A DNA stretch of 64,000 nt from Candidatus Nomurabacteria bacterium (GTDB taxonomy: Bacteria > Patescibacteriota > Minisyncoccia > Phycocordibacterales > UBA918). Each line of letters starts with the position of its first letter. Position 1 is the first letter of the stretch. Below the pieces are notes generated by a model. That model worked only from the letters and a program-made list of their open reading frames with translations, was not told the origin of the DNA and ran no database searches. The position numbers and the translations under genes are program-made. Positions 1 through 64,000 of the stretch are shown here, in pieces. The stretch spans positions 75,388 through 139,387 of the forward strand of contig CP060229.1 of the NCBI GenBank assembly GCA_023898585.1. The letters run 5' to 3'.

Positions 1-612
1 CACTGTGTGTAACTACTGTCTGCATGGTGAATACTATACAACAAAATAAAAAGGGGGCGAGTAACATATACCCCGCCCCCTTCAATTTTCACTTTTCATT
101 TTTTAAATGGTTTGCTATTACTACTCCAGACGAAGCCCGCCAAGTGAAAAAGCGTAACCAATAGTGTCCAAGGAAGTTTGAGCCACCTTATGAACTCAGA
201 GTCACCTGAGTTTTTTACAGTCCCCCTCAATTTTTCTTTCCGTAGTACACCGCTTACACTCCTCGGTTTCCGGTGAGGATTCCGATTCGCCCCATTCGTG
301 ACCTAAAACCATACAAATGATTTTGTTCGCCACATAAGAAAATATGTGAAGAAACAAAATACCGAGCAGATAGAAACCGGCAACGCAGCCTCCCACCAAC
401 CCTTCTTAGACATAATTCCACCTCCTTTGTCATTTGTTACTTCTTACGATGCTTACCCGATAATATGGTCGAGAAATATTTCAAAACGAAAACCAAGTCA
501 AAAACCAAGACGTCTGTGCTTTAGCATGTCTTTTAAAATTATCACAACAAACCGCTAGATTGAAAGTACCACGTTTTTGCATTTTGACAATGGTTTTTGT
601 ATAGTGTCCCTG

Positions 613-1794
613 ATGTACATATTGTCGATAGAAACCTCTTGTGACGAAACTGCTCTCAGCCTGGTGAAAACCGAAGGGAGCTTTCCACATGCCTCTTACG
701 ATATACTAGGAAACGAGCTCTGGTCACAAATTGACATTCATAAAGAATACGGTGGCGTTTTCCCTGCTCTAGCCAAAAGAGAACACGCTACCACAATTGT
801 CCCGTTGCTAAAAAAAATAATAAAGGAATCAGAAGATTTTGGCCCTGCTGTTATTTCAGAAATATCACCCCAAACCAAACAGGCAGTTGAAAAAATCCTT
901 GAACGGGAACCCAGTTTGGCTGAACAACTGTTTGCCTTTCACGATGAATATGGGGCTCAAACGATTGATTTAATAACGGTAACAAACGGACCCGGGTTAG
1001 AGCCGGCACTTTGGGTCGGTGTAAATTTCGCCAAAGCTCTGAGCTTACTCTGGGATGTGCCAGTCGTTCCTGTCAATCATATGGAAGGTCACATATTGGC
1101 AAGTATTTTTGATGCTGAGCGCGACAATCAACTTTCAGATATATCTTTTCCGGCGATATCCCTTCTTATTTCCGGCGGTCATACAGAACTCATTCTCATG
1201 AATAATTGGGGTAACTATGAAAAGATAGGACAGACACGAGACGACGCGGTGGGTGAAGCTTTCGACAAAGTTGCCAGAATGATTGGTCTACCTTATCCCG
1301 GCGGTCCGGAAATTTCTCGACTGGCAAGTGAAGCAAGAAAGAGAAATCTGCCAGAATATGTAAAACTTCCGATTCCTATGCTTCACTCCGGTGATCTTGA
1401 TTTCTCATTTTCAGGACTTAAGACCGCAGTTCGCTATGCAATCCAGGAAAAGTCCCTTACGGACGATGAGAAGGCTTCCTTAGCCAGAGATTTTGAGGAC
1501 GCAGTGACTACTGTCTTACTTAAAAAAACCTCGGACGCTGTTGAAGCGCATGGTGCCAAGACATTGATTGTAGGTGGCGGTGTTAGCAACAGCAAATACA
1601 TCAAGACCACATTTGACTCCAACTTTTTGACAAAACACCCGGACGTGACAGTCTACTTCCCCAAACCAGGCCTTTCAACCGACAACAGCATAATGATAGC
1701 TCTCGCCGGACACGCTCACGCGAGTAGCGCTTTGTTGCCAACCGGGACCGATGTTATACGCGCTGAAGGTAATAAATCCTTAACAGAACGATAG
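613..1794 (+). CDS. tsaD: tRNA N6-adenosine threonylcarbamoyltransferase TsaD (Kae1/YgjD family)
   Basis: ORF 577..1794; SIETSCDETALSLV N-terminal signature and HMEGH metal site; start placed at MYILSIETS (613). Confidence 0.85.
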   Translation: MYILSIETSCDETALSLVKTEGSFPHASYDILGNELWSQIDIHKEYGGVFPALAKREHATTIVPLLKKIIKESEDFGPAVISEISPQTKQAVEKILEREPSLAEQLFAFHDEYGAQTIDLITVTNGPGLEPALWVGVNFAKALSLLWDVPVVPVNHMEGHILASIFDAERDNQLSDISFPAISLLISGGHTELILMNNWGNYEKIGQTRDDAVGEAFDKVARMIGLPYPGGPEISRLASEARKRNLPEYVKLPIPMLHSGDLDFSFSGLKTAVRYAIQEKSLTDDEKASLARDFEDAVTTVLLKKTSDAVEAHGAKTLIVGGGVSNSKYIKTTFDSNFLTKHPDVTVYFPKPGLSTDNSIMIALAGHAHASSALLPTGTDVIRAEGNKSLTER

Positions 1795-2041
1795 ACTTCT
1801 CCTTGCGATTTTTACAAAAAAGAGCTATAAACAATTAGCTTTAAGCCGATCATTTCAGAATCCCCCCGGTGTTGATAACGGCCACTTGTCATAAAAAATA
1901 CCCGTAAGGGATCAGTTCACGAACATTCCATATCATTTGGTATGTTTTCCCCTGTGGACTGATCCCTTATAGGTATTTTGCATTGTCCCATTCCATGCTA
2001 CTATCGCCTTATTACTGGCGGTATTCTTATTATCAACACCT

Positions 2042-4201
2042 ATGAAGGAAGAGCGACAATCACAAATCCCGGAGGTTTTTTTATCTCCCTACGACCCGGC
2101 GAAACACGAAAAACGTATCTATCAGCTTTGGGAAGAATCCGGATTTTTTAATCCTGATAATTTGCCAGGTGAGCGTAGCGAACCCTTCACAATCGTAATG
2201 CCTCCACCAAACGCCAACGGTTCTCTCCACGCGGGTCATGGCCTCGTTTTCGCCATCGAAGACACCATGATGCGCTTTGAACGTATGCGAGGCAAGAAAG
2301 CACTCTGGTTACCGGGTGCTGACCATGCTGGTTTTGAAACTCAAGTAGTCTACGAAAAGAAACTCCAGAAAGAAGGCCGTTCTCGTTTTCAAATGGAACC
2401 AAAGGATCTCTACAATGAGATCATGGATTTTACCATGTCAAACAAATCGATCATGGAAAATCAGATTCGTGAACTGGGCGCATCCTGCGATTGGTCTCGT
2501 TCACTTTTTACTCTTGACGATTCCGTAATCAAAATTGTTTACGACACTTTCAAAAAACTGGAGGAAGACGGACTTTTATATCGCGGAGCTCGCACTGTAA
2601 ACTGGTGCCCCAAACATCAAACTTCACTTTCCAATCTCGAAGTCAACTACAATGAAAAGACTGATCCTTTTTATTACTTCCAATACGGACCGTTTGTAAT
2701 CGGTACAGCAAGACCAGAGACAAAATTCGGCGACAAGTATGTAGTTATGCACCCGGATGATGCACGTTACGAAGATTTCCAGCATGGACAAAAAATTGAT
2801 CTCGAATGGATAAATGGACCGATTGTCGCGACCGTCATCAAAGACCAAGCGGGTGATCCAGAAATGGGCTCAGGTGTGATGACAATCACTCCTTGGCACT
2901 CCAACATTGATTTTGAAATCGCTAAACGACACGATTTAGACTACGAACAAATAATTGATTGGCGAGGTAAATTACTTCCTATCGCGGGAGAATTTGACGG
3001 AATGAACATTGAAGAAGCCCGCCAAAAAATTGTCGATAAGTTGGACAAAAAAGGATTGTTGGTAAAAATTGATGATAAGTACGACCATTCAGTTCCGTGT
3101 TGCTACAAATGCGACAAAGAAATTGAACCACAAATTCGCGAGCAATGGTTTGTTAAAATGCGACCTTTGGCGGATAAAGCCATAGAAGCGGTAGACTCAG
3201 GTAATGTCAAGTTCGTGACCAATCGCGACGAAAGGGTTTTTAGAGATTGGATGAGCAAAATTGATGATTGGAACATATCCAGACAAGTAGTTTGGGGTAT
3301 CCCAATTCCCGCCAAGGTATGTAGCGAATGCGGTCATGGCATGGTGGACTTGGAAAGCAAAATCACTAAGTGTGAAAAGTGCTCCGGTAAAGTCGAAAAA
3401 GATCCCGACACGTTCGATACATGGTTCTCATCAGGTCAGTGGCCTCTGGCAACGACCCACTATCCTGATGGAGACGATTTCAAACAACACTACCCTACTT
3501 CAGTCATGGAAACCGGCAAGGACATCATTTTTTTCTGGGTATCAAGAATGATCATGCTTGGTCTTTACAGAACCGGAAGAGTACCGTTTAAAAAAGTTTA
3601 TCTACACGGCATGGTACGTGATAAACACGGAAAGAAGATGAGTAAGAGTAAAGGCAACGTTATAGCACCAAGCGAAATTCAAGAACGTTTTGGAACCGAC
3701 GCCCTACGCATGGGCTTATTGGTTAACACCGCGCCGGGCAGTGACATGAATCTAGACCCTGATAAGGTGAATGCTTATAAAAAGTTCGCCAACAAAATCT
3801 GGAATATCACCCGTTTTGTACTGGAAAACACTTCCGACATGCCCGAGCAAGCAACCTTGACGGCCGATGATGCAGAAAATATCAAAGCTAAACTAAAAAC
3901 AACAATAGCGGAAATAACCAAGGACATGGAAAAAGACCGTTTCGACCTGGCATCGGAAAAACTTTACCATTTTGTTTGGAGTTATTTTGCGAGTGAGTTA
4001 CTGGAAGAGTCAAAACCTTTGCTTCAATCCGGTGATGCGTCAGTCAGAATATCGAGACAAAAACTTCTCAGAGAATACCTGATAACATCAATTAAACTGC
4101 TTCATCCTTTTATGCCGTTTGTTACTGAGACAATCTGGCAAGAACTGCCGGATGATATGAAAGATCACGCTGTCTTGATGGTAGCGCAGTGGCCCAAGTA
4201 A
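2042..4201 (+). CDS. valS: valine--tRNA ligase (class I aaRS), compact form lacking C-terminal coiled coil
   Basis: PPPNANGSLHAGHG (HIGH region, ValRS-like PPPN), KMSKSKGN (KMSKS), CP1 editing motif TARPETKFGDKYVVMHPDDARY. Confidence 0.8.
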   Translation: MKEERQSQIPEVFLSPYDPAKHEKRIYQLWEESGFFNPDNLPGERSEPFTIVMPPPNANGSLHAGHGLVFAIEDTMMRFERMRGKKALWLPGADHAGFETQVVYEKKLQKEGRSRFQMEPKDLYNEIMDFTMSNKSIMENQIRELGASCDWSRSLFTLDDSVIKIVYDTFKKLEEDGLLYRGARTVNWCPKHQTSLSNLEVNYNEKTDPFYYFQYGPFVIGTARPETKFGDKYVVMHPDDARYEDFQHGQKIDLEWINGPIVATVIKDQAGDPEMGSGVMTITPWHSNIDFEIAKRHDLDYEQIIDWRGKLLPIAGEFDGMNIEEARQKIVDKLDKKGLLVKIDDKYDHSVPCCYKCDKEIEPQIREQWFVKMRPLADKAIEAVDSGNVKFVTNRDERVFRDWMSKIDDWNISRQVVWGIPIPAKVCSECGHGMVDLESKITKCEKCSGKVEKDPDTFDTWFSSGQWPLATTHYPDGDDFKQHYPTSVMETGKDIIFFWVSRMIMLGLYRTGRVPFKKVYLHGMVRDKHGKKMSKSKGNVIAPSEIQERFGTDALRMGLLVNTAPGSDMNLDPDKVNAYKKFANKIWNITRFVLENTSDMPEQATLTADDAENIKAKLKTTIAEITKDMEKDRFDLASEKLYHFVWSYFASELLEESKPLLQSGDASVRISRQKLLREYLITSIKLLHPFMPFVTETIWQELPDDMKDHAVLMVAQWPK

Positions 4202-4339
4202 AAACACCAACCTAACTATACTCGTGACGGCCCGATAAGACACGATGGTCAGACCAGAAAAGAATGGTTCTCTCTCAACAGTCCCCACTTAACCGAACCT
4301 TTACTATTGTGGACACTATGTTTTGGTACAATAGTCTGA

Positions 4340-5044
4340 GTGGAATCAACCTATTTCGCCATAGCTTTTTTATCCGGACTGGTACCTGCCCTATTCTGGG
4401 TCTGGTTTTGGTTGCGAGAAGACAAAAAACGTCCCGAGCCTTATTTTTTAATAACGATATCATTTATCGCCGGCATGGCTGTAGTACCTATCGCCCTACC
4501 TTTACAACAACAGGCTTTGAATCTGTACACCGGAGATAACGTGATGTTGGTCTGGGTAATTATTGAAGAGTTATTGAAATACGCGGTTGCTTTGGTGTTA
4601 ATTTTCTGGAATAAGGAAGTAGACGAACCTATCGATATGGTCATTTACATGATCATGATCGCTCTTGGCTTTGCTGCGTTGGAAAACGCCTTATTTATAT
4701 TCAATCCACTCGTAATGGGTGATTACCTCAATTCCGTACTGACCGGCGGATTCAGATTCCTAGGAGCCAGCCTTCTTCATGTTTTAGCCTCAGGCACGGT
4801 CGGAGTTTGTCTGGCCTTGGCCTACTACAAACCAAAGCTTACCCAAGTCCTCATTGGCACGCTGGGGTTGTTCATAGCCATTGTGTTGCATGCCTTATTT
4901 AACTTTTTTATAATGGATGCAAATGGAGAGACTATTATAACCGTCTTCCTTTTTGTCTGGATGGGCATCATCCTTCTGTTTCTTCTTTTTGAAAAAATAA
5001 AACTGCTCGAACGTAGCCATAATCATCAACCAAAAATATCATGA
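4340..5044 (+). CDS. PrsW-family intramembrane glutamic protease (CPBP-like)
   Basis: multi-TM ORF with EELLKY (EExxK), FAALENALF (FxxxE) and HALFNF motifs typical of PrsW/PF13367. Confidence 0.6.
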   Translation: MESTYFAIAFLSGLVPALFWVWFWLREDKKRPEPYFLITISFIAGMAVVPIALPLQQQALNLYTGDNVMLVWVIIEELLKYAVALVLIFWNKEVDEPIDMVIYMIMIALGFAALENALFIFNPLVMGDYLNSVLTGGFRFLGASLLHVLASGTVGVCLALAYYKPKLTQVLIGTLGLFIAIVLHALFNFFIMDANGETIITVFLFVWMGIILLFLLFEKIKLLERSHNHQPKIS

Positions 5045-5553
5045 AAAAACCATCATTTTTAGAGAGACTTACCGGCAATCAAGCGGATGAGTATGATCGC
5101 GTTTTAGACGAAGACCATGAATTTGGCGAGGATGACGATTTGGCCGTCGAGGATGATAACCAGCAAGAAGATGATTGGCGAAACGAGGAGAGCGACGGCA
5201 ACGACCAGCAAGACGGGGAGTTACCGGTCGATATGTACCAGACCGACGAAATGATAGTAATTCGAGCCCTCGTTGCCGGGGTTAGTCCGAATGATCTGGA
5301 AATCTCAATTACTAGAGATATGGTGACCATGAGAGGAGTGCGTGAAGAGTACCAAGAAGCACCGGATGATGGATATTTTCATCGGGAATTGTTCTGGGGT
5401 AGTTTTTCCCGCACTCTCCTTTTGCCGGAAGAAGTAGCTATTGATGAAGCGGAAGCACAAGAGAAACACGGATTACTTGAGATCAAACTTCCCAAATTAG
5501 ACAAACACCGCTCGACCCAACTTAAAGTCAGAACAAATGCCGGACATAAGTAG
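5041..5553 (+). CDS. Hsp20/alpha-crystallin family small heat-shock protein with acidic N-terminal extension
   Basis: alpha-crystallin domain pattern (VDMYQTDEMIVIRALVAGV...ISITRDMVTMRG...LEIKLPK); Asp/Glu-rich N-terminus. Confidence 0.75.
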   Translation: MKKPSFLERLTGNQADEYDRVLDEDHEFGEDDDLAVEDDNQQEDDWRNEESDGNDQQDGELPVDMYQTDEMIVIRALVAGVSPNDLEISITRDMVTMRGVREEYQEAPDDGYFHRELFWGSFSRTLLLPEEVAIDEAEAQEKHGLLEIKLPKLDKHRSTQLKVRTNAGHK

Positions 5554-5612
5554 TGGTAAATCCTCGATGTAAACTGGTCGCTTTTTTTGGATATAGTCAA
5601 GTCAAATTGAAT

Positions 5613-5651
5613 AGAACACCAAGATCCTTTCGGCCTTGGTGTTCTTTTGTT
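5613..5651 (+). terminator. rho-independent terminator after Hsp20 gene
   Basis: 11-bp stem AGAACACCAAG/CTTGGTGTTCT followed by TTTTGTT. Confidence 0.6.
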
Positions 5652-5663
5652 ATAACCAAACTT

Positions 5664-5981
5664 TTACATGTAGGTAGCATGTGCTTCAATAATTTGAAGA
5701 ATAATCATCTTGCATTGTTGAATTGAAATAGACAGGTTTATAGAATCGCTCCCAAGATGACTATCATCCGACTGAAGAGTGAGTAATTTCTTTATGTCGC
5801 TGAACTTCTCCTCGCGAATGCTTGCTCCTTTGGGAATCCCGCTCAGCAGAGGGTCAAAGACAGCGTCACATAATGCGACAAACTTCTCTTCCTGCCCGCG
5901 AACACGTCCGCTGTCTTTCCACAAAAGACGCGTTTCTTTCAATTCCTGTAATGCTTGACGAACGTTGATTGTAGTACTCAT
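5664..5981 (-). CDS. hypothetical protein
   Basis: 105-aa ORF, no recognisable motif. Confidence 0.35.
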   Translation of the reverse strand: MSTTINVRQALQELKETRLLWKDSGRVRGQEEKFVALCDAVFDPLLSGIPKGASIREEKFSDIKKLLTLQSDDSHLGSDSINLSISIQQCKMIILQIIEAHATYM

Positions 5982-6199
5982 CTTTTCTCTAACCTCACTT
6001 TATACTTGTGAATTCAAACCTATCTACATTATAAGTTTGGTTCAAAAACAAACAATTTTCAAATCTGTGGTCTGGTTGTCTAAAATATACGGATAAAAAG
6101 ACCTGCTAGTCTTTATTTGGGCGTGATTCGAAACAAATTAAACATAAACAAAGCGCCGATAACAGATTTCGGCGCTTAGTAGCAGTCTCATTCCAACCC

Positions 6200-6385
6200 T
6201 TACTCTTCGAGTCCTACTTCAATGTATGTTGATACCACCTGACCCGAAGCTTGTCGGATGTCTACCAATTGAATAGCGGTATGATCTTCAAGCTGAACAG
6301 GTTCATCTCTAAACCCCAAAACTGTCCCGACAACTTCAGGAGTTGGTAAGCCATTCTTATTGTATGTCTTGTGAATTTTCTCCAT
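6200..6385 (-). CDS. hypothetical protein
   Basis: 61-aa ORF, no recognisable motif. Confidence 0.3.
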   Translation of the reverse strand: MEKIHKTYNKNGLPTPEVVGTVLGFRDEPVQLEDHTAIQLVDIRQASGQVVSTYIEVGLEE

Positions 6386-6804
6386 TTTATTATCCTCTAT
6401 TTATCACAGTCAAAAAGAACACCGAGGAAATCAGAAATGATCCCGCCCACTATAATTTAAACATTTTATGAACAGGAAAGAAAACAGATTTAGACAATTG
6501 AATTAGGTACCGACAAGCAGTGAGTTCAGTTACTCTTTCCTTCCCACATCAAAATTCAGGGAAATTAGAAGTTTTTCATTGTAAAGTAGAAGTCCTTGAG
6601 GTGTGCTTGGGAGCAGTTCGGTCAATCTTGGTTATGGTTTACAGGCATATTGGCGCAGGTTACTAAGTGTTTTCTCTAGCTTCGCTAGTTGCGAGCACTA
6701 AGTACCTACTGCCCCAGCTCGCCTATTTTTGTGCTAGGAGAGGCACAAAAATTATGGCTCCGCTTCACAAAGACGTACGCAAGCAAAGCAGTTTGCCTGC
6801 TAAC

Positions 6805-6838
6805 AGAAAAAACACCAGACACGTGTCTGGTGTTTTTT
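6805..6838. terminator. bidirectional hairpin terminator (3' of tRNA-Phe)
   Basis: perfect palindrome AACACCAGACACGTGTCTGGTGTT flanked by A6 and T6 runs. Confidence 0.6.
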
Positions 6839-6852
6839 CTGTTACGTCTTTG

Positions 6853-6925
6853 TGCTTGGGAGCAGGCTCGAACTGCTGACCCTTCGCTCTTCAGGCGAAT
6901 GCTCTACCAACTGAGCTACCCAAGC
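6853..6925 (-). tRNA. tRNA-Phe(GAA)
   Basis: reverse complement GCTTGGGTAGCTCAGTTGGTAGAGC...CTGAAGA...GGTCAGCAGTTCGAGCCTGCTCCCAAGCA; cloverleaf with GAA anticodon; CCA not encoded. Confidence 0.85.
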
Positions 6926-7024
6926 ATGTTTTCCCGACCTATAATTTAAATAAGTAGTGGTTGCTATTCTACCTTTTTCTCGGTTTTTTTCAAATTTTTC
7001 GCTTTTATTCTTATCCAGCTATTA

Positions 7025-7321
7025 TTAATTGGAACCACCTTTAGCCGCTTCGTAAAATTGCTTCCAGCCGGGTATTTCTTGTAAGCCCTGCTGAAAAGTC
7101 TCAAAAGAAGACCCAAAAGATTCGAAATAAGGTTCGATTACGTAGTAGTAGAGTATGAAAGGAACACCGATTAAGAATAACGACCAGGCCACTCTTACCC
7201 AAAAAGACCAAATCGAACGTCTATTAAGAGTTCTGAGGAGTTGATTGTTTTCTGTCAACAATCGTTGGTTTTCTAGTACTAAATCACGCAATAACTGATT
7301 CTCGTCTTTTTCGGGCGACAT
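7025..7321 (-). CDS. hypothetical small membrane/coiled-coil protein
   Basis: ORF 7025..7411 trimmed to internal ATG (MSPEKDENQLL...); C-terminal TM helix. Confidence 0.35.
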   Translation of the reverse strand: MSPEKDENQLLRDLVLENQRLLTENNQLLRTLNRRSIWSFWVRVAWSLFLIGVPFILYYYVIEPYFESFGSSFETFQQGLQEIPGWKQFYEAAKGGSN

Positions 7322-7462
7322 AATTAAAGTATAGCAGACTGTGCGTGAACAAAATTGAAAATATGCTAGAGTATGTTGACTTTTTAAAGTAATGAACATT
7401 TTGTAAGGCAATCAAACAAATTTTATATGTAACCCTAAAGACATGTTTAACAACAATACCTT

Positions 7463-7534
7463 GCCCTCGTAGTTCAATGGATAGAACAGCACACTCCTAA
7501 CGTGCTAATGTAGGTTCGATTCCTACCGAGGGCA
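7463..7534 (+). tRNA. tRNA-Arg(CCT)
   Basis: GCCCTCGTAGTTCAATGGATAGAAC...CTCCTAA...GTAGGTTCGATTCCTACCGAGGGCA; perfect 7-bp acceptor; anticodon CCT (A31:C39 mismatch in anticodon stem). Confidence 0.8.
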
Positions 7535-9048
7535 CAAAACAAGACTTCTGACGAAGTCAACGAGCGCGGAGAAGCCGCGCGAGAAAAAGAAAAAGGAGAA
7601 ATACGCCGTCGCGTAGCGACGAAATGGCTGGGCGAGGGCACGGAAAAGTGGGCGGTTTTGTCACGAACCACATGGTTCGTTCCGATTTTTTGGACGAAGT
7701 CGGCAATTTCGGAGAAATTGTCAGACGAGGACAAAAAAGCGGCTTGTTTCGTATCCAAAACCCACTCCCGCAAGGGTTCGACCCAAGTATTTCCCCGACG
7801 TTCACAATCTTTCTTCTTCTCGTTCAAAGTGGCGAGAGAGCGCATAGTAGTGTCTTTCTTTTTTAGATAAATCTCTTTCGGTATGTCTCCGTCCAAATAC
7901 GCAGATACTAGCTTCTCCATGCGCTCCTCGTCCGCTTTGATTTTGGCAGAAAGATTTTGAACATCACTTTGCGATGAGTTAGTTTCTTCACGCTCCCATT
8001 CGTCAATTTTCGCCAACATCCAGTCAGCGTACTCATCGCAAAGTGAAATTGTTTGAAGCCGATCCTTAATTTGTGCAACGAGGTCTTTCTCTTGTACATA
8101 CCCTTGCGAGCAAGCGCCGTGCTTCTTGGTACAGCGATAGTAGCGATACACTCCACCATTGCCCTTAGCGTGTTGCGCCGTGAACATGCCGCCGCACTCA
8201 CCACAACGGAACAGTCCTAAAAACGGAAAATCATGGCGGTTTCTTCGCATCGGCGCACGCGCTTTGCTCGCAAGAACTTTTTGCACGGCTTCAAACAATG
8301 TCGGGGAAATAATTGGTTCAAATGTGCCGTCAAACCATTCTTCATTGTGACGAACAAATCCGAGATAAGCACGATTGCTCAAAAGGTGTTTGATGGCACA
8401 TTTGGCAAGTGGCTTTCCTTTCGAACTGGTAACGCCTAAATCCACCAAAAACTGCGACAAAGAAACCAGTCCATGTGTACCTTTCGCATATTCCTCAAAA
8501 GCGTGCTGCACAATCTTGGCGTTCACCTCATGCGGTTCTATCTGCCGAGTACGCGGATTGTTCACATACCCAAATGGCGCTTTTGTGAGCCACTCACCTC
8601 GTCGCAGTTTTTGGCGGATGCCTCTTTTCACATTTTGTACCAGATTGTCTGAGTAGTATTTACTTTGCCCAAAAGCCACTTGCAACATAAAGAGCCCTTG
8701 TGGAGTGGGTTCAAACCAAAATGTCGGAAAGCGCAAAGACGCGATTCTCTCGGTATCTACGGCATATATGACGCGCCCACCGTCAATCGAATTGCGCGCC
8801 AATCTATCGGGATGCCAACCAAGAATGCCCTGCGCTTCTCCCGATTCAATACGCGTCATCATCTCATTAAAAATCGGACGACCGGGTGTCTTTGCGCTTT
8901 TCGACTCTTGAAACTCCGCTAGGATTTCAAGATTTTCTTTACGCGCAAATTCACGTAGTTCAAACAACTGGGCTTCAATACTCATGACTTGCTTATCGTC
9001 ATCTTCTGTTGATTTGCGAGCGTATAGAAAATATTTTGGTTTGATCAT
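7474..9048 (-). CDS. large serine recombinase (resolvase/invertase catalytic domain + recombinase domain + zinc ribbon)
   Basis: MIKPKYFLYARKSTEDDDKQ... with catalytic Ser in YARKST, Cys cluster CGECGG...C, ~524 aa; start at ATG 9048 (the ORF upstream extension lies in repeat sequence); 3' end overlaps tRNA-Arg on the opposite strand. Confidence 0.85.
   Translation of the reverse strand: MIKPKYFLYARKSTEDDDKQVMSIEAQLFELREFARKENLEILAEFQESKSAKTPGRPIFNEMMTRIESGEAQGILGWHPDRLARNSIDGGRVIYAVDTERIASLRFPTFWFEPTPQGLFMLQVAFGQSKYYSDNLVQNVKRGIRQKLRRGEWLTKAPFGYVNNPRTRQIEPHEVNAKIVQHAFEEYAKGTHGLVSLSQFLVDLGVTSSKGKPLAKCAIKHLLSNRAYLGFVRHNEEWFDGTFEPIISPTLFEAVQKVLASKARAPMRRNRHDFPFLGLFRCGECGGMFTAQHAKGNGGVYRYYRCTKKHGACSQGYVQEKDLVAQIKDRLQTISLCDEYADWMLAKIDEWEREETNSSQSDVQNLSAKIKADEERMEKLVSAYLDGDIPKEIYLKKKDTTMRSLATLNEKKKDCERRGNTWVEPLREWVLDTKQAAFLSSSDNFSEIADFVQKIGTNHVVRDKTAHFSVPSPSHFVATRRRISPFSFSRAASPRSLTSSEVLFCALGRNRTYISTLGVCCSIH
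7597..7721 (+). repeat. core+Y repeat (direct copy of 13838..13945; core GGCACGGAAAAGTGGGCGGTTTTGT at 7633..7657)
   Basis: about 120 bp near-identical to 13838..13945; the core is present inverted at 9095..9119. Confidence 0.8.
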
Positions 9049-9059
9049 AATTTTGAAAA

Positions 9060-9600
9060 AATTATTTTTGGATACGAAACAAGAAACAAAACCGCCCACT
9101 TTTCCGTGCCTCACCCTGTCCGATTTCGTCTCACAGCGACGGGCTGTATTTGGTTTTGTTTCCTCGCGCCGCTCGGTCGCTATTAGTTGACCTTCGGACG
9201 AAGAAGTCTTGTTTTGTGCAGAAATACTGACCTTTGCTCGAACCCATTTCGAGAACCGATGAACATACCATGATCGTTCACGCGCCGAGCGCGTGGTGAT
9301 GCGGACGCGAAGCGTACGCATTGGGGAATACATGTTTGGGCGCGCTCCGTCCTCTCACTCCGTCGTCGCTAAGCGTGCCGTACGGCCACGCATTTCTTCG
9401 CCTCCGTTCGTGCGGCTCCTCGCAAAACCCCATTTTCCTCCGCCGAAAGGCCAAAATATTGAAAAGGAAATGGTTGGTTTTGCTTGCGTAGGGCTGCTTT
9501 ATCAACATGTGCTGTATTATATAACATTGGATAGTAAACAAAAGTAAGTATAATTAAAACTTGTTAATGTTATGACGACTGCAATAGAAAAGCTGGCTAA
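9060..9600 (-). repeat. core+X inverted-repeat arm (reverse complement matches 13381..13900)
   Basis: blockwise reverse-complement alignment of 9061..9600 to 13381..13900 with several small indels; also inner IR 9064..9090 matching 7738..7762. Confidence 0.8.
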
Positions 9601-9785
9601 GAATATTAAGATTATTAGGATTAAAACATGTCACAGGGTGACATCTGTAGAGATGCAGCAAAGGCAGGACCGTTCTTTCATACATACAACATTGAGGCTG
9701 GCAAATCAAAAATAACGCTTTGAAAACATTGAACGTATCGCTAAGGCTTTCGGTGTTACTTGTGATGAGCTTTTTGAATAAACGC

Positions 9786-10777
9786 ATGTCTCAAGAGGGA
9801 GGAAAAAAGAAAATACTGTCACATCATAATGTTTGCGGGATGTGGGGGTCTCGATACACTGTTTGAGTGGTTTTGAATCCCTTGAAAAAAAGTACGAGGA
9901 AAAGAAATTTTTATATAGATAATGCTAAAACGTTGATCCATCACTTGTTTAACGTTTAAATTGTACTTCAACCACGAGATAGAATGCGGTAGGATAGTCC
10001 ATGATATAGATGGTACACATAACTCTATTTTGTCGCTCATTCCAAAGTCGACGGATGTAGTTTGGGTGGCTTCCCCTGCCAAGAATTTAGTCAAACAGGC
10101 AAAAGACGGAGAAGGCTTCAACAGCGGAGAAAGGAGTTCTATACGCAGTATGGCGGAAGTCATAAAGAGAACAAAACCGATGGTGAATTTATAGACAGAA
10201 AACGTTAAATGATCTGCTCACTGATTTTGATGGTGGTACTGCCATCGATATTATTAAGGAAGATTTTGCTTCGGCGGTTATCATGTAAATCACAAACTGC
10301 TGGTTTGCGGATTTGATTATGGTGCCTCAAACACGAGAACAAGTGATAATTGTTGGAACAAAAAAGGTGTTTTGCCGAGATTTGAAGATAGTGATTACCA
10401 AAGCCAACACATGCCAATAAGCATGTTTCTGTAGGAGAAGCGCTGTCGATCTAGAAAGCGTCGAGGAAGGTGGCTTTTCCAATCATTATTGGTCGAAGGC
10501 AAAAAAGAATAAGGGGCAAGGAAATAATGTTATTCACAAAGACAAACCGGGGCCAACAATGAGAACAGAACATCATGGAAACATAGAATTTCACTGGAAC
10601 GGAAAACGTAGATTATCAGCGCGTGAAGCTGCTCGTATACAATCATTTCCTGATGATATGGAATTTCTACCATCTACCTCTCAAGCATATAAACAAATAG
10701 GAAATGCCGTACCCCCTATTTTAGGGTGGCACGTGGCAAAATCCGTAGAATCATTCCTAAACAGAAACTTGAAATAA
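9786..10777 (+). pseudogene. dcm: DNA (cytosine-5)-methyltransferase, frameshifted (Dcm-like)
   Basis: C5-MTase motifs in three different frames: motif I MFAGCGGLDTLFEWF (then TGA), motif IV GGFPCQEFS, motif VIII PQTRERVIIVG, motif X/C-terminus RRLSAREAARIQSFPDD...QIGNAVPP (ORF 10559..10777). Confidence 0.75.
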
Positions 10778-10778
10778 C

Positions 10779-11771
10779 ATGATATACGCAGAAAAAGAAA
10801 ATCCGAGCGAAGAAGTTTTTCTAGAGTTACTGGAAAATTCAAAAAATGGTTTGATTGAAAAATTGCAAAGCAATGGACCTTTGCCGAACTCAACGCAATT
10901 CGAAGTTTTAGTGTGTGAGGAAATGCAAGCAAAAGCCATTGGTACTGAATTCGAGGGAACAATAAGGCAAACAGGGGTTGCTGCTTTTCCAGATATTGTA
11001 GCCAATGGTTATTTTGGCGTAGAAGTAAAAATGACCATAAAAGATCACTGGCGCTCTACCGGCAACAGTGTTCTGGAAAGTTTACGAGAAGAAGATGTTG
11101 AGAAGATTTATATTATGTTTGGTAAACTGGGCGGTACTCCCGATGTGAAATACCGTTTATACCAAGAATGTTTGCCGTCTGTTAGCGTGACCCATTCTCC
11201 TCGTTATCAAATAGACATGAATTTAGCTGTTGGAAAATCTATTTTTGATAAGATGGGTATTTCTTACGATGAATTGAGAACAAGTGGAGATACCATCCAA
11301 CAAATTAAGACGTATTATCGAAGTCAGCTCCAAGAAGGTGAAGGTTTGTGGTGGATTGACGAGGAATCAGAAGCACCTTCACCAGTGATTAAACAATTTC
11401 GAACTTTGGAAACAGAGGATAAAGAAAGATTTAAAATTGATTGCATGATCTTATTTCCTGAATTGTTTAGAAATAGAGCAAATTACGATCGCGCCGCCGC
11501 ATATCTTACCACCGAGTTTGGTGCTGTCTCAGCAAGCCTGAGGGATGAGTTTAGTGCTGGTGGTAGACAAGAAGTAATGGTTGCGAGAGAAAAAAGAAGT
11601 GTGTCGCAAGTACTCTCGCAACTTCGAGGATATGCCCCACAAATCACAGCTCGAATCCAAGAGCTTGACGAGGGTCTTTTAAAATTTTACTGGAAAGTCT
11701 CGTCCATAGAAGAAGACAGGATTCAACAATGGAAAGGTTTGATTGACGAAGTGCGCGGTCGGTCTTGGTGA
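10779..11771 (+). CDS. putative type II restriction endonuclease (PD-(D/E)xK fold)
   Basis: 330-aa ORF starting 1 nt after the dcm stop; FPDIVANGYFGVEVK fits PD-x(n)-ExK nuclease motif; R-M operon context. Confidence 0.5.
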   Translation: MIYAEKENPSEEVFLELLENSKNGLIEKLQSNGPLPNSTQFEVLVCEEMQAKAIGTEFEGTIRQTGVAAFPDIVANGYFGVEVKMTIKDHWRSTGNSVLESLREEDVEKIYIMFGKLGGTPDVKYRLYQECLPSVSVTHSPRYQIDMNLAVGKSIFDKMGISYDELRTSGDTIQQIKTYYRSQLQEGEGLWWIDEESEAPSPVIKQFRTLETEDKERFKIDCMILFPELFRNRANYDRAAAYLTTEFGAVSASLRDEFSAGGRQEVMVAREKRSVSQVLSQLRGYAPQITARIQELDEGLLKFYWKVSSIEEDRIQQWKGLIDEVRGRSW

Positions 11772-11865
11772 TGATCTTCCCTCAGAAGTTTTTGAATCAG
11801 GTCATGAAGAAGCAGAACTAGCAACAACCTAAATCGTAATTTTTCAAAACAAAGCTAAAATTCGG

Positions 11866-12244
11866 ATACGTTAACGGTTCGTGAGCGGTCAAAGCGCATG
11901 TCGCTAATACGTTCAAAATCAACAAAGTTTGAGAGGATTTTATTGAAGACTTTAAAAAGAACACGTAAAGCATTTACCTCCAAACGATACGAGCGTTTTT
12001 GAGTAAGCCAGACGTGGTGTTTGGCAAACACAAGGTCTGTGTATTTCTCGATAATGTGGGCTTAATTTTGGCATGGCTGGCAATATCGAGATGTAAAGCA
12101 TTTACTTATCAAAGATGATTTCTGGAGAGAGAAAATTGAAAGAAATAGGAAAACGTGACAAAAAGTAACACGTAAGCTTCGTGCCGAGGGGTGGATTGTG
12201 TTTCGTTTTTGGGAGCATAAGCTTAAAAAGGCATCATCAGGCTA
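11866..12244 (+). pseudogene. vsr: very-short-patch repair endonuclease Vsr, frameshifted remnant
   Basis: MSLIRSKSTKFERILLKTLKRT, KPDVVFGKHKVCVFLDN and C-terminal LRAEGWIVFRFWEHKL in different frames with intervening stops. Confidence 0.6.
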
Positions 12245-12371
12245 ATTGCATAGAAAAAGTTTTGGATAGTTTAAAATAAAGTTATGAAAGTCACTGAACT
12301 AAAAGAAAACAGAACTTCCCAGAGAAAAGATGGAAAAGTATGGAGCAAAACGACTCAAAATTTTGAGTTGA

Positions 12372-12900
12372 TTGCGATTGTTTTGGGTTCTGGAATCAAG
12401 GGTTGTAACGATGCTGGAATTAGCAAGAAAAATTGAAAAACTCATTATTCAAAAATCAGCAAACAACGTTACCTTTGAAGATTTGCGGAAGATTCGCGGG
12501 TTGGGAAAAACAAAAGCTATACAAGTTCTTGCCATAATCTCTCTCGTCGACCGCTTAGGAAGCGGACAAAATTTCAAACATATTATCCATTAAAGACGTT
12601 TGAATAATGTTCTGATTTTCGATCGTCAAAAAAAAGAACACGTCGTTGCTTTTTATTTTGATACTCAACAAAAACTAATAGAGGCGAATAATTTCCGTTG
12701 GGACGCTCGACACATCTCTTGCGCACCCGGGTGAGTTTTGAACCTGCCTTGCAACCTCTGCCGCGGGTGTGGTCTTAGCACACAACCACCCCTCAGGAAG
12801 TGTTGATCCATCGGATGATGACATTGCCATTACGAAACGCATGGCGGACGCAGGCGATTTACTAGGCATTACACTTATCGATCATTATCGTCTCCGATAA
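12372..12900 (+). pseudogene. radC: RadC-like JAB/MPN domain protein, frameshifted
   Basis: N-terminal HhH region TFEDLRKIRGLGKTKAIQVLAI (ORF 12372..12593); JAMM motif VVLAHNHPSGSVDPSDDDIAITKR in another frame at about 12770..12900. Confidence 0.65.
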
Positions 12901-13380
12901 AGAATTTCGAGCAATAGACTAAATCAAGGTTGGAAAATAACTCTATTTAAAGTAAAATCGGGAAAGAGCGGTGGTTTAGGAGATGTGTTCACTGTCATTC
13001 GCGCTTACGCCAGATAAAGGTGGTCACTTATCTCCTTTATCAGAACATTTAACTTTAAGCTTACAATGCCTAGAACCAAATGTCGTCCGACTCGGACTAC
13101 TGGTAAGCCAGGACCAAAACGGTCACGGTCAAACCGCATAAACGCTCTACACCGAAACCACTGAAGAAGTGCTAGTAGGAAGATTCGGACGGCGACGTAA
13201 GTCGTCGTTCGTTTCGTTAGGGTAAACCTCGCACAAAGCGAACATCGGACAGTACCGAGCAAGCCATGCGAACGAATGTGAGGCGGCCATGCGAGGTAGT
13301 GGCGGAGCGTTGTGAGCGTTGGTTAATATTACCCACCGGCTTGAACGACGTGCCGCCTTGGGCGCCACAAGGACGACGAA

Positions 13381-13945
13381 AGGCGAAGTGAAAAGCTTTC
13401 TATTGCAGTCGTCATAACATTTCCACAGTTTTAATTATACTTACTATTGTTTTACTATCCAATGTTATATAATACAACACATGTTGATAACTCACCCCTG
13501 CACCCACCAACCATTTCCTTTTCAATATTTTGGCCTTCGGCGGAGGGGTTTGGGGAGGAGCCGCATTAAAAAGGCAAAGGAAATGGTGGTGGGATGCACG
13601 CGCGCAGCGATAGCGGAGCGCGTCCCAAGGCGCATGTATTCCCCAATGCGTACGCTTCGCGTTCGCATCACCACGCGCTCAGCGCGGCACGATCATTGTC
13701 CTTTCTCGAAATGGGTTCGAGCAAAGGTCAGTATTTCTGCACATTCAGAAACTTCTCGTTCCGTGAGGTCGCTACGCGACAAAGCGGCGCGGGAGCCAAA
13801 ACTAAAACAGCCGTTCGAGAGTCTCCCAGACTCCCTCACCTCCGCGACGAAATCAGACGGAGCGGGCACGGCGAGGCGGGCGGTTTTGTCACGAACCGTA
13901 TGGTTCGTTCAGACTTTTTTGACGAAGGAGGCAATTTCGGAAAAT
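13381..13945 (+). repeat. X+core+Y composite repeat (copy of the alternative recombinase junction)
   Basis: 13381..13900 equals reverse complement of 9060..9600; 13838..13945 equals 7597..7721; ORFs 13481..14011 and 13594..13950 are translation artefacts of this repeat. Confidence 0.85.
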
Positions 13946-14031
13946 ACTAGCAACGGGAGTCGATTCTTACCCTGTTTACTCAATACCATCATGCATACCG
14001 TAGAAATGTGACGGCTGATTATATTCTGAGT

Positions 14032-14385
14032 TTAGACGTCAGTTGTTGTTTGAATCTTATTCAACCTACTATGCGTATAAGTGAATACATCCACCAACAC
14101 CTTAATGTACAATACGTATACAATAAACTGAATTCCATTGTATACCACTTGTCCAGCTTCAAGTGGCAAGAGCACGTAGATAAAAGGTGCCGCAACATAT
14201 TCACTGAAGGGGAAAAAGCCAATAACGTTGTAATTAAAAAGATTGCCCAGATATGCCGGATTTGCTTGTAATAACGGCGGGAGTATCAGCATCGCAACAC
14301 TGTAGACAACCATCCCCCACAGCGCCCATTTTAGATATTCTTTTGCTATCGTCATGACGGTATCATAACACACTTCCGACCCCAA
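14032..14385 (-). CDS. hypothetical membrane protein
   Basis: 117-aa ORF with hydrophobic segments. Confidence 0.3.
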   Translation of the reverse strand: MGSEVCYDTVMTIAKEYLKWALWGMVVYSVAMLILPPLLQANPAYLGNLFNYNVIGFFPFSEYVAAPFIYVLLPLEAGQVVYNGIQFIVYVLYIKVLVDVFTYTHSRLNKIQTTTDV

Positions 14386-14484
14386 AACGCCAATTCAACA
14401 ACTCCTGTAGTAACGCTTTTACTGTAGTGAGTTTCGTTTTTACCAAGATTGAATTGTGGCTTTATTATTTGCCCCTGGTGTACT

Positions 14485-14973
14485 CTAAACTTCCGCAAAC
14501 ACAATCATATAATTGTGTCCGAATTTTTCGACACACCGAGGGCAATATGCGTAGTGTACGTAATAATCTTTAGCCTTTTTACCTTGCTTATCTAGAAATG
14601 CACCCATCACTTTAAGATGCTTAGGCACCGAATTGTATGGACCCTCAAAGACTTTTGCTATGAATTCTCCTGATAGACTTGTGTTTTCCGCACCTGGAAC
14701 TTCTTTCGTCACGGAATAAAATATCTCAGACTTGAACAAAGAGGGATCATGAAACAAAACTAGAGCATCACTCATGTCAGGCATGTTGGCACCGGCTTGT
14801 CCAGCCAAATCACACATTGATTTCATTTTTCTTCCGATGGTTGGCGGAAAAGGAATGTGGAAAAATGTAGGGACAGATTCTTTGACAAAAAGTTTTTTGT
14901 CCCATTGAAAAGTTTTTTCTTCCCATTTCGAAGGATGGAACTCGGGACAACAAGTTGTGTTGTTATTATCCAT
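14485..14973 (-). CDS. hypothetical protein
   Basis: 162-aa ORF, Cys-containing C-terminus (YCPRCVEKFGH); no confident family. Confidence 0.4.
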   Translation of the reverse strand: MDNNNTTCCPEFHPSKWEEKTFQWDKKLFVKESVPTFFHIPFPPTIGRKMKSMCDLAGQAGANMPDMSDALVLFHDPSLFKSEIFYSVTKEVPGAENTSLSGEFIAKVFEGPYNSVPKHLKVMGAFLDKQGKKAKDYYVHYAYCPRCVEKFGHNYMIVFAEV

Positions 14974-15083
14974 AATAATTATGATTTAAATTATTGGAGA
15001 CAAGAAGTTGAGACACACAAAAAGTCGGCGAAAAGAGCTTCCGGATTTACTTTAGAATAACTTCCCAGTCACTCTAGCCTATG

Positions 15084-15365
15084 CTACAGCTTTAAAAGCT
15101 CACTCAGTTTTGACTCATCAAAACCGATTACCACATCTTCACCAATTCTTATAACCGGTACACCCATTTGTCCGGTCAAGTCAATCATCTCCTGCCGTCT
15201 TTCAGCGTCGGAAGCAACGTCAAATTCTGTATAATTGACATTATTCTCCTTGAAGAAGGCTTTTGCCTCCTGGCAAAAATGACAAACTGGGGTGCTGTAG
15301 ATAAATACCTCAGAATCAGTTGCTTCTGGTGTTGTGTTTTCTTCATTTGTTCCTGGCGTATCCAT
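15084..15365 (-). CDS. glutaredoxin-like / NrdH-like redoxin
   Basis: CHFC active-site CxxC, thioredoxin-fold pattern (YSTPVCHFCQEAKAFF...GVPVIRIG). Confidence 0.7.
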   Translation of the reverse strand: MDTPGTNEENTTPEATDSEVFIYSTPVCHFCQEAKAFFKENNVNYTEFDVASDAERRQEMIDLTGQMGVPVIRIGEDVVIGFDESKLSELLKL

Positions 15366-15405
15366 AAAAATTTAATTAAATTTTAACATTCAGAAGTATA
15401 ACAGT

Positions 15406-15792
15406 TTATCGCCAAAACTGGTACCATTTGGCGTCTTCTTCCTTTGCGGTAGTGGTGGAAAGAGGCTGTATTTCTGACTCCTTGGGCTCATCTTCAACTA
15501 TTACGACTATTTGCTCGCCTTCGAGCGCCACGTCAAATTGTTTTCTCATTTCCGCTTCCAAACCTCTTTCGTTTGACAGATATTCGACCTGCTCTTCTAG
15601 TTGGTCTTTCCTTGTCTGTAGAGTTGCTACTTGCTGTTCGGCTTGAATTCTACGATCGGACATTTCCATCGCTATGTCGTAGCGAACATAAGTGCTCCAG
15701 CCAACCAGCAGAGTCAGAACCAGAATCACACCTTGTGTGAAGGGAGAATTAACAATAGAACGAAGTTTTCTTTTTTGGTGAAAATCAAACAT
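15406..15792 (-). CDS. septum formation initiator (FtsB/DivIC-like)
   Basis: N-terminal TM followed by coiled coil (ATLQTRKDQLEEQVEYLSNE). Confidence 0.5.
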   Translation of the reverse strand: MFDFHQKRKLRSIVNSPFTQGVILVLTLLVGWSTYVRYDIAMEMSDRRIQAEQQVATLQTRKDQLEEQVEYLSNERGLEAEMRKQFDVALEGEQIVVIVEDEPKESEIQPLSTTTAKEEDAKWYQFWR

Positions 15793-16032
15793 TCATCTTC
15801 ATTATACAATTTATTTACGGAGATTAAACAATCCGCTATAATAACGCGCATGAGTTTCTTATTTCACGAAAAAACAAAAAAGGCCATTAGGTGGGTGTGG
15901 GGAGTTATTGTCATTGTTATAATAATCAGTATGATTTTCGCCTATTCTGGCGGAGCAGGAATGTTTTAGAAAAAACTTAGATTCTAGAAGAATTTACTAA
16001 GTTTGTTGCGGTGAGCCGTTTGGAGTTAACAC

Positions 16033-17835
16033 CTATTCATTTTTCATCATTTTCATAAAGACTTCTTGTGGAATATGAACCCTCCCCCGAGCCAAGGCCT
16101 TGGCTTTTCCTTTTTTCTGCTTCTCGCGGAGTTTCATCTTTCGAGTAATATCTCCCCCGTAGAGATGAGCAGTAACGTCTTTTTTAAGAGCGCTTAGCTT
16201 CTTGGTAGAAATGATCTTCCCCATTACTTTAGCTTGAATCTTTACGATAAATTGTTGACGAGGTAAGGTGTTATAGAGTTTTTCTGTGACCGCCTTAGCT
16301 TCTATTTCTGCCCGGCCCATACCGATTACCCTAGAAAAAGCCGGCACAAGCTCCTCCGCCACTAACACTTCAAGCTTTGTAACAGAAGCCGGTCGCATCT
16401 CAGCGACTTCATAAGAAAGCGATGCATACCCGCTACTGGCATTTTTCAGTCGGTCAAAAAACCCTCTCATGAGTTCACGTAGCGGTATTTCAATAGTCAA
16501 TAGAGTTCTCCCGTCGCTGAACATTTCCGTATCAATGACACTGGACTCGTGTTCGTAAAGCAATGTCATGACGTTGCCCATATATTCACCAGGTAAAATT
16601 ATCTGACCCAAAACCCACGGTTCCCGGACGGTTACATTTTGCCCATGCTCCGGGAAGCGATTGGCGGCGTAGATTTCTTCCACTTGACCATCGGGCCACG
16701 TTATTTCGTAAGAAATCGAAGGAGCAGTAATAATTATATCTATGTTGAATTCTCGGCGTAGACGCTCAGTTATTATCTCCATGTGCAACATACCCAAAAA
16801 ACCACACCGAAAACCTCGACCGAGTACTCCAGAAGACTCTTCTTCGTAGGAAAGAGAAGAATCCGAAAGTTGAAGACGATCAAGAGCTTGGTGTAACTGA
16901 GTGAAATCATCTTGATTAGAAGGAAAAATAGATGACCAGACTACTGGTCGCGCTTCTTGGTAGCCCGACAAGGGTTCCGCTGTGGAGCGAACCGGCAACA
17001 ATGTATCCCCGACCCCCGCCACTCCCGGTTCCTTTATACCTGTCACAACATATCCGATCTCACCCGCTCCAAGACTGTCTACAGGTCTTTCGTCCGGAGT
17101 GACAATACCTACTTCAAGAGCGGTAAATGTCTTCTTACTAGCAGCGAATTTTAGGACATCGCCTTTTTTCACCTCGCCGTCAAACACTCTCATAAAAACA
17201 ATAATTCCCCGATGATTGGAATACTCAAAATCAAAAATCAACCCTCGATGGGAGTCTATTTTACTTGCCCGCGGTGGAGGAATTCTTTGCCGAATCGCCT
17301 CAAGCAAATCGAGTACTCCGAGACCCGTTTTACCGGACACTAGTAAAATATCCTCCCGTGAACAACCGAGCAGTTTGACAACCTCTTCACCAACTTCTTT
17401 TGGTCGAGAGTGAGGGACGTCGATTTTAGTTAGGACGGGAATAATAGTCAGTCCTAAGTCTTTTGCCATCTGCAAAGTGGTTAGAGTCTGAGCTTGCACA
17501 CCTTGAGTACTATCAACCAAAAGCAGAACTCCTTCGACGGCCTTTAACGCTCTCGACACTTCGTAAGAAAAATCAATATGTCCCGGCGTATCAATCAAAT
17601 TGAACTCATAATCAACACCACTTGACTGGTATATCATACGTACCGGTTGCATCTTGATGGTGATTCCGCGCTCCCTTTCCAGGTCCATTGAATCAAGCAC
17701 TTGTTCTTTCATTTTGCGAGCCTCTACGGTCTTTGTCACTTCCAACATCCGGTCGGCCAGAGTAGATTTGCCGTGATCAATGTGAGCAATAATACTGAAA
17801 TTTCTTATTTGCATAGATTTTATTGTAGTGGTCAC
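16033..17835 (-). CDS. lepA: elongation factor 4 (LepA)
   Basis: IRNFSIIAHIDHGKSTLADR G1 motif, DTPGHIDF, full-length GTPase 600 aa. Confidence 0.9.
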   Translation of the reverse strand: MTTTIKSMQIRNFSIIAHIDHGKSTLADRMLEVTKTVEARKMKEQVLDSMDLERERGITIKMQPVRMIYQSSGVDYEFNLIDTPGHIDFSYEVSRALKAVEGVLLLVDSTQGVQAQTLTTLQMAKDLGLTIIPVLTKIDVPHSRPKEVGEEVVKLLGCSREDILLVSGKTGLGVLDLLEAIRQRIPPPRASKIDSHRGLIFDFEYSNHRGIIVFMRVFDGEVKKGDVLKFAASKKTFTALEVGIVTPDERPVDSLGAGEIGYVVTGIKEPGVAGVGDTLLPVRSTAEPLSGYQEARPVVWSSIFPSNQDDFTQLHQALDRLQLSDSSLSYEEESSGVLGRGFRCGFLGMLHMEIITERLRREFNIDIIITAPSISYEITWPDGQVEEIYAANRFPEHGQNVTVREPWVLGQIILPGEYMGNVMTLLYEHESSVIDTEMFSDGRTLLTIEIPLRELMRGFFDRLKNASSGYASLSYEVAEMRPASVTKLEVLVAEELVPAFSRVIGMGRAEIEAKAVTEKLYNTLPRQQFIVKIQAKVMGKIISTKKLSALKKDVTAHLYGGDITRKMKLREKQKKGKAKALARGRVHIPQEVFMKMMKNE

Positions 17836-17882
17836 TACTCTACCCTACTCCAACGATAAAGACTAGCTTTTGGGGAAAATCG

Positions 17883-19547
17883 TTATTGCGGAGCGATCAC
17901 ATCTGTTTTTAAGATTCGTGATTGAAAAGAACGGTATATTTCTTTCAGTTCCGGGGAGTTACCGACGGCATATGTCAAAACAATAGCAACTATACCCATG
18001 ACACCGGCCGTTATCCCCTGGATCATTATTCCAACAAAAGTTTCTTGGTTTATTCCCCCCACCACAAAAACCAAAGTCACGTAGGCAGTGACCGCCCCAG
18101 CAATGGTCGCCACACCGGAATGTACAAAAAGTCTCGCCAGTGGACGAAGGTTTATGTTAAAGATTCTTTTTGATAAGACTATAAGTGCAATGAGTTGGAT
18201 ATATTGACCAAGCACAAAAGCTAAGGCCAGGACCAAGACTTCAGAACCCGCAACCCCAGTCAAGCGAAAAGTTTCATTCAAGAATGATTGTAGAGCGGTG
18301 TATTCCGTGTATAAAAACATAAAGCCCGTGGCTAGCGCGACGGAAATTACACCTCCGGCGAGAGCAACAAAAAAAGGAAGGACTGTGCGACCGCCAGCAT
18401 AAAAAGCTCTTATCAACAAAAGCAAAACGGCTTGCGCCAAAAGCGAAATAACAAAAATCGCCAACATAGCGGCCGTCAACCTGGTATCGCTCCAGTTAAA
18501 CTCCCCACTTCCAAGAAGCACGCGCACAATCTGAGCACGCAGAACAATAACCAAACCAATGATAGGAATTGACCAGAAAAATATGTGTCTCAAAGCGGTT
18601 AAGAGTTGTTTGTTGAAGCCCTGTAGGTCACTTTTAGCGTGTAAATAAGAAAGAGTCGGAAAAGCGGCAACAGAGTAACTCATGCCTATAATTACCAAAG
18701 GGACGGATTGCAAATTGAAAGCAAACTGAAAAACCGATACCGACCCAACCGACATCACGGAAGCCATGCCGATTAAAATAAGTAGCACAATTTGATTGAT
18801 TGATAATGTTAGCGCTCTTGGTACGGAGACCAGAAGAATGTTCTTTATTAATCCCCAATCAATTTTGGACGTCGTAAAGAAAGAATATTCGCTCTTTAGC
18901 ACAAACGGTAACTGAATTGCCAGATGTCCCACAGCTCCCAAAACCACCCCGACGACGAGACCGACGAGACCGACTGCAGGATAAAAGAAAGTAATCCCTA
19001 AAATGATTCCAACATTGTACAAAAGTGGGCTGAGGGCATACAGGATAAAACGATGGTTCATCTGTGTTACAACCCCGCACAAACTGGATAAACCCAGCAA
19101 AAACGGTTGGATAAGCAAGATACGCAACAACAGAATCAGACTCTCATACTCTTCCCCAAAACCGGGAAATATATGCAGAACATACCAAGGCGCTAAAAGC
19201 GCCAACAATCCGGCTACCAGCGTATACACCAACAAGAATAGCGAGAACATTTGCGACAAAACTTTCGCGCCACCGGCTGGGTTATTATCCTCAGCGTATC
19301 TGTTCACGAAAGGCAACAGCACATATATCGAAAGAACAGAAGCAAAAAGCACAAATAACAAATCTGGGATGCGAAAAGCGGCATAGTAAAGATCAAGTTC
19401 AATCCCCGCGCCAAAAGTGTGAGCGAGAAGCCTGTCTCTAACAATCGCTAAAATTTGTGATCCAAAAGCAAATAATGCGAGTATGTAAGCAGCCTGATGT
19501 AAACCACGCACCTCACGGTACACAAAGTTGAAAACTCGCTTAACCAT
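17883..19547 (-). CDS. murJ: lipid II flippase MurJ (MviN)
   Basis: 554-aa polytopic protein, N-terminal MurJ pattern (ILAIVRDRLLAHTFGAGIELDLYYAAFRIPDLLF). Confidence 0.8.
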   Translation of the reverse strand: MVKRVFNFVYREVRGLHQAAYILALFAFGSQILAIVRDRLLAHTFGAGIELDLYYAAFRIPDLLFVLFASVLSIYVLLPFVNRYAEDNNPAGGAKVLSQMFSLFLLVYTLVAGLLALLAPWYVLHIFPGFGEEYESLILLLRILLIQPFLLGLSSLCGVVTQMNHRFILYALSPLLYNVGIILGITFFYPAVGLVGLVVGVVLGAVGHLAIQLPFVLKSEYSFFTTSKIDWGLIKNILLVSVPRALTLSINQIVLLILIGMASVMSVGSVSVFQFAFNLQSVPLVIIGMSYSVAAFPTLSYLHAKSDLQGFNKQLLTALRHIFFWSIPIIGLVIVLRAQIVRVLLGSGEFNWSDTRLTAAMLAIFVISLLAQAVLLLLIRAFYAGGRTVLPFFVALAGGVISVALATGFMFLYTEYTALQSFLNETFRLTGVAGSEVLVLALAFVLGQYIQLIALIVLSKRIFNINLRPLARLFVHSGVATIAGAVTAYVTLVFVVGGINQETFVGIMIQGITAGVMGIVAIVLTYAVGNSPELKEIYRSFQSRILKTDVIAPQ

Positions 19548-19555
19548 AAGAAGTA

Positions 19556-22192
19556 CTACTCGGCAGATTCCGACTCGGTAGCAGAGCCTTCACCTTCATC
19601 TGCTGTTGCATCAGGAGGTGTTTCTGTAACAACTTCTTCAGAGGGTTCGTTTGAAGCACCTTCATCACTCTGATCAGGTTCCGAAGAAGCATTGATGGTA
19701 TTGATCGGCTTTACCAAACCAGTGTCGACACCTGTGTCTGTAGTAACAGTATCTTCGAAGCTTCTTTCCGGAGATGTTTCAGCAACTGGCACATCGAGTC
19801 CAAAATCTGGTAGTACGATATCTTCACCGTTTTCAATTTGCCTAATTAGCGTTAAGAGCTGTTCGTTGTCCGGATTAGTCTGTTGTACCATACGTAATTG
19901 TTCGAGAGCACCGGCAACGTTATCGGTTTCAGCATAAACAAGGGCCAGCATGTAACGAGCGTTCGCGTAAGCCGGATCTAAACCAACTGCTCGATTAAAG
20001 ACAGTAATCGCTTCTTCGTTGTTACTAATTGCAGACAATAGAACTCCCAATTGGAAGTACCTGGTCGGATTGTTTGGCTCGAGAATAATAATGGCTCTCG
20101 TCGTTGCAATAGCGGATTCGGTTTTACCTTCATTAATATCCAGCTGGGCTGACAAATAAAGCGCTTCGGTAAAGTTTCCTTTGAGATTTAATGCTTCGGC
20201 TATTTCCTTACGCGCCAACTCTATATCGCCAATTCTCACCGCCATTTGAGCGCCAATCAGTCTGTACCCAGGATTAAGTGGATCAATCTTTTTAGCCTGA
20301 TTAAGAGCCTGTTCTGCCCTTTCCTGAGCTCCATCTATACCAGCAATAGCAAGACCGCTGTAGACACCGGCCAATATGGCGTGGTTAGTCGGGTTGGTCG
20401 GATCATCTTTAGCAGCCTGTTCCGCAAATTTTAGAGCTAGTTCGGCCACTCTTCTAAATTGCTCTTGCTGCTCTTCGTTTGGCTGACTGATTGTTAACAA
20501 CGAATTCAAGTTGCTCAATTGTATTCTGGCTCTGACGCTGACAAAACGATCGTCAGGGTACATACCATAAGAACTGAGAGCTAATTGTTCAAACTCGTCG
20601 ATAGACTGTGCCATGACCTGGGCTTTGGAGAAGCGAGTCTCTGCCACATACTGCTTGGTCACCGAAAAGAGCGCCCCTACCACGATGGTTATAACAAGAA
20701 TGGTTGTCGCCATTAGAAAGAAACCTCTCTGACGATTTATGGCAAGAGGCACGGTGCGAAGCATGCCCGGCAATAGAGAACCGGCTGCCACGAACGTCAT
20801 TCCGGTAAACATTGCTCCAAGAATCAGTATTCCAGCCCCTGGCACATAGATATAAGACATCCCCCATATGAAACAAGAAGCACCGAAAGTAACGGCCCCG
20901 AAATAGTACCAGTAGGAATCATACCGATCACTTCTCAATAACATCCGATAACCCAAGTATAGGAAGTACAGATGGAAGGCTACCAACAACAATCCTCCTA
21001 GAAGACCAACATTTACAAACAACGTCGGGACAAAACCGCTACCGGAATTAAAATCAGTGTCCCAGAAAATAGTGTCGTTTATGCTTCGATCTTTGTATTG
21101 ACGCCAAGCGTCCGAAAAGCGATTAGGACCAATACCAAACAAAATGTTTTCTTTATACACTGATTTAGCAATGTCTATCGTCGCTCCGGCTGACGGTTTG
21201 ACTTCTACGTAATTTACATCAGTCCACTGACTTATTTTGTTACCGGCATAATCACCGGCCACAATAAACACAGCACTGACGATACAAACCAACATCGTCG
21301 TTGTGATCAACACGCGTGAATTGGTTTTCACAAAAGAGTTATTTTCTGTCCTAAACAAAGAATCTCTGGACAATAGATAAACAAACATTAGAAGACTGAA
21401 GAAACCGACCACCAACCAGATATCAAAGAAATTGATTGTAGCCAAGACGGCAAGCGAAGCTAAGATTAACAGCGATAAAGAATACTGAAGCCAAGACTTA
21501 AGCGGAAGTTGGACCAGGGTGATGAGTCCGATAATAATCACCAGCCCGGCGAAGATAGCAAGATCATTAAAACCACCAATCGGAGAAACTGTTACCGAAC
21601 CAAAACTGCCAAATTGTAATATCTCCGGACCGAACAACAATCTCACCAGATTATAAACAATGAGTAAAACCGCTGAAAAACTGAAGAAAGCCAAGGCCTT
21701 AATACTCATGACTTTAGAGTTCTGAAGAACTAGTGGGATAGTCATGACGAGACATAAAACACCAAGAAAACCAACTGTATGTATCTCCATCACACTGCCA
21801 CGAAGAGCATCTTGAGAATCTCCTGATAACAAGCCGGAAATCAAAGCGGTAAACAATAAGAGCCAAAACAAAAAAAGTGAAATAGGCAAAACCGTCGCAC
21901 CTTGTGTCTTTCTAACAGCCAACAACATAACCGAAATTACAACAACAGTGCTTACCAAGATACTTAACATCACCTTATCAAAACCCAAAGATGCCCATAA
22001 ACCAGGGATAAAGAAAATCGGAACTAACCCGAGTAACGTTATAACACCATATTGCGATACGGTTTTTAGCGTGGTTGCAGTAACGTCATTTTTAAAATTA
22101 CTTTCTTCACCAGCCACACCCTCTCCTCCTTCTTTGGGAGGCCACTGTTTCATTTTTGGTATAAATAAACTGCCTGACATAAAAAATCCCAC
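19556..22192 (-). CDS. O-antigen ligase-like polytopic membrane protein fused to C-terminal TPR repeats and acidic tail
   Basis: about 12 TM helices (Wzy_C-like), then TPR-like repeats (YANARYMLALVYAETDNVAGALEQL etc.) and Glu/Asp/Ser-rich C-terminus. Confidence 0.55.
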   Translation of the reverse strand: MGFFMSGSLFIPKMKQWPPKEGGEGVAGEESNFKNDVTATTLKTVSQYGVITLLGLVPIFFIPGLWASLGFDKVMLSILVSTVVVISVMLLAVRKTQGATVLPISLFLFWLLLFTALISGLLSGDSQDALRGSVMEIHTVGFLGVLCLVMTIPLVLQNSKVMSIKALAFFSFSAVLLIVYNLVRLLFGPEILQFGSFGSVTVSPIGGFNDLAIFAGLVIIIGLITLVQLPLKSWLQYSLSLLILASLAVLATINFFDIWLVVGFFSLLMFVYLLSRDSLFRTENNSFVKTNSRVLITTTMLVCIVSAVFIVAGDYAGNKISQWTDVNYVEVKPSAGATIDIAKSVYKENILFGIGPNRFSDAWRQYKDRSINDTIFWDTDFNSGSGFVPTLFVNVGLLGGLLLVAFHLYFLYLGYRMLLRSDRYDSYWYYFGAVTFGASCFIWGMSYIYVPGAGILILGAMFTGMTFVAAGSLLPGMLRTVPLAINRQRGFFLMATTILVITIVVGALFSVTKQYVAETRFSKAQVMAQSIDEFEQLALSSYGMYPDDRFVSVRARIQLSNLNSLLTISQPNEEQQEQFRRVAELALKFAEQAAKDDPTNPTNHAILAGVYSGLAIAGIDGAQERAEQALNQAKKIDPLNPGYRLIGAQMAVRIGDIELARKEIAEALNLKGNFTEALYLSAQLDINEGKTESAIATTRAIIILEPNNPTRYFQLGVLLSAISNNEEAITVFNRAVGLDPAYANARYMLALVYAETDNVAGALEQLRMVQQTNPDNEQLLTLIRQIENGEDIVLPDFGLDVPVAETSPERSFEDTVTTDTGVDTGLVKPINTINASSEPDQSDEGASNEPSEEVVTETPPDATADEGEGSATESESAE

Positions 22193-22222
22193 TAATTAAT
22201 ATGCTTATTATTCTATCATAAG

Positions 22223-22250
22223 AAAAAAATACCCAAACGGGTATTTTTTT
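22223..22250 (-). terminator. hairpin terminator at 3' end of rnpB
   Basis: AAAAAAATACCC-AAAC-GGGTATTTTTTT symmetrical hairpin with U-runs. Confidence 0.6.
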
Positions 22251-22790
22251 CACACCTAAGCCGGATTCTGTCAGACCGAAGTCTGGATGATCATTTACCT
22301 AGGATATATGTTGCCATATACCTCATGCGACTCTCCCAGCCCTACTTTCCAGTATCATTTATTTCCGTCACTGAGAACTATTCAAATTGAAGAATTCCTA
22401 CCTTTTATTTATAAATGATTTCAGAAAGTAGGGCTGGGCACGGTCTTGCACACAAGTAAGGATTTTGCCGTTTCAATCGGATTGTTACCAACCTGACTAT
22501 TCCTTTAAAACAAAGGAATCCCCTTGCTTTCGCTCCGGGCGTCTCTGCTCGCACCTCTTTGAGCACCCACCTAGGAAATCCAATCAAAGACCGGATAGTT
22601 AAGTAGATGCACGACGACGGGTGTTACCCGCTACCTGGCTCCACGGAAATCGTGGGTGTGTCCGGACTTTCCTCCCAGCTCTACTTTTACGAAACAGTTG
22701 TTAGGATTTACCTACAACAGCCAACAAAATAGTATCGACTATTTGCTCACCGACCACATCGTAAAAGCAGAGCTGGGCGATCATCGTGTT
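22248..22790 (-). ncRNA. rnpB: RNase P RNA (bacterial type A-like) with expanded P3 and P16/17 helices
   Basis: minus strand carries P4 halves GGGAGGAAAGUCCGGAC (22675..22658) and CUGACAGAAUCCGGCUUA (22268..22251), P5-P7 GCCAGGUAGCGGGUAACACCC, P11/12-like GGUGCG...; ends approximate. Confidence 0.75.
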
Positions 22791-22858
22791 CTCTCATTAT
22801 GCAACAATTTGTAAATATTGCAATGTTTTCGCTTCTACCGAAGCGTCGATTGTGCGAA

Positions 22859-23419
22859 CTAGGAAGTCTTGAGCACAACTTGATCGCCAACTTTTATTGA
22901 ATTATTAGAAACGAAACCGGCTACCGCCTCTATAACAAACCAGGACGAGACGGGAGAAGCGAAAGATTCCGGGTATGTGTCAGGAGAGACGTTTTCTTCA
23001 ATGTGAACAATTTCACCTTCCTCCGCGACCCATATAATATCAATCGAGTAATTCATGTCCTTCATCCAAATTGAATGTTCACCGGCTGTGCCGAAAGAAA
23101 ACAGCTTTACCACATTGTCGGGCAGAAACGGGGTGTCGGAAAGACCCATGATGCGCTCCGGTATAGTGTCTGCAACTGAAGCTTGTACAGGAACGCCACT
23201 AATGGTAATCGGAACCGTATTAGGATAAATGACTCGCCAGTCTTCGGGAGGAACATCCTTTTCCTGCTCCTCACTTTTTACCGATATTTCATACTCACCG
23301 CGAGCCACCGCTTCACGCACATTCTCTTGTTCATACTGAACCGCAAAATAAATCCAAACTCCACCCCCAACGAGGGCAATAAACAAAAGCACCATGACAA
23401 TTCTTTCGGCGGTTTTCAT
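22859..23419 (-). CDS. DUF192 domain protein (COG1430) with N-terminal membrane anchor
   Basis: 186-aa ORF; C-terminal DUF192-like pattern (GLSDTP...MKDMNYSIDIIWVAEEGEIVHIEE...WFVIEAVAGF...GDQVVL). Confidence 0.6.
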   Translation of the reverse strand: MKTAERIVMVLLFIALVGGGVWIYFAVQYEQENVREAVARGEYEISVKSEEQEKDVPPEDWRVIYPNTVPITISGVPVQASVADTIPERIMGLSDTPFLPDNVVKLFSFGTAGEHSIWMKDMNYSIDIIWVAEEGEIVHIEENVSPDTYPESFASPVSSWFVIEAVAGFVSNNSIKVGDQVVLKTS

Positions 23420-23435
23420 ACAAAAAATATCAAGC

Positions 23436-23632
23436 TAGACTAATTTTTACTTTAGTAGAGCGTGTTCAAAAATCCTCCGATCTCCAAAGGTTTGCAAAAT
23501 TTGAGACAAAAAATTGATAGAATTTCGAGTCATACTGATTGTACGGTAAGAAATTATAGCGGTTTTTTGACCAAATTTTGCAAACCGACGTGCCGGAACA
23601 AAATACTAGAAAGCAATTCATTCTTTTGTGTA
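23436..23632 (-). repeat. MITE-like element copy A (inverted relative to copy B at 58377..58571)
   Basis: 197 bp; termini TAGAGCGTGTTCAAAAA ... TTTTTGGACATGCTCTA; reverse complement about 90% identical to 58377..58571; internal TTGCAA-N19-TATAAT promoter-like sequence oriented toward DUF192 gene. Confidence 0.8.
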
Positions 23633-23666
23633 GGATTTTTGGACATGCTCTAGTATTGGCAGTATA

Positions 23667-24959
23667 TCACTTTAGGACATCGAGGAAAATTGTCGCTAGC
23701 CCGAGCAAGAAAATAAGCCCACAGACGTCCGTGACAGTGGAAATAAAAATGGTTGATGTGGCCGCCGGATCCTTCCCAAGATGTTTCATCAGTAAAGGCA
23801 CAATCGAACCGGCGAAGGCTGCCACAATATGTGAGGCAACAAGAGCGACAGCAACAATCGCTCCGAGTTCGGGCTGACCATTCCACAAGGCCGAGACCAG
23901 GGCCACTATAGAACCAATAATTACTCCGTTTGCTACTCCAGCACCCAACTCCTTCCAGATGGCCGGGGTGGCATTCTGCAACGAAATAGTTCCTAGCGTT
24001 ATACCCCGCACCATAATCGCAAAGGTTTGAGTAGCGGCGTTGCCACCCATACCGGCGATAATGGGAATGTAGACCGCTAGAATCGTCAGCGTGTCCAAAG
24101 TATCCTGAAAAGCAAGAACTACTGAACCGGCTAAAAAACAAGTTGCCAAGTTAAGAATCAACCATTTGTAGCGGTTCTGCACCTTTTTCCCCACACCATC
24201 AAAAGGCCTTTCACTATCATCGACACCGGCAAATTCATACAAAGATTCGGCCGGCATGTTACCGAACAATGTCCTCGCGGCATCGGCGTAGATGATACCC
24301 AACACACTGGTATCGTGATCAAGGACAATCACCTTTTTACTGTCGGTACTTACCAAAGTGTCGACTATCTTATTGACATCCGCTTGATAGGTAATAGTCT
24401 GGACACTCTGAACATGCTTCTTCAAAATACTGGTGTTTCTTTCTTTTACAATCGAAGAAAGTGGTACCTCACCAATTAATTCACCATCATCATGCACTAA
24501 AACTTCGGGGTAGCGGGCCGTCTCTTCGTAGTGATCACTTATCAGTTCAGCCGCTTTAGAAATCGTTAATGAACCGGCTAGAAACAAATAGTTGAAGTTG
24601 ATCAACGATAGAGTGGCCTTGGGGTGAAACCGCAAAAAATATTCCATTTTTTCTTTAACATCACCTTTGAGACGTTGGACGATTTTGTCTCTTTGTTTTG
24701 GGTTTTTTATTCTAGCCAAAACTCGTTGTGCTTGTTGCATGTCCATATGATCGAGCATCTCAACAATCTCGTGTATGCGCAGATGTTTTAGTATTGACTG
24801 TTGTACATAAGGTGACAAATTCTCAAAAACAACACTTCGTTCAGGTACGCTCATGTCGCGAAATATACTCATTCTCTCCTTAGTATGATAAGTCAGAGAA
24901 TGCACATAATCCGGTTTCTTTTTCTGCATTGCCATCAGTATATCAGGGTCGCGATACAA
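23667..24959 (-). CDS. mgtE: magnesium transporter MgtE
   Basis: N-terminal MgtE_N, tandem CBS region, C-terminal 5-TM MgtE channel domain; 430 aa. Confidence 0.85.
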   Translation of the reverse strand: MYRDPDILMAMQKKKPDYVHSLTYHTKERMSIFRDMSVPERSVVFENLSPYVQQSILKHLRIHEIVEMLDHMDMQQAQRVLARIKNPKQRDKIVQRLKGDVKEKMEYFLRFHPKATLSLINFNYLFLAGSLTISKAAELISDHYEETARYPEVLVHDDGELIGEVPLSSIVKERNTSILKKHVQSVQTITYQADVNKIVDTLVSTDSKKVIVLDHDTSVLGIIYADAARTLFGNMPAESLYEFAGVDDSERPFDGVGKKVQNRYKWLILNLATCFLAGSVVLAFQDTLDTLTILAVYIPIIAGMGGNAATQTFAIMVRGITLGTISLQNATPAIWKELGAGVANGVIIGSIVALVSALWNGQPELGAIVAVALVASHIVAAFAGSIVPLLMKHLGKDPAATSTIFISTVTDVCGLIFLLGLATIFLDVLK

Positions 24960-25038
24960 AAATTATGGTTGTTCATAAAAGCCGTGCGACCTAAAGGTCG
25001 CACGGCTTTTACATTTCGAAGACCGGACAAACTGAAAA

Positions 25039-25830
25039 TTATTTAATCTCAATCTCCGCCAACTCTTTTAGTTCAGTCAAGTAATTATCAATTGCTACTT
25101 GCTCTTTGGAAGCTCGTACTTGAGCTTCAACCTGTTCTCTAACTTCCTCAAGAGCAGGCAAACCAGCTTCTTCACCGCCCGCGCCCTGGTAAAGAGCGGA
25201 AACTTCTTCTTCCGTCACCTCTATCACCGCTTCTTCAAAAACAGTTTCCAGTAATTGCTGAATCGTCAGCTCATCTCTTACGTCCTTGTATAACCGATCT
25301 TCAGTAATACCAAGTGAGGTCATTCTTTCGTTCAACACTTCTTCCCCACCAATCTCAGTCTTTATACCTTCCAGCCTCTCTGAAACCGCCTCATCTGAAA
25401 TATTGATACCTTTTTCTGAGGCCGCTTGTTTCAACAATTCAGTATTCACTAACACGTCAAGTGCCTGGGTCCTTATTTCAGCTGTGGCCTCAGGGGTTGT
25501 GATATCGACACCTTGAGCTGACGCTACTTGGCTGAATTGTTGGATACTGGTACTAAGGTCAGAGTTAATTATTTCCTTGCCATTAACTACCGCGACGACA
25601 GTATTGGCATTTTGGTTAGCGATAACCGACTCGAAAATATTAGTTGAGGAGCGACCTTGTTTTTCCATCATATACAAAACCGCGAGAATAATCGCCACCA
25701 CTATCACGACGGCTACAACGTACCCCCAGACTTTGGACTTCTTTTTGGTTTCAGAAGTCACTGCAGACTCCTCGGAAGTCACTCTTTCTTCAGTTGATTC
25801 GACTTTTGGTTGTGTTTCGTTTTCGCTCAT
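25039..25830 (-). CDS. membrane-anchored SurA N-terminal-domain-like chaperone (hypothetical)
   Basis: single N-terminal TM, helical Glu-rich periplasmic domain resembling SurA_N/PrsA N-domain. Confidence 0.4.
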   Translation of the reverse strand: MSENETQPKVESTEERVTSEESAVTSETKKKSKVWGYVVAVVIVVAIILAVLYMMEKQGRSSTNIFESVIANQNANTVVAVVNGKEIINSDLSTSIQQFSQVASAQGVDITTPEATAEIRTQALDVLVNTELLKQAASEKGINISDEAVSERLEGIKTEIGGEEVLNERMTSLGITEDRLYKDVRDELTIQQLLETVFEEAVIEVTEEEVSALYQGAGGEEAGLPALEEVREQVEAQVRASKEQVAIDNYLTELKELAEIEIK

Positions 25831-25919
25831 AGAATTTTACAACATTATAATAATATCCCGTGCCCACACAAAAAGGAGTAAGCGACGTACGTAGGCAATA
25901 TATTACACCAGAGTAGTCT

Positions 25920-26681
25920 CTAAGACAAAGCCTTCGGGTGCTGAAGACTCCAACTCGCGAGTACAACCGCTGTCGCAGTCGCTACATTCAATGACTCACA
26001 CTGAGGATGAATAGGTACAGAAATTAGCTCGTCGCACAATTCCTTAGTTTTTTCTCGGAGACCCACGCTTTCATTACCAAGCACAAACACAGAGGGTCGA
26101 GTGAATTTTTCCGTGACTGTAGTGGTAGTACCTTTCCCTTCAAGTCCATAGACCCAAAAACCGTCTTGTTGTAGATCTCGCAATACTGTGTTTACGTTTG
26201 GGATCGTCACCAAAGGAACTCGAAAAGCCATACCGGCCGACACCTTCACCACACTACCAGTAATCGGGGCTTGATTATGTGGCGGTATAAGTACCCCCGC
26301 CACGCCAAAAGCGGCTCCCGACCTGATAATCGCTCCTACATTGTGTGGATCTTGCACCTCACCAAGAACCAAAAGGGCTGTGTCGGGAGTTTTTTTCAGT
26401 GATTCTCTGAATTCTTTGTATGGTACGGTCAGTTTGTGGGGCAATAGCCCGGCCACCACCCCCTGGTGGGTAGCATTGGAAGAAATACCTCGGGGTGGAT
26501 TCTTTAGATTAAGAATTTTAATGGAAATATTGTTCCTTTCCGCCAGCGTTAGTATTGTCTTTTCTCTAAAATCTGCTTCCAGATACAGCTCCACCACAAC
26601 GTCCGGACGCTCTTGTAGCATCTCGCAGACAGCATGCTTTCCATAGATATACTCCACCTCGACTCTCTCTTTTTTCTTCAT
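25920..26681 (-). CDS. TrmH/SpoU-family RNA 2'-O-methyltransferase (RlmB-like)
   Basis: SpoU_sub_bind N-region plus SPOUT motifs (VLGEVQDPHNVGAIIRSGAAFG, VFVLGNESVGL, ESLNVATATAVVL). Confidence 0.8.
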   Translation of the reverse strand: MKKKERVEVEYIYGKHAVCEMLQERPDVVVELYLEADFREKTILTLAERNNISIKILNLKNPPRGISSNATHQGVVAGLLPHKLTVPYKEFRESLKKTPDTALLVLGEVQDPHNVGAIIRSGAAFGVAGVLIPPHNQAPITGSVVKVSAGMAFRVPLVTIPNVNTVLRDLQQDGFWVYGLEGKGTTTTVTEKFTRPSVFVLGNESVGLREKTKELCDELISVPIHPQCESLNVATATAVVLASWSLQHPKALS

Positions 26682-27042
26682 AATTGGCGCATAGTACCAC
26701 AGTTTTTCATTTTAAAAAGACTGACAGGCGTTATAGATAGATAAAACTGTTACTGCATTCACCCTGTGAATATGGAAACAAACACAAGCTACTAAAGGAT
26801 CGTCTGGATGAATAGTTGGGTGCTAGAGAAAACAGAAAGGAACGATAAATAAACTACCTCGCTGCAGAGCATATAGGGTATCAGCGTTGGACTACGTAGC
26901 AAATAGTGAGCCTTGTGCTGGTGAAGAGTGCAGTTGTCGGTAATTGTGATGCTCCTGATTGTTAAAGTAGTTGATATCAGGAGCAATTTTATTAAACAGA
27001 AAACTTACCTCACCAAAAATGCAATTTGTGAGGTAAGTGGTC

Positions 27043-28431
27043 CTATATAACATCATCAGCAATTGACTTGATGTAAGTTACCAGCTTATCCTGAACCGCT
27101 TTGGCTTCGGATTTTTTCTTGGCTTCAAACATCAGCTTTATTGCGTACTCGGTTACGCTCAACTTAACACCACCCCACACATCACCAAAATCTACGATCA
27201 AACCGTCAAATTTTTTAATTGATTTTGGGTGTAAACTTTTTATGTAAGCTTCGGTTTTAGCCATTGCCAATTTTTTGTCTTTAACTTCCACGATCACATC
27301 TTCAGTCTGCTGATATTTTAGATACGGTTTCATCATCTCACTGAACGTTTTCCCTTCATTCCTGGCTTCCGCGTAGACTTCCAGTACGGCAAGCATAGTC
27401 AAAGTTACAGAATCGGTGAAGAAATAGTTCTTGAAATAAAAGTGTCCGGAATGTTCACACGAGAATAACACATCCTTCTTTCTCATCGATTCTTTTATAA
27501 ACGCGTGTCCGACCCTCATAATAACAGGCTTGCCTCCACCTTCTCTGATCGCTTCTTCAAATGAACGACTGGTCAAGGATGTGTAGCCGATTTTTGCCTG
27601 TGGATTAGTTTGCAACAGACGCGTGGCAATCAAGCCTCCGATAACCGCGCTATTGATATAGTTTCCTTTTTCGTCAAGAAAAGCGATCCTGTCTGAATCC
27701 CCGTCAAAAGCAATTCCGAAATCGTACTTTTCTTTTTTAAGACGATCTTTGATCGGTTTCTGGTGTTTTGACAAAGTCGGATCAGAACCACGATTCGGAA
27801 ACGAACCGTCCAGTTTCGGAAACATTACCTCAAACTTTATTGGTAATTTTTCCTGCAACAGAGGCATAAGAACTCCCGCCATGCCGTTTCCGGCGTCCGC
27901 CAAAACTTTAATCCCCTCCCATCCCTTCGATTTGCAACCTTTCAAAACAAACCTTTGATATCCCTTCGATATATCTTTGTTTGATATTTTTCCGCGCTTT
28001 TCTGCGTCAACAAATTTTCCTTTCTCTATGCGACGACGCAACTTCCCCAGTCCAAACTTTTCTGTCAGCGGAATAGCTCCGGCGTGAACCAATTTCATTC
28101 CGTTGTATTCTTTGGGGCTGTGAGAAGCGGTAATCATCACCCCCGGCAAATCCATCGTACCGGAAGCATAATAAAGCGCTGGAGAATGCACCAAACCAAC
28201 ATTGACCACATCAGCACCCGAATCAGTCGCCCCCTTAAGAAAAGCTTCGTGCAATTTGGGAGTAGACAGACGCATATCTCGCGCTACAACCAATTTCTTA
28301 TATCGGAATTCTTCGACGAAGGCTCTGGCGACAAAATACGCCAATTCCTCGTCTATTTCGGTCGGGTAAGTGCCTCTAATGTCTGCGTCTTTAAAGGCGC
28401 GCTTATAGTCAGCCTGTAATTTCATTTTCAT
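27043..28431 (-). CDS. phosphoglucomutase/phosphomannomutase family protein
   Basis: active-site loop GVMITASHSPKEYNGMK, Mg-binding FDGDSDR; ORF extends to a GTG at 28533 but ATG at 28431 (MKMKLQADY) preferred. Confidence 0.8.
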   Translation of the reverse strand: MKMKLQADYKRAFKDADIRGTYPTEIDEELAYFVARAFVEEFRYKKLVVARDMRLSTPKLHEAFLKGATDSGADVVNVGLVHSPALYYASGTMDLPGVMITASHSPKEYNGMKLVHAGAIPLTEKFGLGKLRRRIEKGKFVDAEKRGKISNKDISKGYQRFVLKGCKSKGWEGIKVLADAGNGMAGVLMPLLQEKLPIKFEVMFPKLDGSFPNRGSDPTLSKHQKPIKDRLKKEKYDFGIAFDGDSDRIAFLDEKGNYINSAVIGGLIATRLLQTNPQAKIGYTSLTSRSFEEAIREGGGKPVIMRVGHAFIKESMRKKDVLFSCEHSGHFYFKNYFFTDSVTLTMLAVLEVYAEARNEGKTFSEMMKPYLKYQQTEDVIVEVKDKKLAMAKTEAYIKSLHPKSIKKFDGLIVDFGDVWGGVKLSVTEYAIKLMFEAKKKSEAKAVQDKLVTYIKSIADDVI

Positions 28432-28880
28432 ACGAGAGTAGTATACCTCAGAGCTTGTACAAAAAGATCCAGGTTTTGGAATTATACAATCTGTCTGTAT
28501 AACAAAAACCAACGAGATTGGTTTCCTTGACACGAAACTTTTAAAAAACCCGCCGAATAAAGCGGGTTTTGTTTTAGGTCAAAAACATGAAAGAAATTTA
28601 CAGACGGTACGTTTCCCTTCTTCCCGGGAGCCGCCCTCGGAATAATAATTCTTGAAAATATGGGAGTATGCACACAAAAACTATTGACAAAAATATAATG
28701 TGTATTACTATAGCCAGAACGCTTTTGTAACTCGCCACAACACCCACTTTAAAGCCCTGCTTTAAAGTGGGTGTGAGCACAGTGTGGGCTCAAGCGGCAG
28801 TATTCCTCGCACAACGTTGATTCTGTTATTACTACCGCACGCCCGGGGATCAAACATTCCTCTTTTAACCATATTTATTA

Positions 28881-30197
28881 TTGATGACAACTCAAACTTC
28901 GCGACTTCCACAATCGAGACGTCGATCTTACTCAAGTTCCGGCACAAAGCCAGAACAATCATTTAGTCGTAATAGACGCCCGAATAACGGAACTGGTTTT
29001 GGCAGTGGTCGTTTTGGTGGACACAAACGCTCACACAACAATTTTCGTAACAATAGAAACAGAGCTCGCTCCGGCGGCGGCCGTAAACAACCCACCTTCG
29101 ACCCTTCGCAGTTTATAAATAAAAATCCGATCGAGACAAAAGAAGAGGTGTACGTACCAAAACACCGATTCACAGACTTTGGCCTACACCCCAGGATTGT
29201 TGAAGCTGTGACCGGTCAAGGCATTTCTTCTCCCTCACCCATCCAAGATCAAGTGATCCCCCTTATCAATGATGGAAAAGATGTGGTCGGATTGGCAGAA
29301 ACCGGTTCCGGTAAAACGGCGGCCTTTTTGTTGCCACTCATTAAGAAAACTTTGACGAACAAGAATCAAGTGACATTGATCCTCACTCCCACCCGCGAAC
29401 TCGCTCTCCAGGCAGAAGCGGAATTTCGTAAATTCAGTGTCGGTTTTAAACTCTACGCCACCTCGTGTGTCGGAGGTACGAGTATCAGACCACAGATACG
29501 AGCTCTCAAAAGAATCAACCATTTTATTATTGGGACACCCGGTCGTATTCTCGACCTTATAAATCGTGGTGATCTACGAACCGAAAGAATCAATAACGTC
29601 GTTCTTGACGAAGCTGATCGCATGCTCGATATGGGATTTATTCATGATATGCGTAAAATCTTAGAAAATGTCACCAAAAACCGACAAACTCTTTTCTTCT
29701 CCGCTACCATGACGGCAGAGGCTGAAAGGATGGTAAACGATTTTATGCGTTCGCCAGTTACTGTTTCTGTAAAAAAGAAAGATGTGACCGACAGTATCAC
29801 TCAAGACGTTGTGCCTTATGAACACGTGCACAAATTTGACACTTTGCTCGCTCTGCTCTCCAAGGAAGAAATGAGACGAGTGATTATCTTCGGCTCAATG
29901 AAACACAGTGTGGAAAAATTATCTAATGAACTGTGTCGCTCCGGTATTAAAGCAGAATCCATTCACGGTAACAAAAGCCATGGTCAGAGGCAACGTTCAC
30001 TGAACGCTTTTAAAAGTGGTAACGCCCGGGTGTTGGTTGCGACAGACGTAGCGGCGAGAGGAATTCATGTTGATAATGTTTCTCATGTAATAAACTACGA
30101 CTTACCAAACACTTTTGAAGATTATGTGCACCGTATTGGCCGTACCGGTCGTGGGGTTCACAAAGGTCAAGCTTTAACCTTCGTACCGAAAAGATAG
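28881..30197 (+). CDS. DEAD-box ATP-dependent RNA helicase with N-terminal Arg/Gly-rich region
   Basis: Q-motif, AETGSGKT (motif I), DEAD, SAT, HRIGRTGR (motif VI); RG/RN-rich first 70 aa. Confidence 0.85.
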   Translation: MMTTQTSRLPQSRRRSYSSSGTKPEQSFSRNRRPNNGTGFGSGRFGGHKRSHNNFRNNRNRARSGGGRKQPTFDPSQFINKNPIETKEEVYVPKHRFTDFGLHPRIVEAVTGQGISSPSPIQDQVIPLINDGKDVVGLAETGSGKTAAFLLPLIKKTLTNKNQVTLILTPTRELALQAEAEFRKFSVGFKLYATSCVGGTSIRPQIRALKRINHFIIGTPGRILDLINRGDLRTERINNVVLDEADRMLDMGFIHDMRKILENVTKNRQTLFFSATMTAEAERMVNDFMRSPVTVSVKKKDVTDSITQDVVPYEHVHKFDTLLALLSKEEMRRVIIFGSMKHSVEKLSNELCRSGIKAESIHGNKSHGQRQRSLNAFKSGNARVLVATDVAARGIHVDNVSHVINYDLPNTFEDYVHRIGRTGRGVHKGQALTFVPKR

Positions 30198-30306
30198 CGG
30201 GTGTTTCATTAAAAAAACCAAGTGCGACCCAGACTGTCGAACCGAAGTAATGAAAAAAGAAGGTCACGACCGTTACAGGAAGTGACCTTTTAAAAATGGT
30301 TTTGCC

Positions 30307-30903
30307 TCATAAAATACGAATTTCTTCGGCTTGTGTATCTTCCCTTCCTCGCCTAAAACCAACCACTATTTCCACTCTCGTCCCTTTCGCACAAACACTC
30401 ACGTCCAGACCCGATTTTCGGAGATATATTTCGTGCACAAAAATGAGCTCATTTTCTCCTTCCGGCACAACAAAACCGTAGCCTTTTTCTGAATGAAAGA
30501 AAACAAAAGTCGCCTTAAGCCACTTCTCTTTGGGTATATTGTCCCAACGTCTTTGGTTTTCCTCATCTACTCTCTCTTCGGAAAAGAGAGATATGTCCTT
30601 GGCTCCAAGCTTACCATTCGAGCGACGAAATGGTGTGTATTCAATCCATTCACCTCCCTTCAAGGGAGTTATGATATGCAAATACTTAAGTTGCGACCGA
30701 TGGACAAGAACGTCTCCTTCTTGATTGTACGGGGAGACGAAACCGAAGCCCGTCTCTTGATTGAAGTGTTTTATAAACCCGATCTGTTTGTCCTCTGACT
30801 GAAAAGTGTGATTTCTGTTTCGAAACCTATTACCCCTACGCTTCTCTGACTTAAACAATTTTCCCTCCAGATATTTCGAAGAACCGAACGACCATAAAAT
30901 CAA
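30307..30903 (-). CDS. tandem cold-shock-domain protein
   Basis: two CSDs: GFIKHFNQETGFGFV... and ATFVFFHSEKGYGFVVPEG.NELIFVHE. Confidence 0.7.
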   Translation of the reverse strand: MILWSFGSSKYLEGKLFKSEKRRGNRFRNRNHTFQSEDKQIGFIKHFNQETGFGFVSPYNQEGDVLVHRSQLKYLHIITPLKGGEWIEYTPFRRSNGKLGAKDISLFSEERVDEENQRRWDNIPKEKWLKATFVFFHSEKGYGFVVPEGENELIFVHEIYLRKSGLDVSVCAKGTRVEIVVGFRRGREDTQAEEIRIL

Positions 30904-30968
30904 TCGATATTGAACACGTATTTAAAAGTAAAGTCAATTATTTATCTTGAGTCAAAACAAAATAAGTT

Positions 30969-31943
30969 CTACTGAAAACTGACGATATTCGGTGGAATAT
31001 GACCAAGGAAGAACTCATTTATATTTACAGCCACCATTTCTGACATCTTATTTCTAGTCTCTTCGCTGGCGGAAGCTATGTGGGGAGTTAAAACAACATT
31101 CTCCAATTTACTCAAACCTCTTGCCAATTTTGGTTCTGATTCAAAAACATCAAGACCGGCTCCTTTGATTATTCCTTTTTTAAGGGCTTCGACCAGTGCT
31201 TTTTCATCTATCACACCTCCGCGGGAAGTGTTGATGAGATAAGCTGATGGCTTCATCATCGCCAACCTTTCCGCGCTCAAGAAATGCTTAGTTTCTGGCA
31301 GAAGCGGTACGTGCAGGGAAACAACATCTGATGTGCGCAAGACATCTTCCGGTGTTTCGTAATAATGACAACCGATCTCGGACTCTAAAGACTCGGAACG
31401 GTTAATGTCATAATAATTCACTTGCATACCAAAACCGAGAGACAATCGTTTGGCCACTGCCGAACCGATCCGGCCCGCTCCGACAATACCCAAAGTTTTG
31501 CCGGTCAAATCACTCCCGAGTAAAAGCTCAGGGGACCAACCTTGGTATTTTTTTGCTCGCATGAAGCGGTCAGCCTCGGGAATTCTTTTCACCACCGAGA
31601 GAATAAGGGACACGGTATATTCAGCCACTGTATCAGTTAAGACATCGGGGGTGTTGGTAACGGTGACTCTCGCCTGTCCTAAAGCTGACACGTCGATATT
31701 ATTAAATCCAACCGCGTAATTGGCGACGATTTTTAATTGCGGAGTAAACGACAGCACAGAACCATCTATATGGTCTGTTAACAATGAGACTATACCTTCA
31801 TAGGGTCTCAGCGATAGCATTTCTTTCAGCTCATCGGGCGAAAGTGCGCCGTCTTTTTCGCTCACCACGACTTCGTGTCCGCCTTCTTTCATCCACCGCA
31901 ACCCTATTTCGGGTATTTTTCTGGTGACAAATATAAGTGCCAT
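30969..31943 (-). CDS. D-isomer-specific 2-hydroxyacid dehydrogenase (glyoxylate/hydroxypyruvate reductase-like)
   Basis: NAD-binding GIVGAGRIGSAVAKRL, catalytic R/E/H pattern (NTSRGGVID ... LTPHIASA). Confidence 0.8.
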   Translation of the reverse strand: MALIFVTRKIPEIGLRWMKEGGHEVVVSEKDGALSPDELKEMLSLRPYEGIVSLLTDHIDGSVLSFTPQLKIVANYAVGFNNIDVSALGQARVTVTNTPDVLTDTVAEYTVSLILSVVKRIPEADRFMRAKKYQGWSPELLLGSDLTGKTLGIVGAGRIGSAVAKRLSLGFGMQVNYYDINRSESLESEIGCHYYETPEDVLRTSDVVSLHVPLLPETKHFLSAERLAMMKPSAYLINTSRGGVIDEKALVEALKKGIIKGAGLDVFESEPKLARGLSKLENVVLTPHIASASEETRNKMSEMVAVNINEFFLGHIPPNIVSFQ

Positions 31944-31966
31944 ACTTTAATAAAAAACTAATAATC

Positions 31967-32461
31967 TCACCCAACCGATTCATCCTTCATAGCTTTGATA
32001 GATTCAACCACCTGATCGTAATAAGAGCGAACATTTAAGAGATTCTTGATTGCCAATTCGGTATCTTCGATTATGTAGGCTTGAAACGATACGAAGCCGG
32101 CTTCGTTAGGGAGGGACGACAAAGCCTCAACTCCTCTTCTTATCTTGTCGAGCTCAATCTCAAGATGATCGCGGAAGGACTCCAAATCACTGCTTATGGA
32201 ACAGAGGTTGTCGGCCGTGTCTTGGAGAGATAGTATTTCGTCAATATCTTCACATTGATTCAGTTGGTCTTCAACTTTCTTTAGAGCCCGCCGAATAACA
32301 ACTTGTCTTACAGCCAAACGGTTCTTCTCCTTCCTCATGTAGCTCATGTTGGAAATAATTCTCTGTAGGCCACTTTGGGTTGTTTGTAGCTGTATTTGCT
32401 TCATACTATTGAGGCTATCATGCGCCGGGAATAATTCAATTGTGATATACACATACACCAA
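31967..32461 (-). CDS. hypothetical coiled-coil protein
   Basis: 164-aa ORF, heptad-rich; true start possibly internal (MKQIQLQ). Confidence 0.3.
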   Translation of the reverse strand: MVYVYITIELFPAHDSLNSMKQIQLQTTQSGLQRIISNMSYMRKEKNRLAVRQVVIRRALKKVEDQLNQCEDIDEILSLQDTADNLCSISSDLESFRDHLEIELDKIRRGVEALSSLPNEAGFVSFQAYIIEDTELAIKNLLNVRSYYDQVVESIKAMKDESVG

Positions 32462-32756
32462 AATTTATCAAGTTAAACTGTGGATAATATTGTGCATAAG
32501 CTGTTAATTACTTGCTTGTCGAGGCGAGCTCTACAGAGAAGTCGAGGGCTAGAAAGAATATTTTTTAACTATACACACAAATCTGCGACCAACTGCAAAA
32601 AATAAGGCTTTTATTGCAAGAGTATTGAGGAAAAAATGATTTCTATTTAATTAGAATTTCACATAATGTTAAAGTTCTGGTCACCCCATCTATCGGATAC
32701 TACTTTTCGGAAACAAAAGTAGTTCTTTTCACAACGAAAAACATAGGTGAACCAAC

Positions 32757-33515
32757 ATGAACGCGCAATCCGAATTTACACCAAACGATTGGGATTTTTA
32801 CGCTACCTGTTACGATACTTTATTACAGCTGAAACCATATCGAGAGTTAATTGATCAGGTTGCCACTGAAATTGATACTCGGCCTTCAGATAAACTGCTT
32901 GATCTGGCATGTGGTACAGGGAGTCTATTGGCAACACTGGCCAACAGATTACAACTTTCTGAATTATCGGGGATAGATTTTTCTCCCAGCATGTTACAGC
33001 AAGCCAAACTGAAAGTGAGGCCGGGGAGAGTAGAATTTAGACAAGGTGATGTAAATAATATCTTGCCTTGGCAAAATGACCACTTCGACAAAGTTGTGTG
33101 TGTGAATGCTCTCTACACTTTCAACAGTCCCGAGAGCAGTCTAAGGGAAGTTTATCGGATTCTAAAGCCGGGCGGTGACATTATCCTTGTCACTCCCAAA
33201 CAAGAGTTCGAAAACGGGCTGGTACTCAAGGCTCATGCTGGAAGTGATAAACCGGATTCATATTGGTCAAACTCGCACGCCTCAGCGGAAAGAGAAGAAT
33301 GTCTGATAAGATCAGCAATCAAAGACGAGTCCGTTGTAAAGCAAATGATCTACGTTGCCGAACACAACCGTAAAATCGCCCGAACTATAACTTTCCATTT
33401 CTTTACATCTCAAGCCTTGGAAAAATTATTTACGGAGTGTAATTTTTCCATACTTAAAATGGTTCCTGTCTACGCCGATCAATGCATCTTGGTGCGTGCT
33501 CGAAAGAAGCCGTGA
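32757..33515 (+). CDS. class I SAM-dependent methyltransferase
   Basis: motif I LLDLACGTGSL, motif post-I/II (IDFSPSML, VVCVNALY), ILKPGGDIIL. Confidence 0.7.
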   Translation: MNAQSEFTPNDWDFYATCYDTLLQLKPYRELIDQVATEIDTRPSDKLLDLACGTGSLLATLANRLQLSELSGIDFSPSMLQQAKLKVRPGRVEFRQGDVNNILPWQNDHFDKVVCVNALYTFNSPESSLREVYRILKPGGDIILVTPKQEFENGLVLKAHAGSDKPDSYWSNSHASAEREECLIRSAIKDESVVKQMIYVAEHNRKIARTITFHFFTSQALEKLFTECNFSILKMVPVYADQCILVRARKKP

Positions 33516-33524
33516 GGAGTCAAC

Positions 33525-34130
33525 ATGAAAGAAATTGAAGTTATCACTTCACAGCATCCTAGCTATCAAAAAGTCTGTGATTTTGCTGATGGTATATACC
33601 TAGAAACAATTGGTGCTGGAATCAGGACTCCCCCAGACACAATGATAATGGCAACAGAAAACGGCCGGGTTTGCGGGTGTGTCGGCCTCAGCAGTACCGT
33701 GTCTTCCGGACTTTTTTTGAATGATGGGAGATTTTATGAAATTATAAAGAATCTACCACAGGGCACGAGAATTGCTGAACAAAATATCCTCGCAGTCCGT
33801 AAATTTCCGGCCGGTATACCATTGCTCATTTCCACCGTGGTGGCTTTCGCTAGGAGTATCGGAATTCAAAAAATTGCCTTTGCTGGTATACCTGCGTCCT
33901 GCAAGGCAGTTCAGCAACTTGGCTATCAAGTAACGGTGCTTGGCAAGACAGAGCTGAGAGTTTTTTCGGAAGAAGAAAAAATCAAATACCGGTTCTGGCT
34001 AGAAAGGTATCGTCCGGTATCAAGTATTCTGGATACCGAAGATTCTCACAAAATATGCCAGAGTGCCTTACTTCGTTTTTCAAAAAAGGCAGTGTTGGTG
34101 GGCAGGTTACAGTCTTCCGTACTGACATAA
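33525..34130 (+). CDS. hypothetical protein (possibly GNAT-fold acyltransferase-like)
   Basis: 201-aa ORF 10 nt after the MTase gene; no confident motif. Confidence 0.35.
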   Translation: MKEIEVITSQHPSYQKVCDFADGIYLETIGAGIRTPPDTMIMATENGRVCGCVGLSSTVSSGLFLNDGRFYEIIKNLPQGTRIAEQNILAVRKFPAGIPLLISTVVAFARSIGIQKIAFAGIPASCKAVQQLGYQVTVLGKTELRVFSEEEKIKYRFWLERYRPVSSILDTEDSHKICQSALLRFSKKAVLVGRLQSSVLT

Positions 34131-34199
34131 GCGATAATACAAGAGGATGTTTGACATTAGGGCTGTAAATGCTCTAATGTCTTTTACTTATTAGGAGCT

Positions 34200-36206
34200 A
34201 TGTTAATTATAATTCAGACGACTTTAGTTGTTACCATATTGTGTGCCAGTGCCTTAGGCATATATATATTTGCACAACACAAATCATCCTATCCGAAAAT
34301 ATTACTCATTATTCACTTGTTTAGCATCGCAACCTGGGCTTTCGCAACTCTAGTCGCCTTGCAACAAGAAAGTGATATTGCAGTAAAGATGGCTTACGCC
34401 AGCGCGGTTGTCTTGGTGATTTCGAAATATTACTTTATTGCTTCTTTTCCGGACTCCAAAATTCCGACTAAGTTTTTATCGCTCATCCCTTTACTGGTGG
34501 CGATTTTTTTATTCTGCATGTCCTTTTTCGATAATCTTTTTGTGGCCAGTTTTCAGGTTATTGGAGGATCTTATGTACTTATAAATGACGGTCCTCTTGG
34601 ATCAACATACATGCTACTAATAACAGCATTTATTATTTACCCAATAGTAAATTTGTGGCGGAAGAAAAAAGACCCAAAATACGTCGGTCATGTTGCTGAC
34701 CAAATTAAGTTCTTGTTTATCGGTACTTTCTTCTTTTTTATTCTCGGTGTCAGCACAAATTCGATCTTACCGGTCGTATTCCACATATACTATTTCAACG
34801 GTATCGGGCCATCCCTTTCTCTTATTCTGGCTGGGTTTATTGTATACATCATTAAAAAACACCATTTTCTCGATATTACTTTTGTCATACAACGTAGTTT
34901 GATTTATTCCGTATTAATCTGTGGTATCATCGGAATTTATATCACAGTTCTTCTTGTTCTCAACGAAATAACCTACCGAACAGCCTCCATGAACCCGATT
35001 GTGAGCGGAATAATTACTTCCATCATAGGTATCTTCTCAGTTCCTATGATAGACTCTTTTTTGCGAAAAAAGACAGACCGGCTATTCTTTAAAGACCGCT
35101 ACAATTACAATGACGTTCTTCAGGAATTATGTGGAAGCATAAACCGCAGTATAGAGATTACCGAGATAGAAGACCAGACTTCAAAGCTATTAAAACGTTC
35201 TCTCAAATCATCATCGGTAGAAATAATAATCAGTAATAGTCAAACAAGTTACAAACCAAAATTAAACAATTCACCATTTAAACTCAACGATAGAGGAGCG
35301 CTTTCCATACCACTTATAAGTGATAACAAACTGATAGGCCAATTAAGACTGGGGGAGAAATTATCTGGTGATAAATATTATGCCGCTGATTGGCAACTTC
35401 TAGAAACATTGTCACATCCACTGGCTCTTGCGTGTGAACGTGCCAAGTACCACAAAAGTCTGCAGGATTATTCTAAAAAACTCGAGATTGAAGTAAAAAA
35501 AAGAACCGCAGAGTTACAGGAGTCATACAAGAATCAGCAAGACATAATCTCTAATATAGCTCACGGACTACAAACTCCATTAACCATAGTCGAGAATGAG
35601 CTCGAATCCCTTAAAAAACAAGAAAATATATCTGGCCATATTCTTCTCCTTCAAAAATCACTTTCCTCGGTATCGACTTTTATTTACGATTTACTACGTC
35701 TTGTCTCACTAGAATCAAAAGCTGACCGTTTAAATTTTGAAAATTTTGATCTCAGTATGTTACTTGAGGAAATTGTGTCATACACCAGAATTATTGCTCT
35801 GGACAAAAAAATATCTTTAGATTTTGATATAGAAAGTGATATCAAAATAAATGGTGACATAAGGAAAATTGAAGAAGTGGTCCTGGCTTTGATAAGCAAT
35901 TCAATAAAATACATGAGGCAATCGGGAGAGAGAAATATTCATGTAAGCCTACAAAACGATCATCAGAACGCCATGATTACAGTCAAGGATTCAGGTATAG
36001 GCATACCACAAGAATCCCTTCCAAAAATATTTGACCGTTTTTATCGGGTGAAAAGCGATGTCACCAAAAACATACTCGGTTCGGGGTTAGGTCTCTCCAT
36101 CGCTCTTGCCATTGTTAAAGTCCACCAAGGAAACATATCGATAACAAGCCAAGTCGATGTTGGTACCAATTTTATGATCACGATTCCTTTATCTAATAAA
36201 AAGTAA
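34200..36206 (+). CDS. sensor histidine kinase with N-terminal multi-TM sensor domain
   Basis: about 8 TM helices, H-box SNIAHGLQTPLT, HATPase_c motifs (DSGIGIP...DRFYRV...GSGLGLSIA). Confidence 0.8.
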   Translation: MLIIIQTTLVVTILCASALGIYIFAQHKSSYPKILLIIHLFSIATWAFATLVALQQESDIAVKMAYASAVVLVISKYYFIASFPDSKIPTKFLSLIPLLVAIFLFCMSFFDNLFVASFQVIGGSYVLINDGPLGSTYMLLITAFIIYPIVNLWRKKKDPKYVGHVADQIKFLFIGTFFFFILGVSTNSILPVVFHIYYFNGIGPSLSLILAGFIVYIIKKHHFLDITFVIQRSLIYSVLICGIIGIYITVLLVLNEITYRTASMNPIVSGIITSIIGIFSVPMIDSFLRKKTDRLFFKDRYNYNDVLQELCGSINRSIEITEIEDQTSKLLKRSLKSSSVEIIISNSQTSYKPKLNNSPFKLNDRGALSIPLISDNKLIGQLRLGEKLSGDKYYAADWQLLETLSHPLALACERAKYHKSLQDYSKKLEIEVKKRTAELQESYKNQQDIISNIAHGLQTPLTIVENELESLKKQENISGHILLLQKSLSSVSTFIYDLLRLVSLESKADRLNFENFDLSMLLEEIVSYTRIIALDKKISLDFDIESDIKINGDIRKIEEVVLALISNSIKYMRQSGERNIHVSLQNDHQNAMITVKDSGIGIPQESLPKIFDRFYRVKSDVTKNILGSGLGLSIALAIVKVHQGNISITSQVDVGTNFMITIPLSNKK

Positions 36207-36292
36207 GGGGGTTACGTATCATACATATCTACAGTCATGACATGGTTGGTTACACATTCGAAGACAATCGATACAAATTTGGAATGTTTTAG

Positions 36293-36363
36293 CTACCCGA
36301 CAGGGACTCGAACCCCAATTACTTGGACCAAAACCAAGTGTCCTACCATTAGACGATCGGGTA
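36293..36363 (-). tRNA. tRNA-Gln(TTG)
   Basis: reverse complement TACCCGATCGTCTAATGGTAGGACACTTGGTTTTGGTCCAAGTAATTGGGGTTCGAGTCCCTGTCGGGTAG; 7-bp acceptor, anticodon loop TTTTGGT. Confidence 0.8.
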
Positions 36364-36432
36364 ATAGGCGATAGAAACGCACGCGATTATTTATGTGCGC
36401 CACTACCATATCACACTTTTAATTTTTTCTCA

Positions 36433-38091
36433 CTAGTTTGATTCGTAGGACGCCTTTATAAACGCAGTGAAAAGCGGGTGTGGACTGAGCGGTCTTGCTT
36501 GCAGTTCGGGATGAAATTGCACCCCGACAAAAAACGGGTGAATGTCTGTTGGTAGCTCGACAATCTCCATCAGACGACCGTCCGGCGACTTGCCGGTAAA
36601 ATTGAGTCCGGCAGTCTCTAGCTGGTTTATGTAATAAGGGTTCACTTCATAGCGATGACGATGTCTCTCTGATATTTCGTTAGTTCGATAGGCTTTTGTG
36701 GCTATAGATCCTGCACTGATTACCGTCGGATACGAACCTAAGCGCATCGTGCCCCCCATATCTTTACTGGCAATTTTTTCTCTTTGGTCTTCCATCACAC
36801 CGACAACCAGATGTTCCGCTTGAGGGTCGATTTCCTCGGTGCTGGATTTTTTTATCTTCGCCACATTACGAGCGAATTCAAGTACAGCCAACTGCATTCC
36901 GTAACAGATTCCGAAATAGGGAATCTTATTTTTACGGACATATTCAATGACGTTAAGCTTTCCGTCTATACCGGTCTTACCAAACCCTCCAGGCACAAGG
37001 ACTCCGTCAAAATTTTTCAACTTTTTCAGGTTCTTTTTATTTTCAAATTCTTGTGAAGAGAGATAAGAGATTTCCGGCTTCAGATTGAGTTTGTAGGCGG
37101 AGAACTTAATTGCTTCAAGTACTGAAATATAAACATCGGAAAGAACAAAGTCACCCGAATTGAAATACTTACCCACTACGGCAATTTTCACTTTATCATT
37201 CTCGTTCTTAGATCGCTTCACAAAAAGCCTCCATTCTTTCAAGTCAATGGTTTTTTTCCTGGGTAAATTAAGTAACTCTATCAACTGAGTGGAAAGTTTT
37301 TCTTCTTCGTAATTAAGTGGTATATCATAAATACTGTTAACATCAGGAGCTGAGATGACATTTTCAACTTTTACGTTACAGAATTTGGAAATCTTTTCTT
37401 TACGTTTGTCATCAATCCCGATCGGACTGCGACAGATAATCATATCGGCGAATACCCCGGCACTGTTCAACATACGTACGGCTGTTTGAGTTGGTTTGGT
37501 TTTCATTTCCCCGATTGAACCCGGCACCGGTAAATAACCTACCATGACCACTGCCACATTCTCCGGCTCTTCGGTCTCCATCATGCGAACCGCCTCCAAA
37601 AAAAGTACGTTTTGATACTCACCAACCGTACCGCCGACTTCAACCAAAACCACGTCGAAATCCTTGCCGGCTTTTTTAATACGCCGAATGACTTCAAGTG
37701 GTATATCGGGCACCACCTCGACATTTTTACCCTTATAACCAAGATTGCGTTCTTTTTCGATAACAGACTTATAAACACTGCCGGTTGTCATGTAATTGAT
37801 GGCCGGCAAATCGATATTGAGAAACCGTTCATAATTCCCCATGTCTTGATCGGTTTCCAAACCGTCTTTCAGAACAAATACTTCGCCGTGTTCAGTAGGA
37901 TTCATGGTTCCAGCGTCGACATTGATGTAAGGATCAATTTTTAAAGCTGTTACTCGGTGTCCCCGTGCTTGAAGCAACATAGCAATTGAAGAAGAGGTTA
38001 TTCCTTTCCCCACCCCACTCATGACACCACCGACCACAAATATGTACTTGGTCGGCGACTTTTTAACGGAAGCCTTTGTTCTCTTCTTCAT
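36433..38091 (-). CDS. pyrG: CTP synthase
   Basis: N-terminal synthetase domain (YIFVVGGVMSGVGKG) and C-terminal glutamine amidotransferase (GICYGMQ, HPE); 552 aa. Confidence 0.9.
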   Translation of the reverse strand: MKKRTKASVKKSPTKYIFVVGGVMSGVGKGITSSSIAMLLQARGHRVTALKIDPYINVDAGTMNPTEHGEVFVLKDGLETDQDMGNYERFLNIDLPAINYMTTGSVYKSVIEKERNLGYKGKNVEVVPDIPLEVIRRIKKAGKDFDVVLVEVGGTVGEYQNVLFLEAVRMMETEEPENVAVVMVGYLPVPGSIGEMKTKPTQTAVRMLNSAGVFADMIICRSPIGIDDKRKEKISKFCNVKVENVISAPDVNSIYDIPLNYEEEKLSTQLIELLNLPRKKTIDLKEWRLFVKRSKNENDKVKIAVVGKYFNSGDFVLSDVYISVLEAIKFSAYKLNLKPEISYLSSQEFENKKNLKKLKNFDGVLVPGGFGKTGIDGKLNVIEYVRKNKIPYFGICYGMQLAVLEFARNVAKIKKSSTEEIDPQAEHLVVGVMEDQREKIASKDMGGTMRLGSYPTVISAGSIATKAYRTNEISERHRHRYEVNPYYINQLETAGLNFTGKSPDGRLMEIVELPTDIHPFFVGVQFHPELQARPLSPHPLFTAFIKASYESN

Positions 38092-38100
38092 AGTAAAAAA

Positions 38101-39039
38101 TTAAGTTCGTAAATATCGTGCCACAGCCAAGATACTGGAAGCTAGACCAAGCACCACTCCGATACCTACCAAAACACCGAATATCTCTCCGAAGTGAGCG
38201 ACATAATAGGTAAACAGATTTAACTCAAAGAAAGCTTCCGTCCTAGGACCAAGCCAAATCAGTAATGGATAAAACATCAACAGAGCCAATACACCCGAGA
38301 TAACTCCGTACATGATTCCTTGTAGCATAAATGGGCCACGAATAAACATATTGCTCGCACCCACTAAACGCATAATCGCTATTTCTTCTCTAGCTGTATA
38401 AATAGCCAGTCGTACGGTGTTAAAGGTGATAAGAACCGCCGCTGTCAGCAATATAATCATCACGACAAGGCTGGCTTGCTCGACCGCTTTTATAATGGTG
38501 GTTAAGGTATCGATCGACTCCTTGTTTCTAGCGTAATTTATTTCATCTATTACCGGAGTTTGAGGTTGCTCTAATTCACGTTGTTCTTCCAGAAAGCGCG
38601 CTACGCTTTCGTATTGTGAAGTCTCTTTAGCTTGTATGGCAATAGTGGCACCGAGCGGATTCTCATCCAACTCTTCGAGTGCCTGGAGGGATATCTCATC
38701 ATCTTTGTTGTTTTCTCGATAGCGCTGTAAAGCTTCTTCTCGGGAGGTAAAATCAACCGACGCAACATCCGGTAAGGAAGCTACGGCATTTTTAATCCTC
38801 TCCACTTCTTCTTCTGGAGCATCGGGGACAAAATAAACATTGATATCAACTTTGGACTTAAGTGTTTGCAAAGAGGTCGATAAAAGCTGGTCAAGAAACA
38901 TCGTGGCTCCGATCACAAAAAGGGCGACTGTAAGCACAAAAACAGACGCCAACGCGACATAGGTGTTCCTCCAAAAACCGACAAATCCGGCTTTTACTAC
39001 TCTTCTTAGGGCGGTAATCATAAATAAACTTATTGGCAA
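38101..39039 (-). CDS. ftsX: cell division permease FtsX
   Basis: 4-TM ABC3-type permease directly downstream of ftsE. Confidence 0.8.
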   Translation of the reverse strand: MPISLFMITALRRVVKAGFVGFWRNTYVALASVFVLTVALFVIGATMFLDQLLSTSLQTLKSKVDINVYFVPDAPEEEVERIKNAVASLPDVASVDFTSREEALQRYRENNKDDEISLQALEELDENPLGATIAIQAKETSQYESVARFLEEQRELEQPQTPVIDEINYARNKESIDTLTTIIKAVEQASLVVMIILLTAAVLITFNTVRLAIYTAREEIAIMRLVGASNMFIRGPFMLQGIMYGVISGVLALLMFYPLLIWLGPRTEAFFELNLFTYYVAHFGEIFGVLVGIGVVLGLASSILAVARYLRT

Positions 39040-39118
39040 TCAAAATATAAAATTTTGTTATTTATTTTGATTGTTAAACTTCATATTCATTCTTCGATTG
39101 GTTATCAAATAAAAAAAT

Positions 39119-39802
39119 TTACAAAACATACTTACCAGAAACATCGTCACGCACCACTCGACCGTCATCCATGGTAATGACTCTTCTTTCTATCTCATCA
39201 ATCACTCCTTTGTTGTGCGTGGTCATTATAACAGTGGTGCCGAGATCGTTTATCTTTCTTAAGATCTGGACGACTTCATAGGTAGCAATAGGGTCGAGGT
39301 TTCCAGTTGGCTCATCGGCAATGATAATATCCGGCTGATTAACAATCGCACGTGCAATCGCCACCCTTTGTTTTTCTCCGCCGGACAACTCGTGTGGAAA
39401 ATTCCAGGCTTTGTCTTCAAGATCAACCAAAGCAAGCGCCTGGGGGACATTTTCTGCAACTTCTTCGTCACTGCGACCATTGGCTTCCATGGCGAAGGCC
39501 ACATTTTCGTAAGCTGTTTTGTGTGGAAGTAGTTTGAAGTCTTGAAAAACGGTACCGATTTTACGGCGGTAATGAGGCAATTTGGTTTTGGGAATTCGAT
39601 GAACATCAAGCGATTCGAAAAAAACCTGACCGTGAGAAGGATGGTCTTCCGCAATAATCATCTTGAGCAAAGTCGTTTTACCGGCGCCGGAATGACCGAC
39701 GATAGAAACAAATTCTCTAGGGGCCACTTGAAAAGTCACCTCCTGGAGAGCAGCGCTCCGACCATCGTTGTACACCTTTGAAACGTTATCGAAGTAGATC
39801 AT
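39119..39802 (-). CDS. ftsE: cell division ATP-binding protein FtsE
   Basis: Walker A GHSGAGKTT, signature LSGGEKQRVAIARA, Walker B IIADEPTGNLD; start at MIYFDNVSK (39802). Confidence 0.9.
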   Translation of the reverse strand: MIYFDNVSKVYNDGRSAALQEVTFQVAPREFVSIVGHSGAGKTTLLKMIIAEDHPSHGQVFFESLDVHRIPKTKLPHYRRKIGTVFQDFKLLPHKTAYENVAFAMEANGRSDEEVAENVPQALALVDLEDKAWNFPHELSGGEKQRVAIARAIVNQPDIIIADEPTGNLDPIATYEVVQILRKINDLGTTVIMTTHNKGVIDEIERRVITMDDGRVVRDDVSGKYVL

Positions 39803-39920
39803 GATTGATAGTATACCCCGCCCTAACATTTTTCACAAAGCACCGAATGTTAGTGTTTCAGACCGCGCTTTAATACCGCCTGTAATCTTAAAATAAAAAA
39901 TTGGGGCAGGATATATCAAG

Positions 39921-40832
39921 CTATTTTGAATTCGCTGAAGCATCTATAAACGCTTTTATATCACCGCTGAAAACCGAATCCACATTCCTGACTTCTGTGT
40001 CTGTTCGATGATCCTTTACCAGTTGATAAGGATGTAGTACGTAAGAACGAATCTGATTACCCCACTCGATCTTCATGGTTTTTTCGACCGATAAGCCTTG
40101 CATTTCACGCTGTCTTTGCTCCTCTTCAAAGGCAAATATTTTTCCTGCCAAAAGTGCCATTCCTTTTTCACGATTGAGCAGTTGGGTGCGCTCCGAAGAT
40201 ATGTTTACTGAGATATTTGTTGGCTTATGCACGATACGGACCGTCGTCTCGCGCTTATTTACGTTTTGACCACCAGCTCCGCCGGAGCGAGCAAAAGAAA
40301 TCTCCAAATCGTCTTCCTTGAGTTCCGTAGCGCTTGCGTCTTCAAGCCGTGGTGAGGCCTCCACCAAAACAAAAGAGGTCTGTCGTTTGCCGTTGGAGTT
40401 AAAGGGTGAGATACGAACCAAACGATGAACACCAGATTCATTGCGCAAAGTCCCGTAGGCGCCTTTGCCTTGTATTTCAAATGTGATATTTCGGTATCCG
40501 TTATGGTCGTTGGCGTTGCTGTCTACAATTACTACATTCCAGTTTTTTTGCTCAGCAAACTTTTTGTACATCTCAACCAACATCCTCGCAAAATCCTCAG
40601 CGTCATCTCCACCAGCCCCAGCCACTATGGTAAATACCGCATCATTACGATCAAATTTGCCTTTACCTTCGGCTGTGTCCTTGAGTTCCTGTAGCTCCTT
40701 AATCATCGCTTGCGCCTTTGGTGGATCAGCCCAAAAATCCGGCTGGAGCATGGCTGTTTCGATTTCAGCGATTCTGTTTTGTACCTCTGTTTGATCTGAC
40801 ATTGTTGAGAGTATAGCAAATAAATCAGGCAT
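39921..40832 (-). CDS. prfB: peptide chain release factor 2
   Basis: SPF tripeptide ([15 protein letters not shown]), GGQ ([11 protein letters not shown]); continuous frame from ATG 40832, no +1 frameshift element seen. Confidence 0.85.
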
Positions 40833-40861
40833 GGTCTTACGAGATCGTGCCCTTAAAAATT

Positions 40862-41404
40862 CTACACCTCCTTCACCCAAACCACCGTTTCATCCTCGGC
40901 TTTCCAGCCCAGAAAATTAAGTACTTGCTTTAAAACTAATACTGGCCATCGGCCATCGGCCCGAGCTCGAAAACCTTGAACATAGTAAAAACCAGCATTT
41001 TTCTTATTAGGGTTGTTAGTCAACTCCAATCTAAGCGTACGATCGTCACCACCCCACTTCCTGACTGCCAACATCGACAGTTCTCGCATCAATCGCGCAC
41101 CCAGACCAAGTTTTTGTACAAAAGGCGATATGACAATGTTATTGATGTAAACATGCGGAGTCGGAAAGGTGTCCGCTAAACTAATCTGGCCAGTTCCGAC
41201 AATAATATTTCGATGTAGCAGAAAGATGGTGTGCTCTGACTCACAAAACCGTTTGGTAGAAAGCACAACTGGTCGACAAGTCGCTGTCCGGCCGTGCAGA
41301 ACAGACATTAAATACTTGTATTGTTCCTCCGCTTCAGCTTTCGGCATATGATCAAAAATCTCTTCTGAAACCACTACTTTGATGGTCTGCGGTTTAATTT
41401 CCAT
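40862..41404 (-). CDS. GNAT family N-acetyltransferase
   Basis: acetyl-CoA motif [17 protein letters not shown]; 3' end overlaps prfB upstream region. Confidence 0.6.
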
Positions 41405-41503
41405 TACTGTCTCCTGATGATCAATTGTCTGTAATCAGCAGAGCAGACAATCCTGCGACCAGCAAAACAAAAACATCTCAATGGAGACGTTTTTTGTTTT
41501 CGG

Positions 41504-41576
41504 AGCCAACACACAGAATTGAACTGTGGACCTCATCCTTACCATGGATGCGCTCTACCAACTGAGCTATGTTGGC
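41504..41576 (-). tRNA. tRNA-Thr(GGT)
   Basis: reverse complement GCCAACATAGCTCAGTTGGTAGAGCGCATCCATGGTAAGGATGAGGTCCACAGTTCAATTCTGTGTGTTGGCT; anticodon loop ATGGTAA. Confidence 0.8.
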
Positions 41577-41858
41577 AAAAATTTGCCACACGAAAGCAAA
41601 AACTTTCGTGGCGATAGCATAGCAAATCAGGCAAAAATCCGCCAGCCTTTTGGGCCACCTCCGAGGATCGGTCACAAGTTCTCAGAAAATATATTCCCTC
41701 CGGTCATTATTTTCTGGACTCGCTACCCCGCCTCACTCGCTCGTCATACTTCCTCGCATCATTCCGGCTTTCAATCATCGACAGAAGCCAAGCAGTTGGC
41801 TTCCTGAGGTGTCTCAATTGCAAAATACCCGGAGAGATGTCGGACATTTTGCAACTGA

Positions 41859-41900
41859 CCGCCTCCGAGGATCGAACTCGGGACCTACGGTTTACAAGCG
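41859..41900 (-). pseudogene. tRNA-Thr-like 3'-half fragment (anticodon loop CTTGTAA to acceptor AGGCGG)
   Basis: reverse complement CGCTTGTAAACCGTAGGTCCCGAGTTCGATCCTCGGAGGCGG matches the 3' half of the neighbouring tRNA-Thr but no D-arm/acceptor 5' strand upstream. Confidence 0.5.
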
Positions 41901-41946
41901 AATGAGTGAATAACAAAGAAGTCGATTGTGCTTCTTCTGAACCGTG

Positions 41947-42018
41947 AGCCGTCTCCGAGGATCGAACTCGGGACCTGCGGTTTACGATACCGCCGCTCTA
42001 CAGCTGAGCTAAGACGGC
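41947..42018 (-). tRNA. tRNA-Thr(CGT)
   Basis: reverse complement GCCGTCTTAGCTCAGCTGTAGAGCGGCGGTATCGTAAACCGCAGGTCCCGAGTTCGATCCTCGGAGACGGCT; perfect cloverleaf. Confidence 0.85.
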
Positions 42019-42085
42019 TCACGGGCCAGAAAATATTTAGCCCGATTTTTATGTTTGAGCGAATGAAAATTGTATGATAACTCAT

Positions 42086-42122
42086 ACGATACCGCCACTC
42101 TACCAACTGAGCTAAAGTGGCT
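42086..42122 (-). pseudogene. tRNA-Thr-like 5'-half fragment (acceptor to anticodon CGT)
   Basis: reverse complement GCCACTTTAGCTCAGTTGGTAGAGTGGCGGTATCGTA then unrelated hairpin TGAGTTATCATAC; no 3' half adjacent. Confidence 0.45.
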
Positions 42123-42169
42123 TATTTCTCTATCCAAGCAATGAGCATACCATGAACATTAATCGAACT

Positions 42170-42631
42170 CTAACTCGACAGTTCTCCCCTAGTCTTAGCC
42201 CTCTTACTTACTCGTCTCTCCTTTCTCCCTCTGCCTTTATTCAAAGCCGCATACGTGGGTGAAAGCGAATCACAATTTGGGCAAATAAGTCTCAGATTGT
42301 TTTCTTTGTTGTTTTTGTAATCTCCATCAACATGATCAGCTACGAGTGGAATAAGTCCTGACTTCGGATTTACTTTGGACCAACCACACAAACAACATTT
42401 ATTGTCATATTTTTCTCTGAGGTACTTTTTTATATGTTTAGAAACAACACCGATATTTCTTATACCACTTACCTTCCCTTCCTTCCAATCTTTAATGAAC
42501 TGTCTGTGCTGATATTTTTGCTGACACACATTGCTACAATACTTGTAATCAGCATAAGCTGTCTCTTTTCCACATGATAAACAATTTGGTCTTGGCTTTT
42601 TGTAATTTGGCACCATCCAGTATTCTAACAC
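42170..42631 (-). CDS. HNH endonuclease
   Basis: Cys4 zinc knuckles plus HNH core CCLCGW...LVADHVDGDYKNNKENNLRLICPNCD. Confidence 0.7.
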   Translation of the reverse strand: MLEYWMVPNYKKPRPNCLSCGKETAYADYKYCSNVCQQKYQHRQFIKDWKEGKVSGIRNIGVVSKHIKKYLREKYDNKCCLCGWSKVNPKSGLIPLVADHVDGDYKNNKENNLRLICPNCDSLSPTYAALNKGRGRKERRVSKRAKTRGELSS

Positions 42632-42702
42632 GAACCTCAGACCAAAGAAAAGTCGCTACTAAGGTATAAAAAGGCGATAGGCTTAACGCCTACAGACCAA
42701 AC

Positions 42703-43086
42703 TCACCTTGTCTTTCCTCTTATCTTTTCTTCCTTCTCTATCCATTCCTCATCCCAACCGAAATGGTGAGCGACCTCGTGCCAAATCGTGTTTTCTATAC
42801 ATTCCACAATATCCTGAGGTTCTGAACAAGTGTCCAAAATGGCATTTTTAAAAATGGTGATTTTGTCCGGTAGCCTAAACTTGTCCTCCAGACCACGTTC
42901 CGACAGCGGCACGCCTTCATAAAGCCCAAACAAAACCCCTTCCTCGTCCAAGTCTGTTTCTTCCAACTGTTCCGAGGTCGGCTTATCTGCCAACACGATA
43001 GCCACATTTTTAATGCGCCTCAACACTTCCTCTCCCAACGCTTCAACTCCATTATCAACCAATTTTAAAAATTCCTGATCTGTCAT
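42703..43086 (-). CDS. minimal MMP-like zinc metallopeptidase family protein (COG3824-like)
   Basis: 127 aa with HEVAHHFGWDE (HExxH) near C-terminus. Confidence 0.55.
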   Translation of the reverse strand: MTDQEFLKLVDNGVEALGEEVLRRIKNVAIVLADKPTSEQLEETDLDEEGVLFGLYEGVPLSERGLEDKFRLPDKITIFKNAILDTCSEPQDIVECIENTIWHEVAHHFGWDEEWIEKEEKIRGKTR

Positions 43087-43094
43087 ACTTAACT

Positions 43095-43652
43095 CTATTT
43101 CCGTACTTTATCAATAATTAAGCGGATTATAAGCTCCCCGATTATGTATAAAGCGTAAGTTGGCTTACCGGATGCTAGCAAAGATACCGAGATGACATCA
43201 ACCAGTTTGGTGGCATCAAGACCGGTTTTAGCCAAATCCCAATCCCGAAGCATCAGGCGACCAATTCTATCAGATTCGGGATCCGGTCCGACATAAGACG
43301 CAACCGCTTTCAATTCTCCCCCATCCAACCAAAATCCTTTACAAAGTTGACATTGATCAACCCCGATTTTACTACCGGCTAAATAGTGCTTTTGCATTTG
43401 CGAACCATCTTTAGTGCAAGTAAGTTTATCTTCGATCCAAAAATTTTCCGGTGGAGTACCTGAGTTTTCCAAAGTCTTCCACTCTGCCAGTAATTCATCC
43501 GCCGATGAATATTTAGGAAAAGAAAAGTGTCGGATCAAATTCCGCACTTCTTGTTGTTCCAGCCACACACCCTGGCACTTCGGACAGGTATCAACCTCAA
43601 CGTCATCGAGATGTCTGACGTTGCAAACTACGTTGTCCTTGGGGCATAGCAT
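43095..43652 (-). CDS. zinc-ribbon (zf-TFIIB-like) domain protein with C-terminal hydrophobic tail
   Basis: two CPxC...C..C ribbons (CPKCQGVWLEQQE; CQLCKGFWLDGGEL). Confidence 0.45.
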   Translation of the reverse strand: MLCPKDNVVCNVRHLDDVEVDTCPKCQGVWLEQQEVRNLIRHFSFPKYSSADELLAEWKTLENSGTPPENFWIEDKLTCTKDGSQMQKHYLAGSKIGVDQCQLCKGFWLDGGELKAVASYVGPDPESDRIGRLMLRDWDLAKTGLDATKLVDVISVSLLASGKPTYALYIIGELIIRLIIDKVRK

Positions 43653-43832
43653 AGATAATGAAGTATAGCATCCACTGCACTTTGTTATCTAACAAAAATA
43701 GTTTTGGGTACTACTAGCGCGCTCACAGCTGACCCTGGAACTAAAATCGCATCCAAGGAATTATACCTTTGAAAGGTACCCCTTTCTTAAGACAACTTTT
43801 GCAAGTATTATCACTTAAACAATACAAGCAAT

Positions 43833-44108
43833 ATGTCCAAGAAAGGATACAAGATCTCAGCTGAGATAAAAGCCGAAGTTATCAATAAAATCAAACACGA
43901 AGGCTTGAGTGTTAGTGATACTGCCAACCAATACGGCATCAGTAGTCGAACCATTTATGATTGGCTAGGTACAAAGGCCACGGGTACGGTCAGTCTCCTT
44001 GAACACAACAAACTCAAGAAGGAAAACGAACAACTCAAACAAATCATCGGTGACCTCACCATAAAAATGTCCATTGAGGCTAAAAAGGGGCTCTCCAAGG
44101 GATGGTGA
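43833..44108 (+). CDS. IS3-family transposase OrfA (HTH + leucine zipper)
   Basis: HTH (LSVSDTANQYGISSRTIYDWL) and heptad Leu repeats. Confidence 0.75.
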   Translation: MSKKGYKISAEIKAEVINKIKHEGLSVSDTANQYGISSRTIYDWLGTKATGTVSLLEHNKLKKENEQLKQIIGDLTIKMSIEAKKGLSKGW

Positions 44109-44878
44109 TCGGTTATTCACGTACGCATCACTATTATCACCATAAACAACCTCAAAAGGATTGGCACACCAAGCAACTGATTGAGGCTGTGTTACGTGAG
44201 CACCCAGGCTATGGCCACAAGCGCTTGGCCACACACCTCAAGATCAACAAGAAACGAGTGCTGAGAGTTATGAAGTTGTTTGGTATTAAACCATACCGGA
44301 GAACTACTCCTAAAGTGTTTAAAAAGCCTAAAGGTAGTGTGTTTCCCAACTATTTAATGAGTGAGGAACCACGAGGGCCAGGTGATATATATGCCTCAGA
44401 CTTCACCTATCTTAAATATCGAGGAAAGTGGTTGTATGTGGCTACAGTACTCGATACGTACACTAGAGAGATAGTTGGTGTATCGATATTGACAACACAT
44501 CAGACACAGCTCGTCATTAACGCTTTGGCTTCAGCAGTGCTCCATCGAGCTCCTCCACGGATTATTCATTCCGATCAAGGGAGTGAGTACTGCTCAAAAG
44601 ACTACACTGCCTTAACCCAAAAGCTTGGTATCAAACAGTCCATGAGTGCCCCCGGTTGTCCCTGGGAGAATGGTTACCAAGAGAGTTTCTATAAAGGGTT
44701 CAAATTGGACTTAGGTGACCCAAACCGGTTTGATACTCTCGGTGAGTTAGTGGCTACTATTTATCAGACGATTAATTATTACAATCAAAAACGCATCCAC
44801 TCCGTCTTAAAAGTACCACCTCGGTTGTTTAGAGACCAACATGAGGTATTATTAAAAGACTTGCAAAAGGTGTCTTAA
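44102..44878 (+). CDS. IS3-family transposase OrfB (DDE integrase core, rve)
   Basis: IIHSDQGSEYCSKDY ... CPWENGYQESFYKGFK (DDE with conserved E region). Confidence 0.8.
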   Translation: MVIGYSRTHHYYHHKQPQKDWHTKQLIEAVLREHPGYGHKRLATHLKINKKRVLRVMKLFGIKPYRRTTPKVFKKPKGSVFPNYLMSEEPRGPGDIYASDFTYLKYRGKWLYVATVLDTYTREIVGVSILTTHQTQLVINALASAVLHRAPPRIIHSDQGSEYCSKDYTALTQKLGIKQSMSAPGCPWENGYQESFYKGFKLDLGDPNRFDTLGELVATIYQTINYYNQKRIHSVLKVPPRLFRDQHEVLLKDLQKVS

Positions 44879-45035
44879 TTTTGGGGTATCTTCCACACTC
44901 TCGCGGATATTTTGTTCGTTCTGCGAACTCCAAAATATCTCGCTCCATCGACCCCCACTCGGCGGCTCGCCTCCTTCGCTTCGCTACGGAGTCGGCTTCG
45001 CGCCGCCTCGGTTCAAGTCCCGTTTGGCGGAAAAT

Positions 45036-45077
45036 AGTAAGACCCCGGCCTATCCAGGCCAGGGTCTAACTATTTTT
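45036..45077 (-). terminator. rho-independent terminator after tRNA-Asp
   Basis: RNA hairpin UAGACCCUGGCC-UGGAUA-GGCCGGGGUCUUA followed by CUAUUUUCC. Confidence 0.55.
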
Positions 45078-45078
45078 G

Positions 45079-45400
45079 CGCGCCAGACGGGACTTGAACC
45101 CGCAACCTCCCGCGTGCACTGTATCCAAACTTTCGCTGTGGTGTGGACTATATCTTTACCGTGCCAAGTGTCACATTATGACGCTTGATTTAGGTACCCC
45201 GGTATCTAGTCTCTACGGAGCCCTATAACCATGTGTTTTTGCGTTATAGGTTCCCTCGGTATTCGCATATCTTCACCTTGTTTTTAAACAAAGTCTCAAA
45301 CTTAGCCTTCACCGATATCCCGGAATTTTTCAGTTCGCCTTTCGAACGAAAAGCTGCACGTCTACAGGCGGGTGCTCTAACCAAATTGAGCTACCAGCGC
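45079..45400 (-). tRNA. tRNA-Asp(GTC) interrupted by a group I intron in the anticodon loop
   Basis: exon 1 45400..45364 GCGCTGGTAGCTCAATTTGGTTAGAGCACCCGCCTGT; exon 2 45116..45079 CACGCGGGAGGTTGCGGGTTCAAGTCCCGTCTGGCGCG; spliced loop CUGUCAC, G73 discriminator. Confidence 0.7.
45117..45363 (-). other. group I intron (247 nt) within tRNA-Asp
   Basis: P1 with U:G at 5' splice site (exon CUGU pairs intron GCAG), S element AAGAUAUAGUCC, R-like GUAGAGACUAGA, terminal omega-G (…ACAGUG|CAC). Confidence 0.7.
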
Positions 45401-45401
45401 A

Positions 45402-46067
45402 TTAACGCTCGCGCGTTTTTATGAAATTGTCGAAACGAACCTTCTTTCTTTTCAGATGAAGCTTCGAGCACCTATTATACATAGTATTCGCCAATTGCAA
45501 AGCTCCGATGGTACTGAACTGCAAACGTGAGAAGTTTCCTTTACCTGAAGTGAACACACACCCACCTCTGACGCCAGCCTCGTTGAGTAACTTTTTCAAG
45601 TCAACTAAGAAAGACTGACACCCACTAGTAAAGGTAACTTGTAACACTGGGGTAGGACAGGGTCGCTTCTTGTTAACGTAACCAATCCACACATTACCAT
45701 CACCATCAAAATATCCTCGAACAAAATCGCCAAGAAATTGTTTAGGAATATCTGGTAAGGATAAACGTTTAGACTTTCCGGGACAAAAACCAAGCTGTAG
45801 CAAATCATAATAAATTTCTTTACTGCCAATTTGTAAACGGTAGACTGAACCTGAATCAGAAACACGCTTAGACACAACATGGTTGGAACACATTATCTTA
45901 CGAATGGATAAAATTATGTCTCTGTCAGCGGAATGAAGAGCCAAAAAATGCGTATTCCGTTTAGTCTGCACCATATTGCCGTCAGCAGCGAAGAAACCTA
46001 GTACATAGGCCATATCCGCAGACCAACGTTTGAAAAAGTCTGTATTTACCATTCGCTGAATTGGCAT
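45402..46067 (-). CDS. LAGLIDADG homing endonuclease (double-motif, free-standing)
   Basis: two LAGLIDADG motifs: YVLGFFAADGNM and FVRGYFDGDGNV; stop codon 1 nt before tRNA-Asp 5' end. Confidence 0.8.
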   Translation of the reverse strand: MPIQRMVNTDFFKRWSADMAYVLGFFAADGNMVQTKRNTHFLALHSADRDIILSIRKIMCSNHVVSKRVSDSGSVYRLQIGSKEIYYDLLQLGFCPGKSKRLSLPDIPKQFLGDFVRGYFDGDGNVWIGYVNKKRPCPTPVLQVTFTSGCQSFLVDLKKLLNEAGVRGGCVFTSGKGNFSRLQFSTIGALQLANTMYNRCSKLHLKRKKVRFDNFIKTRER

Positions 46068-46190
46068 ACTTAAATAATACCATATGACAGGATATTATAC
46101 TAACCATTTTTAGAGAATAAAGAAGAATCAATAAAATTAAACGATTTGATTGCTCTGTAAGGCTGTTTATAAGTAGCTAGCCACTTAAAA

Positions 46191-46409
46191 TTATATAGCC
46201 ACCAGCAATAGAGTAGTGACGACTAAGCTGTGCACCAAAAGCGCTTTATTAATTACCGCGGTAAGATCTGATTTTAGCTCGCGTAAGTCTTGCTTGGAAG
46301 CTAATTCAATTTCAACCCCAGTCATGTCTCTATCGATAGTAAAAGTATTCATGTATCGTAGTATGACATCTTCAAAAGGATTTTTATAAACTAGACAATC
46401 TGTACTCAT
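46191..46409 (-). CDS. hypothetical small membrane protein
   Basis: 72-aa ORF with C-terminal TM. Confidence 0.25.
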   Translation of the reverse strand: MSTDCLVYKNPFEDVILRYMNTFTIDRDMTGVEIELASKQDLRELKSDLTAVINKALLVHSLVVTTLLLVAI

Positions 46410-46606
46410 CTCTGCTTCTGCAAAAACCGATACACCATCAACGGTGCCCAGATCAGGAAACTAGCAAACCCGATAATAAAGAAAGTTGGGATAAATTTAG
46501 AAAGCGTTGTTTCTTGAAACGACTCTACCCAAAGACACATCAAAGTAATACTTGCGCACAGTAGCATAGCCACCCAAAACGTTCTCAAAGCAATTTTTTC
46601 AGTCAT
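46406..46606 (-). CDS. hypothetical small membrane protein
   Basis: 66-aa ORF, two predicted TM helices, overlapping stop/start with the downstream ORF. Confidence 0.25.
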   Translation of the reverse strand: MTEKIALRTFWVAMLLCASITLMCLWVESFQETTLSKFIPTFFIIGFASFLIWAPLMVYRFLQKQR

Positions 46607-46667
46607 TACTTACTGTAACCAAGATTAACCTGTAAAAGTTGTTTTCGAGATCATAAGTGTAAAATTG

Positions 46668-46741
46668 TGTCGACGGGAGGGAACGATCCTCCGACCTTAG
46701 CTTTATGAGTGCTACGCTCTAACCAACTGAGCTACGTCGAC
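46668..46741 (-). tRNA. tRNA-Met(CAT) (elongator Met or Ile2-lysidine type)
   Basis: reverse complement GTCGACGTAGCTCAGTTGGTTAGAGCGTAGCACTCATAAAGCTAAGGTCGGAGGATCGTTCCCTCCCGTCGACA. Confidence 0.75.
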
Positions 46742-46875
46742 AAGACTAAGAATAGAATAACAAAGCTTGCTTGGATATTCTGGTTACAAACACAGTCGGC
46801 ACAAGTTTTACTCATACCGACAAATATTTTCACCTTCTTCTATGTATCACAGGTTACTATATTTATAATATCAAA

Positions 46876-47568
46876 TCAATTACTTAAGTTCTTCGGGCTT
46901 AACACACTCTCTGCCATAGATATATGCTCCGGATAACCAATCGGTAGCCATAAATCCTGTTCGATAATTTTTACCGGGTGATCTTGAGCGTAGGCGGTCA
47001 GCATATCAGTCACATACAGTTCACCCGATGGAGAGACCGGGGGTTCATAATCCAAGATTGATTTATCGACCACAAAGCCACCAATATTTACCAAGTTTGA
47101 AGTTGGGTTTTCTGGCTTTTCAATAATTTCCTTTAACGTACCATCTTTATTCTGAATCAGTACTCCATATAATTCAGGAGTCTTTGATACCCTGCCGAGC
47201 ATAGCATGATCTTCCTTCACCACTTTTTCCAGTGCTTTACGACCATGAATATCATCGGAGTACATAAACAAAAACTTACCGGAAATAACCTCTTTGGCTT
47301 TGAGTAGTGCATCTCCGGTCCCGCCAGCGAAGTTTGGCTGATGCGAGTATCTAACTGTTCTCCCCATAAATTCTTCACCACAATAAGCTTTGATTTGCTC
47401 TTCCAAATAGCCGGTAACAATCACCAGTTCATCAATCTCATCAGGCAGGGCTTCGACAATGTAGTCAAGAATAGACTTGCCACATACCTTTATAAGCGGT
47501 TTCGGGGTATTTTCAGTTAAAGGCCGAAGTCTCTTACCTTCCCCGGCCGCCAAGATTACGCATTGCAT
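46876..47568 (-). CDS. sugar-phosphate nucleotidyltransferase (NTP_transferase family)
   Basis: MQCVILAAGEGKRLRPLT N-terminal pyrophosphorylase motif. Confidence 0.7.
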   Translation of the reverse strand: MQCVILAAGEGKRLRPLTENTPKPLIKVCGKSILDYIVEALPDEIDELVIVTGYLEEQIKAYCGEEFMGRTVRYSHQPNFAGGTGDALLKAKEVISGKFLFMYSDDIHGRKALEKVVKEDHAMLGRVSKTPELYGVLIQNKDGTLKEIIEKPENPTSNLVNIGGFVVDKSILDYEPPVSPSGELYVTDMLTAYAQDHPVKIIEQDLWLPIGYPEHISMAESVLSPKNLSN

Positions 47569-47648
47569 AGCTTATGTTTATACCACATTCGAGCACAAAA
47601 GGTTGTTTGTGGACACAGAATACGCAGGCTGGATATCCAGGCGTCACC

Positions 47649-48518
47649 CTAGCCTTCTCCTTTTTCATCAGTATCACAACACTCCTTTATCACAGCCTTG
47701 AGTTCAGGGCAATCGACAGCGTACGCTAATATTGCTCGCAAATAACTTTCCGGATCACCGGTTGTAATCCACTTTCCACCTTCAACCTCCTTCGCTAAAA
47801 ACCGTCCTCCTTCTTGAATATAGTTTCTGATCGCGTCAGTAATCCATAATTCGTCCCCTTTCCCGCGTGCGGTGCGCGCCAAAATGTCGACAATCTCTCG
47901 ATTGAGAACATATCTCCCGAAAGCGGCGTGCCTCGACGGAGCTTCTTTCTTGTCCGGTTTTTCTATAATGTCTTCAAGTTCATTGCTGTCCGCACGATAT
48001 TTGACGATTCCATATTTTTCCACTTCATCTTCCGAGACTTCTTGCACGCCCAATATCGGCGCTTGCTCTTTCTTGTGCAGGTCAATTAACTGTTTCGCGA
48101 AAGGCACTTTGCTTTTTACCAAATCGTCACCAAAGGCATAAATGAAAGGATCGTCCCCTATCACACTGGCGGCCGACAAAAGTGGTGTGCCGTTGCCGTA
48201 AGGACCTTTTTGTCGCACGTAGATAAAGTTTGCCATGGTCGATATTTTTCGCACCTGTTCAAGGCGCTTGTTTTTTCCGGTTTTTTCCAAGCTTCGCTCC
48301 AATTCGAAAGACCGATCGAAGTGATCTTCGAGTGGCTTTTTGTCCCACCGTGTTACCATGATGATGTCCTTGATTCCGGCATCAACCAATTCTTCTACTA
48401 AATACTGAATGATCGGCTTATCAATAATCGGCAACATTTCTTTCGGTTGCGATTTGGTGGCCGGCAACAATCTGGTTCCCGAGCCAGCTACCGCAATTAC
48501 CGCTTTTGTTATTTCCAT
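47649..48518 (-). CDS. galU: UTP--glucose-1-phosphate uridylyltransferase
   Basis: AVIAVAGSGTRLLPATKSQPKEMLPIIDKP; start at MEITKAV (48518); the ORF's upstream extension runs through a tRNA and tandem repeats and is not coding. Confidence 0.8.
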   Translation of the reverse strand: MEITKAVIAVAGSGTRLLPATKSQPKEMLPIIDKPIIQYLVEELVDAGIKDIIMVTRWDKKPLEDHFDRSFELERSLEKTGKNKRLEQVRKISTMANFIYVRQKGPYGNGTPLLSAASVIGDDPFIYAFGDDLVKSKVPFAKQLIDLHKKEQAPILGVQEVSEDEVEKYGIVKYRADSNELEDIIEKPDKKEAPSRHAAFGRYVLNREIVDILARTARGKGDELWITDAIRNYIQEGGRFLAKEVEGGKWITTGDPESYLRAILAYAVDCPELKAVIKECCDTDEKGEG

Positions 48519-48597
48519 ATATCGAGAGATTATAACACTATAGCCGGCTTGGGAAAATGAAAAAGGCTGGCAAGGAAGCCAGTCTTTTTCATTCTTG

Positions 48598-48668
48598 TTG
48601 CGGGGCCCGGAATCGAACCGGGGTCTGGAGGTTATGAGCCTCCCGAGGTACCTCTCCTCTACCCCGCT
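48598..48668 (-). tRNA. tRNA-Met(CAT), initiator-like (1:72 mismatch)
   Basis: reverse complement AGCGGGGTAGAGGAGAGGTACCTCGGGAGGCTCATAACCTCCAGACCCCGGTTCGATTCCGGGCCCCGCAA. Confidence 0.65.
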
Positions 48669-49046
48669 GTAATATTCATTCTTTTCTCCTCTCATCTTAA
48701 CGGAATCTCGGGAGGTTATGAGTCTTATGATTTTTCTGCTCGGTACCTCTCCTCTACCCCGCTGTAATATTCATTCTTTTCTCCTCTCATCTTAACGGAA
48801 TCTCGGGAGGTTATGAGTCTTATGATTTTTCTGCTCGGTACCTCTCCTCTACCCCGCTGTAATATTCATTCTTTTCTCCTCTCATCTTAACGGAATCTCG
48901 GGAGGTTATGAGTCTTATGATTTTTCTGCTCGGTACCTCTCCTCTACCCCGCTGTAATATTCATTCTTTTCTCCTCTCATCTTAACGGAATCTCGGGAGG
49001 TTATGAGTCTTATGATTTTTCTGCTCGGTACCTCTCCTCTACCCCG
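48669..49046. repeat. tandem repeat, 95-bp unit, about 4.6 copies, derived from upstream region + 5' half of the adjacent tRNA-Met
   Basis: unit TCTCGGGAGGTTATGAGTCTTATGATTTTTCTGCTCGGTACCTCTCCTCTACCCCGCTGTAATATTCATTCTTTTCTCCTCTCATCTTAACGGAA starting at 48706, 48801, 48896, 48991, with a variant copy spanning the tRNA itself. Confidence 0.9.
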
Positions 49047-49270
49047 CTATGTTATTTAATTCTACTGCTACCACGCGTTTGAATGAGCTCTTCTCATCCT
49101 ACAGGGTCTGTACACCTTGTCACTAAATTATTTCGTTCCTCATAATTTAGCAGGCAAGGTCTTGCGAAGGTCTCCCAGACCTTCTCAACCCGCTTAATAC
49201 CAATTCTATTTCTGTCGATTTAAAAACAAACGACAGTGTTAAATTACACCATTTTCGAAATGTTAGCAAC

Positions 49271-49906
49271 TTAAGTAACCCCAAACTCGGCAAACACTCG
49301 TCGGTATCTGGCGATTGTTTCCTCAGTCATTCTTTTTGTTAGCACATAATCAGCTCCGTCGTGTGCAATACGGTTTCTGACCTTATGCGCTTCCCAAGCA
49401 TCGTTCAATGACCCTAGTTGCGAGGGGGAAATACTTCGCAATCTTTCTCCGAGAGAATCTCCAGCGTAGCCACGATTCTTCAGCACACTATCGAGAATGA
49501 TATCTGCTTCGATGATCGCCAGCTTCCAATCGTTTGGATTATCGGATTCGGAATGGGTAAAGATGTCAGCCAAGCGACTGTTTGTACCGTTCCCCCTTAT
49601 TTGTTCATCATAGAGTTTCTCTTGAGCCCGTAGCCTTTCTGTACGTAAATCATAATAGAGATTTTTTTGCACCGCAGCGTACACATATAAAATCAAAAAT
49701 ATAATACAGACGATGTAAGCCAATACGGTATAAAATGACCAAAAAGAACCGAGAAAACTGACCAGTCCATTAGGCACGCTTCCGCCACTGAAAAGTCCGG
49801 TAAACAAAACTGAAATATCAATCCCAAAGGATGATAATGGGACGCTAGGCACCGCCGTTGTGGCTGAAGTGCTGGTTACGAATGTGATTGGTTCTGTTGG
49901 ATCCAT
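49271..49906 (-). CDS. hypothetical membrane-anchored protein with C-terminal HEPN-like Rx4-6H motif
   Basis: N-terminal TM; C-terminal ...NDAWEAHKVRNRIAHDG. Confidence 0.35.
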   Translation of the reverse strand: MDPTEPITFVTSTSATTAVPSVPLSSFGIDISVLFTGLFSGGSVPNGLVSFLGSFWSFYTVLAYIVCIIFLILYVYAAVQKNLYYDLRTERLRAQEKLYDEQIRGNGTNSRLADIFTHSESDNPNDWKLAIIEADIILDSVLKNRGYAGDSLGERLRSISPSQLGSLNDAWEAHKVRNRIAHDGADYVLTKRMTEETIARYRRVFAEFGVT

Positions 49907-49912
49907 AATGCG

Positions 49913-51343
49913 CTAACCGCGCTTGTCATAAATTGTTTTACCGATGGCAAACAATTTGGAATCACTCCCGTGCGGTCCAATATATTGTACCCCAACCGGT
50001 AGCGATTTTTTGTCTCGCTCCACTTCTCCCATTGGAAAAGACAGAGCCGGTACTCCCGTCAAATTCACCGGTACGGTAAAGATGTCTTGTTTGTACATGG
50101 CAAGAGGGTCGCTTTTTTCTCCGAGTTTAAAAGCGGGAGTAGGGGTAGTCGGAGTCAAGATTACGTCTACTTTCTTGAAGACTTCTTTTAGTTCCTCGCG
50201 CATTTTTTTACGAACCAACTCGGCTTTTCCGTAATAAGCGTCGTAGTAACCCGCAGACAAAACGTAAGTTCCAAGCAAGATACGCCTTTTAACTTCCGCT
50301 CCAAATCCTTCAGCCCGTGACTTTTCGTAAACATCCAACAGAGTGTCGCCTTCGGCTGAATGTCCGTAGCGAATTCCGTCGTAACGAGCCAAGTTGGAAG
50401 AAACTTCGGCCGGCATCACGATGTAGTAAGAAGCCAGTCCCTGTTCAAAAAGTGGCAACTCAATATCCACAATTTCGTGACCAGCCTTTTTCAACAGTTC
50501 AATATGGTCATTAAAAGCTTGAAGCACATCCGGATCAATGCCGTCTGCTAAAAAATGTTTCGGTACTCCAAAGGTGTATTTTTCCTTTACTGGTAATTCA
50601 GGATAAGTGTCTTTATCAATGGTCGTCCCGTCCATTTTATCGAGGCCAGACATGATATCGTGTACCAATTCAGCGTCAGCCACAGTATTGGTAAGCGGAC
50701 CGGCCTGATCCAATGAAGATCCCATGGCCATTAGCCCATAGCGAGAAACGGCACCGTAAGTGGGCTTAAATCCGACAATCCCACAATAGCTGGCCGGTTG
50801 TCTGATAGAACCTCCGGTGTCAGTACCTATTGCAACCGGCACCGCCCCCATGGCGACCGAAGCCGCCGAACCGCCGGAAGAACCCCCCGGCACACGCTCG
50901 GTATCAACCGGGTTTTTAGTCGGGCCAAAGGCCGAATTTTCCGTAGAGCCTCCCATGGCAAACTCGTCCATATTAGTTGCGCCGACAATAATCGCTCCGG
51001 CTTCTTTCAGTTTCGCAACAATCGTTGCGTCATAGACGGCCTTGTAGTTTTCGAGAATTTTTGACGCGCCGGTTGCCTTCCTACCTTTTACCAATATGTT
51101 GTTTTTCAAAGCGATCGGCACACCAAGGAGAGGTGGTATATCTTTTCCTTTTTCTTTATATTCTTTTGTCGCTTTTTCAGCCTCACCCAAAGCATCTTCA
51201 TAAACGTCCAAAAAAGCATGTATGTTGCCGTCTTTTTCCTTGATGACTGCTAATGCTTCCTCGACCGCGTCGACGGGAGTGTAGTCGCCGGTTATAAACT
51301 TCGCTCGTAAATCGGAAATTGTTTTCATATTGTCATTAATCAC
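49913..51343 (-). CDS. gatA: Asp-tRNA(Asn)/Glu-tRNA(Gln) amidotransferase subunit A
   Basis: amidase signature GGSSGGSAASVA, 476 aa. Confidence 0.9.
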   Translation of the reverse strand: MINDNMKTISDLRAKFITGDYTPVDAVEEALAVIKEKDGNIHAFLDVYEDALGEAEKATKEYKEKGKDIPPLLGVPIALKNNILVKGRKATGASKILENYKAVYDATIVAKLKEAGAIIVGATNMDEFAMGGSTENSAFGPTKNPVDTERVPGGSSGGSAASVAMGAVPVAIGTDTGGSIRQPASYCGIVGFKPTYGAVSRYGLMAMGSSLDQAGPLTNTVADAELVHDIMSGLDKMDGTTIDKDTYPELPVKEKYTFGVPKHFLADGIDPDVLQAFNDHIELLKKAGHEIVDIELPLFEQGLASYYIVMPAEVSSNLARYDGIRYGHSAEGDTLLDVYEKSRAEGFGAEVKRRILLGTYVLSAGYYDAYYGKAELVRKKMREELKEVFKKVDVILTPTTPTPAFKLGEKSDPLAMYKQDIFTVPVNLTGVPALSFPMGEVERDKKSLPVGVQYIGPHGSDSKLFAIGKTIYDKRG

Positions 51344-51662
51344 CTGTGTGTAAGATTTTCTTCACTGTCAAAAATCGACCTTCTGCTGATGGCATTTCAG
51401 CCATTATGTCTTCTGTAAACTCATCGGAAGCGTTGGTCACTTCGTCTTTTCGAAAAATATTAAACCGCACACCGACTTCCGGTGTGGCTTTTTCATCGTC
51501 GGCCACGATGCCACTTACTGTACTGACGTAGGACACGATTGAGGTTAGTTCTTCGGGAAGAATCTCCTTCTCTTTCTCTGTCAACCTAATACGAGCCAAG
51601 GTCGCCAAATGTTCTATATCTTCTTTTTTCATGAAACCTAGCATACCATTTACCACCGACAA
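51336..51662 (-). CDS. gatC: Asp/Glu-tRNA amidotransferase subunit C
   Basis: about 100-aa ORF overlapping gatA start, GatC-like N-terminus (DIEHLATLARIRLTEKE). Confidence 0.65.
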   Translation of the reverse strand: MSVVNGMLGFMKKEDIEHLATLARIRLTEKEKEILPEELTSIVSYVSTVSGIVADDEKATPEVGVRFNIFRKDEVTNASDEFTEDIMAEMPSAEGRFLTVKKILHTGD

Positions 51663-51714
51663 TTTAAACTTTTCAACCCAAACACTTTAAATACGTTGTC
51701 GGACCGGTAAAAAC

Positions 51715-54324
<2,610 letters not shown>

Positions 54325-54344
<20 letters not shown>

Positions 54345-54969
54345 ATAAATAGGTTACCACCTCCACTTGTTGCACATCCTTCAGCGAGCCGGTTCGCCAG
54401 GTTACTTTGGAGGTGACTTTGAGCTGACCGGCAGGTAGACCGGTAGCATCAAAAGACACCACTCTTGTGTACGGTGTCTTAGTATTTGGATTTGTACCAG
54501 AATTAACATCGTAGGTATAACGAGATCGCTTTCCGGGCGTGTTGGCTATGTATAGGAGGCATTTGTTATCTGAACCTGCGACACAAGAATCTGCTGATTT
54601 TAACCCTCCCACGTTACTATCTGAATTAAGCTCCATTCTGCAACCGTTTGACTCAAAACATCTGCGATATGTACCCGAAGTATCGGTAAAATCATCCCAG
54701 GGTTTTTCAATATATTCGGGATCGTGAACGTTGGGAGCAATATCGGGAATATACTTCTTCAAAACCAAATCATCCCGTGCTTTTTGGGCTATCTCCGCTC
54801 CCTCCTGCGCCAAAAAGAAAGCGACCACCTGCTCCCCGGAAAAACTTGTACTATTGGAAGCGGAGATGATTATCTTCATCGGACCGACCACCACGATCAG
54901 CAAAATGGTTATAGCGACCAGTGTCTCCACTAAACTAAAACCTTCTTGTTGTGACCGAAAATATCTCAT
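54325..54969 (-). CDS. type IV pilus minor pilin (prepilin-type N-terminal cleavage/methylation domain)
   Basis: QEGFSLVETLVAITILLIVVVG class III signal. Confidence 0.65.
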
Positions 54970-55622
54970 ATGTCTAATACCCTTTGTGTTACCGTCGTCT
55001 GCATATCATACACTTTAGAATCACTCACTTCTCTCGCTTTGATATAGATAGTAACCGTAGCTTGATCATTTTTTGGTAGAGAACCTCCTCCTGTATCATT
55101 TAAAGGCCGACTGCCGGTCACAAAAAACTCTGCCTCTTCAATGGCAATTCCTGAAGAAACGATTGACTGTGCTGTTCCTCCACTCACCCGACGCATGATT
55201 GTCTTCGCATCTTTATCAAAATAATAGACAATTCTTTTGTCGGGAGCTCCGGTGATACTCTGCCCGCTTTCGACAAAGGAAATGCCGTGGAATTTTTGTG
55301 AGGTTTTATTTCCTTCGTGACAGTCATTAAAAACATTCGAATCTAAGGGTTCATTTGGCTTGAAAGTCTTTTTTGGACCTCCACTGAGAGAATTTTGACT
55401 ATCACAAAAATACTTCGTCCCCGTCCTAATCTCTCTCGTCATACTATCAAGCGCAAAGGAAAGATTAACCATGACACTTTGCTCTTTTTGCAACTGTTCG
55501 TTTGAAGCGATGAGTGAAAGGAGAGCACCAACAGAAATAGTGATCACCACCGAAAAAAGTCCCAGCGCGACAATCATTTCTATGAGGGTGAAACCCGATT
55601 GTGTCTTGTTAAAAGTTTTCAT
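54966..55622 (-). CDS. type IV pilus minor pilin (PilV/FimT-like)
   Basis: QSGFTLIEMIVALGLFSVV prepilin signal. Confidence 0.65.
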   Translation of the reverse strand: MKTFNKTQSGFTLIEMIVALGLFSVVITISVGALLSLIASNEQLQKEQSVMVNLSFALDSMTREIRTGTKYFCDSQNSLSGGPKKTFKPNEPLDSNVFNDCHEGNKTSQKFHGISFVESGQSITGAPDKRIVYYFDKDAKTIMRRVSGGTAQSIVSSGIAIEEAEFFVTGSRPLNDTGGGSLPKNDQATVTIYIKAREVSDSKVYDMQTTVTQRVLDI

Positions 55623-55629
55623 CTAAATA

Positions 55630-56250
55630 CTATAATACCGCAATTTGCCCGGTCGACGTTATCTCAATTGTGCGTACTTCTCCGCTACAAGTGGTGTTGT
55701 CACATTCTTTTGAGATATCAATTTCCACTTTTGAAGCTGTCACTTCGCCCGAAGAATCAAAAAAGCGAGCATCGAAATTGGGACGTTCAAAAATAACTGA
55801 CAATCCGTTACCGTCATAACTATCTCCTACGGCTCGTATCGCTCTAACTTCAAACTTCTTGTCAAGCACACCCTGAATACCAAATTCTTCTCCGGTGTTA
55901 TAGAATCCATTTAAGGTGGGGGCGTCTTTAAAAATGCGATAGGAATTATCCTGGCTGTTTGCCGTATCAAAATGCACCCCCATCACTGAACGAAAATTTG
56001 CATTGCTACCGATTGAACCGACGGCGCTGAGTTGCACTTCTCTAATATGTAAAGCTATCTCGTAGGCTTGGTTACGCAGCAAAACAGCATCATTGAAAGA
56101 ACTCTGTCGCACCATGATGATGGTAGTCACGATCATCATTATGGTGAGACTAACCATCAACTCTATCAACCCGAAACCGGACTGCTCGTGATCGTTGCGA
56201 AATGAAGATGATGGGGTTTTTCTAAAAAAAGCTAAATAATTCCAAGACAT
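55630..56250 (-). CDS. type IV pilus minor pilin (GspH/FimT-like)
   Basis: EQSGFGLIELMVSLTIMMIV prepilin signal after long leader. Confidence 0.55.
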   Translation of the reverse strand: MSWNYLAFFRKTPSSSFRNDHEQSGFGLIELMVSLTIMMIVTTIIMVRQSSFNDAVLLRNQAYEIALHIREVQLSAVGSIGSNANFRSVMGVHFDTANSQDNSYRIFKDAPTLNGFYNTGEEFGIQGVLDKKFEVRAIRAVGDSYDGNGLSVIFERPNFDARFFDSSGEVTASKVEIDISKECDNTTCSGEVRTIEITSTGQIAVL

Positions 56251-57070
56251 TTAGTTTTGTAAATATAATTACCAGCCCACTTGCCACCAAGAAGGGCGCG
56301 AATGGTACAGCGCTTTTCATTGTAAGGGCTCTACCGGCAAAATGTAAGCGAGATTGTCCCCTTTTTAATTTCTGCCAGCCGATCACAATCAGGCTGATTA
56401 CCGCGCCGATCCAAAAAGATAAAACCACGAAAGAAAAAACAAAAGGCGTGCCGACTAGTAACCCCAAAGGAAAAGCCAGCTTTACATCGCCAAAACCAAG
56501 CCACTTACCTTTAGAAATGACCCACAAAAACAACAAGAAAGCCGATCCGAAGAGAGCTGACAAAAATCTGAAAGTTAAGACTTCCCAATCTTGAGGCAAC
56601 AATAAATACTCATAGCCGATTAAAACCAGTACGGAAAAAGTCAGTATTATTGTCAGTCTGTCCGGAATTATGAAATGATACAAATCATAAACCGTAATAA
56701 CCATCAACACGGAAAAAATAAACCAAAAGAGAATGACGATAAAAATATTGAGAGACAACGTCAGACTAAGTACGAACAAAACGCCGGTCGCCAGTTCCAC
56801 CAAAAAATAACGACAGGGTATGCGAGAGCCACAAGTGCGACATCGTCCGCGTAATATCAGATATGAAAACAAAGGAAATAATTCAAACCACCGAAGGCTT
56901 GCACCACAAGAAAGACAGTGCGAGTTTCCCGACAAAGACTTGCCGGTATGAAAACGGTAGATGTAGACATTGAGAAAACTACCGATGATTACACCAAAGC
57001 CAAACGCGACCAACTGTAGCCACCAGTAAGGGAAAAGGGTGAGGTCGATAAGTGTAGGAACTGCGAGCAT
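56222..57070 (-). CDS. pilD: prepilin peptidase (A24 family)
   Basis: N-terminal Cys4 (CLSCGASL...CRTCGSRI), multi-TM peptidase A24 domain. Confidence 0.85.
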   Translation of the reverse strand: MLAVPTLIDLTLFPYWWLQLVAFGFGVIIGSFLNVYIYRFHTGKSLSGNSHCLSCGASLRWFELFPLFSYLILRGRCRTCGSRIPCRYFLVELATGVLFVLSLTLSLNIFIVILFWFIFSVLMVITVYDLYHFIIPDRLTIILTFSVLVLIGYEYLLLPQDWEVLTFRFLSALFGSAFLLFLWVISKGKWLGFGDVKLAFPLGLLVGTPFVFSFVVLSFWIGAVISLIVIGWQKLKRGQSRLHFAGRALTMKSAVPFAPFLVASGLVIIFTKLNVLELFSFF

Positions 57071-57184
57071 GAGACTGACATTATACCGCTATCAAACCTA
57101 TACCCCAAATGACTACGATGACTGCAACAGTTCTCCCGAAGTTCCGAAGGGTTACCCTTCGCGAAGGGTTACCCTTCGGGGACG

Positions 57185-57622
57185 TTATTGGCAGGTGTAC
57201 TCTTCGGACCCGGAGGTGGTTATGAGGGCGGTTCCCCGCTCGACTCGGTTGCCGGCGCTGTCGACACAGTAATGGACTGATGAATTGAGCGGGATGGAGA
57301 GAGCGAATCTGTCAGCGGTGCTGTTGCAGGTGACAGTTTGTCCGGAAAAGGTCTCGACTGCGTTGATTTGTTTTACAATGGAGTTTGCCTGCGTCGCGCC
57401 GTTGGTACCACAGACTAGGTCGTAAGTCTTTGATTTTGATTCCTCCACAAACGCCCTCTTACCAACTACCGTCAATTCGGCTTTGATTCTTGCCTCACTT
57501 GCTTGACCACGCGCATTGCTTAAACTAGACAAAATTACCGCGACCAGAATACCAATGATAGCGATAACGATCAGTAGCTCAATTAGGGTGAAGGCCTGTT
57601 GTCTGTTCTGCATATATTTCAA
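57185..57622 (-). CDS. type IV major pilin (PilA-like)
   Basis: QQAFTLIELLIVIAIIGILVAV class III signal; C-terminal Cys pair. Confidence 0.8.
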   Translation of the reverse strand: MKYMQNRQQAFTLIELLIVIAIIGILVAVILSSLSNARGQASEARIKAELTVVGKRAFVEESKSKTYDLVCGTNGATQANSIVKQINAVETFSGQTVTCNSTADRFALSIPLNSSVHYCVDSAGNRVERGTALITTSGSEEYTCQ

Positions 57623-57717
57623 TACTATAACTATAGCAGGAAAAATTGTCTTTTTTCACAATTACAAACAAAAAACCGCCGAGGCGGTTTTTTGTTTGTA
57701 TCTTCTATCTTCGGAGA

Positions 57718-58212
57718 TTATTGACAAGTGGTAACATTATTTCCCGCAGTAGCATCTGCAACTATCCTTGTTGCACCTATTTCGCCAGCAAAACCTGAAC
57801 TGTCGACACAGAAAAACTTTCCAGAACGTAGAGTCACTTGTACTCCGTATGATTCGTCATTGGCTGCACATATTCCCGTGCCATTAGCCTGAGCATTTGC
57901 TGCTTGCATTAATTTTACAATTGGTGCATTTGCACAGACTCCGGGAGCATTTGTTCCACTGTCCGTAACATTAGTCATAGTACCATCAGCAGCCATTGTT
58001 GCATCATTTAAACCATACGTAAATCCATTCTCCGAGTAATAAATTTCAGCAGCATTTCTGATGTTGTTGGTGGAGGTCTTCGCAGACGCGTCATTGGCAT
58101 TATCCCGAGCATCGTTTAGTGAACCAATCACCACCGCTGCCAAGATACCAATAATCGCGATCACGACGAGAAGTTCGATGAGTGTAAAACCTCGTTGTAA
58201 AGTCTTTTTCAT
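57718..58212 (-). CDS. type IV major pilin (PilA-like), second paralog
   Basis: MKKTLQRGFTLIELLVVIAIIGILAAV (start trimmed from 58245 to 58212); C-terminal Cys pair. Confidence 0.8.
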   Translation of the reverse strand: MKKTLQRGFTLIELLVVIAIIGILAAVVIGSLNDARDNANDASAKTSTNNIRNAAEIYYSENGFTYGLNDATMAADGTMTNVTDSGTNAPGVCANAPIVKLMQAANAQANGTGICAANDESYGVQVTLRSGKFFCVDSSGFAGEIGATRIVADATAGNNVTTCQ

Positions 58213-58376
58213 AAAATACTTATACTTAATTATCTTTTTATTCATTAATATCGGATTTCAGATATCAGCTGCGTATCTGAAACTCGACGGCCTACGTTGT
58301 ACGAGGCTCCATTTATTATACGACGTTGTTCCGCTTTAAAAATAAACAGTAGTCAGCAATTGTGGACAACACAACT

Positions 58377-58571
58377 TAGAGCATGTCCAAAAACCCTACA
58401 CAAAAGAGTAAATTCTTCTCTAATATTTTGTTTCGGCTCGTCGGTTTGCAAAATTTGGTCAAAAAACCGCTATAATTTCTTACCGTACATCAGTATGGCT
58501 CGAAATTCTATCAATTTTTTGTCTCAAATTTTGCAAACCTTTGGAGCTCGAGGGTTTTTGGACATGCTCTA
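58377..58571 (+). repeat. MITE-like element copy B (195 bp) with extra palindromic half-site 58572..58586
   Basis: TIRs TAGAGCATGTCCAAAAA ... TTTTTGGACATGCTCTA; inverted copy of 23436..23632. Confidence 0.8.
58446..58476 (+). promoter_or_regulatory. sigma70-like promoter-like sequence inside the repeat (TTGCAA-N19-TATAAT)
   Basis: perfect -10 TATAAT at 58471..58476, -35 TTGCAA at 58446..58451; same sequence inverted in copy A about 23517..23547 facing DUF192. Confidence 0.35.
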
Positions 58572-58890
58572 GAGCATGTCCAAAAATCCCAATTTCTGCG
58601 TTGTCTGCATCTCGGTATGCTCACCGTATGTCCATATACGTCTCACATACCTCGATTTGACACCGTACCGGTGCTGTACACCTTTTGGATAATTTTATTC
58701 GTAAACTCTAAAATTATCGCAAAAGGTCTTGCAAAAGTCTTCTAGACTTTCTCACCTTGAAATTGTGAGTTTTGAAGACATGCTCTTGCTCTGTTGCAAT
58801 GTCAGACAATCATACCGCTCTGTATTATAAGGTTTTCAGACATTCTCTTGGTGAGGAATGACTCTTCGTATGGGGCTGAAAGTGGAAGAG

Positions 58891-60108
58891 CTAGAAAGCG
58901 CTCGTCATGTTGTAAATAGGCATCAACACTGAAGCGAGAAGTACACCTACCCCGAGACCAAGGAGCACGATCATGGCCGGTTCAATCAGGCCTATTAAAG
59001 TGTCAACCGCATTGTTTACCTCACGCCGGTAGAAGTTGGAAAGAGTGGTGAGGATAGTTGCCAAGCTTCCGGTTTCTTCACCGACCTTGACCATTTGAGC
59101 GAGTACACCGGGGATCTCAGGATATTCCGCTATAGAGTCGGCAAAAGAACGTCCACCCTTAACTTCCGTCAAAGCTGATTCGATAATCTCTCGATAAACA
59201 GCGTTGTCAACCACATCGGCAGTCACTTCAAGAGCCTGTACAATCGAAATACCGCTTCCGAGCATGGTAGACATGTTGTCACAGATGCGAGTCAAGAGTA
59301 GCTTTCTTTGCAGATCACCAAGATACGGCAGAGAAATTAGTAATCCGTCTATGGTGCGTTTACCAACTTCGGTTTTAGAAAATCGCCAAGCTCCAATACC
59401 GCCAAGAGCAATGATGAACAGCAACAAGGCGATATAATCGACCATGAAATCAGAAATACCGATGACTATCTTGGTATATATAGGTAGCTCTTGACCAGAA
59501 TCTGACAAAATGGCGGCGATATTCGGTATCACTAAAGTAAGCATCATCGCCATAACACCAATAAATATTGTGATCACAAAGGCCGGATAAACGAGAGCAT
59601 TTCTGGCTTTGGAAATCACTTCATACTGTCGGTCGAGATAATCTGCCAAATAATCAAAGGTTTTTTCCAGTGAGCCGGATTCTTCCCCAGCTTTCACCAG
59701 ATTTATATAGAATGACGAGAATATGTCGGAATGAACTGACAAGGCTTTGGATATCGAATTACCGCCTTGCAGATCTTCAACAATTTGGTTCATCGCGCTT
59801 TTTAGTCTGGGGTTTTCAATCTCGGCCGACAACAACCGGAAGATTCTAAGGGGTGAAACCTGAGCTTGAAATAAAGTGGCAATCTGTCGTGACAAAATTA
59901 CCACTTCTTTGTTGGACACCGACTGGAACATTGCAAATTCTATATTGAAAGCCCCCATCAATCCGCTAGTCTCGCCGACCTCAGAAATCGAGATCAGGGT
60001 GTATCCTCGTTTTTGTACCGCAGTGATGGCCGCGTCTACGGTCGAAGCTTCGACGGTGCCTTCGCGTTGAATATTTGAACTGTCTATGGCTTTGTAATTA
60101 AAGAGCAT
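58891..60108 (-). CDS. pilC: type IV pilus platform protein PilC (GspF family)
   Basis: 405 aa, duplicated T2SF domains, three TM segments. Confidence 0.85.
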   Translation of the reverse strand: MLFNYKAIDSSNIQREGTVEASTVDAAITAVQKRGYTLISISEVGETSGLMGAFNIEFAMFQSVSNKEVVILSRQIATLFQAQVSPLRIFRLLSAEIENPRLKSAMNQIVEDLQGGNSISKALSVHSDIFSSFYINLVKAGEESGSLEKTFDYLADYLDRQYEVISKARNALVYPAFVITIFIGVMAMMLTLVIPNIAAILSDSGQELPIYTKIVIGISDFMVDYIALLLFIIALGGIGAWRFSKTEVGKRTIDGLLISLPYLGDLQRKLLLTRICDNMSTMLGSGISIVQALEVTADVVDNAVYREIIESALTEVKGGRSFADSIAEYPEIPGVLAQMVKVGEETGSLATILTTLSNFYRREVNNAVDTLIGLIEPAMIVLLGLGVGVLLASVLMPIYNMTSAF

Positions 60109-60121
60109 ATTTCTTATTTAT

Positions 60122-61189
60122 TTAGATAAGTCTTTCCAATCCTTTGGGATTTCCTGAATAAGTAAACGCATTCTCGACCGTGATATCACCATTTTGCACC
60201 AGACGAGCCAGTGATCGGTTCATGTCTATCATGCCCTGCTCCAAACCGGTTTCGATCACCGATTGGATTTCGTGCACCCTGTTTTCACGAATCAGGTTCG
60301 CAACAGCGGTGTTGTTGATGAGCAACTCATAAGCCGGAACCAAACCACCGGCAATGTGTGGGATGAGTCTTTGAGAAAAAATCGCAATCAATGAGCCTGC
60401 CATCTGAACTCTGATCTGTGCTTGTTGGTCGCCCGGGAATGAATCGACAATACGATTGATAGTCTGTGCGGCGTCGTTCGTGTGTAAAGTGGAATAAACC
60501 AAGTGGCCGGTTTCGGCGGCAGTTACGGCGGCGGAGATGGTTTCAGCATTACGCATCTCACCAACCAGTATTACATCCACGTCTTGGCGAAAGGCGGCAT
60601 TGAGCGCGGTTTCGAAAGTTCTGGAATCGATACCGATCTCACGCTGGTCAATCAGAGATTTTTCTTCGTTGTAGATGTATTCGATCGGATCCTCGATGGT
60701 CACGATATGTTCGGCACGGTCGTGGTTGATTTTATTAACCATAGCGGCCAGGGTGGTAGATTTACCTTGACCAACCGGACCTACACAAAGAAAAAAACCT
60801 TGGGAACGTTGGGTAAAACTATCCAAGATAGGCGGTAAATTCAATTCTTCAAAATTGCGAATTACGTTGGGTATCAACCTAAGAGCGATTCCCATCTTCC
60901 CTCTTTGGTAAAAAGCATTACCTCGGAATCTTACTCCTTCCGTATTTTCGTACGAGAAATCAATTTCGTTATATTCTTTGTAACTTTCAAACTGACTCTC
61001 ACGCATCATAACTTTAGCAAAAGACGAGGCGTCCGCTTCGGTGAGAATCGGTTTTTTGAGCAAGGGTATCAGAGTGCCAGAGACTCTAATTAAAGGATGA
61101 GAACCGACCGACAAGTGGAGGTCGGAGGCCTTCTCTTGTAGGATCACTTCAATCAGTGCATTTAATTCTCGTTTGTAATCTACGGCCAT
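60122..61189 (-). CDS. pilT: twitching motility retraction ATPase PilT
   Basis: Walker A GPVGQGKSTTL, Asp box, His box, 355 aa typical of PilT. Confidence 0.85.
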   Translation of the reverse strand: MAVDYKRELNALIEVILQEKASDLHLSVGSHPLIRVSGTLIPLLKKPILTEADASSFAKVMMRESQFESYKEYNEIDFSYENTEGVRFRGNAFYQRGKMGIALRLIPNVIRNFEELNLPPILDSFTQRSQGFFLCVGPVGQGKSTTLAAMVNKINHDRAEHIVTIEDPIEYIYNEEKSLIDQREIGIDSRTFETALNAAFRQDVDVILVGEMRNAETISAAVTAAETGHLVYSTLHTNDAAQTINRIVDSFPGDQQAQIRVQMAGSLIAIFSQRLIPHIAGGLVPAYELLINNTAVANLIRENRVHEIQSVIETGLEQGMIDMNRSLARLVQNGDITVENAFTYSGNPKGLERLI

Positions 61190-61193
61190 AAAA

Positions 61194-61568
61194 TCATGTG
61201 TTAAATAATTCTTCCACCTTCTTTACCACGCCACTCGGAACCGATTCTGACTTAACAATGTATCCTACGGCACCGGCAGCCTTAGCTTCGCTTATGTCTT
61301 CTTCCTGTCCCTGATTGGATAAGACAATACATTTCGCTTTCATATCAGGAAATTGTTTTTTAATTTCTTTAATTAACTCCAATCCGGACATACCCGGCAT
61401 GATCATATCTAACAAAATAACATCAAAACTTTGGTTTCTTTTGATTATGGAGATGGCTTTAGAGGCCCCGTCCGAAACCTCTACTTCGTGTCCGCCTTCG
61501 GTAAATTTTTTCGCGTACATGTCACGCAAAAACGCATCGTCATCAATGAGTAGTAGTTTCATTACCAC
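61194..61568 (-). CDS. response regulator receiver domain protein (CheY/PilH-like) embedded in pilus operon
   Basis: LLIDDD...DVILLDMIMPGMSG...K pattern; 124 aa stand-alone REC. Confidence 0.75.
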   Translation of the reverse strand: MVMKLLLIDDDAFLRDMYAKKFTEGGHEVEVSDGASKAISIIKRNQSFDVILLDMIMPGMSGLELIKEIKKQFPDMKAKCIVLSNQGQEEDISEAKAAGAVGYIVKSESVPSGVVKKVEELFNT

Positions 61569-63372
61569 TCATTATATCCCCTAATCCTTCCACTTCCGGT
61601 AAGTTATCGACAGTAATGAACTCATCGTCAGCGAGTGAATCGAGTCCGATTTGTGTACTGTACACATTCATCTCTTCGTAAGGAATTTCATGATTCAAGG
61701 CTTTTATAATTGAATCTTCTTGAATGGTGATAAAACCTTTTTTCCGAGCAGCTTGAAAAAACTCTTCTTCAGACGCGTTTTTGAGAATCAACTCTTGCAT
61801 TTCTTCATCTATCTCCAACACCTCAGTGACCGCCGTTCTACCACTGTAGCCGGTCACGCAAGTGGGAGAAGGTTCGGGATGTAATATGGTTTTGCTTTTA
61901 GGAATTCTGTTTCGATATTTTTCGGGTAGCGACTTAAAAACTTCGTTTATTCTTAACTCGGTGCTGGCGTCAATTTTTTCCTCGCGACCGGAATTCGGAC
62001 ACAAAGTCCTCGCCAATCTTTGAGCAATAGCCATCTTGAGCGTCGGAGCGATAAGATAGGGGTCGATACCCATGTCAATTAAACGAGGAATGACTCCTAT
62101 CGAGCTGTTGGTGTGGATGGTTGAAAGTACCAAGTGTCCGGTTAGCGCAGCTTGAATAGCGAGCTGGGCCGTTTCTTTATCACGAATTTCACCGACCATG
62201 ATAATATCGGGGTCTTGTCTTAGGGTCGCTCTTAATCCAGTGGCAAAAGTGTAGCCGATTTCCGGTCTCACTTGCGATTGACTGACTCCGTCCAGGTTGT
62301 ATTCAACCGGGTCTTCGAGAGAAACAACGTTTTTAGAAAGAGTGTCAACCTGTTGAATCATACCTCGCAGAGTGGTTGATTTACCGGAACCGGTGGGACC
62401 GGAAATAAGAATGATTCCGTATGGTTCCTTAACGATGCGCTTAATGACTTCCATGTTGAATTTGGAAATGCCACTTTTCTCAAGGGAACGAATACCGATG
62501 CCAGTGTCCAAAATACGCATCACCACCTTTTCACCATGATTGGTAGGCAAAATTGAAACACGGAAGTCTATTTTACGGTCATCAAAGGTGGCTGAGAAGC
62601 GACCGTCTTGCGGTTTTCTCCTCTCGTCGAGTCGCATTGACGAGAGTATCTTTACTCTTGCAACAACAGCCATATGAACATTTTTAGGTAGCTCGAGACT
62701 GGTTGCTAATGTCCCGTCTACACGAAAACGCACCCCGACCTTGAAAGGACTCGGTTCAATGTGTATATCAGACGCTTTACCATCAACCGCATAGCGCAAT
62801 ATTGTGGCCACAATCTTAGTCACCGGTGCATCTTCCTCGATATGCTCAAAGGAATCTTTGGATTGAGATGATTCGTCCAAACTCGCAGCGATTTCAGCGT
62901 CGAGCTCCGTCTCCAGAGTCTCAAGCGCCACACCCACTTCACCTTTAAGATTGGAATAAAAAACAAGAACTTTGGTGATGTCCTCATCCAGCATGTAGAC
63001 GAGACGATACGGGAGATTGTGCTTGGTGCTTATGAAATTTAAAGCGTCTCGCATCTGAAGATTGTCCGGATTACTCACCCCCACCACCAGAACCTTGTCT
63101 TCAATAAATAAAGGCACTATTCTGTAGTGCGCGGCTGAATCTTCCGATATAAAACCAAGTAAATCTTGACTGACGGTAAACCCTTCCGGTATCACAAAAG
63201 CCGGAACTTGGTAATATTCCGCCATGAAGTTTCGGACATCAGACTTGCCCATGCCGAGATCTACAAAAACCTCTTCGTAGGTTTTACCGGTTTCCCCGAT
63301 GATTTGCTCAGCTCTTTCGACAAAAGCATCGTCCAGATTATCACGTTTTTTCAGAGCTTGAAGCGGGTCCAT
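61543..63372 (-). CDS. pilB: type IV pilus assembly ATPase PilB (GspE family)
   Basis: N-terminal T2SE_Nter, Walker A GPTGSGKSTT, Cys4 zinc site, 609 aa. Confidence 0.9.
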   Translation of the reverse strand: MDPLQALKKRDNLDDAFVERAEQIIGETGKTYEEVFVDLGMGKSDVRNFMAEYYQVPAFVIPEGFTVSQDLLGFISEDSAAHYRIVPLFIEDKVLVVGVSNPDNLQMRDALNFISTKHNLPYRLVYMLDEDITKVLVFYSNLKGEVGVALETLETELDAEIAASLDESSQSKDSFEHIEEDAPVTKIVATILRYAVDGKASDIHIEPSPFKVGVRFRVDGTLATSLELPKNVHMAVVARVKILSSMRLDERRKPQDGRFSATFDDRKIDFRVSILPTNHGEKVVMRILDTGIGIRSLEKSGISKFNMEVIKRIVKEPYGIILISGPTGSGKSTTLRGMIQQVDTLSKNVVSLEDPVEYNLDGVSQSQVRPEIGYTFATGLRATLRQDPDIIMVGEIRDKETAQLAIQAALTGHLVLSTIHTNSSIGVIPRLIDMGIDPYLIAPTLKMAIAQRLARTLCPNSGREEKIDASTELRINEVFKSLPEKYRNRIPKSKTILHPEPSPTCVTGYSGRTAVTEVLEIDEEMQELILKNASEEEFFQAARKKGFITIQEDSIIKALNHEIPYEEMNVYSTQIGLDSLADDEFITVDNLPEVEGLGDIMSGNETTTH

Positions 63373-63375
63373 AAT

Positions 63376-63702
63376 TTACTGACCGGTTACAACAGTCGAT
63401 CTGCTTCCTGTGTCAGAAAAAGGATTGTCTCTCCCCACTGGGCGATCCAGGATCGGAGTCGAATAACTTCGAAGTGACAGAAGCCTTTCGTCGTCAAAAA
63501 ATTCGAGATTGAGCTCGGCTTCATTCAAAATCCTGCTTCTCTCTATGAAAATGTTGGCGTTCTTGAGTACGTTTTCCATATCAAGATCGCTATTTACAAA
63601 ACTTGTATCATCTGCGAATTTCTGCGTGTATAAATAATATCCAGCAACTCCAATGACTATTATTCCCAAAACGGTGGATAAATTTGTGGTGGCTTTTTCC
63701 AT
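63376..63702 (-). CDS. hypothetical pilus assembly membrane protein (PilN/PilO-like)
   Basis: single N-terminal TM, position immediately upstream of pilB. Confidence 0.3.
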   Translation of the reverse strand: MEKATTNLSTVLGIIVIGVAGYYLYTQKFADDTSFVNSDLDMENVLKNANIFIERSRILNEAELNLEFFDDERLLSLRSYSTPILDRPVGRDNPFSDTGSRSTVVTGQ

Positions 63703-63704
63703 AA

Positions 63705-63998
63705 TTATATTTCTATTTCCTTATTCAAAGCTTCGTCCTTGAATGAGTAAGTCTTTAATTTTACTTCGGCGGACAAAAAACCCTCCTCCGACTCGGATAC
63801 CGACAATTCACTCACTTCTAGAGGATAGTTGTTTCTCTCCAGAACGTCAAAAAAATGTTTGATCTGTTCGTAGCTTCCTTCCAGACTTACACTAAAAGAG
63901 TAAGAGTTGGAAAGACCACCAGTATCGCCCCCTTTCGAACCGGGACCTTCATAACTTACGTTTGTTGCCTTTATCCCAGCCTCTTCAATTATTAACAT
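63705..63998 (-). CDS. hypothetical pilus assembly protein, possibly 5'-truncated by window edge (PilO/GspM-like C-terminus)
   Basis: ORF reaches the last codon position of the window; may continue upstream. Confidence 0.3.
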   Translation of the reverse strand: MLIIEEAGIKATNVSYEGPGSKGGDTGGLSNSYSFSVSLEGSYEQIKHFFDVLERNNYPLEVSELSVSESEEGFLSAEVKLKTYSFKDEALNKEIEI

Positions 63999-64000
63999 CA

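Follow-up and report, generated by a model that had tools for sequence, protein, structure and literature searches.

The locus lies on the chromosome of a member of the Patescibacteria (CPR), in a window of 64,000 nucleotides (the whole stretch of DNA that was analyzed) that also carries the housekeeping genes pyrG, ftsEX, prfB, ligA, and gatA. An intact tRNA-Thr(CGU) gene (anticodon CGT in the DNA), which we call X, sits between two pieces of another tRNA-Thr-like gene (D5' and D3'), and a free-standing endonuclease ORF and a third tRNA fragment (F3) lie to either side. The features, all on the minus strand and given roughly in reading direction, are as follows.

42703..43086, minus strand: Zincin_1 gene, the putative left homology arm (Pfam, E = 6e-28)
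42020..42726, minus strand: left allele-specific block of 707 nt (global alignment of the window with L103)
42170..42631, minus strand: free-standing HNH (His-Me finger) endonuclease ORF (PHROG HNH families, homologues, and motif)
42085..42121, minus strand: D5', a tRNA-Thr(CGU) 5' half, positions 1 to 37, ending in the anticodon loop (ATCGTA)
41899..42084, minus strand: segment between D5' and D3' (read directly from the sequence)
41935..42031, minus strand: 20-nt inverted repeat around X, 18 of 20 positions paired (arms 41935-41954 and 42012-42031)
41947..42018, minus strand: X, intact tRNA-Thr(CGU), presumed working gene (Rfam and ARAGORN)
41857..41898, minus strand: D3', a tRNA-Thr 3' half, secure from G35 at 41895 (tRNA alignments)
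41723..41856, minus strand: allele-specific DNA after D3', missing from L102 and L103 (inverted repeat and fold)
41653..41671, minus strand: F3, a fragment of T-loop, T-stem, and acceptor 3' strand (AGGTGGC), 17/17 identical to the 3' end of the L087 tRNA
41504..41576, minus strand: intact tRNA-Thr(GGU) (Rfam, 67.2 bits)

An earlier, sequence-only reading had recognized both intact tRNA genes, and our searches confirmed tRNA-Thr(CGT) (ARAGORN and Rfam) as well as tRNA-Thr(GGT) (Rfam). Its descriptions of an intact tRNA lodged between two pieces of another tRNA-Thr-like gene and of the locus as a recombination hotspot were upheld, and the neighbors that it named were all found (HNH by PHROG, Zincin_1 by Pfam, a Zn-ribbon protein, and an rve/IS3-type ORF). 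Its feature coordinates were off by 1 to 10 nt: both tRNA halves are present, the 5' half 1 nt away from where it had been placed (42121..42085) and the 3' half likewise shifted (41898..41857), and the T-arm/acceptor remnant lies at 41653..41671, not at 41664..41680. The whole arrangement recurs in the independent assemblies L005 and L006 at 99.4 to 99.9% identity and is therefore no assembly artifact. Short-read assemblies break within tRNA-Thr(GGU), where contig ends of L001 and L005 fall. We rejected a phage or prophage origin of the locus on account of the housekeeping genes and of a blastn search against a phage collection that matched the tRNA-Thr(GGT) region only.

The maximal HNH ORF encodes 153 aa from a GTG codon, with the likely start near 42616. 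It matched PHROG HNH families at E values of 7e-15, 3e-14, and 3e-13 and Pfam HNH models weakly (E = 0.04); no solved structure matched by sequence. Residues C79, C82, H100, N108, N112, C117, and C120 are invariant in the family, and the conserved motif reads CxxC...DH...N...N...CxxC(D/H). More than 1,100 homologues share 62 to 74% identity, and two of them are named HNH endonuclease by NCBI. For a gene that is purely selfish, this is a high level of identity over so many proteins, and the protein may have a host function. The sequence-only reading had treated the ORF as a mere neighbor of the tRNA. It does adjoin the tRNA, and it proved to be the key element: in 10/10 independent CPR contexts, with differing neighboring genes, the HNH gene lies directly upstream of tRNA-Thr(CGT), the usual order being tRNA-Thr(GGU)-HNH-tRNA-Thr(CGU). 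Relatives are also encoded on 244 viral contigs. Among the best 80 of these 244, a tRNA lies within 1.5 kb in 75, and in 64 a tRNA on the same strand begins less than 200 nt downstream, most often Thr(TGT). HNH relatives in cultured phages are annotated as HNH endonucleases beside tRNA genes.

X has an acceptor stem of GCCGTCT/AGACGGC and shares 96% identity with the one tRNA-Thr(CGT) that the HNH-less siblings L101-L103 have. Its D-loop (AGCTGTA) is one G short of the canonical form, with one G where two are usual; the D-loop in L101-L103 is canonical (AGTTGGTA). X nevertheless passes as a tRNA-Thr cloverleaf in ARAGORN and in Rfam (61.2 bits versus a gathering score of 29), and it is presumed to be the working gene that supplies tRNA-Thr(CGU). 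The extended acceptor helix noticed earlier is real and longer than the 13 bp first assigned to it. The inverted repeat lengthens the acceptor stem to approximately 21 bp, with leader and trailer pairing over approximately 14 extra bp, and the region is predicted to fold as a cloverleaf on this helix (-53.5 kcal/mol; z = -6.6). The helix is specific to the HNH-bearing allele; the flanks of the L103 tRNA do not pair.

The 5' half D5' (GCCACTTTAGCTCAGTTGGTAGAGTGGCGGTATCGTA) was called by neither ARAGORN nor Rfam, and a window-wide BLAST aligned it with the tRNA-Thr(CGT) of a relative (E = 3e-6). It starts 48 nt past the HNH stop codon, which is the position of the intact tRNA-Thr(CGT) in nine other HNH loci, and its best matches are HNH-linked tRNAs (34/37 in L093 and 32/37 in L087). 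By the same search, D3' is 32/33 identical to X (E = 1e-11); in the tRNA alignments it agrees with the HNH-linked tRNA of L087 at 36/37 positions and with X at 35/37, and T43 is common to D3' and the HNH-linked tRNAs. Because it is nearly as close to X as to the HNH-linked tRNAs, D3' could alternatively be a partial duplicate of X. A TGT anticodon, which had been read in the 3' half, is poorly supported, since secure homology begins only at G35; for the same reason we rejected D3' as a remnant of tRNA-Thr(UGU). When joined in silico, D5' and D3' were called as a tRNA-Thr(CGT) with an A4.C69 mismatch and a G1.U72 pair.

The insert that parts the two halves measures 186 nt, or 189 nt if CTT is counted, and consists of 66 nt of upstream flank, X, and 48 nt of downstream flank. 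GTA stands on both sides of it, and the break points of both halves fall within the same 3 to 5 nt of the anticodon loop. The insert matched no Rfam family but tRNA at E <= 10, and the flanks of X within it have no match in the allele without HNH. We rejected the idea that the insert is a miniature element derived from the nearby IS3, as its terminal sequences are unrelated to the IS3 inverted repeats. Because a stretch matches the NCDSL-coding portion of the HNH ORF at 12/14 positions, we asked whether another, decayed HNH gene lies upstream of X; an HMM built from 120 family members found no such remnant in 41577-42169 and none in the insert, and the idea was rejected as well. Exact-match searches of viral contigs recovered no 3' half, no X with its flank, and no D3' with its flank.

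The sequence-only reading had bounded the nested tRNA by a 9-bp direct repeat. This 9-mer (AGCGAATGA) indeed has no occurrences other than those at 41897 and 42058, but as a boundary it is at chance level: a repeated 9-mer appeared in 9% of shuffles of the 281-bp region and, among tiles of the window, in 20% of those of 281 bp and 69% of those of 593 bp. Several unrelated exact repeats of 9 to 11 nt lie within the same 1.3 kb. On the strength of the shuffles and tiles, we rejected the repeat as an element boundary.

F3 reads CGATCCTCGGAGGTGGC. Its acceptor strand matches the tRNA-Thr(CGT) acceptor of the outgroups L007 and L008, and the tRNA of L087 whose 3' end it reproduces is HNH linked. 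The fragment is also present in the HNH-less allele and is followed by a terminator-like hairpin (41643-41657). The DNA after D3' holds an 18-bp hairpin (41814-41858) and an 8-bp hairpin. F3 appears to be an older scar from a tRNA-Thr(CGU) of ancestral type. D5' and D3' are probably the cassette's own tRNA-Thr(CGU), broken in the anticodon loop by an insert carrying the working gene. We infer that the halves and F3 are nonfunctional scars.

Among strains of this species group, the HNH gene is present in L104, L005, and L006 and absent from L101-L103, with flanks 95 to 99.6% identical. The empty allele of L101-L103 consists of Zincin, 85 nt, the tRNA that resembles X, 4 nt, and then the sequence of the window from 41722 onward; it thus holds one tRNA-Thr(CGT) of intact type followed by tRNA-Thr(GGT), and neither HNH nor D5' or D3'. 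In the alignment with L103, the 85 nt are unrelated to the 707-nt left block, which comprises the final 24 nt of Zincin, the HNH gene, D5', and the upstream flank of X. On the other side, 41723..41856 are missing from L102 and L103, and homology picks up at 41722. Relative to the empty allele, the intact tRNA is therefore flanked by two separate blocks of new DNA, 707 nt long on one side and 221 nt on the other. The split gene had earlier been taken for the older one. HNH-less siblings hold only an intact-type tRNA at the site, which indicates instead that the split gene arrived with the HNH gene.

Over 42020..42726, the window, L104, L005, and L006 are all identical. L104 is a mosaic: it has empty-type single-nucleotide polymorphisms (SNPs) at 34 positions of the Zn-ribbon gene and at 3 of Zincin, the last at 42910, and is identical to the window from 42909 to 41944, where its contig ends. 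A recombination junction hence lies inside the Zincin gene, between 42910 and 42827. The HNH-bearing segment is identical across strains whose left flank differs by approximately 6%, and it has therefore moved recently by homologous recombination, co-converting part of the Zincin gene. The outgroups L007 and L008 have no HNH at tRNA-Thr(CGT); they are the only 2 of 80 GTDB representative loci that shared the tRNA-Thr neighborhood in a synteny search with Zincin. Other rearrangements at the locus include a breakpoint in L101 and an inverted tRNA in L007.

We consider it fairly likely that the locus is the landing site, on a Patescibacteria chromosome, of a free-standing HNH homing-endonuclease cassette, together with its recombination scars. 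The HNH gene shows several features looked for in a homing endonuclease: a nuclease fold judged by sequence, presence and absence among relatives, mosaic flanks, and a constant association with its putative target gene. The putative endonuclease most likely has as its target the tRNA-Thr(CGU) genes of chromosomes that lack HNH, and the break would be repaired from an HNH-bearing copy, with the tRNA and flanking genes as homology arms. At the first entry of the cassette into this lineage, with its unusual gene order, illegitimate repair may have produced the nested arrangement, in which the cassette tRNA would be broken in the anticodon loop and parted by the segment of 186 to 189 nt that carries the working tRNA-Thr(CGU) of the species. 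The GTA on both sides would fit either fill-in at a short, staggered break or a templated insertion guided by microhomology. Campbell-type, ends-in, and excision and reintegration routes were rejected by reasoning alone, as they would give full-length hybrid tRNAs and never halves. Counting against homing are the imperfect pairing of the joined halves, the similarity of D3' to X, the flanks of X that match nothing in the empty allele, the high identity within the protein family, a nested order that follows from no single simple recombination event, and the intact canonical tRNA-Thr(CGT) directly beside HNH in other genomes, where self-cleavage would have to be avoided.

A more specific version, which we regard as doubtful, holds that the HNH clade of the CPR is a homing system that resides in chromosomes and targets a single tRNA species and that the nested arrangement is self-protection. 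A cell could briefly spare the tRNA-Thr(CGU) target because tRNA-Thr(UGU) can read ACG. The universally conserved tRNA-Thr genes on either side would act as portable homology arms and thereby allow movement between distantly related Patescibacteria. The cassette's target tRNA would be destroyed at the cut site, and its function would pass to a variant tRNA with an altered D-loop, locked in the 21-bp helix.

It seems improbable to us that tRNA-Thr(CGU) units were duplicated locally in tandem and then underwent random deletion and decay, without any endonuclease. The sequence ATATTTTCTG...GTGA is common to the upstream flank of X and the DNA before F3 (P of approximately 0.02), a hint of duplicated flank-plus-tRNA units, and the L101 breakpoint and the inverted tRNA of L007 attest to other rearrangements here. 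Random deletion, however, would not favor two breaks within the same few nucleotides of the anticodon loop. The halves also occur where HNH does and are missing from siblings without it, and their acceptor type differs from that of X.

We judge it equally improbable that integrase elements integrated and excised serially at tRNA-Thr and were later deleted to tens of nucleotides, with HNH as a bystander. tRNA-targeting integrases usually cross over in the anticodon loop or T-loop, and two 3' fragments with breaks in just these loops lie downstream of the intact gene; L007 and L097, moreover, have short duplications of the tRNA-Thr(GGT) 3' end around inserts of 150 to 170 nt. The repeated integration and excision proposed in the sequence-only reading nevertheless finds poor support. 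No integrase was matched in Pfam among 20 larger ORFs (approximately 110 aa and above), most of them at approximately 36 to 54 kb, and the sole recombinase-like ORF is an rve DDE transposase in an insertion sequence absent from sibling strains. The islands would be 48 and approximately 185 nt long, and integration of this kind does not yield a free 5' half. In place of a single island with the tRNA 3' end directly repeated at its borders, we saw new DNA in two blocks flanking the intact tRNA. The halves resemble HNH-linked tRNAs, D5' occupies the position of the cassette's tRNA, and the fragments occurred in no viral contig by exact-match search.

Finally, a functional interrupted tRNA, in which the halves are exons joined after the 186-nt insert, as an intron or processing cassette, releases the nested tRNA, is very improbable: the break does lie at or next to position 37/38 or 36/37, the site of tRNA introns, and group I introns do interrupt tRNA-Asp in the window and tRNA-Thr(GGT) in relatives, but 41400-42300 contains no group I (RF00028) or other non-tRNA Rfam match at E <= 10 (the tRNA-Asp intron of the same window, as a positive control, scores 34.4 bits), in no register of the junction does the 5' exon end in U while the intron ends in G, the acceptor stem contains a mismatch and also has G1.U72 instead of the usual G1-C72, siblings lack the arrangement, and the anticodon is already provided by an intact gene. 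The sequence-only suggestion that the halves plus 31 nt might form an intron-containing tRNA fared little better, as ARAGORN accepts only the edited construct, with a noncanonical 31/32 intron, and in intron mode calls X alone on the native sequence. The insert ends by the halves are direct repeats and not complementary, giving no bulge-helix-bulge, and the 5' half region is predicted to fold into two local hairpins.

The empty, filled, and mosaic alleles in the population suggest that the HNH cassette is still moving, and it provides a natural marker of recombination among uncultivated bacteria. The locus also explains why the tRNA cluster is fragmented in metagenome assemblies. Annotators should note that standard tRNA finders overlook half-tRNAs, a nested tRNA, and an intron-split tRNA-Asp, and that estimates of the tRNA complement of reduced genomes are distorted as a result. 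The protein itself is a candidate enzyme, a nuclease of approximately 150 aa that may recognize a tRNA gene sequence.

The arrangement can be set beside several known systems. Duplications at integrase attachment sites likewise leave partial tRNA copies downstream of an intact gene, with breaks in the anticodon loop or T-loop, but here the ORFs scanned included no integrase, nothing amounts to an island, a 5' half has been left, and new DNA lies on both sides. Another parallel is the T4 endonuclease gene mobE and the nrdB intron, which, as far as the cited account describes them, represent collaborative or trans homing, with a free-standing endonuclease by its interrupted target (PMC2790892). 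There, as here, a free-standing HNH gene would lie beside a gene interrupted in the probable target region, and the interruption would protect the target from cutting; the difference from the system so described is that our interruption is no self-splicing intron and that a second, intact tRNA nested inside it would supply the function.

SegB of T4 and T6 is a free-standing GIY-YIG homing endonuclease encoded in a tRNA gene region; it cuts inside tRNA genes, is coinherited with the tRNA genes on its flanks, and promotes rearrangements at tRNA loci (PMC2330249; PMC13096335). Both systems have a free-standing endonuclease gene among tRNA genes that is present or absent among close relatives. SegB, however, has a GIY-YIG fold, resides in phage genomes, and shows no tRNA isotype preference, whereas the CPR protein is a putative HNH endonuclease of a bacterial chromosome, and its clade is tied to tRNA-Thr(CGU) in all 10 cases. 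The HNH endonucleases of phage tRNA arrays (PHROG 14736, 1271, and 10822) are of the same family by sequence (35 to 63% identical), are likewise placed immediately upstream of a tRNA gene, and are found beside tRNA-Gly in Streptomyces phages and also in jumbo phages and cyanophages. The CPR clade differs from them in having Asp for the last His of the motif (CPNCD versus CPNCH), in its chromosomal location and its single anticodon, and, here, in the split copy of its own tRNA. tRNA-tied free-standing homing endonucleases are known from large phages, and the same family is resident in Patescibacteria chromosomes; our verdict is that the cassette would best be classed as a chromosomal, anticodon-specific variant of these tRNA-associated phage endonucleases.

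The locus is, on sequence comparison, a putative homing-endonuclease cassette with recombination scars. ARAGORN and Rfam found two intact tRNA genes in the region, tRNA-Thr(CGT) and tRNA-Thr(GGT), as the sequence-only reading had it. The three partial tRNAs that it described are also real, judged by their matches to tRNAs; its observation was largely correct, but the fragment coordinates had to be shifted.

Features of the locus (window coordinates)
41947-42018, minus strand: X, intact tRNA-Thr(CGT) (ARAGORN, Rfam)
41504-41576, minus strand: intact tRNA-Thr(GGT) (ARAGORN, Rfam)
42121..42085, minus strand: D5', 5' half, positions 1-37, terminating in ATCGTA
41898..41857, minus strand: D3', 3' half, homology secure from G35 (32/33 to X, E = 1e-11)
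41671..41653, minus strand: F3, T-loop to acceptor end (17/17 to the 3' end of another organism's tRNA-Thr(CGT))
42726..42020: allele-specific block on one side of X (707 nt)
41943..41723: allele-specific block on the other side of X (221 nt)

Independent assemblies repeat the tRNA/half-tRNA arrangement at 99.4-99.9% identity. The extended acceptor helix reported for X proved stronger than first noted: the inverted-repeat arms are 20 nt long with 18/20 paired, and the predicted fold is a cloverleaf atop a ~21-bp stem (z = -6.6). The 9-bp repeat said to bound X exists but is uninformative: a repeated 9-mer turns up in 9% of shuffles, in 20% of the window's 281-bp tiles and in 69% of its 593-bp tiles, and several unrelated 9-11-nt repeats lie within the same 1.3 kb. 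Two local hairpins are predicted in the 5' half region (42040-42135, minus strand; z = -4.7), GCCACUUUA.../...UAGAGUGGC and GUAUGA/UCAUAC, then AAUUUUCAUU; the region may now provide the HNH transcript with its 3' end structure.

The HNH endonuclease ORF (42170-42631, minus strand), which we take as the key element of the locus, matches phage HNH families (E = 7e-15). Its more than 1,100 homologues (62-74% identity) are almost exclusively from Patescibacteria, and NCBI names the window's protein in assemblies of Candidatus Nomurabacteria and Kaiserbacteria. We compared 10 CPR contexts (the window and loci L087, L088, L090, L093, L097, L098, L099, L106, and L110). A same-strand tRNA-Thr(CGT) follows the HNH ORF in all 10, at a spacing ranging from overlap with the ORF end to ~55 nt, and tRNA-Thr(GGT) also lies just upstream in six. 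The neighboring genes vary (prfB, ribosomal protein L10, glycosyltransferase, M48 peptidase, tRNA-Gly). HNH relatives at 40-63% identity are encoded on 244 viral contigs. Among the best 80 of these, 75 have a tRNA within 1.5 kb of the HNH relative and 64 a same-strand tRNA starting no more than 200 nt downstream, most commonly Thr(TGT), Lys(TTT), or Gln(TTG). Relatives in cultured phages carry HNH endonuclease annotations and directly adjoin tRNA genes. The zinc-ribbon plus DH...N...N motif is invariant in the family, terminating in CPNCD in the CPR clade versus CPNCH in phage members. Judged by sequence, the CPR protein belongs to the same group as the HNH genes located in tRNA arrays of phages.

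The window is bacterial chromosome. Minus-strand housekeeping genes surround the locus (CTP synthase, FtsX, FtsE, release factor 2, GNAT acetyltransferase, NAD-ligase, GatA), and GCA_020428745.1 encodes proteins identical to the window's. We rejected a phage nature on account of these genes. Relatives of the left-flank metalloprotease (Zincin) gene come from Patescibacteria (CPR) genomes in every case. The tRNA-Thr(GGT) region was the sole blastn match to a phage collection.

D5' starts 48 nt past the HNH stop, the place of the intact tRNA in the nine other HNH loci. Its best matches are HNH-linked tRNAs (34/37 and 32/37), and alignment to X fails in the acceptor stem. D3' agrees with an HNH-linked tRNA at 36 of 37 positions, T43 included, and with X at nearly as many (35/37). 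When fused in silico, the halves make up a tRNA-Thr(CGT) that has a single A.C mismatch and pairs G1 with U72. We infer that both halves come from the cassette's own tRNA and are in decay.

Sibling strains L101-L103 carry an empty allele, in the order Zn-ribbon, Zincin, 85 nt, a single tRNA-Thr(CGT), 4 nt, and window 41722 onward to tRNA-Thr(GGT) and GNAT. The Zincin protein is 91% identical to the window's, the identity of the flanks is 95.5% on the left and 98.4-99.6% on the right, and HNH, D5', and D3' are all absent by sequence comparison. The tRNA is X-type (acceptor GCCGTCT/AGACGGC; 96% identity to X), with a canonical D-loop and without the flanking inverted repeat. X had been read as the newcomer in an older, now halved gene; that order of age was mistaken, given the X-type tRNA and lack of halves in these siblings. 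F3 is also found in the empty allele, which makes it an older scar. L007 and L008, more distant relatives that likewise have no HNH, carry its acceptor sequence, AGGTGGC, in their tRNA-Thr(CGT). In a further strain, L104, the HNH block shows zero differences from the window from 42909 to 41944. Left of 42910, L104 follows the empty allele, sharing its haplotype at 34 SNPs of the Zn-ribbon gene and 3 of Zincin, and it lacks the empty-allele variants at 42827-42734. This switch therefore places a recombination junction within the Zincin gene. Such a mosaic is the pattern expected of an endonuclease cassette copied into a new background with some flanking sequence. The locus was rightly called a hotspot.

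L101 1281-1330 (window 41720..41685) holds a third allele of the species group. It breaks within the hairpin CAGAAAATA/TATTTTCTG, which generates the palindrome TATTTTCGAAAATA and puts a MurD-like gene next to the locus in place of F3, tRNA-Thr(GGT), and GNAT. An IS3-family element (window 43769-44895; rve ORF, inverted repeats ACCCC..TTAAGACA.CTTTTGCAAGT) stands in place of ~620 nt, at a position occupied in L104 and L102 by most of an ICMT/PEMT-family methyltransferase gene.

Duplication followed by random deletion is an unlikely source of the halves, as it leaves unexplained both their common break point and their co-occurrence with HNH. Integration and excision had been named as the agent, and break points in the anticodon loop and T-loop fit integrase-driven insertion at a tRNA gene; this is nevertheless improbable, since no integrase was found among the larger ORFs at about 36-54 kb, the locus has no island, the 5' half is present, and new DNA flanks X on both sides. 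That the halves and insert form a functional intron-containing or split tRNA is hardly credible: junction rules and acceptor pairing fail, and the insert has no Rfam match other than tRNA, while a true group I intron lying 3 kb from it was detected.

The gap between D5' and D3' (186-189 nt) carries X and has GTA at both sides. For its origin we infer, with modest support, a staggered cut filled in or microhomology-guided copying, either of which would fit a short duplication at a single anticodon-loop break point. We could derive the nested order from none of the single homologous exchanges considered. Within the insert, the flanks of X match nothing in the empty allele except one 10-nt motif, common to the X flank and the DNA in front of F3 in similar register (p about 0.02).

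The tRNA cluster also houses a LAGLIDADG gene and a group I intron. Neither ARAGORN nor Rfam at its gathering threshold picked up an unannotated tRNA-Asp(GUC) (window 45079-45400, minus strand), whose exons match the L007 tRNA-Asp. A group I intron of 247 nt (45117-45363; core AAGATATAGTCC) interrupts it between nucleotides 35 and 36, with U as the last base of the 5' exon and G as that of the intron. The intron scores 34.4 bits against RF00028 (E = 4e-7), short of the gathering score. A free-standing LAGLIDADG endonuclease ORF (45402-46067, minus strand) ends 2 nt upstream of this tRNA-Asp, making a second endonuclease-tRNA pairing of the same cluster; a LAGLIDADG ORF in L106 (1202-1861) likewise abuts tRNA-Asp, two genes ahead of HNH and tRNA-Thr(CGT). 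In L093 (2659-2937) and L097 (4467-4757), inserts of ~205-230 nt with a group-I-like core, AAGATACAGTCTAA, follow nucleotide 36 of the tRNA-Thr(GGT) that lies just upstream of HNH, interrupting that gene (RF00028 weak in L093, at 15 bits, and no match in L097). Short direct duplications of the tRNA-Thr(GGT) 3' end bracket 150-170-nt inserts in L007 (7040-7066/7211-7236) and L097 (4740-4757/4912-4930). Group I introns in CPR tRNAs have received passing mention only (PMC8172020). Elsewhere in the window, a 95-nt tRNA-Leu(CAG) call by ARAGORN (18471-18565, minus strand), unreported by Rfam, is probably a false positive because it lies within a 554-aa ORF (17883-19547). The 5' end of a 348-aa ORF (47649-48695) encloses a tRNA-Met (48597-48668, minus strand), and the NTP_transferase domain of the ORF begins only at residue 64; its N-terminal extension is probably spurious.

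In our literature searches, we came across no account of a chromosomal HNH family in Patescibacteria that is specific to tRNA-Thr(CGU). Among characterized systems, SegB of T4/T6 comes closest: this free-standing endonuclease is encoded in a tRNA cluster, cleaves within tRNA genes, is coinherited with those genes, and causes rearrangement of the locus (PMC2330249, PMC13096335). SegB differs from the CPR HNH protein in fold and shows no preference among tRNA isotypes. The putative HNH cassette would be a new variant of selfish element, chromosomal and anticodon-specific, of a kind that is itself already known.

Follow-up and report, generated by a model that had tools for sequence, protein, structure and literature searches.

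Where a tRNA-Asp gene is split by a group I intron and abutted by a separate homing endonuclease gene, the question arises whether the enzyme has anything to do with the intron. We analysed such a locus in a 64,000-nt stretch of a Candidatus Nomurabacteria contig (CP060229.1), hereafter the window, in which all features described below lie on the minus strand. A first-pass annotation had already reported the split tRNA-Asp, the group I intron and the adjoining LAGLIDADG reading frame; this observation is confirmed, and we hold the anatomy of the locus (intron, tRNA and endonuclease gene) to be correct with high confidence.

The tRNA-Asp(GUC) gene occupies positions 45079–45400 and has a 247-nt group I intron inserted after U35. 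Its 5′ exon (45364..45400) comprises tRNA positions 1–35 and ends with G34 and U35, and its 3′ exon (45079..45116) runs from C36 to the discriminator G73, with no CCA encoded. Without an intron search, ARAGORN makes no tRNA-Asp call at this locus; with introns allowed, it recovers tRNA-Asp(gtc) at 45078..45400, with a 247-nt intron between ..CCTGT and CACGC.. The spliced product is a 76-nt cloverleaf with the anticodon loop CUGUCAC and G73, as read in the first-pass annotation, and 40 intron-less orthologues from related genomes are of the same tRNA type. The junction in these orthologues reads ..C(C/T)TGTCAC.., which fixes the splice site at 35/36 and excludes an alternative reading as tRNA-Ala(UGC) spliced at 33/34. 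Furthermore, the tRNA has G3:C70, which differs from the identity pair for Ala, the 40 orthologues read GTC, and the P1 helix of the Ala boundary would have no U-G wobble. The spliced tRNA carries G73, G10 and C38, the Asp identity set of Escherichia coli. A search for a second, intron-less tRNA-Asp, which the first-pass annotation had suggested, found none in the 64-kb window, and within that scope the split gene is the sole copy. A hairpin followed by a T-run, resembling an intrinsic terminator, is located 11 nt past the tRNA (45040..45067).

The intron (45117..45363) contains no ORF and ends with ωG at 45117. The Rfam model Intron_gpI (RF00028) matches positions 45124..45389 over its full length with 34.4 bits (E = 3.5 × 10−7 in a 481-nt search), though this is below the gathering score of 50 bits, at which nothing is listed, and the match appears in a permissive local search only. 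RF00028 has been reported to miss some Patescibacteria tRNA introns (PMC13011429). We were able to align 34 homologous introns from the same site with that of the window. The CUGU/GCAG pairing with its U-G wobble, the elements GACUA and UAGUC, and the terminal G are invariant in all 35 sequences. This conservation and the covariation described below agree with the first-pass identification of a group I intron from its U−1, GCAG guide and ωG; the elements then labelled R and S (GACUA/UAGUC) are the two strands of P7.

P1 (45354..45367) is formed by exon CUGU and intron A1 (45367–45363) pairing with the guide UGCAG (45358–45354), so that the 5′ splice site falls at the U35-G wobble. In four sequences both partners of the A1-U pair have changed to give C-G, and the remaining P1 pairs do not vary. 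In the catalytic core (45146..45211), the P7 strands GACUA (45211–45207) and UAGUC (45150–45146) enclose P3′ (45202–45197) and P8 (45196–45193 and 45160–45157). Compensated pairs account for five of six in P3 and three of four in P8, and P7 is invariant. GAAA loops cap P2 and P9. According to the sequence and alignment, P5 (45265..45306) bears an 11-nt motif, GCUAAG/UAUGC, that resembles a GAAA-tetraloop receptor; by analogy with the known motif CCUAAG/UAUGG, it may serve as such a receptor.

We drew the structure by hand from P1 to P9, including the P3/P7 pseudoknot, and counted pairs in a MAFFT alignment of 31 homologues. As drawn, 96% of the cells are paired, versus 37–42% when the partners are slid. 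Compensatory changes are found in 34 of 61 pairs, and none of 500 shuffles matched the observed values. The covariation thus supports the predicted P1–P9 fold. A P10 pairing of 3′ exon CAC with GUG is possible, but it overlaps P1, is not conserved among the homologues and was omitted from the structure. An nhmmer search of the 64-kb window returned no further copy of the intron. About 145 related introns that we measured are all 194–344 nt long and therefore too short to contain the ORF, and at 247 nt the intron of the window is, as had been noted, too small for a protein.

The endonuclease gene (45402..46067) is free-standing and intact. It encodes a monomeric LAGLIDADG protein of 221 amino acids, and its TAA stop codon ends 1 nt before G1 of the tRNA. 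The protein matches Pfam family LAGLIDADG_3 (PF14528) with 43.3 bits (cut-off, 22.5; E = 4.5 × 10−11), and 2239 homologues were found. Its AF2 model (pLDDT 92) has two domains, with the elements in the order expected for a pseudo-dimeric αββαββα fold. The best Foldseek matches are I-Tsp061I, I-AniI and I-DmoI, and bI3 is also among the structural neighbours; the closest solved relative is I-Tsp061I (2DCH; E = 1.6 × 10−8). These matches bear out the first-pass description of a free-standing, double-motif LAGLIDADG gene of this length and position. Motif 1, YVLGFFAADG (45978..46007), and motif 2, FVRGYFDGDG (45696..45725), end with the catalytic residues D29 and D123, respectively, each of which is present in 77 of 77 orthologues. 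Judging from dN/dS values of 0.05–0.18, obtained at dS > 1, the ORF is under purifying selection. The gene had also been credited with its own promoter. What we find in the window is a single promoter-like element for the ORF, a TATAAT 27 nt upstream of its start (46094..46099), without a −35 hexamer accepted by the promoter scan.

The pairing of this gene with tRNA-Asp extends well beyond the window. In 80 of 80 Patescibacteria genome loci, the ORF lies immediately 5′ of tRNA-Asp and outside any intron, and in most of them the gene order is tRNA-Met, ORF, tRNA-Asp; the tRNA-Met(CAU) gene of the window, the conserved upstream synteny partner, is found at 46667..46741. The position of the ORF is fixed in at least 80 species-level genomes, and at least 503 relatives were found. 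We regard the endonuclease gene as a widespread partner of tRNA-Asp in Patescibacteria. This linkage, which is kept across hundreds of species and was missed in the first-pass annotation, appears to be new, and within the literature that we searched the gene pair appears to be unreported. The ORF of most genomes lacks its own stop codon and runs on to a TAG inside the tRNA: the ORF terminates within the tRNA in 58 of 67 loci, and its stop is tRNA U8-A9-G10 in 41 of the 67. The window differs in this respect, with its TAA located just ahead of the tRNA. Related loci carry other intron-bearing tRNAs, namely those for Thr, His, Leu, Tyr, Arg and Met.

The intron does not accompany the ORF everywhere; tRNA-Asp is intron-less in 40 of the 80 ORF-bearing genome loci. 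For the reverse view, a pattern search of metagenomes, which included the Hainich groundwater series, yielded 78 intron-bearing loci, sampled irrespective of the ORF, which is intact in 54, degenerate in 8 and absent in 16. The ORF is thus not essential, having been lost or broken in 24 of the 78. A single site that holds an intact copy in some lineages, and a decayed one or none in others, is the pattern of a homing-gene life cycle. A generic tRNA-Asp pattern run against viral contigs returned ordinary tRNA-Asp genes without ORF or intron, and it is too unspecific to give an ORF rate.

Inside the ORF, 73 nt upstream of tRNA-Asp G1, we found a promoter-like site, TTTGCA-16-TATAAT (45474..45501), which spans codons A189–N198 in the last core helix and scores 10 of 12 matches in a promoter scan. 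Relatives have TTGAAA-N15-TATAAT, which in intact ORFs encodes an LK..MYN helix. The spacing of 15–16 nt is below the E. coli optimum. The final ∼95–130 nt of the ORF are retained in at least 10 of the 16 ORF-less loci, the strict promoter motif occurs in 12 of the 16, and the remnant begins at CTTTGAAATT..ATGTATAAT in seven aligned ORF-less loci.

The codons that make up the hexamers are almost frozen. TAT outnumbers TAC by 115 to 3 (background, 0.76) and AAT outnumbers AAC by 97 to 0 (background, 0.76), TTG accounts for 75 of 97 Leu codons (background, 0.21), and AAA is found 64 times, with AAG outside the eight commonest codons (background, 0.70). The adjacent Tyr193 codons are not frozen (TAT 52, TAC 41). 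Identity at synonymous codons is 0.73 at residues 191–200 versus approximately 0.42 elsewhere in the ORF. Constraint at the DNA level across the whole last 100 nt of the ORF can be rejected, as the synonymous constraint is limited to residues 191–200 and the last codon. Phage homologues located away from tRNA-Asp have neither TTG at 190 nor Asn at 198, and the hexamers are absent. Based on the frozen synonymous codons and the retained remnant, a candidate σ70-type promoter of tRNA-Asp appears to lie within the codons of the endonuclease gene. With the proposed tRNA promoter written in the ORF helix, the final 100 nt or so of the ORF would have to remain after the endonuclease gene decays. The proposed embedded tRNA promoter and the stop codon usually borrowed from the tRNA, both missed in the first-pass annotation, appear to be new features.

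How, then, are the enzyme and the intron related? The reading to which we assign about an even chance is that two separate elements have lodged in and beside the tRNA-Asp gene, and that enzyme and intron are coupled by trans, or collaborative, homing. In the transcript, the intron would fold into P1–P9, and an external guanosine would attack after U35 at the P1 U-G wobble formed with the guide GCAG. ωG 45117 would direct ligation of the exons to give a normal tRNA-Asp, from which RNase P would remove the 5′ leader and to which CCA would be added enzymatically. The endonuclease gene would have resided for a long time between tRNA-Met and tRNA-Asp across a large group of Patescibacteria, and its embedded promoter (−35 TTGAAA and −10 TATAAT in general; TTTGCA-16-TATAAT in the window) would drive tRNA-Asp. 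We infer that the enzyme cuts DNA in or near an unprotected tRNA-Asp allele and that repair from an ORF-bearing copy co-converts the ORF and the intron 37 nt away. By co-conversion with the ORF, an intron that encodes no endonuclease would be mobile after all.

Several observations count in favour of this coupling. The ORF or a remnant of it is found in 74 of the 78 intron-bearing loci, and only four have neither. Intron state is not clustered on the ORF tree (25 Fitch changes versus 26 ± 2.4 in shuffled data), and nearly alike introns adjoin divergent ORFs. Additionally, the D-arm is canonical in 34 of 35 intron-bearing alleles versus 7 of 40 intron-less alleles beside intact ORFs; the other 33 of these 40 have a D-arm variant. 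A 1-nt D-arm insertion, GGTTAG(T/C)AGC, occurs in 8 of the 40 intron-less alleles versus 1 of 120 generic tRNA-Asp hits. The association between D-arm and intron persists within acceptor-stem groups; nevertheless, it could reflect host phylogeny, and the loci sampled are all ORF- or intron-bearing.

These D-arm data raise the more specific possibility that the target of the enzyme is the tRNA-Asp gene itself, over a stretch reaching roughly from D-arm to anticodon loop, a proposal that we put forward as tentative. Chromosomes with the ORF would then survive only if the site is broken, either by the 35/36 intron or by indels and substitutions in the D-loop.

Other observations count against coupling. 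In half of the ORF loci tRNA-Asp is intron-less despite both catalytic residues being intact, and the D-arm insertion is also found in 2 of ∼105 intron-bearing metagenome alleles. Moreover, the short-D-loop class contains canonical intron-less alleles (L035, L041, L062 and L067), and the exons of L067 are identical to those of its intron-bearing neighbour on the ORF tree, L063. Since canonical intron-less alleles stand beside an intact ORF, an enzyme that targets the insertion site would cut its own genome. Also, among 73 pairs with alignable flanks there is none in which the ORF is closer than the flanks, and the ORF body is the most diverged segment in every pair compared; thus, nothing in these pairs points directly to a recent horizontal transfer of the ORF.

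The strongest alternative, to which we give a smaller though appreciable share of probability, takes the intron and the endonuclease gene as independent co-residents, that is, as unrelated elements, selfish or neutral, that occupy the same tRNA-Asp locus in one large clade. The endonuclease would home only into the tRNA-Met/tRNA-Asp spacer, and the intron would persist by vertical descent, by reverse splicing guided by GCAG/CUGU or by exchange with tRNA-Asn introns. Each element is indeed found alone (40 of 80 ORF loci without the intron, 16 of 78 intron loci without the ORF), four of the 16 ORF-less intron loci lack any remnant, and the canonical intron-less alleles next to intact ORFs are as expected for unrelated elements. 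ORF and intron distances are weakly correlated (Mantel r = 0.20), and the published tRNA-Asn introns share the core and the CUGU exon end, which fits a spread led by the guide sequence. However, the ORF is or was present in nearly all intron loci (the 74 of 78 given above), and the intron state flips between close relatives of the ORF, a frequency of gain and loss that is hard to obtain without a nearby double-strand break. Independent residence also leaves the D-arm variants of the intron-less, ORF-bearing alleles unexplained.

It is improbable, in our view, that the protein has been domesticated by the host, either as a maturase for the group I introns of the genome or as a nuclease with another target, with the gene kept at this site solely as the carrier of the tRNA-Asp promoter. 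Low dN/dS over a long divergence (dS > 1), the fixed position in so many species, the number of relatives, and the lack of any trace of recent transfer would all suit a host function, and so would the maturases I-AniI and bI3 among the structural neighbours and the variety of intron-bearing tRNAs at related loci. On the other hand, the gene is lost or broken in 24 of 78 lineages, the invariant D29 and D123 are not needed by a pure maturase, tRNA-Asp is uninterrupted in half of the ORF loci, and a tRNA-Asp 35/36 intron splices itself in vitro without protein.

The first-pass annotation had suggested that the endonuclease gene was once encoded in the intron and later moved to the 5′ flank. We now consider this very improbable. 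It has in its favour adjacency only, at 37 nt from the insertion site, and the fact that group I introns often carry LAGLIDADG genes, for example those of CPR rRNA (PMC11270868) and cyanobacterial tRNA-Arg. The ORF stands at the same 5′ flank in all 80 loci, 40 of them intron-less, and the ∼145 related introns offer no room for it. Its fusion to the tRNA 5′ end and the proposed promoter that it carries point to long residence, and the published pathway of collaborative homing runs in the opposite direction, from free-standing gene to intron. Least likely of all is that the split gene is a pseudogene backed by a functional intron-less tRNA-Asp elsewhere in a genome of which only 64 kb is visible, as both exons are undamaged and match the type of orthologues that look functional, the intron core shows full conservation along with compensatory changes, the window has no other tRNA-Asp, and in a published survey split genes of this kind were the only copy of tRNA-Asp.

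The intron of the window is one more member of a published class. What the adjoining gene changes, for tRNA-Asp, is the published picture of Patescibacteria tRNA introns as nearly immobile for want of endonuclease genes: most intron-bearing loci have an endonuclease gene, under purifying selection and with intact catalytic residues, 37 nt from the insertion, which makes trans-mobilisation directly testable. The stop codon is supplied by an invariant part of the tRNA, and the codons of a structural helix contain the candidate tRNA promoter; this interlock would illustrate clearly how a selfish gene can render a portion of itself indispensable, since a sole tRNA-Asp gene that depends on the embedded promoter would make the last 100 nt of the element undeletable. 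If the enzyme does recognise the tRNA-Asp gene, the locus would represent collaborative homing on a bacterial chromosome, with endonuclease gene, intron and tRNA promoter as one interlocked unit. This would explain the spread of endonuclease-less tRNA introns in Patescibacteria and the recurrence of odd D-arm variants of an essential tRNA on several backgrounds. On the practical side, neither default tRNA finders nor Rfam at its gathering score pick up the split tRNA-Asp, and estimates of genome completeness are affected.

A published hallmark of the Patescibacteria is that tRNA-Asp and tRNA-Asn carry group I introns at position 35/36 (PMC13011429, Nakagawa et al., mSystems 2026; preprint 10.1101/2025.07.03.662931), and tFind classes (Williams 2020 preprint) also cover these introns; the first-pass view of tRNA-Asp as an unusual intron host is therefore outdated. 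The window intron shares with the published ones the phylum, the tRNA, the site, U−1 and ωG, the CUGU/GCAG pairing and the lack of an internal ORF. Its identity is 79% to a published tRNA-Asp intron from Paceibacteria and approximately 52% to the tRNA-Asp intron of GCA_001029755.1 (Microgenomatia), which self-splices in vitro (PMC13011429). Two further genomes, GCA_023898525.1 and GCA_030583725.1, make up the published set of three with an intron in tRNA-Asp. The same study assigns the tRNA introns to subgroup IA and describes them as mostly without homing endonuclease genes and hence little transferred; it is silent on a LAGLIDADG gene abutting tRNA-Asp.

Endonucleases linked to tRNA group I introns have been described, as here, for cyanobacterial tRNA-Arg(CCU) (LAGLIDADG, PF03161) and Patescibacteria tRNA-Asn (HNH). 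Those genes lie within introns of more than 500 nt, whereas the window intron has 247 nt and the gene is outside and upstream of it. With I-Tsp061I (2DCH), I-DmoI and the CPR rRNA enzymes (PMC11270868), the protein shares the two-motif architecture of ∼200–220 amino acids and the catalytic Asp that ends each LAGLIDADG helix. The genes of the archaeal and CPR rRNA enzymes are situated inside the intron that they mobilise, whereas the window gene is free-standing, adjoins a tRNA and holds a candidate tRNA promoter. The maturases I-AniI and yeast bI3 have a similar fold, and the genomes in question are likewise rich in group I introns. However, maturases are intron-encoded, and bI3 has no catalytic residues; the ORF of the window is free-standing with both Asp residues invariant, and, unlike a LAGLIDADG maturase, it is found in 40 loci without an intron, while a related intron is published to splice protein-free.

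The nearest parallels to the proposed coupling are two cases of collaborative homing: that of F-CphI, encoded next to the psbA intron of cyanophage S-PM2 (PMC6083498), and that of T4 mobE, by which the defunct I-TevIII intron is mobilised (PMC2790892). The phage enzymes are of the Endo VII-like and HNH families, sit in protein-coding genes and have been demonstrated to cleave; the pair in the window, as read from its sequence, consists of a LAGLIDADG gene and a tRNA gene on a bacterial chromosome. Also, unlike in the phage cases, half of the ORF-bearing Patescibacteria loci are intron-less. In the window as in the phage cases, a free-standing endonuclease gene adjoins a gene whose group I intron has no working endonuclease, and co-conversion of endonuclease gene and intron would follow from a break close to the insertion site.

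When introns are allowed, ARAGORN calls a tRNA-Asp(gtc) that spans 45078..45400 and is interrupted by a 247-nt intron after ..CCTGT and before CACGC.., in agreement with the split gene proposed in the first-pass annotation. Its halves (45400..45364 and 45116..45079, minus strand; 247 nt between them) give a regular 76-nt cloverleaf after splicing, with the anticodon loop CUGUCAC and G10, C38 and G73. In default mode, ARAGORN gives eight tRNAs for the window and no tRNA-Asp among them. Neither a further tRNA-Asp nor a second intron copy is present within the 64 kb. The gene is followed by a terminator-like hairpin (45067..45040, minus strand). Just past this hairpin, on the opposite strand, lies a 20-nt inverted copy (95%) of the 3' part of the tRNA-Asp T-arm/acceptor (45010-45029, plus strand, versus 45081-45100). 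The copy has no tRNA fold and may be a rearrangement scar or a piece of a long bidirectional terminator structure. It is situated between tRNA-Asp and an IS3-type insertion sequence (43770-44895, plus strand; ~185 nt beyond the 3' end of tRNA-Asp), which has 40-nt terminal inverted repeats (43770-43809 and 44856-44895, 80% complementary), an HTH orfA (43833-44108) and, overlapping orfA in a different frame, an rve-integrase orfB (44102-44878).

At the gathering threshold, Rfam has no entry for the insert in tRNA-Asp. A local search returns the group I match foreseen earlier over its full length (Intron_gpI, 45124..45389, minus strand, E 3.5e-7), at 34.4 bits and thus under the gathering score of 50. 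Related genomes yielded 34 full-length homologues of the intron, inserted at the same position of the tRNA. The 35 introns show no variation in the exon CUGU, in the GCAG guide and its U-G wobble, in either P7 strand (GACUA/UAGUC) or in the terminal G; the R and S elements noted at first pass are the two strands of P7. A MAFFT alignment covering the 31 introns of the main type was the basis for drawing helices P1-P9, including the P3/P7 pseudoknot. In this structure, 96% of cells are paired, compared with 37-42% after a shift of the 3' partners by 1-3 columns, 34/61 pairs show compensatory changes, and 0/500 shuffles reach the observed value on any of five structure measures. Judged from the invariance among homologues and the pairing and compensation statistics, the insert is a genuine group I intron. 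P5 holds GCUAAG/UAUGC, and GAAA loops close P2 and P9. The P5 element resembles the 11-nt GAAA-tetraloop receptor and, by analogy with this known motif, may be one. Four homologous loci from other genomes (L017, L019, L031 and L050) carry a divergent subtype at the same site, which differs in P4-P6 and has an additional hairpin domain inserted between P7 and P3'; the first intron base is C in L017, L019 and L031 (a C-G pair in P1) and A in L050, as elsewhere.

The window intron is another member of a published class. Nakagawa et al. (PMC13011429) assigned Patescibacteria tRNA introns to subgroup IA, found precise in vitro self-splicing for one Patescibacteria tRNA-Asp intron and reported that standard tools overlook or mis-assign split tRNA genes of this class. 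The window intron is 79% identical to a Paceibacteria tRNA-Asp intron in their supplement (GCA_023898525.1) and only ~52% identical to the in vitro-spliced Microgenomatia intron. Introns at 35/36 of Paceibacteria tRNA-Asn(GUU) (PMC13011429; e.g., GCA_030583765.1) have the CUGU exon end and the core strings ..gggataacggtgaag.., ..cgccgtagagactagatacc.. and ..gaagatatagtccacgcc.. in common with the tRNA-Asp intron, and the two tRNA genes seem to host one intron family. ARAGORN also called introns in Thr(GGU), His(GUG), Leu(CAA), Arg(GCG) and Met(CAU) tRNAs across loci L006, L008, L012, L014, L033, L055-L057, L061, L063, L066, L067, L077 and L080. A Tyr(GUA) call in L012 is a mis-assigned tRNA-Asp, and some of the other calls may reflect misplaced boundaries, as described in PMC13011429.

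The gene directly 5' of tRNA-Asp (45402..46067, minus strand) encodes 221 aa and has a TAA stop that leaves 1 nt to tRNA position 1; a match to Pfam LAGLIDADG_3 (E 4.5e-11) bears out its earlier identification. The AlphaFold model (pLDDT 92) has two alpha-beta-beta-alpha-beta-beta-alpha halves, as in a monomeric LAGLIDADG enzyme, and the nearest solved structures are I-Tsp061I, I-AniI, E-DreI, bI3 maturase, I-SmaMI and I-DmoI. The protein has 2239 database relatives. A scan with one genome per species gave at least 503 loci encoding a relative, and we studied the best 80, all from Patescibacteria. The ORF lies directly 5' of tRNA-Asp(GUC) in 80/80, and in most of them tRNA-Met(CAU) is 30-300 nt upstream of it. 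Forty of these tRNA-Asp genes are intron-less and 34 hold a complete intron; five contigs break just past the intron start, and one ends within the ORF. Since the ORF is found there with or without an intron, the linkage is between ORF and tRNA, not ORF and intron, and the suggestion that the endonuclease had moved out of its intron is not supported.

Two small hydrophobic ORFs of 72 and 66 aa lie between tRNA-Met and the endonuclease gene (46191-46606, minus strand) and have no Pfam match. Given the ~30-300-nt gap in most related loci, this segment looks like an insertion particular to this genome. On a 427-kb IMG/VR contig of a very large phage, a distant LAGLIDADG homologue (L340:3001-3710) ends exactly at the start of tRNA-Trp, which is followed by tRNA-Ala; the layout is head-to-tail as for the ORF and tRNA-Asp, with another tRNA.

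With the tRNA placed by ARAGORN, the ORF ends inside the tRNA in 58/67 loci. In 41/67, the two overlap by 10 nt and the stop codon is U8-A9-G10 of the tRNA; other loci use TAG triplets deeper in the D-arm, and TAG accounts for 72/79 stop codons. The window ORF, with its own TAA, is an exception. Its tail before the tRNA (45401-45416, minus strand) reads ..ACGCGCGAGCGTTAAT, where most relatives run on to U8-A9-G10; these extra ~16 nt loosely resemble the tRNA 5' end (GCGCGAG versus GCGCTGG) and may be a small duplication. Where the stop sits in the tRNA, the geometry implies that RNase P cleavage at G1 would deprive the ORF mRNA of its stop codon and might thereby hold enzyme levels low.

The metagenome scan, which used only the intron 3' core and the CACG exon start as its pattern, found 120 intron-bearing tRNA-Asp loci, 78 of them with at least 750 nt upstream. 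A full-length ORF abuts the tRNA in 54/78; the ORF is truncated, frameshifted or internally deleted in 8/78 and absent in 16/78, where tRNA-Met is usually 50-260 nt upstream. The ORF can thus decay and be lost, which counts against an essential host function. Both catalytic Asp residues are invariant in 39 ORFs beside intron-bearing and 38 beside intron-less tRNA-Asp genes, and dN/dS is 0.05-0.18 (ten pairs, with synonymous sites saturated). By its sequence, the intact ORF is clearly functional.

In at least 10/16 ORF-less loci, the spacer 5' of tRNA-Asp retains homology (75-89%) with the final ~95-130 nt of the intact gene. In seven aligned loci, this remnant starts just upstream of CTTTGAAATTATA.GATTTTATGTATAAT, a motif in which a -35 TTGAAA (or TTTGAA) is separated by 15-16 nt from a perfect TATAAT. 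The strict motif occurs in 12/16 ORF-less loci, and in most loci the -10 element precedes tRNA position 1 by 58-75 nt. The corresponding bases of intact ORFs code for A-L-K-L-Y-x-F-M-Y-N, the last core-fold helix (residues 186-197 in the AlphaFold model). Protein-level and DNA-level constraint were told apart by a codon test on 118 non-identical ORFs. Tyr197 is TAT in 115 and TAC in 3 (background TAT 0.76), Asn198 is AAT in 97 and AAC in 0 (background AAT 0.76), and Leu190 is TTG in 75/97 Leu codons (background TTG 0.21). Lys191 is AAA in 64, with AAG outside the eight commonest codons (background AAA 0.70), and Tyr193, in the promoter spacer, is TAT in 52 and TAC in 41 (background TAT 0.76). 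Synonymous-codon identity is 0.73 at residues 191-200 versus ~0.42 over the remaining gene. Phage homologues (at most 38% identical, away from tRNA-Asp) keep Tyr197, usually carry Lys or Thr at 198 and lack TTG at 190, which marks the hexamers as derived in the clade linked to tRNA-Asp. In the window, TTTGCA-16-TATAAT (45501..45474, minus strand) is the region's best promoter-like match. Transcription of tRNA-Asp would start within the ORF with a leader of ~65 nt, and ORF deletion would be tolerated only as far as the putative embedded promoter. Two pairs of loci from related genomes, L001/L300 and L245/L300, are mosaic, with flanks 80-90% identical, the ORF body 55-70% and the block from ~100 nt 5' of tRNA-Asp up to and including the intron 93-100%. 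The sharp switch in identity coincides with the embedded promoter-like site; it may mark a recombination junction, or the ORF body may have undergone allelic replacement.

Mobilisation of the intron-bearing allele by the enzyme is plausible; in the broad sense, by co-conversion after a nearby break, we consider it about as likely as not, and true collaborative homing, in which the intron would act as immunity factor, less likely than not. In favour of a link, the ORF or a remnant of it is present at 74/78 intron-bearing loci, nearly identical introns lie beside ORFs 30-50% diverged in protein, and intron presence is unclustered on the poorly resolved ORF tree (25 parsimony changes versus 26 +/- 2.4 with shuffled labels), where several adjacent tips differ. 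On the same side, the D-arm is canonical in 34/35 intron-bearing alleles, as opposed to 7/40 intron-less alleles next to an intact ORF; GGTTAG(T/C)AGC, with one base inserted, occurs in 8 of these 40, on at least five acceptor-stem backgrounds also known as canonical intron-bearing alleles, and in 1/120 generic tRNA-Asp matches. Such a distribution would follow from an enzyme that recognises the tRNA gene, with either the intron or D-loop changes conferring immunity. Against a link, four intron-less alleles of a short-D-loop class are canonical, and one of them, L067, has the same exons as L063, its intron-bearing neighbour on the ORF tree. The D-arm insertion is carried by two of ~105 intron-bearing metagenome alleles. 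In no pair of loci does the similarity of the ORF exceed that of the flanks, and its body is always the most diverged (L001/L300: flanks 83%, ORF body 65%, last 100 nt 90%, intron 95%). All sampled Patescibacteria carry the ORF, the intron or both, and host phylogeny may explain the associations. A short D-loop (AACGGTAGAGC) with an unusual T-arm, GTGGGGTCAGCACCCAT, without the usual GTTCRA T-loop, is seen in a subset of tRNA-Asp genes, among L011, L032, L033, L035, L039, L041, L055, L058, L062, L063, L067 and L071.

The anatomy is secure: a split tRNA-Asp, a group I intron, an intact free-standing LAGLIDADG gene and a conserved ORF-tRNA interlock. Equally secure are the two parts of this interlock, the borrowed stop codon in most genomes and the embedded promoter-like site in the window and most others. 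Nakagawa et al., the tFind preprint and the CPR rRNA-insertion paper make no mention of a LAGLIDADG gene beside tRNA-Asp. We found no description of the endonuclease-tRNA interlock in the searchable literature, and it represents a variation on the theme of the free-standing homing endonuclease.

Follow-up and report, generated by a model that had tools for sequence, protein, structure and literature searches.

The window, that is, the whole 64,000-nucleotide stretch of DNA analysed here, carries on its minus strand a tandem array of 95-bp units that runs directly into a tRNA-Met(CAT) gene of the initiator type (Table 1). Among the array neighbours, Pfam searches recognised gatA, two NTP_transferases and a LAGLIDADG gene, gatC and gatA being amidotransferase subunits; the gene downstream of the array encodes a GalU-like sugar-phosphate nucleotidyltransferase (PF00483, E 3e-34). 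A 348-aa ORF at 47649-48695 that overlaps the tRNA was rejected as an over-extended call, the real start of the GalU-like gene being at 48527. The 211-aa protein that adjoins the array, encoded by the upstream gene (p211), had no family match in Pfam or NCBIfam, and a fold search returned weak HEPN-type matches only (E at least 0.15).

Table 1. Features of the array locus, in window coordinates
Feature	Position	Strand	Basis
Intrinsic terminator-like hairpin, then T run, after the tRNA	48554..48589	-	inverted repeat I1
Functional tRNA-Met(CAT) of the initiator type, beginning with the fifth X (22 nt)	48598..48668	-	ARAGORN; Rfam RF00005, 57.3 bits
Array unit 4, identical to unit 1; 3' end directly precedes the functional tRNA	48669..48763	-	model R1, 91.5 bits
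Array unit 3, identical to unit 1	48764..48858	-	Tandem Repeats Finder; R1, 91.5 bits
Array unit 2, identical to unit 1	48859..48953	-	Tandem Repeats Finder; R1, 91.5 bits
Array unit 1 (X-Y)	48954..49048	-	Tandem Repeats Finder; R1, 91.5 bits
GTAGAATTAAATAACAT, -10-like box and ...CAT context, precedes array unit 1	49049..49065	-	sequence comparison
Class C structured RNA	49088..49194	-	covariance model R2, 112.4 bits, E 4e-28
Small hairpin CTGTCG...CGACAG at the predicted leader start	49212..49236	-	sequence reading; forms in the full-leader fold
Putative primary promoter: -35 TTGCTA (49264-49269), 17-nt spacer, -10 TAATTT (49241-49246)	49241..49269	-	consensus match

The array and its homology to the initiator tRNA

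The tRNA passes the RF00005 gathering threshold of 29 bits, and its lower coordinate is placed at 48597 or 48598 by ARAGORN and Rfam. No other Rfam match came up in the array or its flanking sequence, whether gathering thresholds or E values up to 10 were used; the repeat units gave no RF00005 match even at E up to 10 and no ARAGORN call. Its initiator status, proposed earlier from the 1:72 mismatch, is supported by A1 standing opposite A72, which is not a Watson-Crick pair, by A11:U24 and by G:C pairs at 30:40 and 31:39, although 29:41 is A:U where the initiator criterion has three G:C pairs at 29-31:39-41. The tRNA sequence is identical in 20 other species-level genomes, and it is the sequence of the sole such CAT tRNA found at the conserved locus in more than 100 relatives.

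Tandem Repeats Finder, the check suggested with the original prediction, returned a period of 95 with 4.2 copies, 100% matches and 0 indels (score 804) at 48647-49048, which confirms the claimed period and the identity of the copies, and a repeat search found them in register at 95-bp steps. A chance origin of a perfect tandem repeat of 400 bp is impossible. The tandem array thus stands, whereas the count of four and a half copies becomes four full units and a further 22 nt. On the minus strand the layout reads (X-Y) four times and then X-Z, where X is AGCGGGGTAGAGGAGAGGTACC, 22 nt equal to tRNA positions 1-22, Y has 73 nt and Z is the remainder of the true tRNA. As had been claimed, each unit repeats the sequence directly upstream of the tRNA gene.

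Within Y, the anticodon loop and the 3' strand of its stem are kept while the 5' stem strand and the T arm are missing; the tRNA positions retained in the window unit are 1-22 and 32-43. Aligned with the rest of the tRNA and its trailer, Y reached a score of 33, against 6.8 +/- 3.5 for shuffles, none of 2000 of which attained that value, and the derivation of the array from an initiator-like tRNA is therefore upheld. The same alignment corrects one detail, since AGCAGAAAAATCATAAGA, thought to replace the T arm, stands in place of the end of the D stem (its last two nucleotides), of position 26 and of the anticodon stem on its 5' side (TCGGGAGG); loss or decay of the T arm and of the 3' acceptor strand is seen further downstream of AGCAGAAAAATCATAAGA. 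A coding repeat, already discounted in that prediction, is ruled out because 95 is no multiple of 3 and the short plus-strand ORF of the unit lies in another frame in the relative L070.

Copy number and distribution of the module

Copy number differs, or is unsettled, among the assemblies. A MEGAHIT contig (L002) contains one unit and the tRNA, a scaffold (L001) has an N run inside the array, an NCBI MAG contig (L003) ends exactly where the second X ends, and a Logan unitig of the same strain (L004) ends within Y of the first unit, as do four of the five unitigs of a sister strain (L182, L183, L185 and L186), the fifth (L184) breaking off after 8 nt of the first X. At a minimum, two units are real, because these breaks fall where a de Bruijn graph would branch with two or more units; moreover, a variant linker marks the first unit of the sister strain, so that at least two distinct units are present there. 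The existence of the array is independent of the window assembly, which is the sole source of the exact count of four.

Twelve further genomes or contigs of Paceibacteria have the same junction, GGTACC/GAGC ... (GA)CTCATAACCTCC, upstream of this tRNA (L014, L017, L044, L053, L058, L061, L070, L144/L174, L145, L153, L156 and L168), with GatA 62-78% identical to that of the window. We define this form, class A, by X (tRNA 1-22), GAGC, a linker and (GA)CTCATAACCTCC, located upstream of an initiator tRNA and scoring at least 57 bits with the model R1. Beside the 91.5 bits of each window unit, 11 complete units of other species scored 57-86 bits, complete pseudo-units of other classes 15-33 bits and true tRNAs at most 42 bits; the exceptions are the 5'-degenerate first copy of L070 (42.3 bits) and the unit of L014, a sequence that is incomplete (37.9 bits). 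Most class A carriers have one copy and two have arrays, and the spacer part cannot be aligned between species. In L058, where the pseudo-anticodon stem is still intact, the unit looks like an intermediate form. The array had been called recent, and this holds for the amplification only, whereas the unit itself is old and common to species with GatA identities of 62-78%.

The scan of relatives covered at least 120 species-level loci. A first fuzzy pass, which missed others such as L007 and L114, found a partial 5' copy in 23 of the 120 species-level loci listed, and the share of relatives with a pseudo-5' copy is roughly 20-30% once the class C carriers found later are added. The class B unit reads (T/A/G)TGCGA, 16-18 nt, TANNNT, 5-8 nt and tRNA, directly after pseudo-positions 1-31; it clearly duplicates the whole promoter together with tRNA +1 to +31, and its hairpin covariation is a by-eye reading of the sequences only. 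Tandem copies also occur in L156, L070, L082, L040, L026 and L025. The nearest relatives (GatA 78-85%) have class C only and no class A, so that several losses or a transfer between lineages are needed. A metagenome scan with the 17-nt junction gave 55 stretches, seven of them relevant and the rest mostly chance matches in coding DNA, and no additional assemblies came from another look-up, made with the downstream ORF. Literature on CPR initiator-tRNA leaders, tRNA introns or RNA motifs yielded nothing direct.

Next to the array lies the class C element, which is composed, in order, of a tRNA-like 5' end (AGCGGGTTGAGA), hairpin 1 with a GGGA loop, CGCAAGA, hairpin 2, which is long, GGTGTACAGA, hairpin 3 with its GTA loop and GAGAAGAG. 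Covariation in class C is strong: of the 32 pairs in the family alignment, 23 show compensatory changes, and base pairing is seen in 92.3% of cells versus 75.5% in shuffles; on every measure, all 500 shuffles stayed below the observed value. Compared with the consensus, the window copy has G7T, a 1-nt deletion in hairpin 3 and GAGAAGAG instead of GAGGAGAG. A second copy is present at 58653-58761 in the window. The core, present in several copies, is not confined to the vicinity of the tRNA; one example in the window lies between pilC and a pilin gene. The motif had no match in Rfam, and class C is well supported as a structured RNA, unannotated and without a family assignment.

Predicted leader, origin of the units and alternative readings

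The putative primary promoter is located directly after the stop codon of p211, and a strict extended -10 motif (TTGNNN, spacer, TG, TANNNT) occurs within about 110 nt after this stop in 24 of 108 loci, which include most of the closest relatives (L026, L028, L030, L047, L053, L054, L061, L114-L116 and L153). Because this conserved promoter, with its presumed transcription start, lies upstream of the array, the array is probably contained in the transcribed 5' leader of the pre-tRNA. Close relatives have a -10-like box and the ...CAT context directly before the true tRNA, with an identical GTAGAATTAAATAACAT in L114, and a promoter of the form TTGCNN, 16-18 nt, TANNNT, ending 5-9 nt before tRNA +1, was found in 54 of the 120 loci listed.

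The unit is predicted to fold (-20.4 kcal/mol, z = -2.16) into a hairpin of about 65 nt, because the retained tRNA pieces are mutually complementary. Its three helices, P1 (AGCGGGGT with ATTCCGTT), P2 (GG-A-GAGGT with ACCTC-CC) and P3 (GAGC with G-A-CTC), are predicted alike in the window, L070, L156, L153 and L144. Covariation of the class A hairpin was not significant (78.1% of cells paired versus 77.6% in shuffles, with P1 formed in 63% of cells), since the columns are almost invariant, and RNAalifold preferred a different, small local hairpin for class A. A fold predicted for the complete leader pairs the 3' acceptor strand of the true tRNA with the first pseudo-X, so that identical X copies may compete for this strand. 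A parallel is found elsewhere in the window, where tRNA-Thr(CGT) is preceded upstream by a pseudo 5' half of tRNA-Thr that is likewise closed into a hairpin.

The explanation that we consider best, with moderate confidence, is that the array arose by recent tandem amplification of an old pseudo-tRNA leader module. The 5' end of the gene and its promoter form one tight block, because the initiator tRNA often lies 5-9 nt downstream of the -10 box, and this block, together with part or all of the gene, would have been duplicated in tandem repeatedly, the upstream copies decaying into pseudo-units of the three classes. As it is situated between the conserved promoter and the tRNA, the array is most likely transcribed as leader, within a 5' leader of about 570 nt that RNase P would cut off at the true tRNA, and the hairpin of each unit would tie up the duplicated acceptor 5' strand. 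Unequal recombination between units, or replication slippage, would change the copy number, and recombination between a pseudo-X and the true X would delete the module precisely, a route that would explain its patchy distribution. In our inference, the units do not act in trans as an RNA but are passengers that the genome tolerates, or weak additional promoters at most. Where conserved stretches of Y match the tRNA, gene conversion from the true gene, and not selection, could uphold them. GAGC, which is not a tRNA motif, and the retention of the module despite an easy route of deletion hint at a function outside the passenger account.

An array of promoters would be a different matter. If each unit were a working tRNA promoter, as the original prediction had allowed, the four units would provide multiple starts that raise or tune the output of initiator tRNA, the upstream starts reading through the downstream units. 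The usual -10 box of the clade, 5-9 nt before tRNA +1, agrees with this reading, as do the class B units of relatives, which keep full -35 and -10 boxes at a spacing of 16-18 nt, and L144, with TGtTACAAT 10 nt before the tRNA; the geometry of the window units is also right, with TTCCGT (48700-48705 in unit 4), a 16-nt spacer, AAGAAT and 9 nt before the next X. However, the boxes in the window are poor, matching TTGACA at 2 of 6 positions, the clade's TTGCCA at 3 of 6 and TATAAT at 4 of 6, and a promoter-consensus scan found no promoter-like site inside the units; in unit 4, AAGAAT forms the initial hexamer of the AAGAATGAATATTAC match at 48669-48683. A workable spacing is missing in other class A members, the two candidate boxes of L070 being only 10 nt apart, and the A/T-rich ...CAT context before the tRNA need not be a -10 box, because the window tRNAs for Phe and Gln, which have a readable promoter-like site, have leaders of 35-45 nt. 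A promoter in every copy fits class B in the relatives and is weak in the window, where a better conserved one lies upstream of the array, and we regard a promoter array here as rather unlikely. We give still less weight to the proposal that the initiator-tRNA leader of Paceibacteria hosts an undescribed family of tRNA-framed structured RNAs in three classes, class C with its covarying core among them; on this view the 95-bp array would be a bank of one such RNA, open to expansion, and would act on the maturation or availability of the initiator tRNA; ends that copy the neighbouring tRNA could make such RNAs substrates of RNase P, and they might act jointly with the conserved HEPN-like membrane protein encoded directly upstream. 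It also seems improbable that each unit is freed as a small RNA, a hairpin of about 95 nt released, for instance, by RNase P at the pseudo-acceptor stem, to serve as a decoy or regulator, either through CCTCCCGAG pairing with positions 22-30 (CTCGGGAGG) of the initiator tRNA precursor or by titration of a protein that binds initiator tRNA. Each unit does offer 9 contiguous bp within a 12-of-14 match to GGTACCTCGGGAGG of the true tRNA (inverted repeats I2-I5), the corresponding match in L070 and L156 is 11 nt long, two conserved motifs (GAGC and CGAG) do not come from the tRNA, and U or C at -1 with the ...(C/T)AT context precedes X in pseudo and true copies alike; but class A has no covariation, in the predicted fold the anticodon loop does not form a loop, a single copy is the rule among carriers and the complementarity stems in part from the palindromic anticodon stem.

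Four perfectly identical units are also what an over-expanded repeat is expected to look like, and with one or two real units the window array would be a mis-resolved repeat; short-read assemblies do give one unit (L002), an N gap (L001) or ends inside the array (L003 and L004). Nevertheless, assemblers tend to collapse tandem repeats rather than expand them, the breaks in L003, L004, L182, L183, L185 and L186 are as expected with at least two units, the sister strain has at least two distinct ones, and the contig behind the window measures at least 64 kb, with an identical neighbouring protein (USN92325.1) listed on a contig of 994,774 bp, all of which makes an assembly artefact distinctly improbable. 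Least probable by far is a guide-RNA array of the CRISPR or TIGR kind, an array of type III antitoxins, a set of replication iterons or the remnant attachment sites of an integrating element, even though this is a tandem array in a CPR bacterium, where TIGR arrays are known (PMC12045711), and it adjoins a tRNA, a common target of integration. All units are identical over their 95 nt and hence there are no variable spacers, nor are there cas genes among the neighbours, which excludes CRISPR, as was predicted. TIGR-Tas was rejected because a 95-nt unit without a variable part contrasts with 36-nt units (PMC12045711) and no Pfam-matched neighbour is a Nop-domain protein, and a ToxI-like type III toxin-antitoxin system because the downstream gene is the PF00483 nucleotidyltransferase and not a ToxN toxin. 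An integrase attachment site does not agree with the duplication of the 5' part of the tRNA instead of the 3' part, with the 73 noncoding nt between copies or with the lack of an integrase nearby. As for a replication origin with iterons, all 4-kb bins between 16 and 64 kb have a negative GC skew, which does not change sign near the array, and no DnaA-box-like sites were found in 48500-49300.

Significance and relation to known systems

These reduced genomes have one initiator tRNA gene and cannot do without it, so features of its precursor bear on the capacity for translation initiation. At this locus the promoter and the 5' gene block have been duplicated time after time, and the pseudo-copies outlast deep divergence and can grow into arrays at which short-read assemblies break. 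Arrays of this type account for the contig ends that recur beside the initiator tRNA in CPR MAGs, which matters for annotation, and the tRNA-framed architecture suggests a route by which new RNAs processed by RNase P may emerge from duplicates of tRNA genes.

Several known systems invite comparison. The TIGR arrays of CPR bacteria and phages are built of 36-nt units that contain two alternating 8-12-nt repeats and a pair of variable spacers, with box C/D motifs, and a Nop-domain gene lies beside them (PMC12045711). They share with the window a tandem RNA-encoding array in the same group of organisms, but all of these hallmarks are absent from the window array. In E. coli, the tyrT repeat unit measures 178 bp and carries a tRNA 3' segment. 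Repeated units in the tyrT operon encode the rttR (RtT) RNA (PMC3318445, citing Bosl and Kersten 1991). As in the window, these are tandem repeats that flank a bacterial tRNA gene and bear a piece of that tRNA, and they are co-transcribed with the tRNA and released by its processing, which would be the case in the window too. The tyrT repeats, however, lie downstream with the tRNA 3' end, whereas the window units lie upstream with the 5' part, and while the former encode rttR, an Rfam scan of the window array that included RF00391 gave no match.

The E. coli rrn P1-P2 promoters are tandem promoters, and metZ-metW-metV are tandem initiator-tRNA genes. What they have in common with the window clade is tandem duplication of the promoter-proximal block or of whole initiator genes, and class B of the relatives is just a promoter with the first 31 nt of the tRNA; unlike them, the window has upstream copies that are pseudogenes and whose promoter boxes are degenerate. 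Plastid genomes of the Solanaceae contain tandem trnF(GAA) pseudogene arrays, which have been reported for the Brassicaceae too (PMC3786074). The plastid arrays, like that of the window, consist of head-to-tail copies beside a functional tRNA, made of partial tRNA domains and spacer in a lineage-variable number, and head-to-tail partial-tRNA units beside a functional gene, the mark of the plastid trnF type, are what the window array presents. Those arrays belong to plastids and to an elongator tRNA-Phe, whereas this one belongs to an initiator tRNA in a free-living or episymbiotic CPR bacterium, and its unit, in contrast to plastid trnF, comprises exactly positions 1-22 and 32-43, lies in a predicted leader and has been kept across species with GatA identities of 62-78%.

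The array and its repeated unit

Tandem Repeats Finder resolved the repeats upstream of tRNA-Met(CAT) into one array of 4.2 copies with a period of 95, free of indels and with 100% matches, and a repeat search of the window placed the copies in register. This confirms the observation in the original prediction, a 95-bp tandem array beside the tRNA, whose interpretation proved partly right; the four and a half copies counted there are four full units plus 22 nt. On the minus strand the locus reads (X-Y)x4 and then X-Z, where Z is the remainder of the tRNA and X (AGCGGGGTAGAGGAGAGGTACC) equals tRNA positions 1-22, which run from the acceptor 5' strand through the D stem and loop to the second base of the D-stem 3' strand. 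The tRNA itself, detected by ARAGORN and Rfam, has A1 opposite A72, A11:U24, and G:C at 30:40 and 31:39, and is therefore of the initiator type, as had been proposed from the 1:72 mismatch; it also has A:U at 29:41 and is followed 3' by a hairpin and T run resembling a terminator. In public gene calls the neighbouring GalU-like gene is overextended to a 348-aa ORF that crosses terminator and tRNA and reaches 27 nt into the last array unit; its NTP_transferase domain begins at ATG 48527.

The 73-nt Y segment opens with GAGCAGAAAAATCATAAGA, which stands in place of the tRNA's TCGGGAGG (D-stem end, position 26 and the anticodon stem's 5' strand), continues with CTCATAACCTCC, identical to the anticodon loop and 3' stem strand, and further along carries remnants aligning with the T loop (GATTCCG) and the tRNA 3' trailer (AAGAATGAA). 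The alignment of Y with the rest of the tRNA and its trailer scored 33, against 6.8 +/- 3.5 for shuffles (0 of 2000 as high), so the unit is a decayed copy of the gene that reaches beyond the 5' half proposed as its origin. AGCAGAAAAATCATAAGA, said to replace the T arm, had been misplaced: it replaces the segment from the D-stem end to the anticodon 5' strand.

An assembly artefact, which could concern the copy number only, is very improbable. The neighbouring 211-aa protein, p211, is encoded with no sequence difference on six other public contigs; a 'Candidatus Kaiserbacteria bacterium' contig of 994,774 bp is also listed with it (USN92325.1). At this locus a MEGAHIT k141 contig (L002) has one unit and then the tRNA, a scaffold (L001) has an N run within the array, an NCBI MAG contig (L003, GCA_020428745.1) terminates exactly where the second X ends, and a Logan unitig (L004) terminates 7 nt past the first X. 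A sister strain, whose p211 falls in the same 90% cluster, has the same locus in five further runs; its first unit carries a different linker (GAGCGGAAGAATCATAAG), and its unitigs L182 and L183 terminate 30 nt past the last variant base, as expected of a k=31 graph if another, different unit follows. By these break points, several samples have at least two units; the count of four is that of the window alone.

The putative leader and the predicted fold of the unit

Directly past the p211 stop lies a candidate promoter (TTGCTA, 17 nt, TAATTT), and a strict version of it, with an extended -10, occurs shortly past p211 in 24 of 108 loci, among them those of most close relatives of the window. From this putative promoter towards the tRNA follow a small hairpin, a class C element (one of three kinds of pseudo-tRNA leader module, A, B and C), a GTAGAAT...CAT box, which in relatives stands directly before the tRNA, and the four array units, which are class A. 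Given its position, the array is most likely part of a ~570-nt 5' leader that would be removed by RNase P. The two other tRNAs of the window with a readable promoter-like site, Phe and Gln, have leaders of 35-45 nt, the former ending in ...ACAT, as does the sequence before the first array unit. It is unlikely that the units act as promoter copies for the tRNA, as had been suggested: they do hold boxes in the right geometry (TTCCGT, 16 nt, AAGAAT, 9 nt to the next X), but these are weak, and a promoter scan of the window found no site inside the units. Release of the units as a small RNA or decoy is a less probable reading still; each has nine contiguous pairs to tRNA positions 22-30 (CTCGGGAGG). 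CRISPR, type III antitoxin arrays, att sites, iterons and TIGR (PMC12045711) were also considered, and their defining features are absent from the array; that it is no CRISPR, as previously stated, agrees with its 100% identical units.

Folded alone, a unit is predicted to form one long hairpin (-20.4 kcal/mol, z = -2.16) with P1 (AGCGGGGT with ATTCCGTT), P2 (GG-A-GAGGT with ACCTC-CC) and P3 (GAGC with G-A-CTC), which are also predicted in the related loci L070, L156, L153 and L144 and partly in others. A model-guided class A alignment gave no covariation signal (78.1% of cells paired vs 77.6% in shuffles), with P1 present in no more than 63% of cells; RNAalifold favours a small local hairpin over this fold, which is therefore a prediction. 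The conserved tRNA-identical parts of the unit could equally come from gene conversion. In the minimum-energy fold of the whole leader the first pseudo-X pairs with the 3' acceptor strand of the true tRNA, and this model illustrates how identical X copies may compete for it. Sequestering each pseudo-X in a local hairpin would cancel such competition, which may be the reason why pseudo-units, including the tRNA-Thr one described below, close on themselves.

Leader modules in related bacteria

An exact scan for X in one genome per species gave at least 120 loci, all from Paceibacteria, Kaiserbacteria, Nomurabacteria and related bacteria. Most of the 120 listed have a single X, and more than 100 retain the order gatA, p211, tRNA. 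Neither Pfam nor NCBIfam gave a match for the p211 protein. In its model (pLDDT 81) a long N-terminal helix is accompanied by a C-terminal helical domain bearing an invariant R177-N-x3-H182 motif, and its best PDB fold matches are HEPN-domain proteins (1wwp, 1wty, 2q00, 2hsb, Csm6; all E >= 0.15).

The class A junction of GGTACC with GAGC, with a short linker and (GA)CTCATAACCTCC after it, is also found upstream of the true tRNA in other genomes (L014, where the contig is cut, L017, L044, L053, L058, L061, L070) and in metagenome contigs (L144/L174, L145, L153, L156, L168). A covariance model built from these carriers, R1, gave 57-92 bits for complete class A units, 42 or less for true tRNAs, 15-33 for complete pseudo-units of other classes, and 42.3 for the 5'-degenerate first copy in L070. 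Between species X and the Y core are 85-100% conserved and the 3' spacer of the units is not alignable. In L058, which looks like an intermediate stage, the pseudo-anticodon stem is still complete and its loop is enlarged. Arrays occur in L156 (88-nt period, at least two copies, preceded by class C in the same composite as in the window) and in L070 (76-nt period, at least 2.6 copies differing by 1 nt), both contigs ending within the array. As class A carriers have GatA only 62-78% identical to the window's, the unit is old and the recent origin claimed for the array applies only to its amplification or homogenisation.

X-Y-X-Z is a 22-bp direct repeat, and unequal exchange between X copies would yield either duplication or a precise deletion restoring an intact gene, which would explain the arrays, differing copy numbers and patchy distribution. 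By GatA, the nearest relatives are L047 (85%), L026 and L114 (81%) and L116 and L007 (78%), none with a class A unit: L047 has neither module and the other four have class C instead; the class A carriers L053, L153 and L061 stand at 75-78%.

Class C elements form an unannotated family with three hairpins, conserved joining sequences (GGTGAGA, T(C/T)GCAAGA, GGTGTACAG) and a GTA triloop; comparison with Rfam gave no match. In a nine-sequence alignment, compensatory changes were present in 23 of 32 pairs and 92.3% of cells were paired vs 75.5% in shuffles, none of 500 shuffles matching the observed value on any measure. The window's second copy (74 bits with R2, the class C covariance model) lies between pilC and a pilin gene, without a tRNA-like 5' end, and further R2 copies in relatives often lie 40-60 nt downstream of another tRNA (e.g. 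L052, L153, L030). The outer ends of some copies pair like an acceptor stem, those in L064 copying elongator tRNA-Met (GTCGACGG...CCGTCGACAC); the sequences suggest that the copies in relatives are tRNA-framed RNAs derived from tRNA gene duplicates.

Class B reads AGCGGGGTAGAGGAGAG, a short hairpin, CGGGAGG and GCAnnTGCGAAGC; its units are made up of tRNA positions 1-17, the hairpin, CGGGAGG and, after these, a complete -35/-10 promoter. The hairpin stems vary by species with complementarity kept, as judged by eye (TCGCG/CGCGA, TTGG/CCAA, CCGTG/TACGG, CTGT/ACAG, GTCAT/ATGAC, GCCAT/ATGGC). A conserved (T/A/G)TGCGA lies 16-18 nt 5' of a TANNNT that is 5-8 nt before the true tRNA, and class B is thus the stretch from promoter through tRNA +31, duplicated in tandem. 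Among the 120 listed loci, 54 have TTGCNN, 16-18 nt and TANNNT ending 5-9 nt (mode 7) before tRNA +1; by these consensus matches the gene often begins nearly at the transcription start, and in many Paceibacteria the initiator tRNA transcript probably has hardly any leader.

In 23 of the 120 listed loci, a first fuzzy scan, which overlooked some (e.g. L007, L114), picked up a partial tRNA 5' end lying 72-166 nt before the gene; with class C carriers added, the share is ~20-30%. L082 and L040 each have a diverged double copy, class C is present 1.6 times in L026, and an array in L025 is interrupted by an N gap. In the window, a pseudo 5' half of tRNA-Thr(CGT) lies 103 nt upstream of the real gene, 29/31 identical to positions 7-37, its mutated acceptor strand closing a 9-bp hairpin. 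Together with the partial copies in relatives, it suggests that tRNA genes in these genomes generally tend to have their promoter-proximal 5' block duplicated.

Group I introns (RF00028) directly follow the initiator tRNA 5' exon in L007, L047 and L071, the three matches placed relative to the tRNA; the tRNA sequences have no fewer than two insertion sites in the anticodon loop, after CTCAT(A) and after GGCT.

Positions of features in the window and in related loci or contigs (L handles)
Feature	Sequence	Position	Strand	Remark
Tandem array	window	48647-49048		
tRNA-Met(CAT), initiator	window	48597/8-48668	-	
GalU-like gene, public call	window	47649-48695	-	
Class C	window	49088-49194	-	
Class C, second copy	window	58653-58761	-	
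Candidate promoter	window	49269-49241		
p211 gene	window	49271-49906	-	between gatA and initiator tRNA
Pseudo tRNA-Thr(CGT)	window	42085-42121	-	
Hairpin and T run	window	42065-42087		at pseudo tRNA-Thr
'tRNA-Leu(CAG)', 95 nt	window	18471-18565	-	ARAGORN; below Rfam gathering threshold; probably false positive
LAGLIDADG-type homing endonuclease ORF	window	45402-46067	-	PF14528, E 4.5e-11; 600 bp from second tRNA-Met(CAT); apparently free-standing
Class C	L064	~905-1040	-	
Class C	L153	8561-8664	+	
Class C	L052	2745-2801	-	
Class C	L030	~6200-6410	+	
Class B	L023, L032, L035, L040, L051, L082, L083, L087, L110			upstream of tRNA
RF00028	L007	2158-2422		
RF00028	L047	6001-6203		
RF00028	L064	3472-3697		
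RF00028	L071	3065-3334		

Comparison with known repeats

Most similar to the array are, in plastids, the tandem trnF pseudogene arrays (PMC3786074) and, in E. coli, the rttR-encoding repeated units of the tyrT operon (PMC3318445). Unlike these, the array described here stands upstream of the gene whose 5' part it derives from, that gene being the initiator tRNA of CPR bacteria, and is a member of a conserved family of leader modules.
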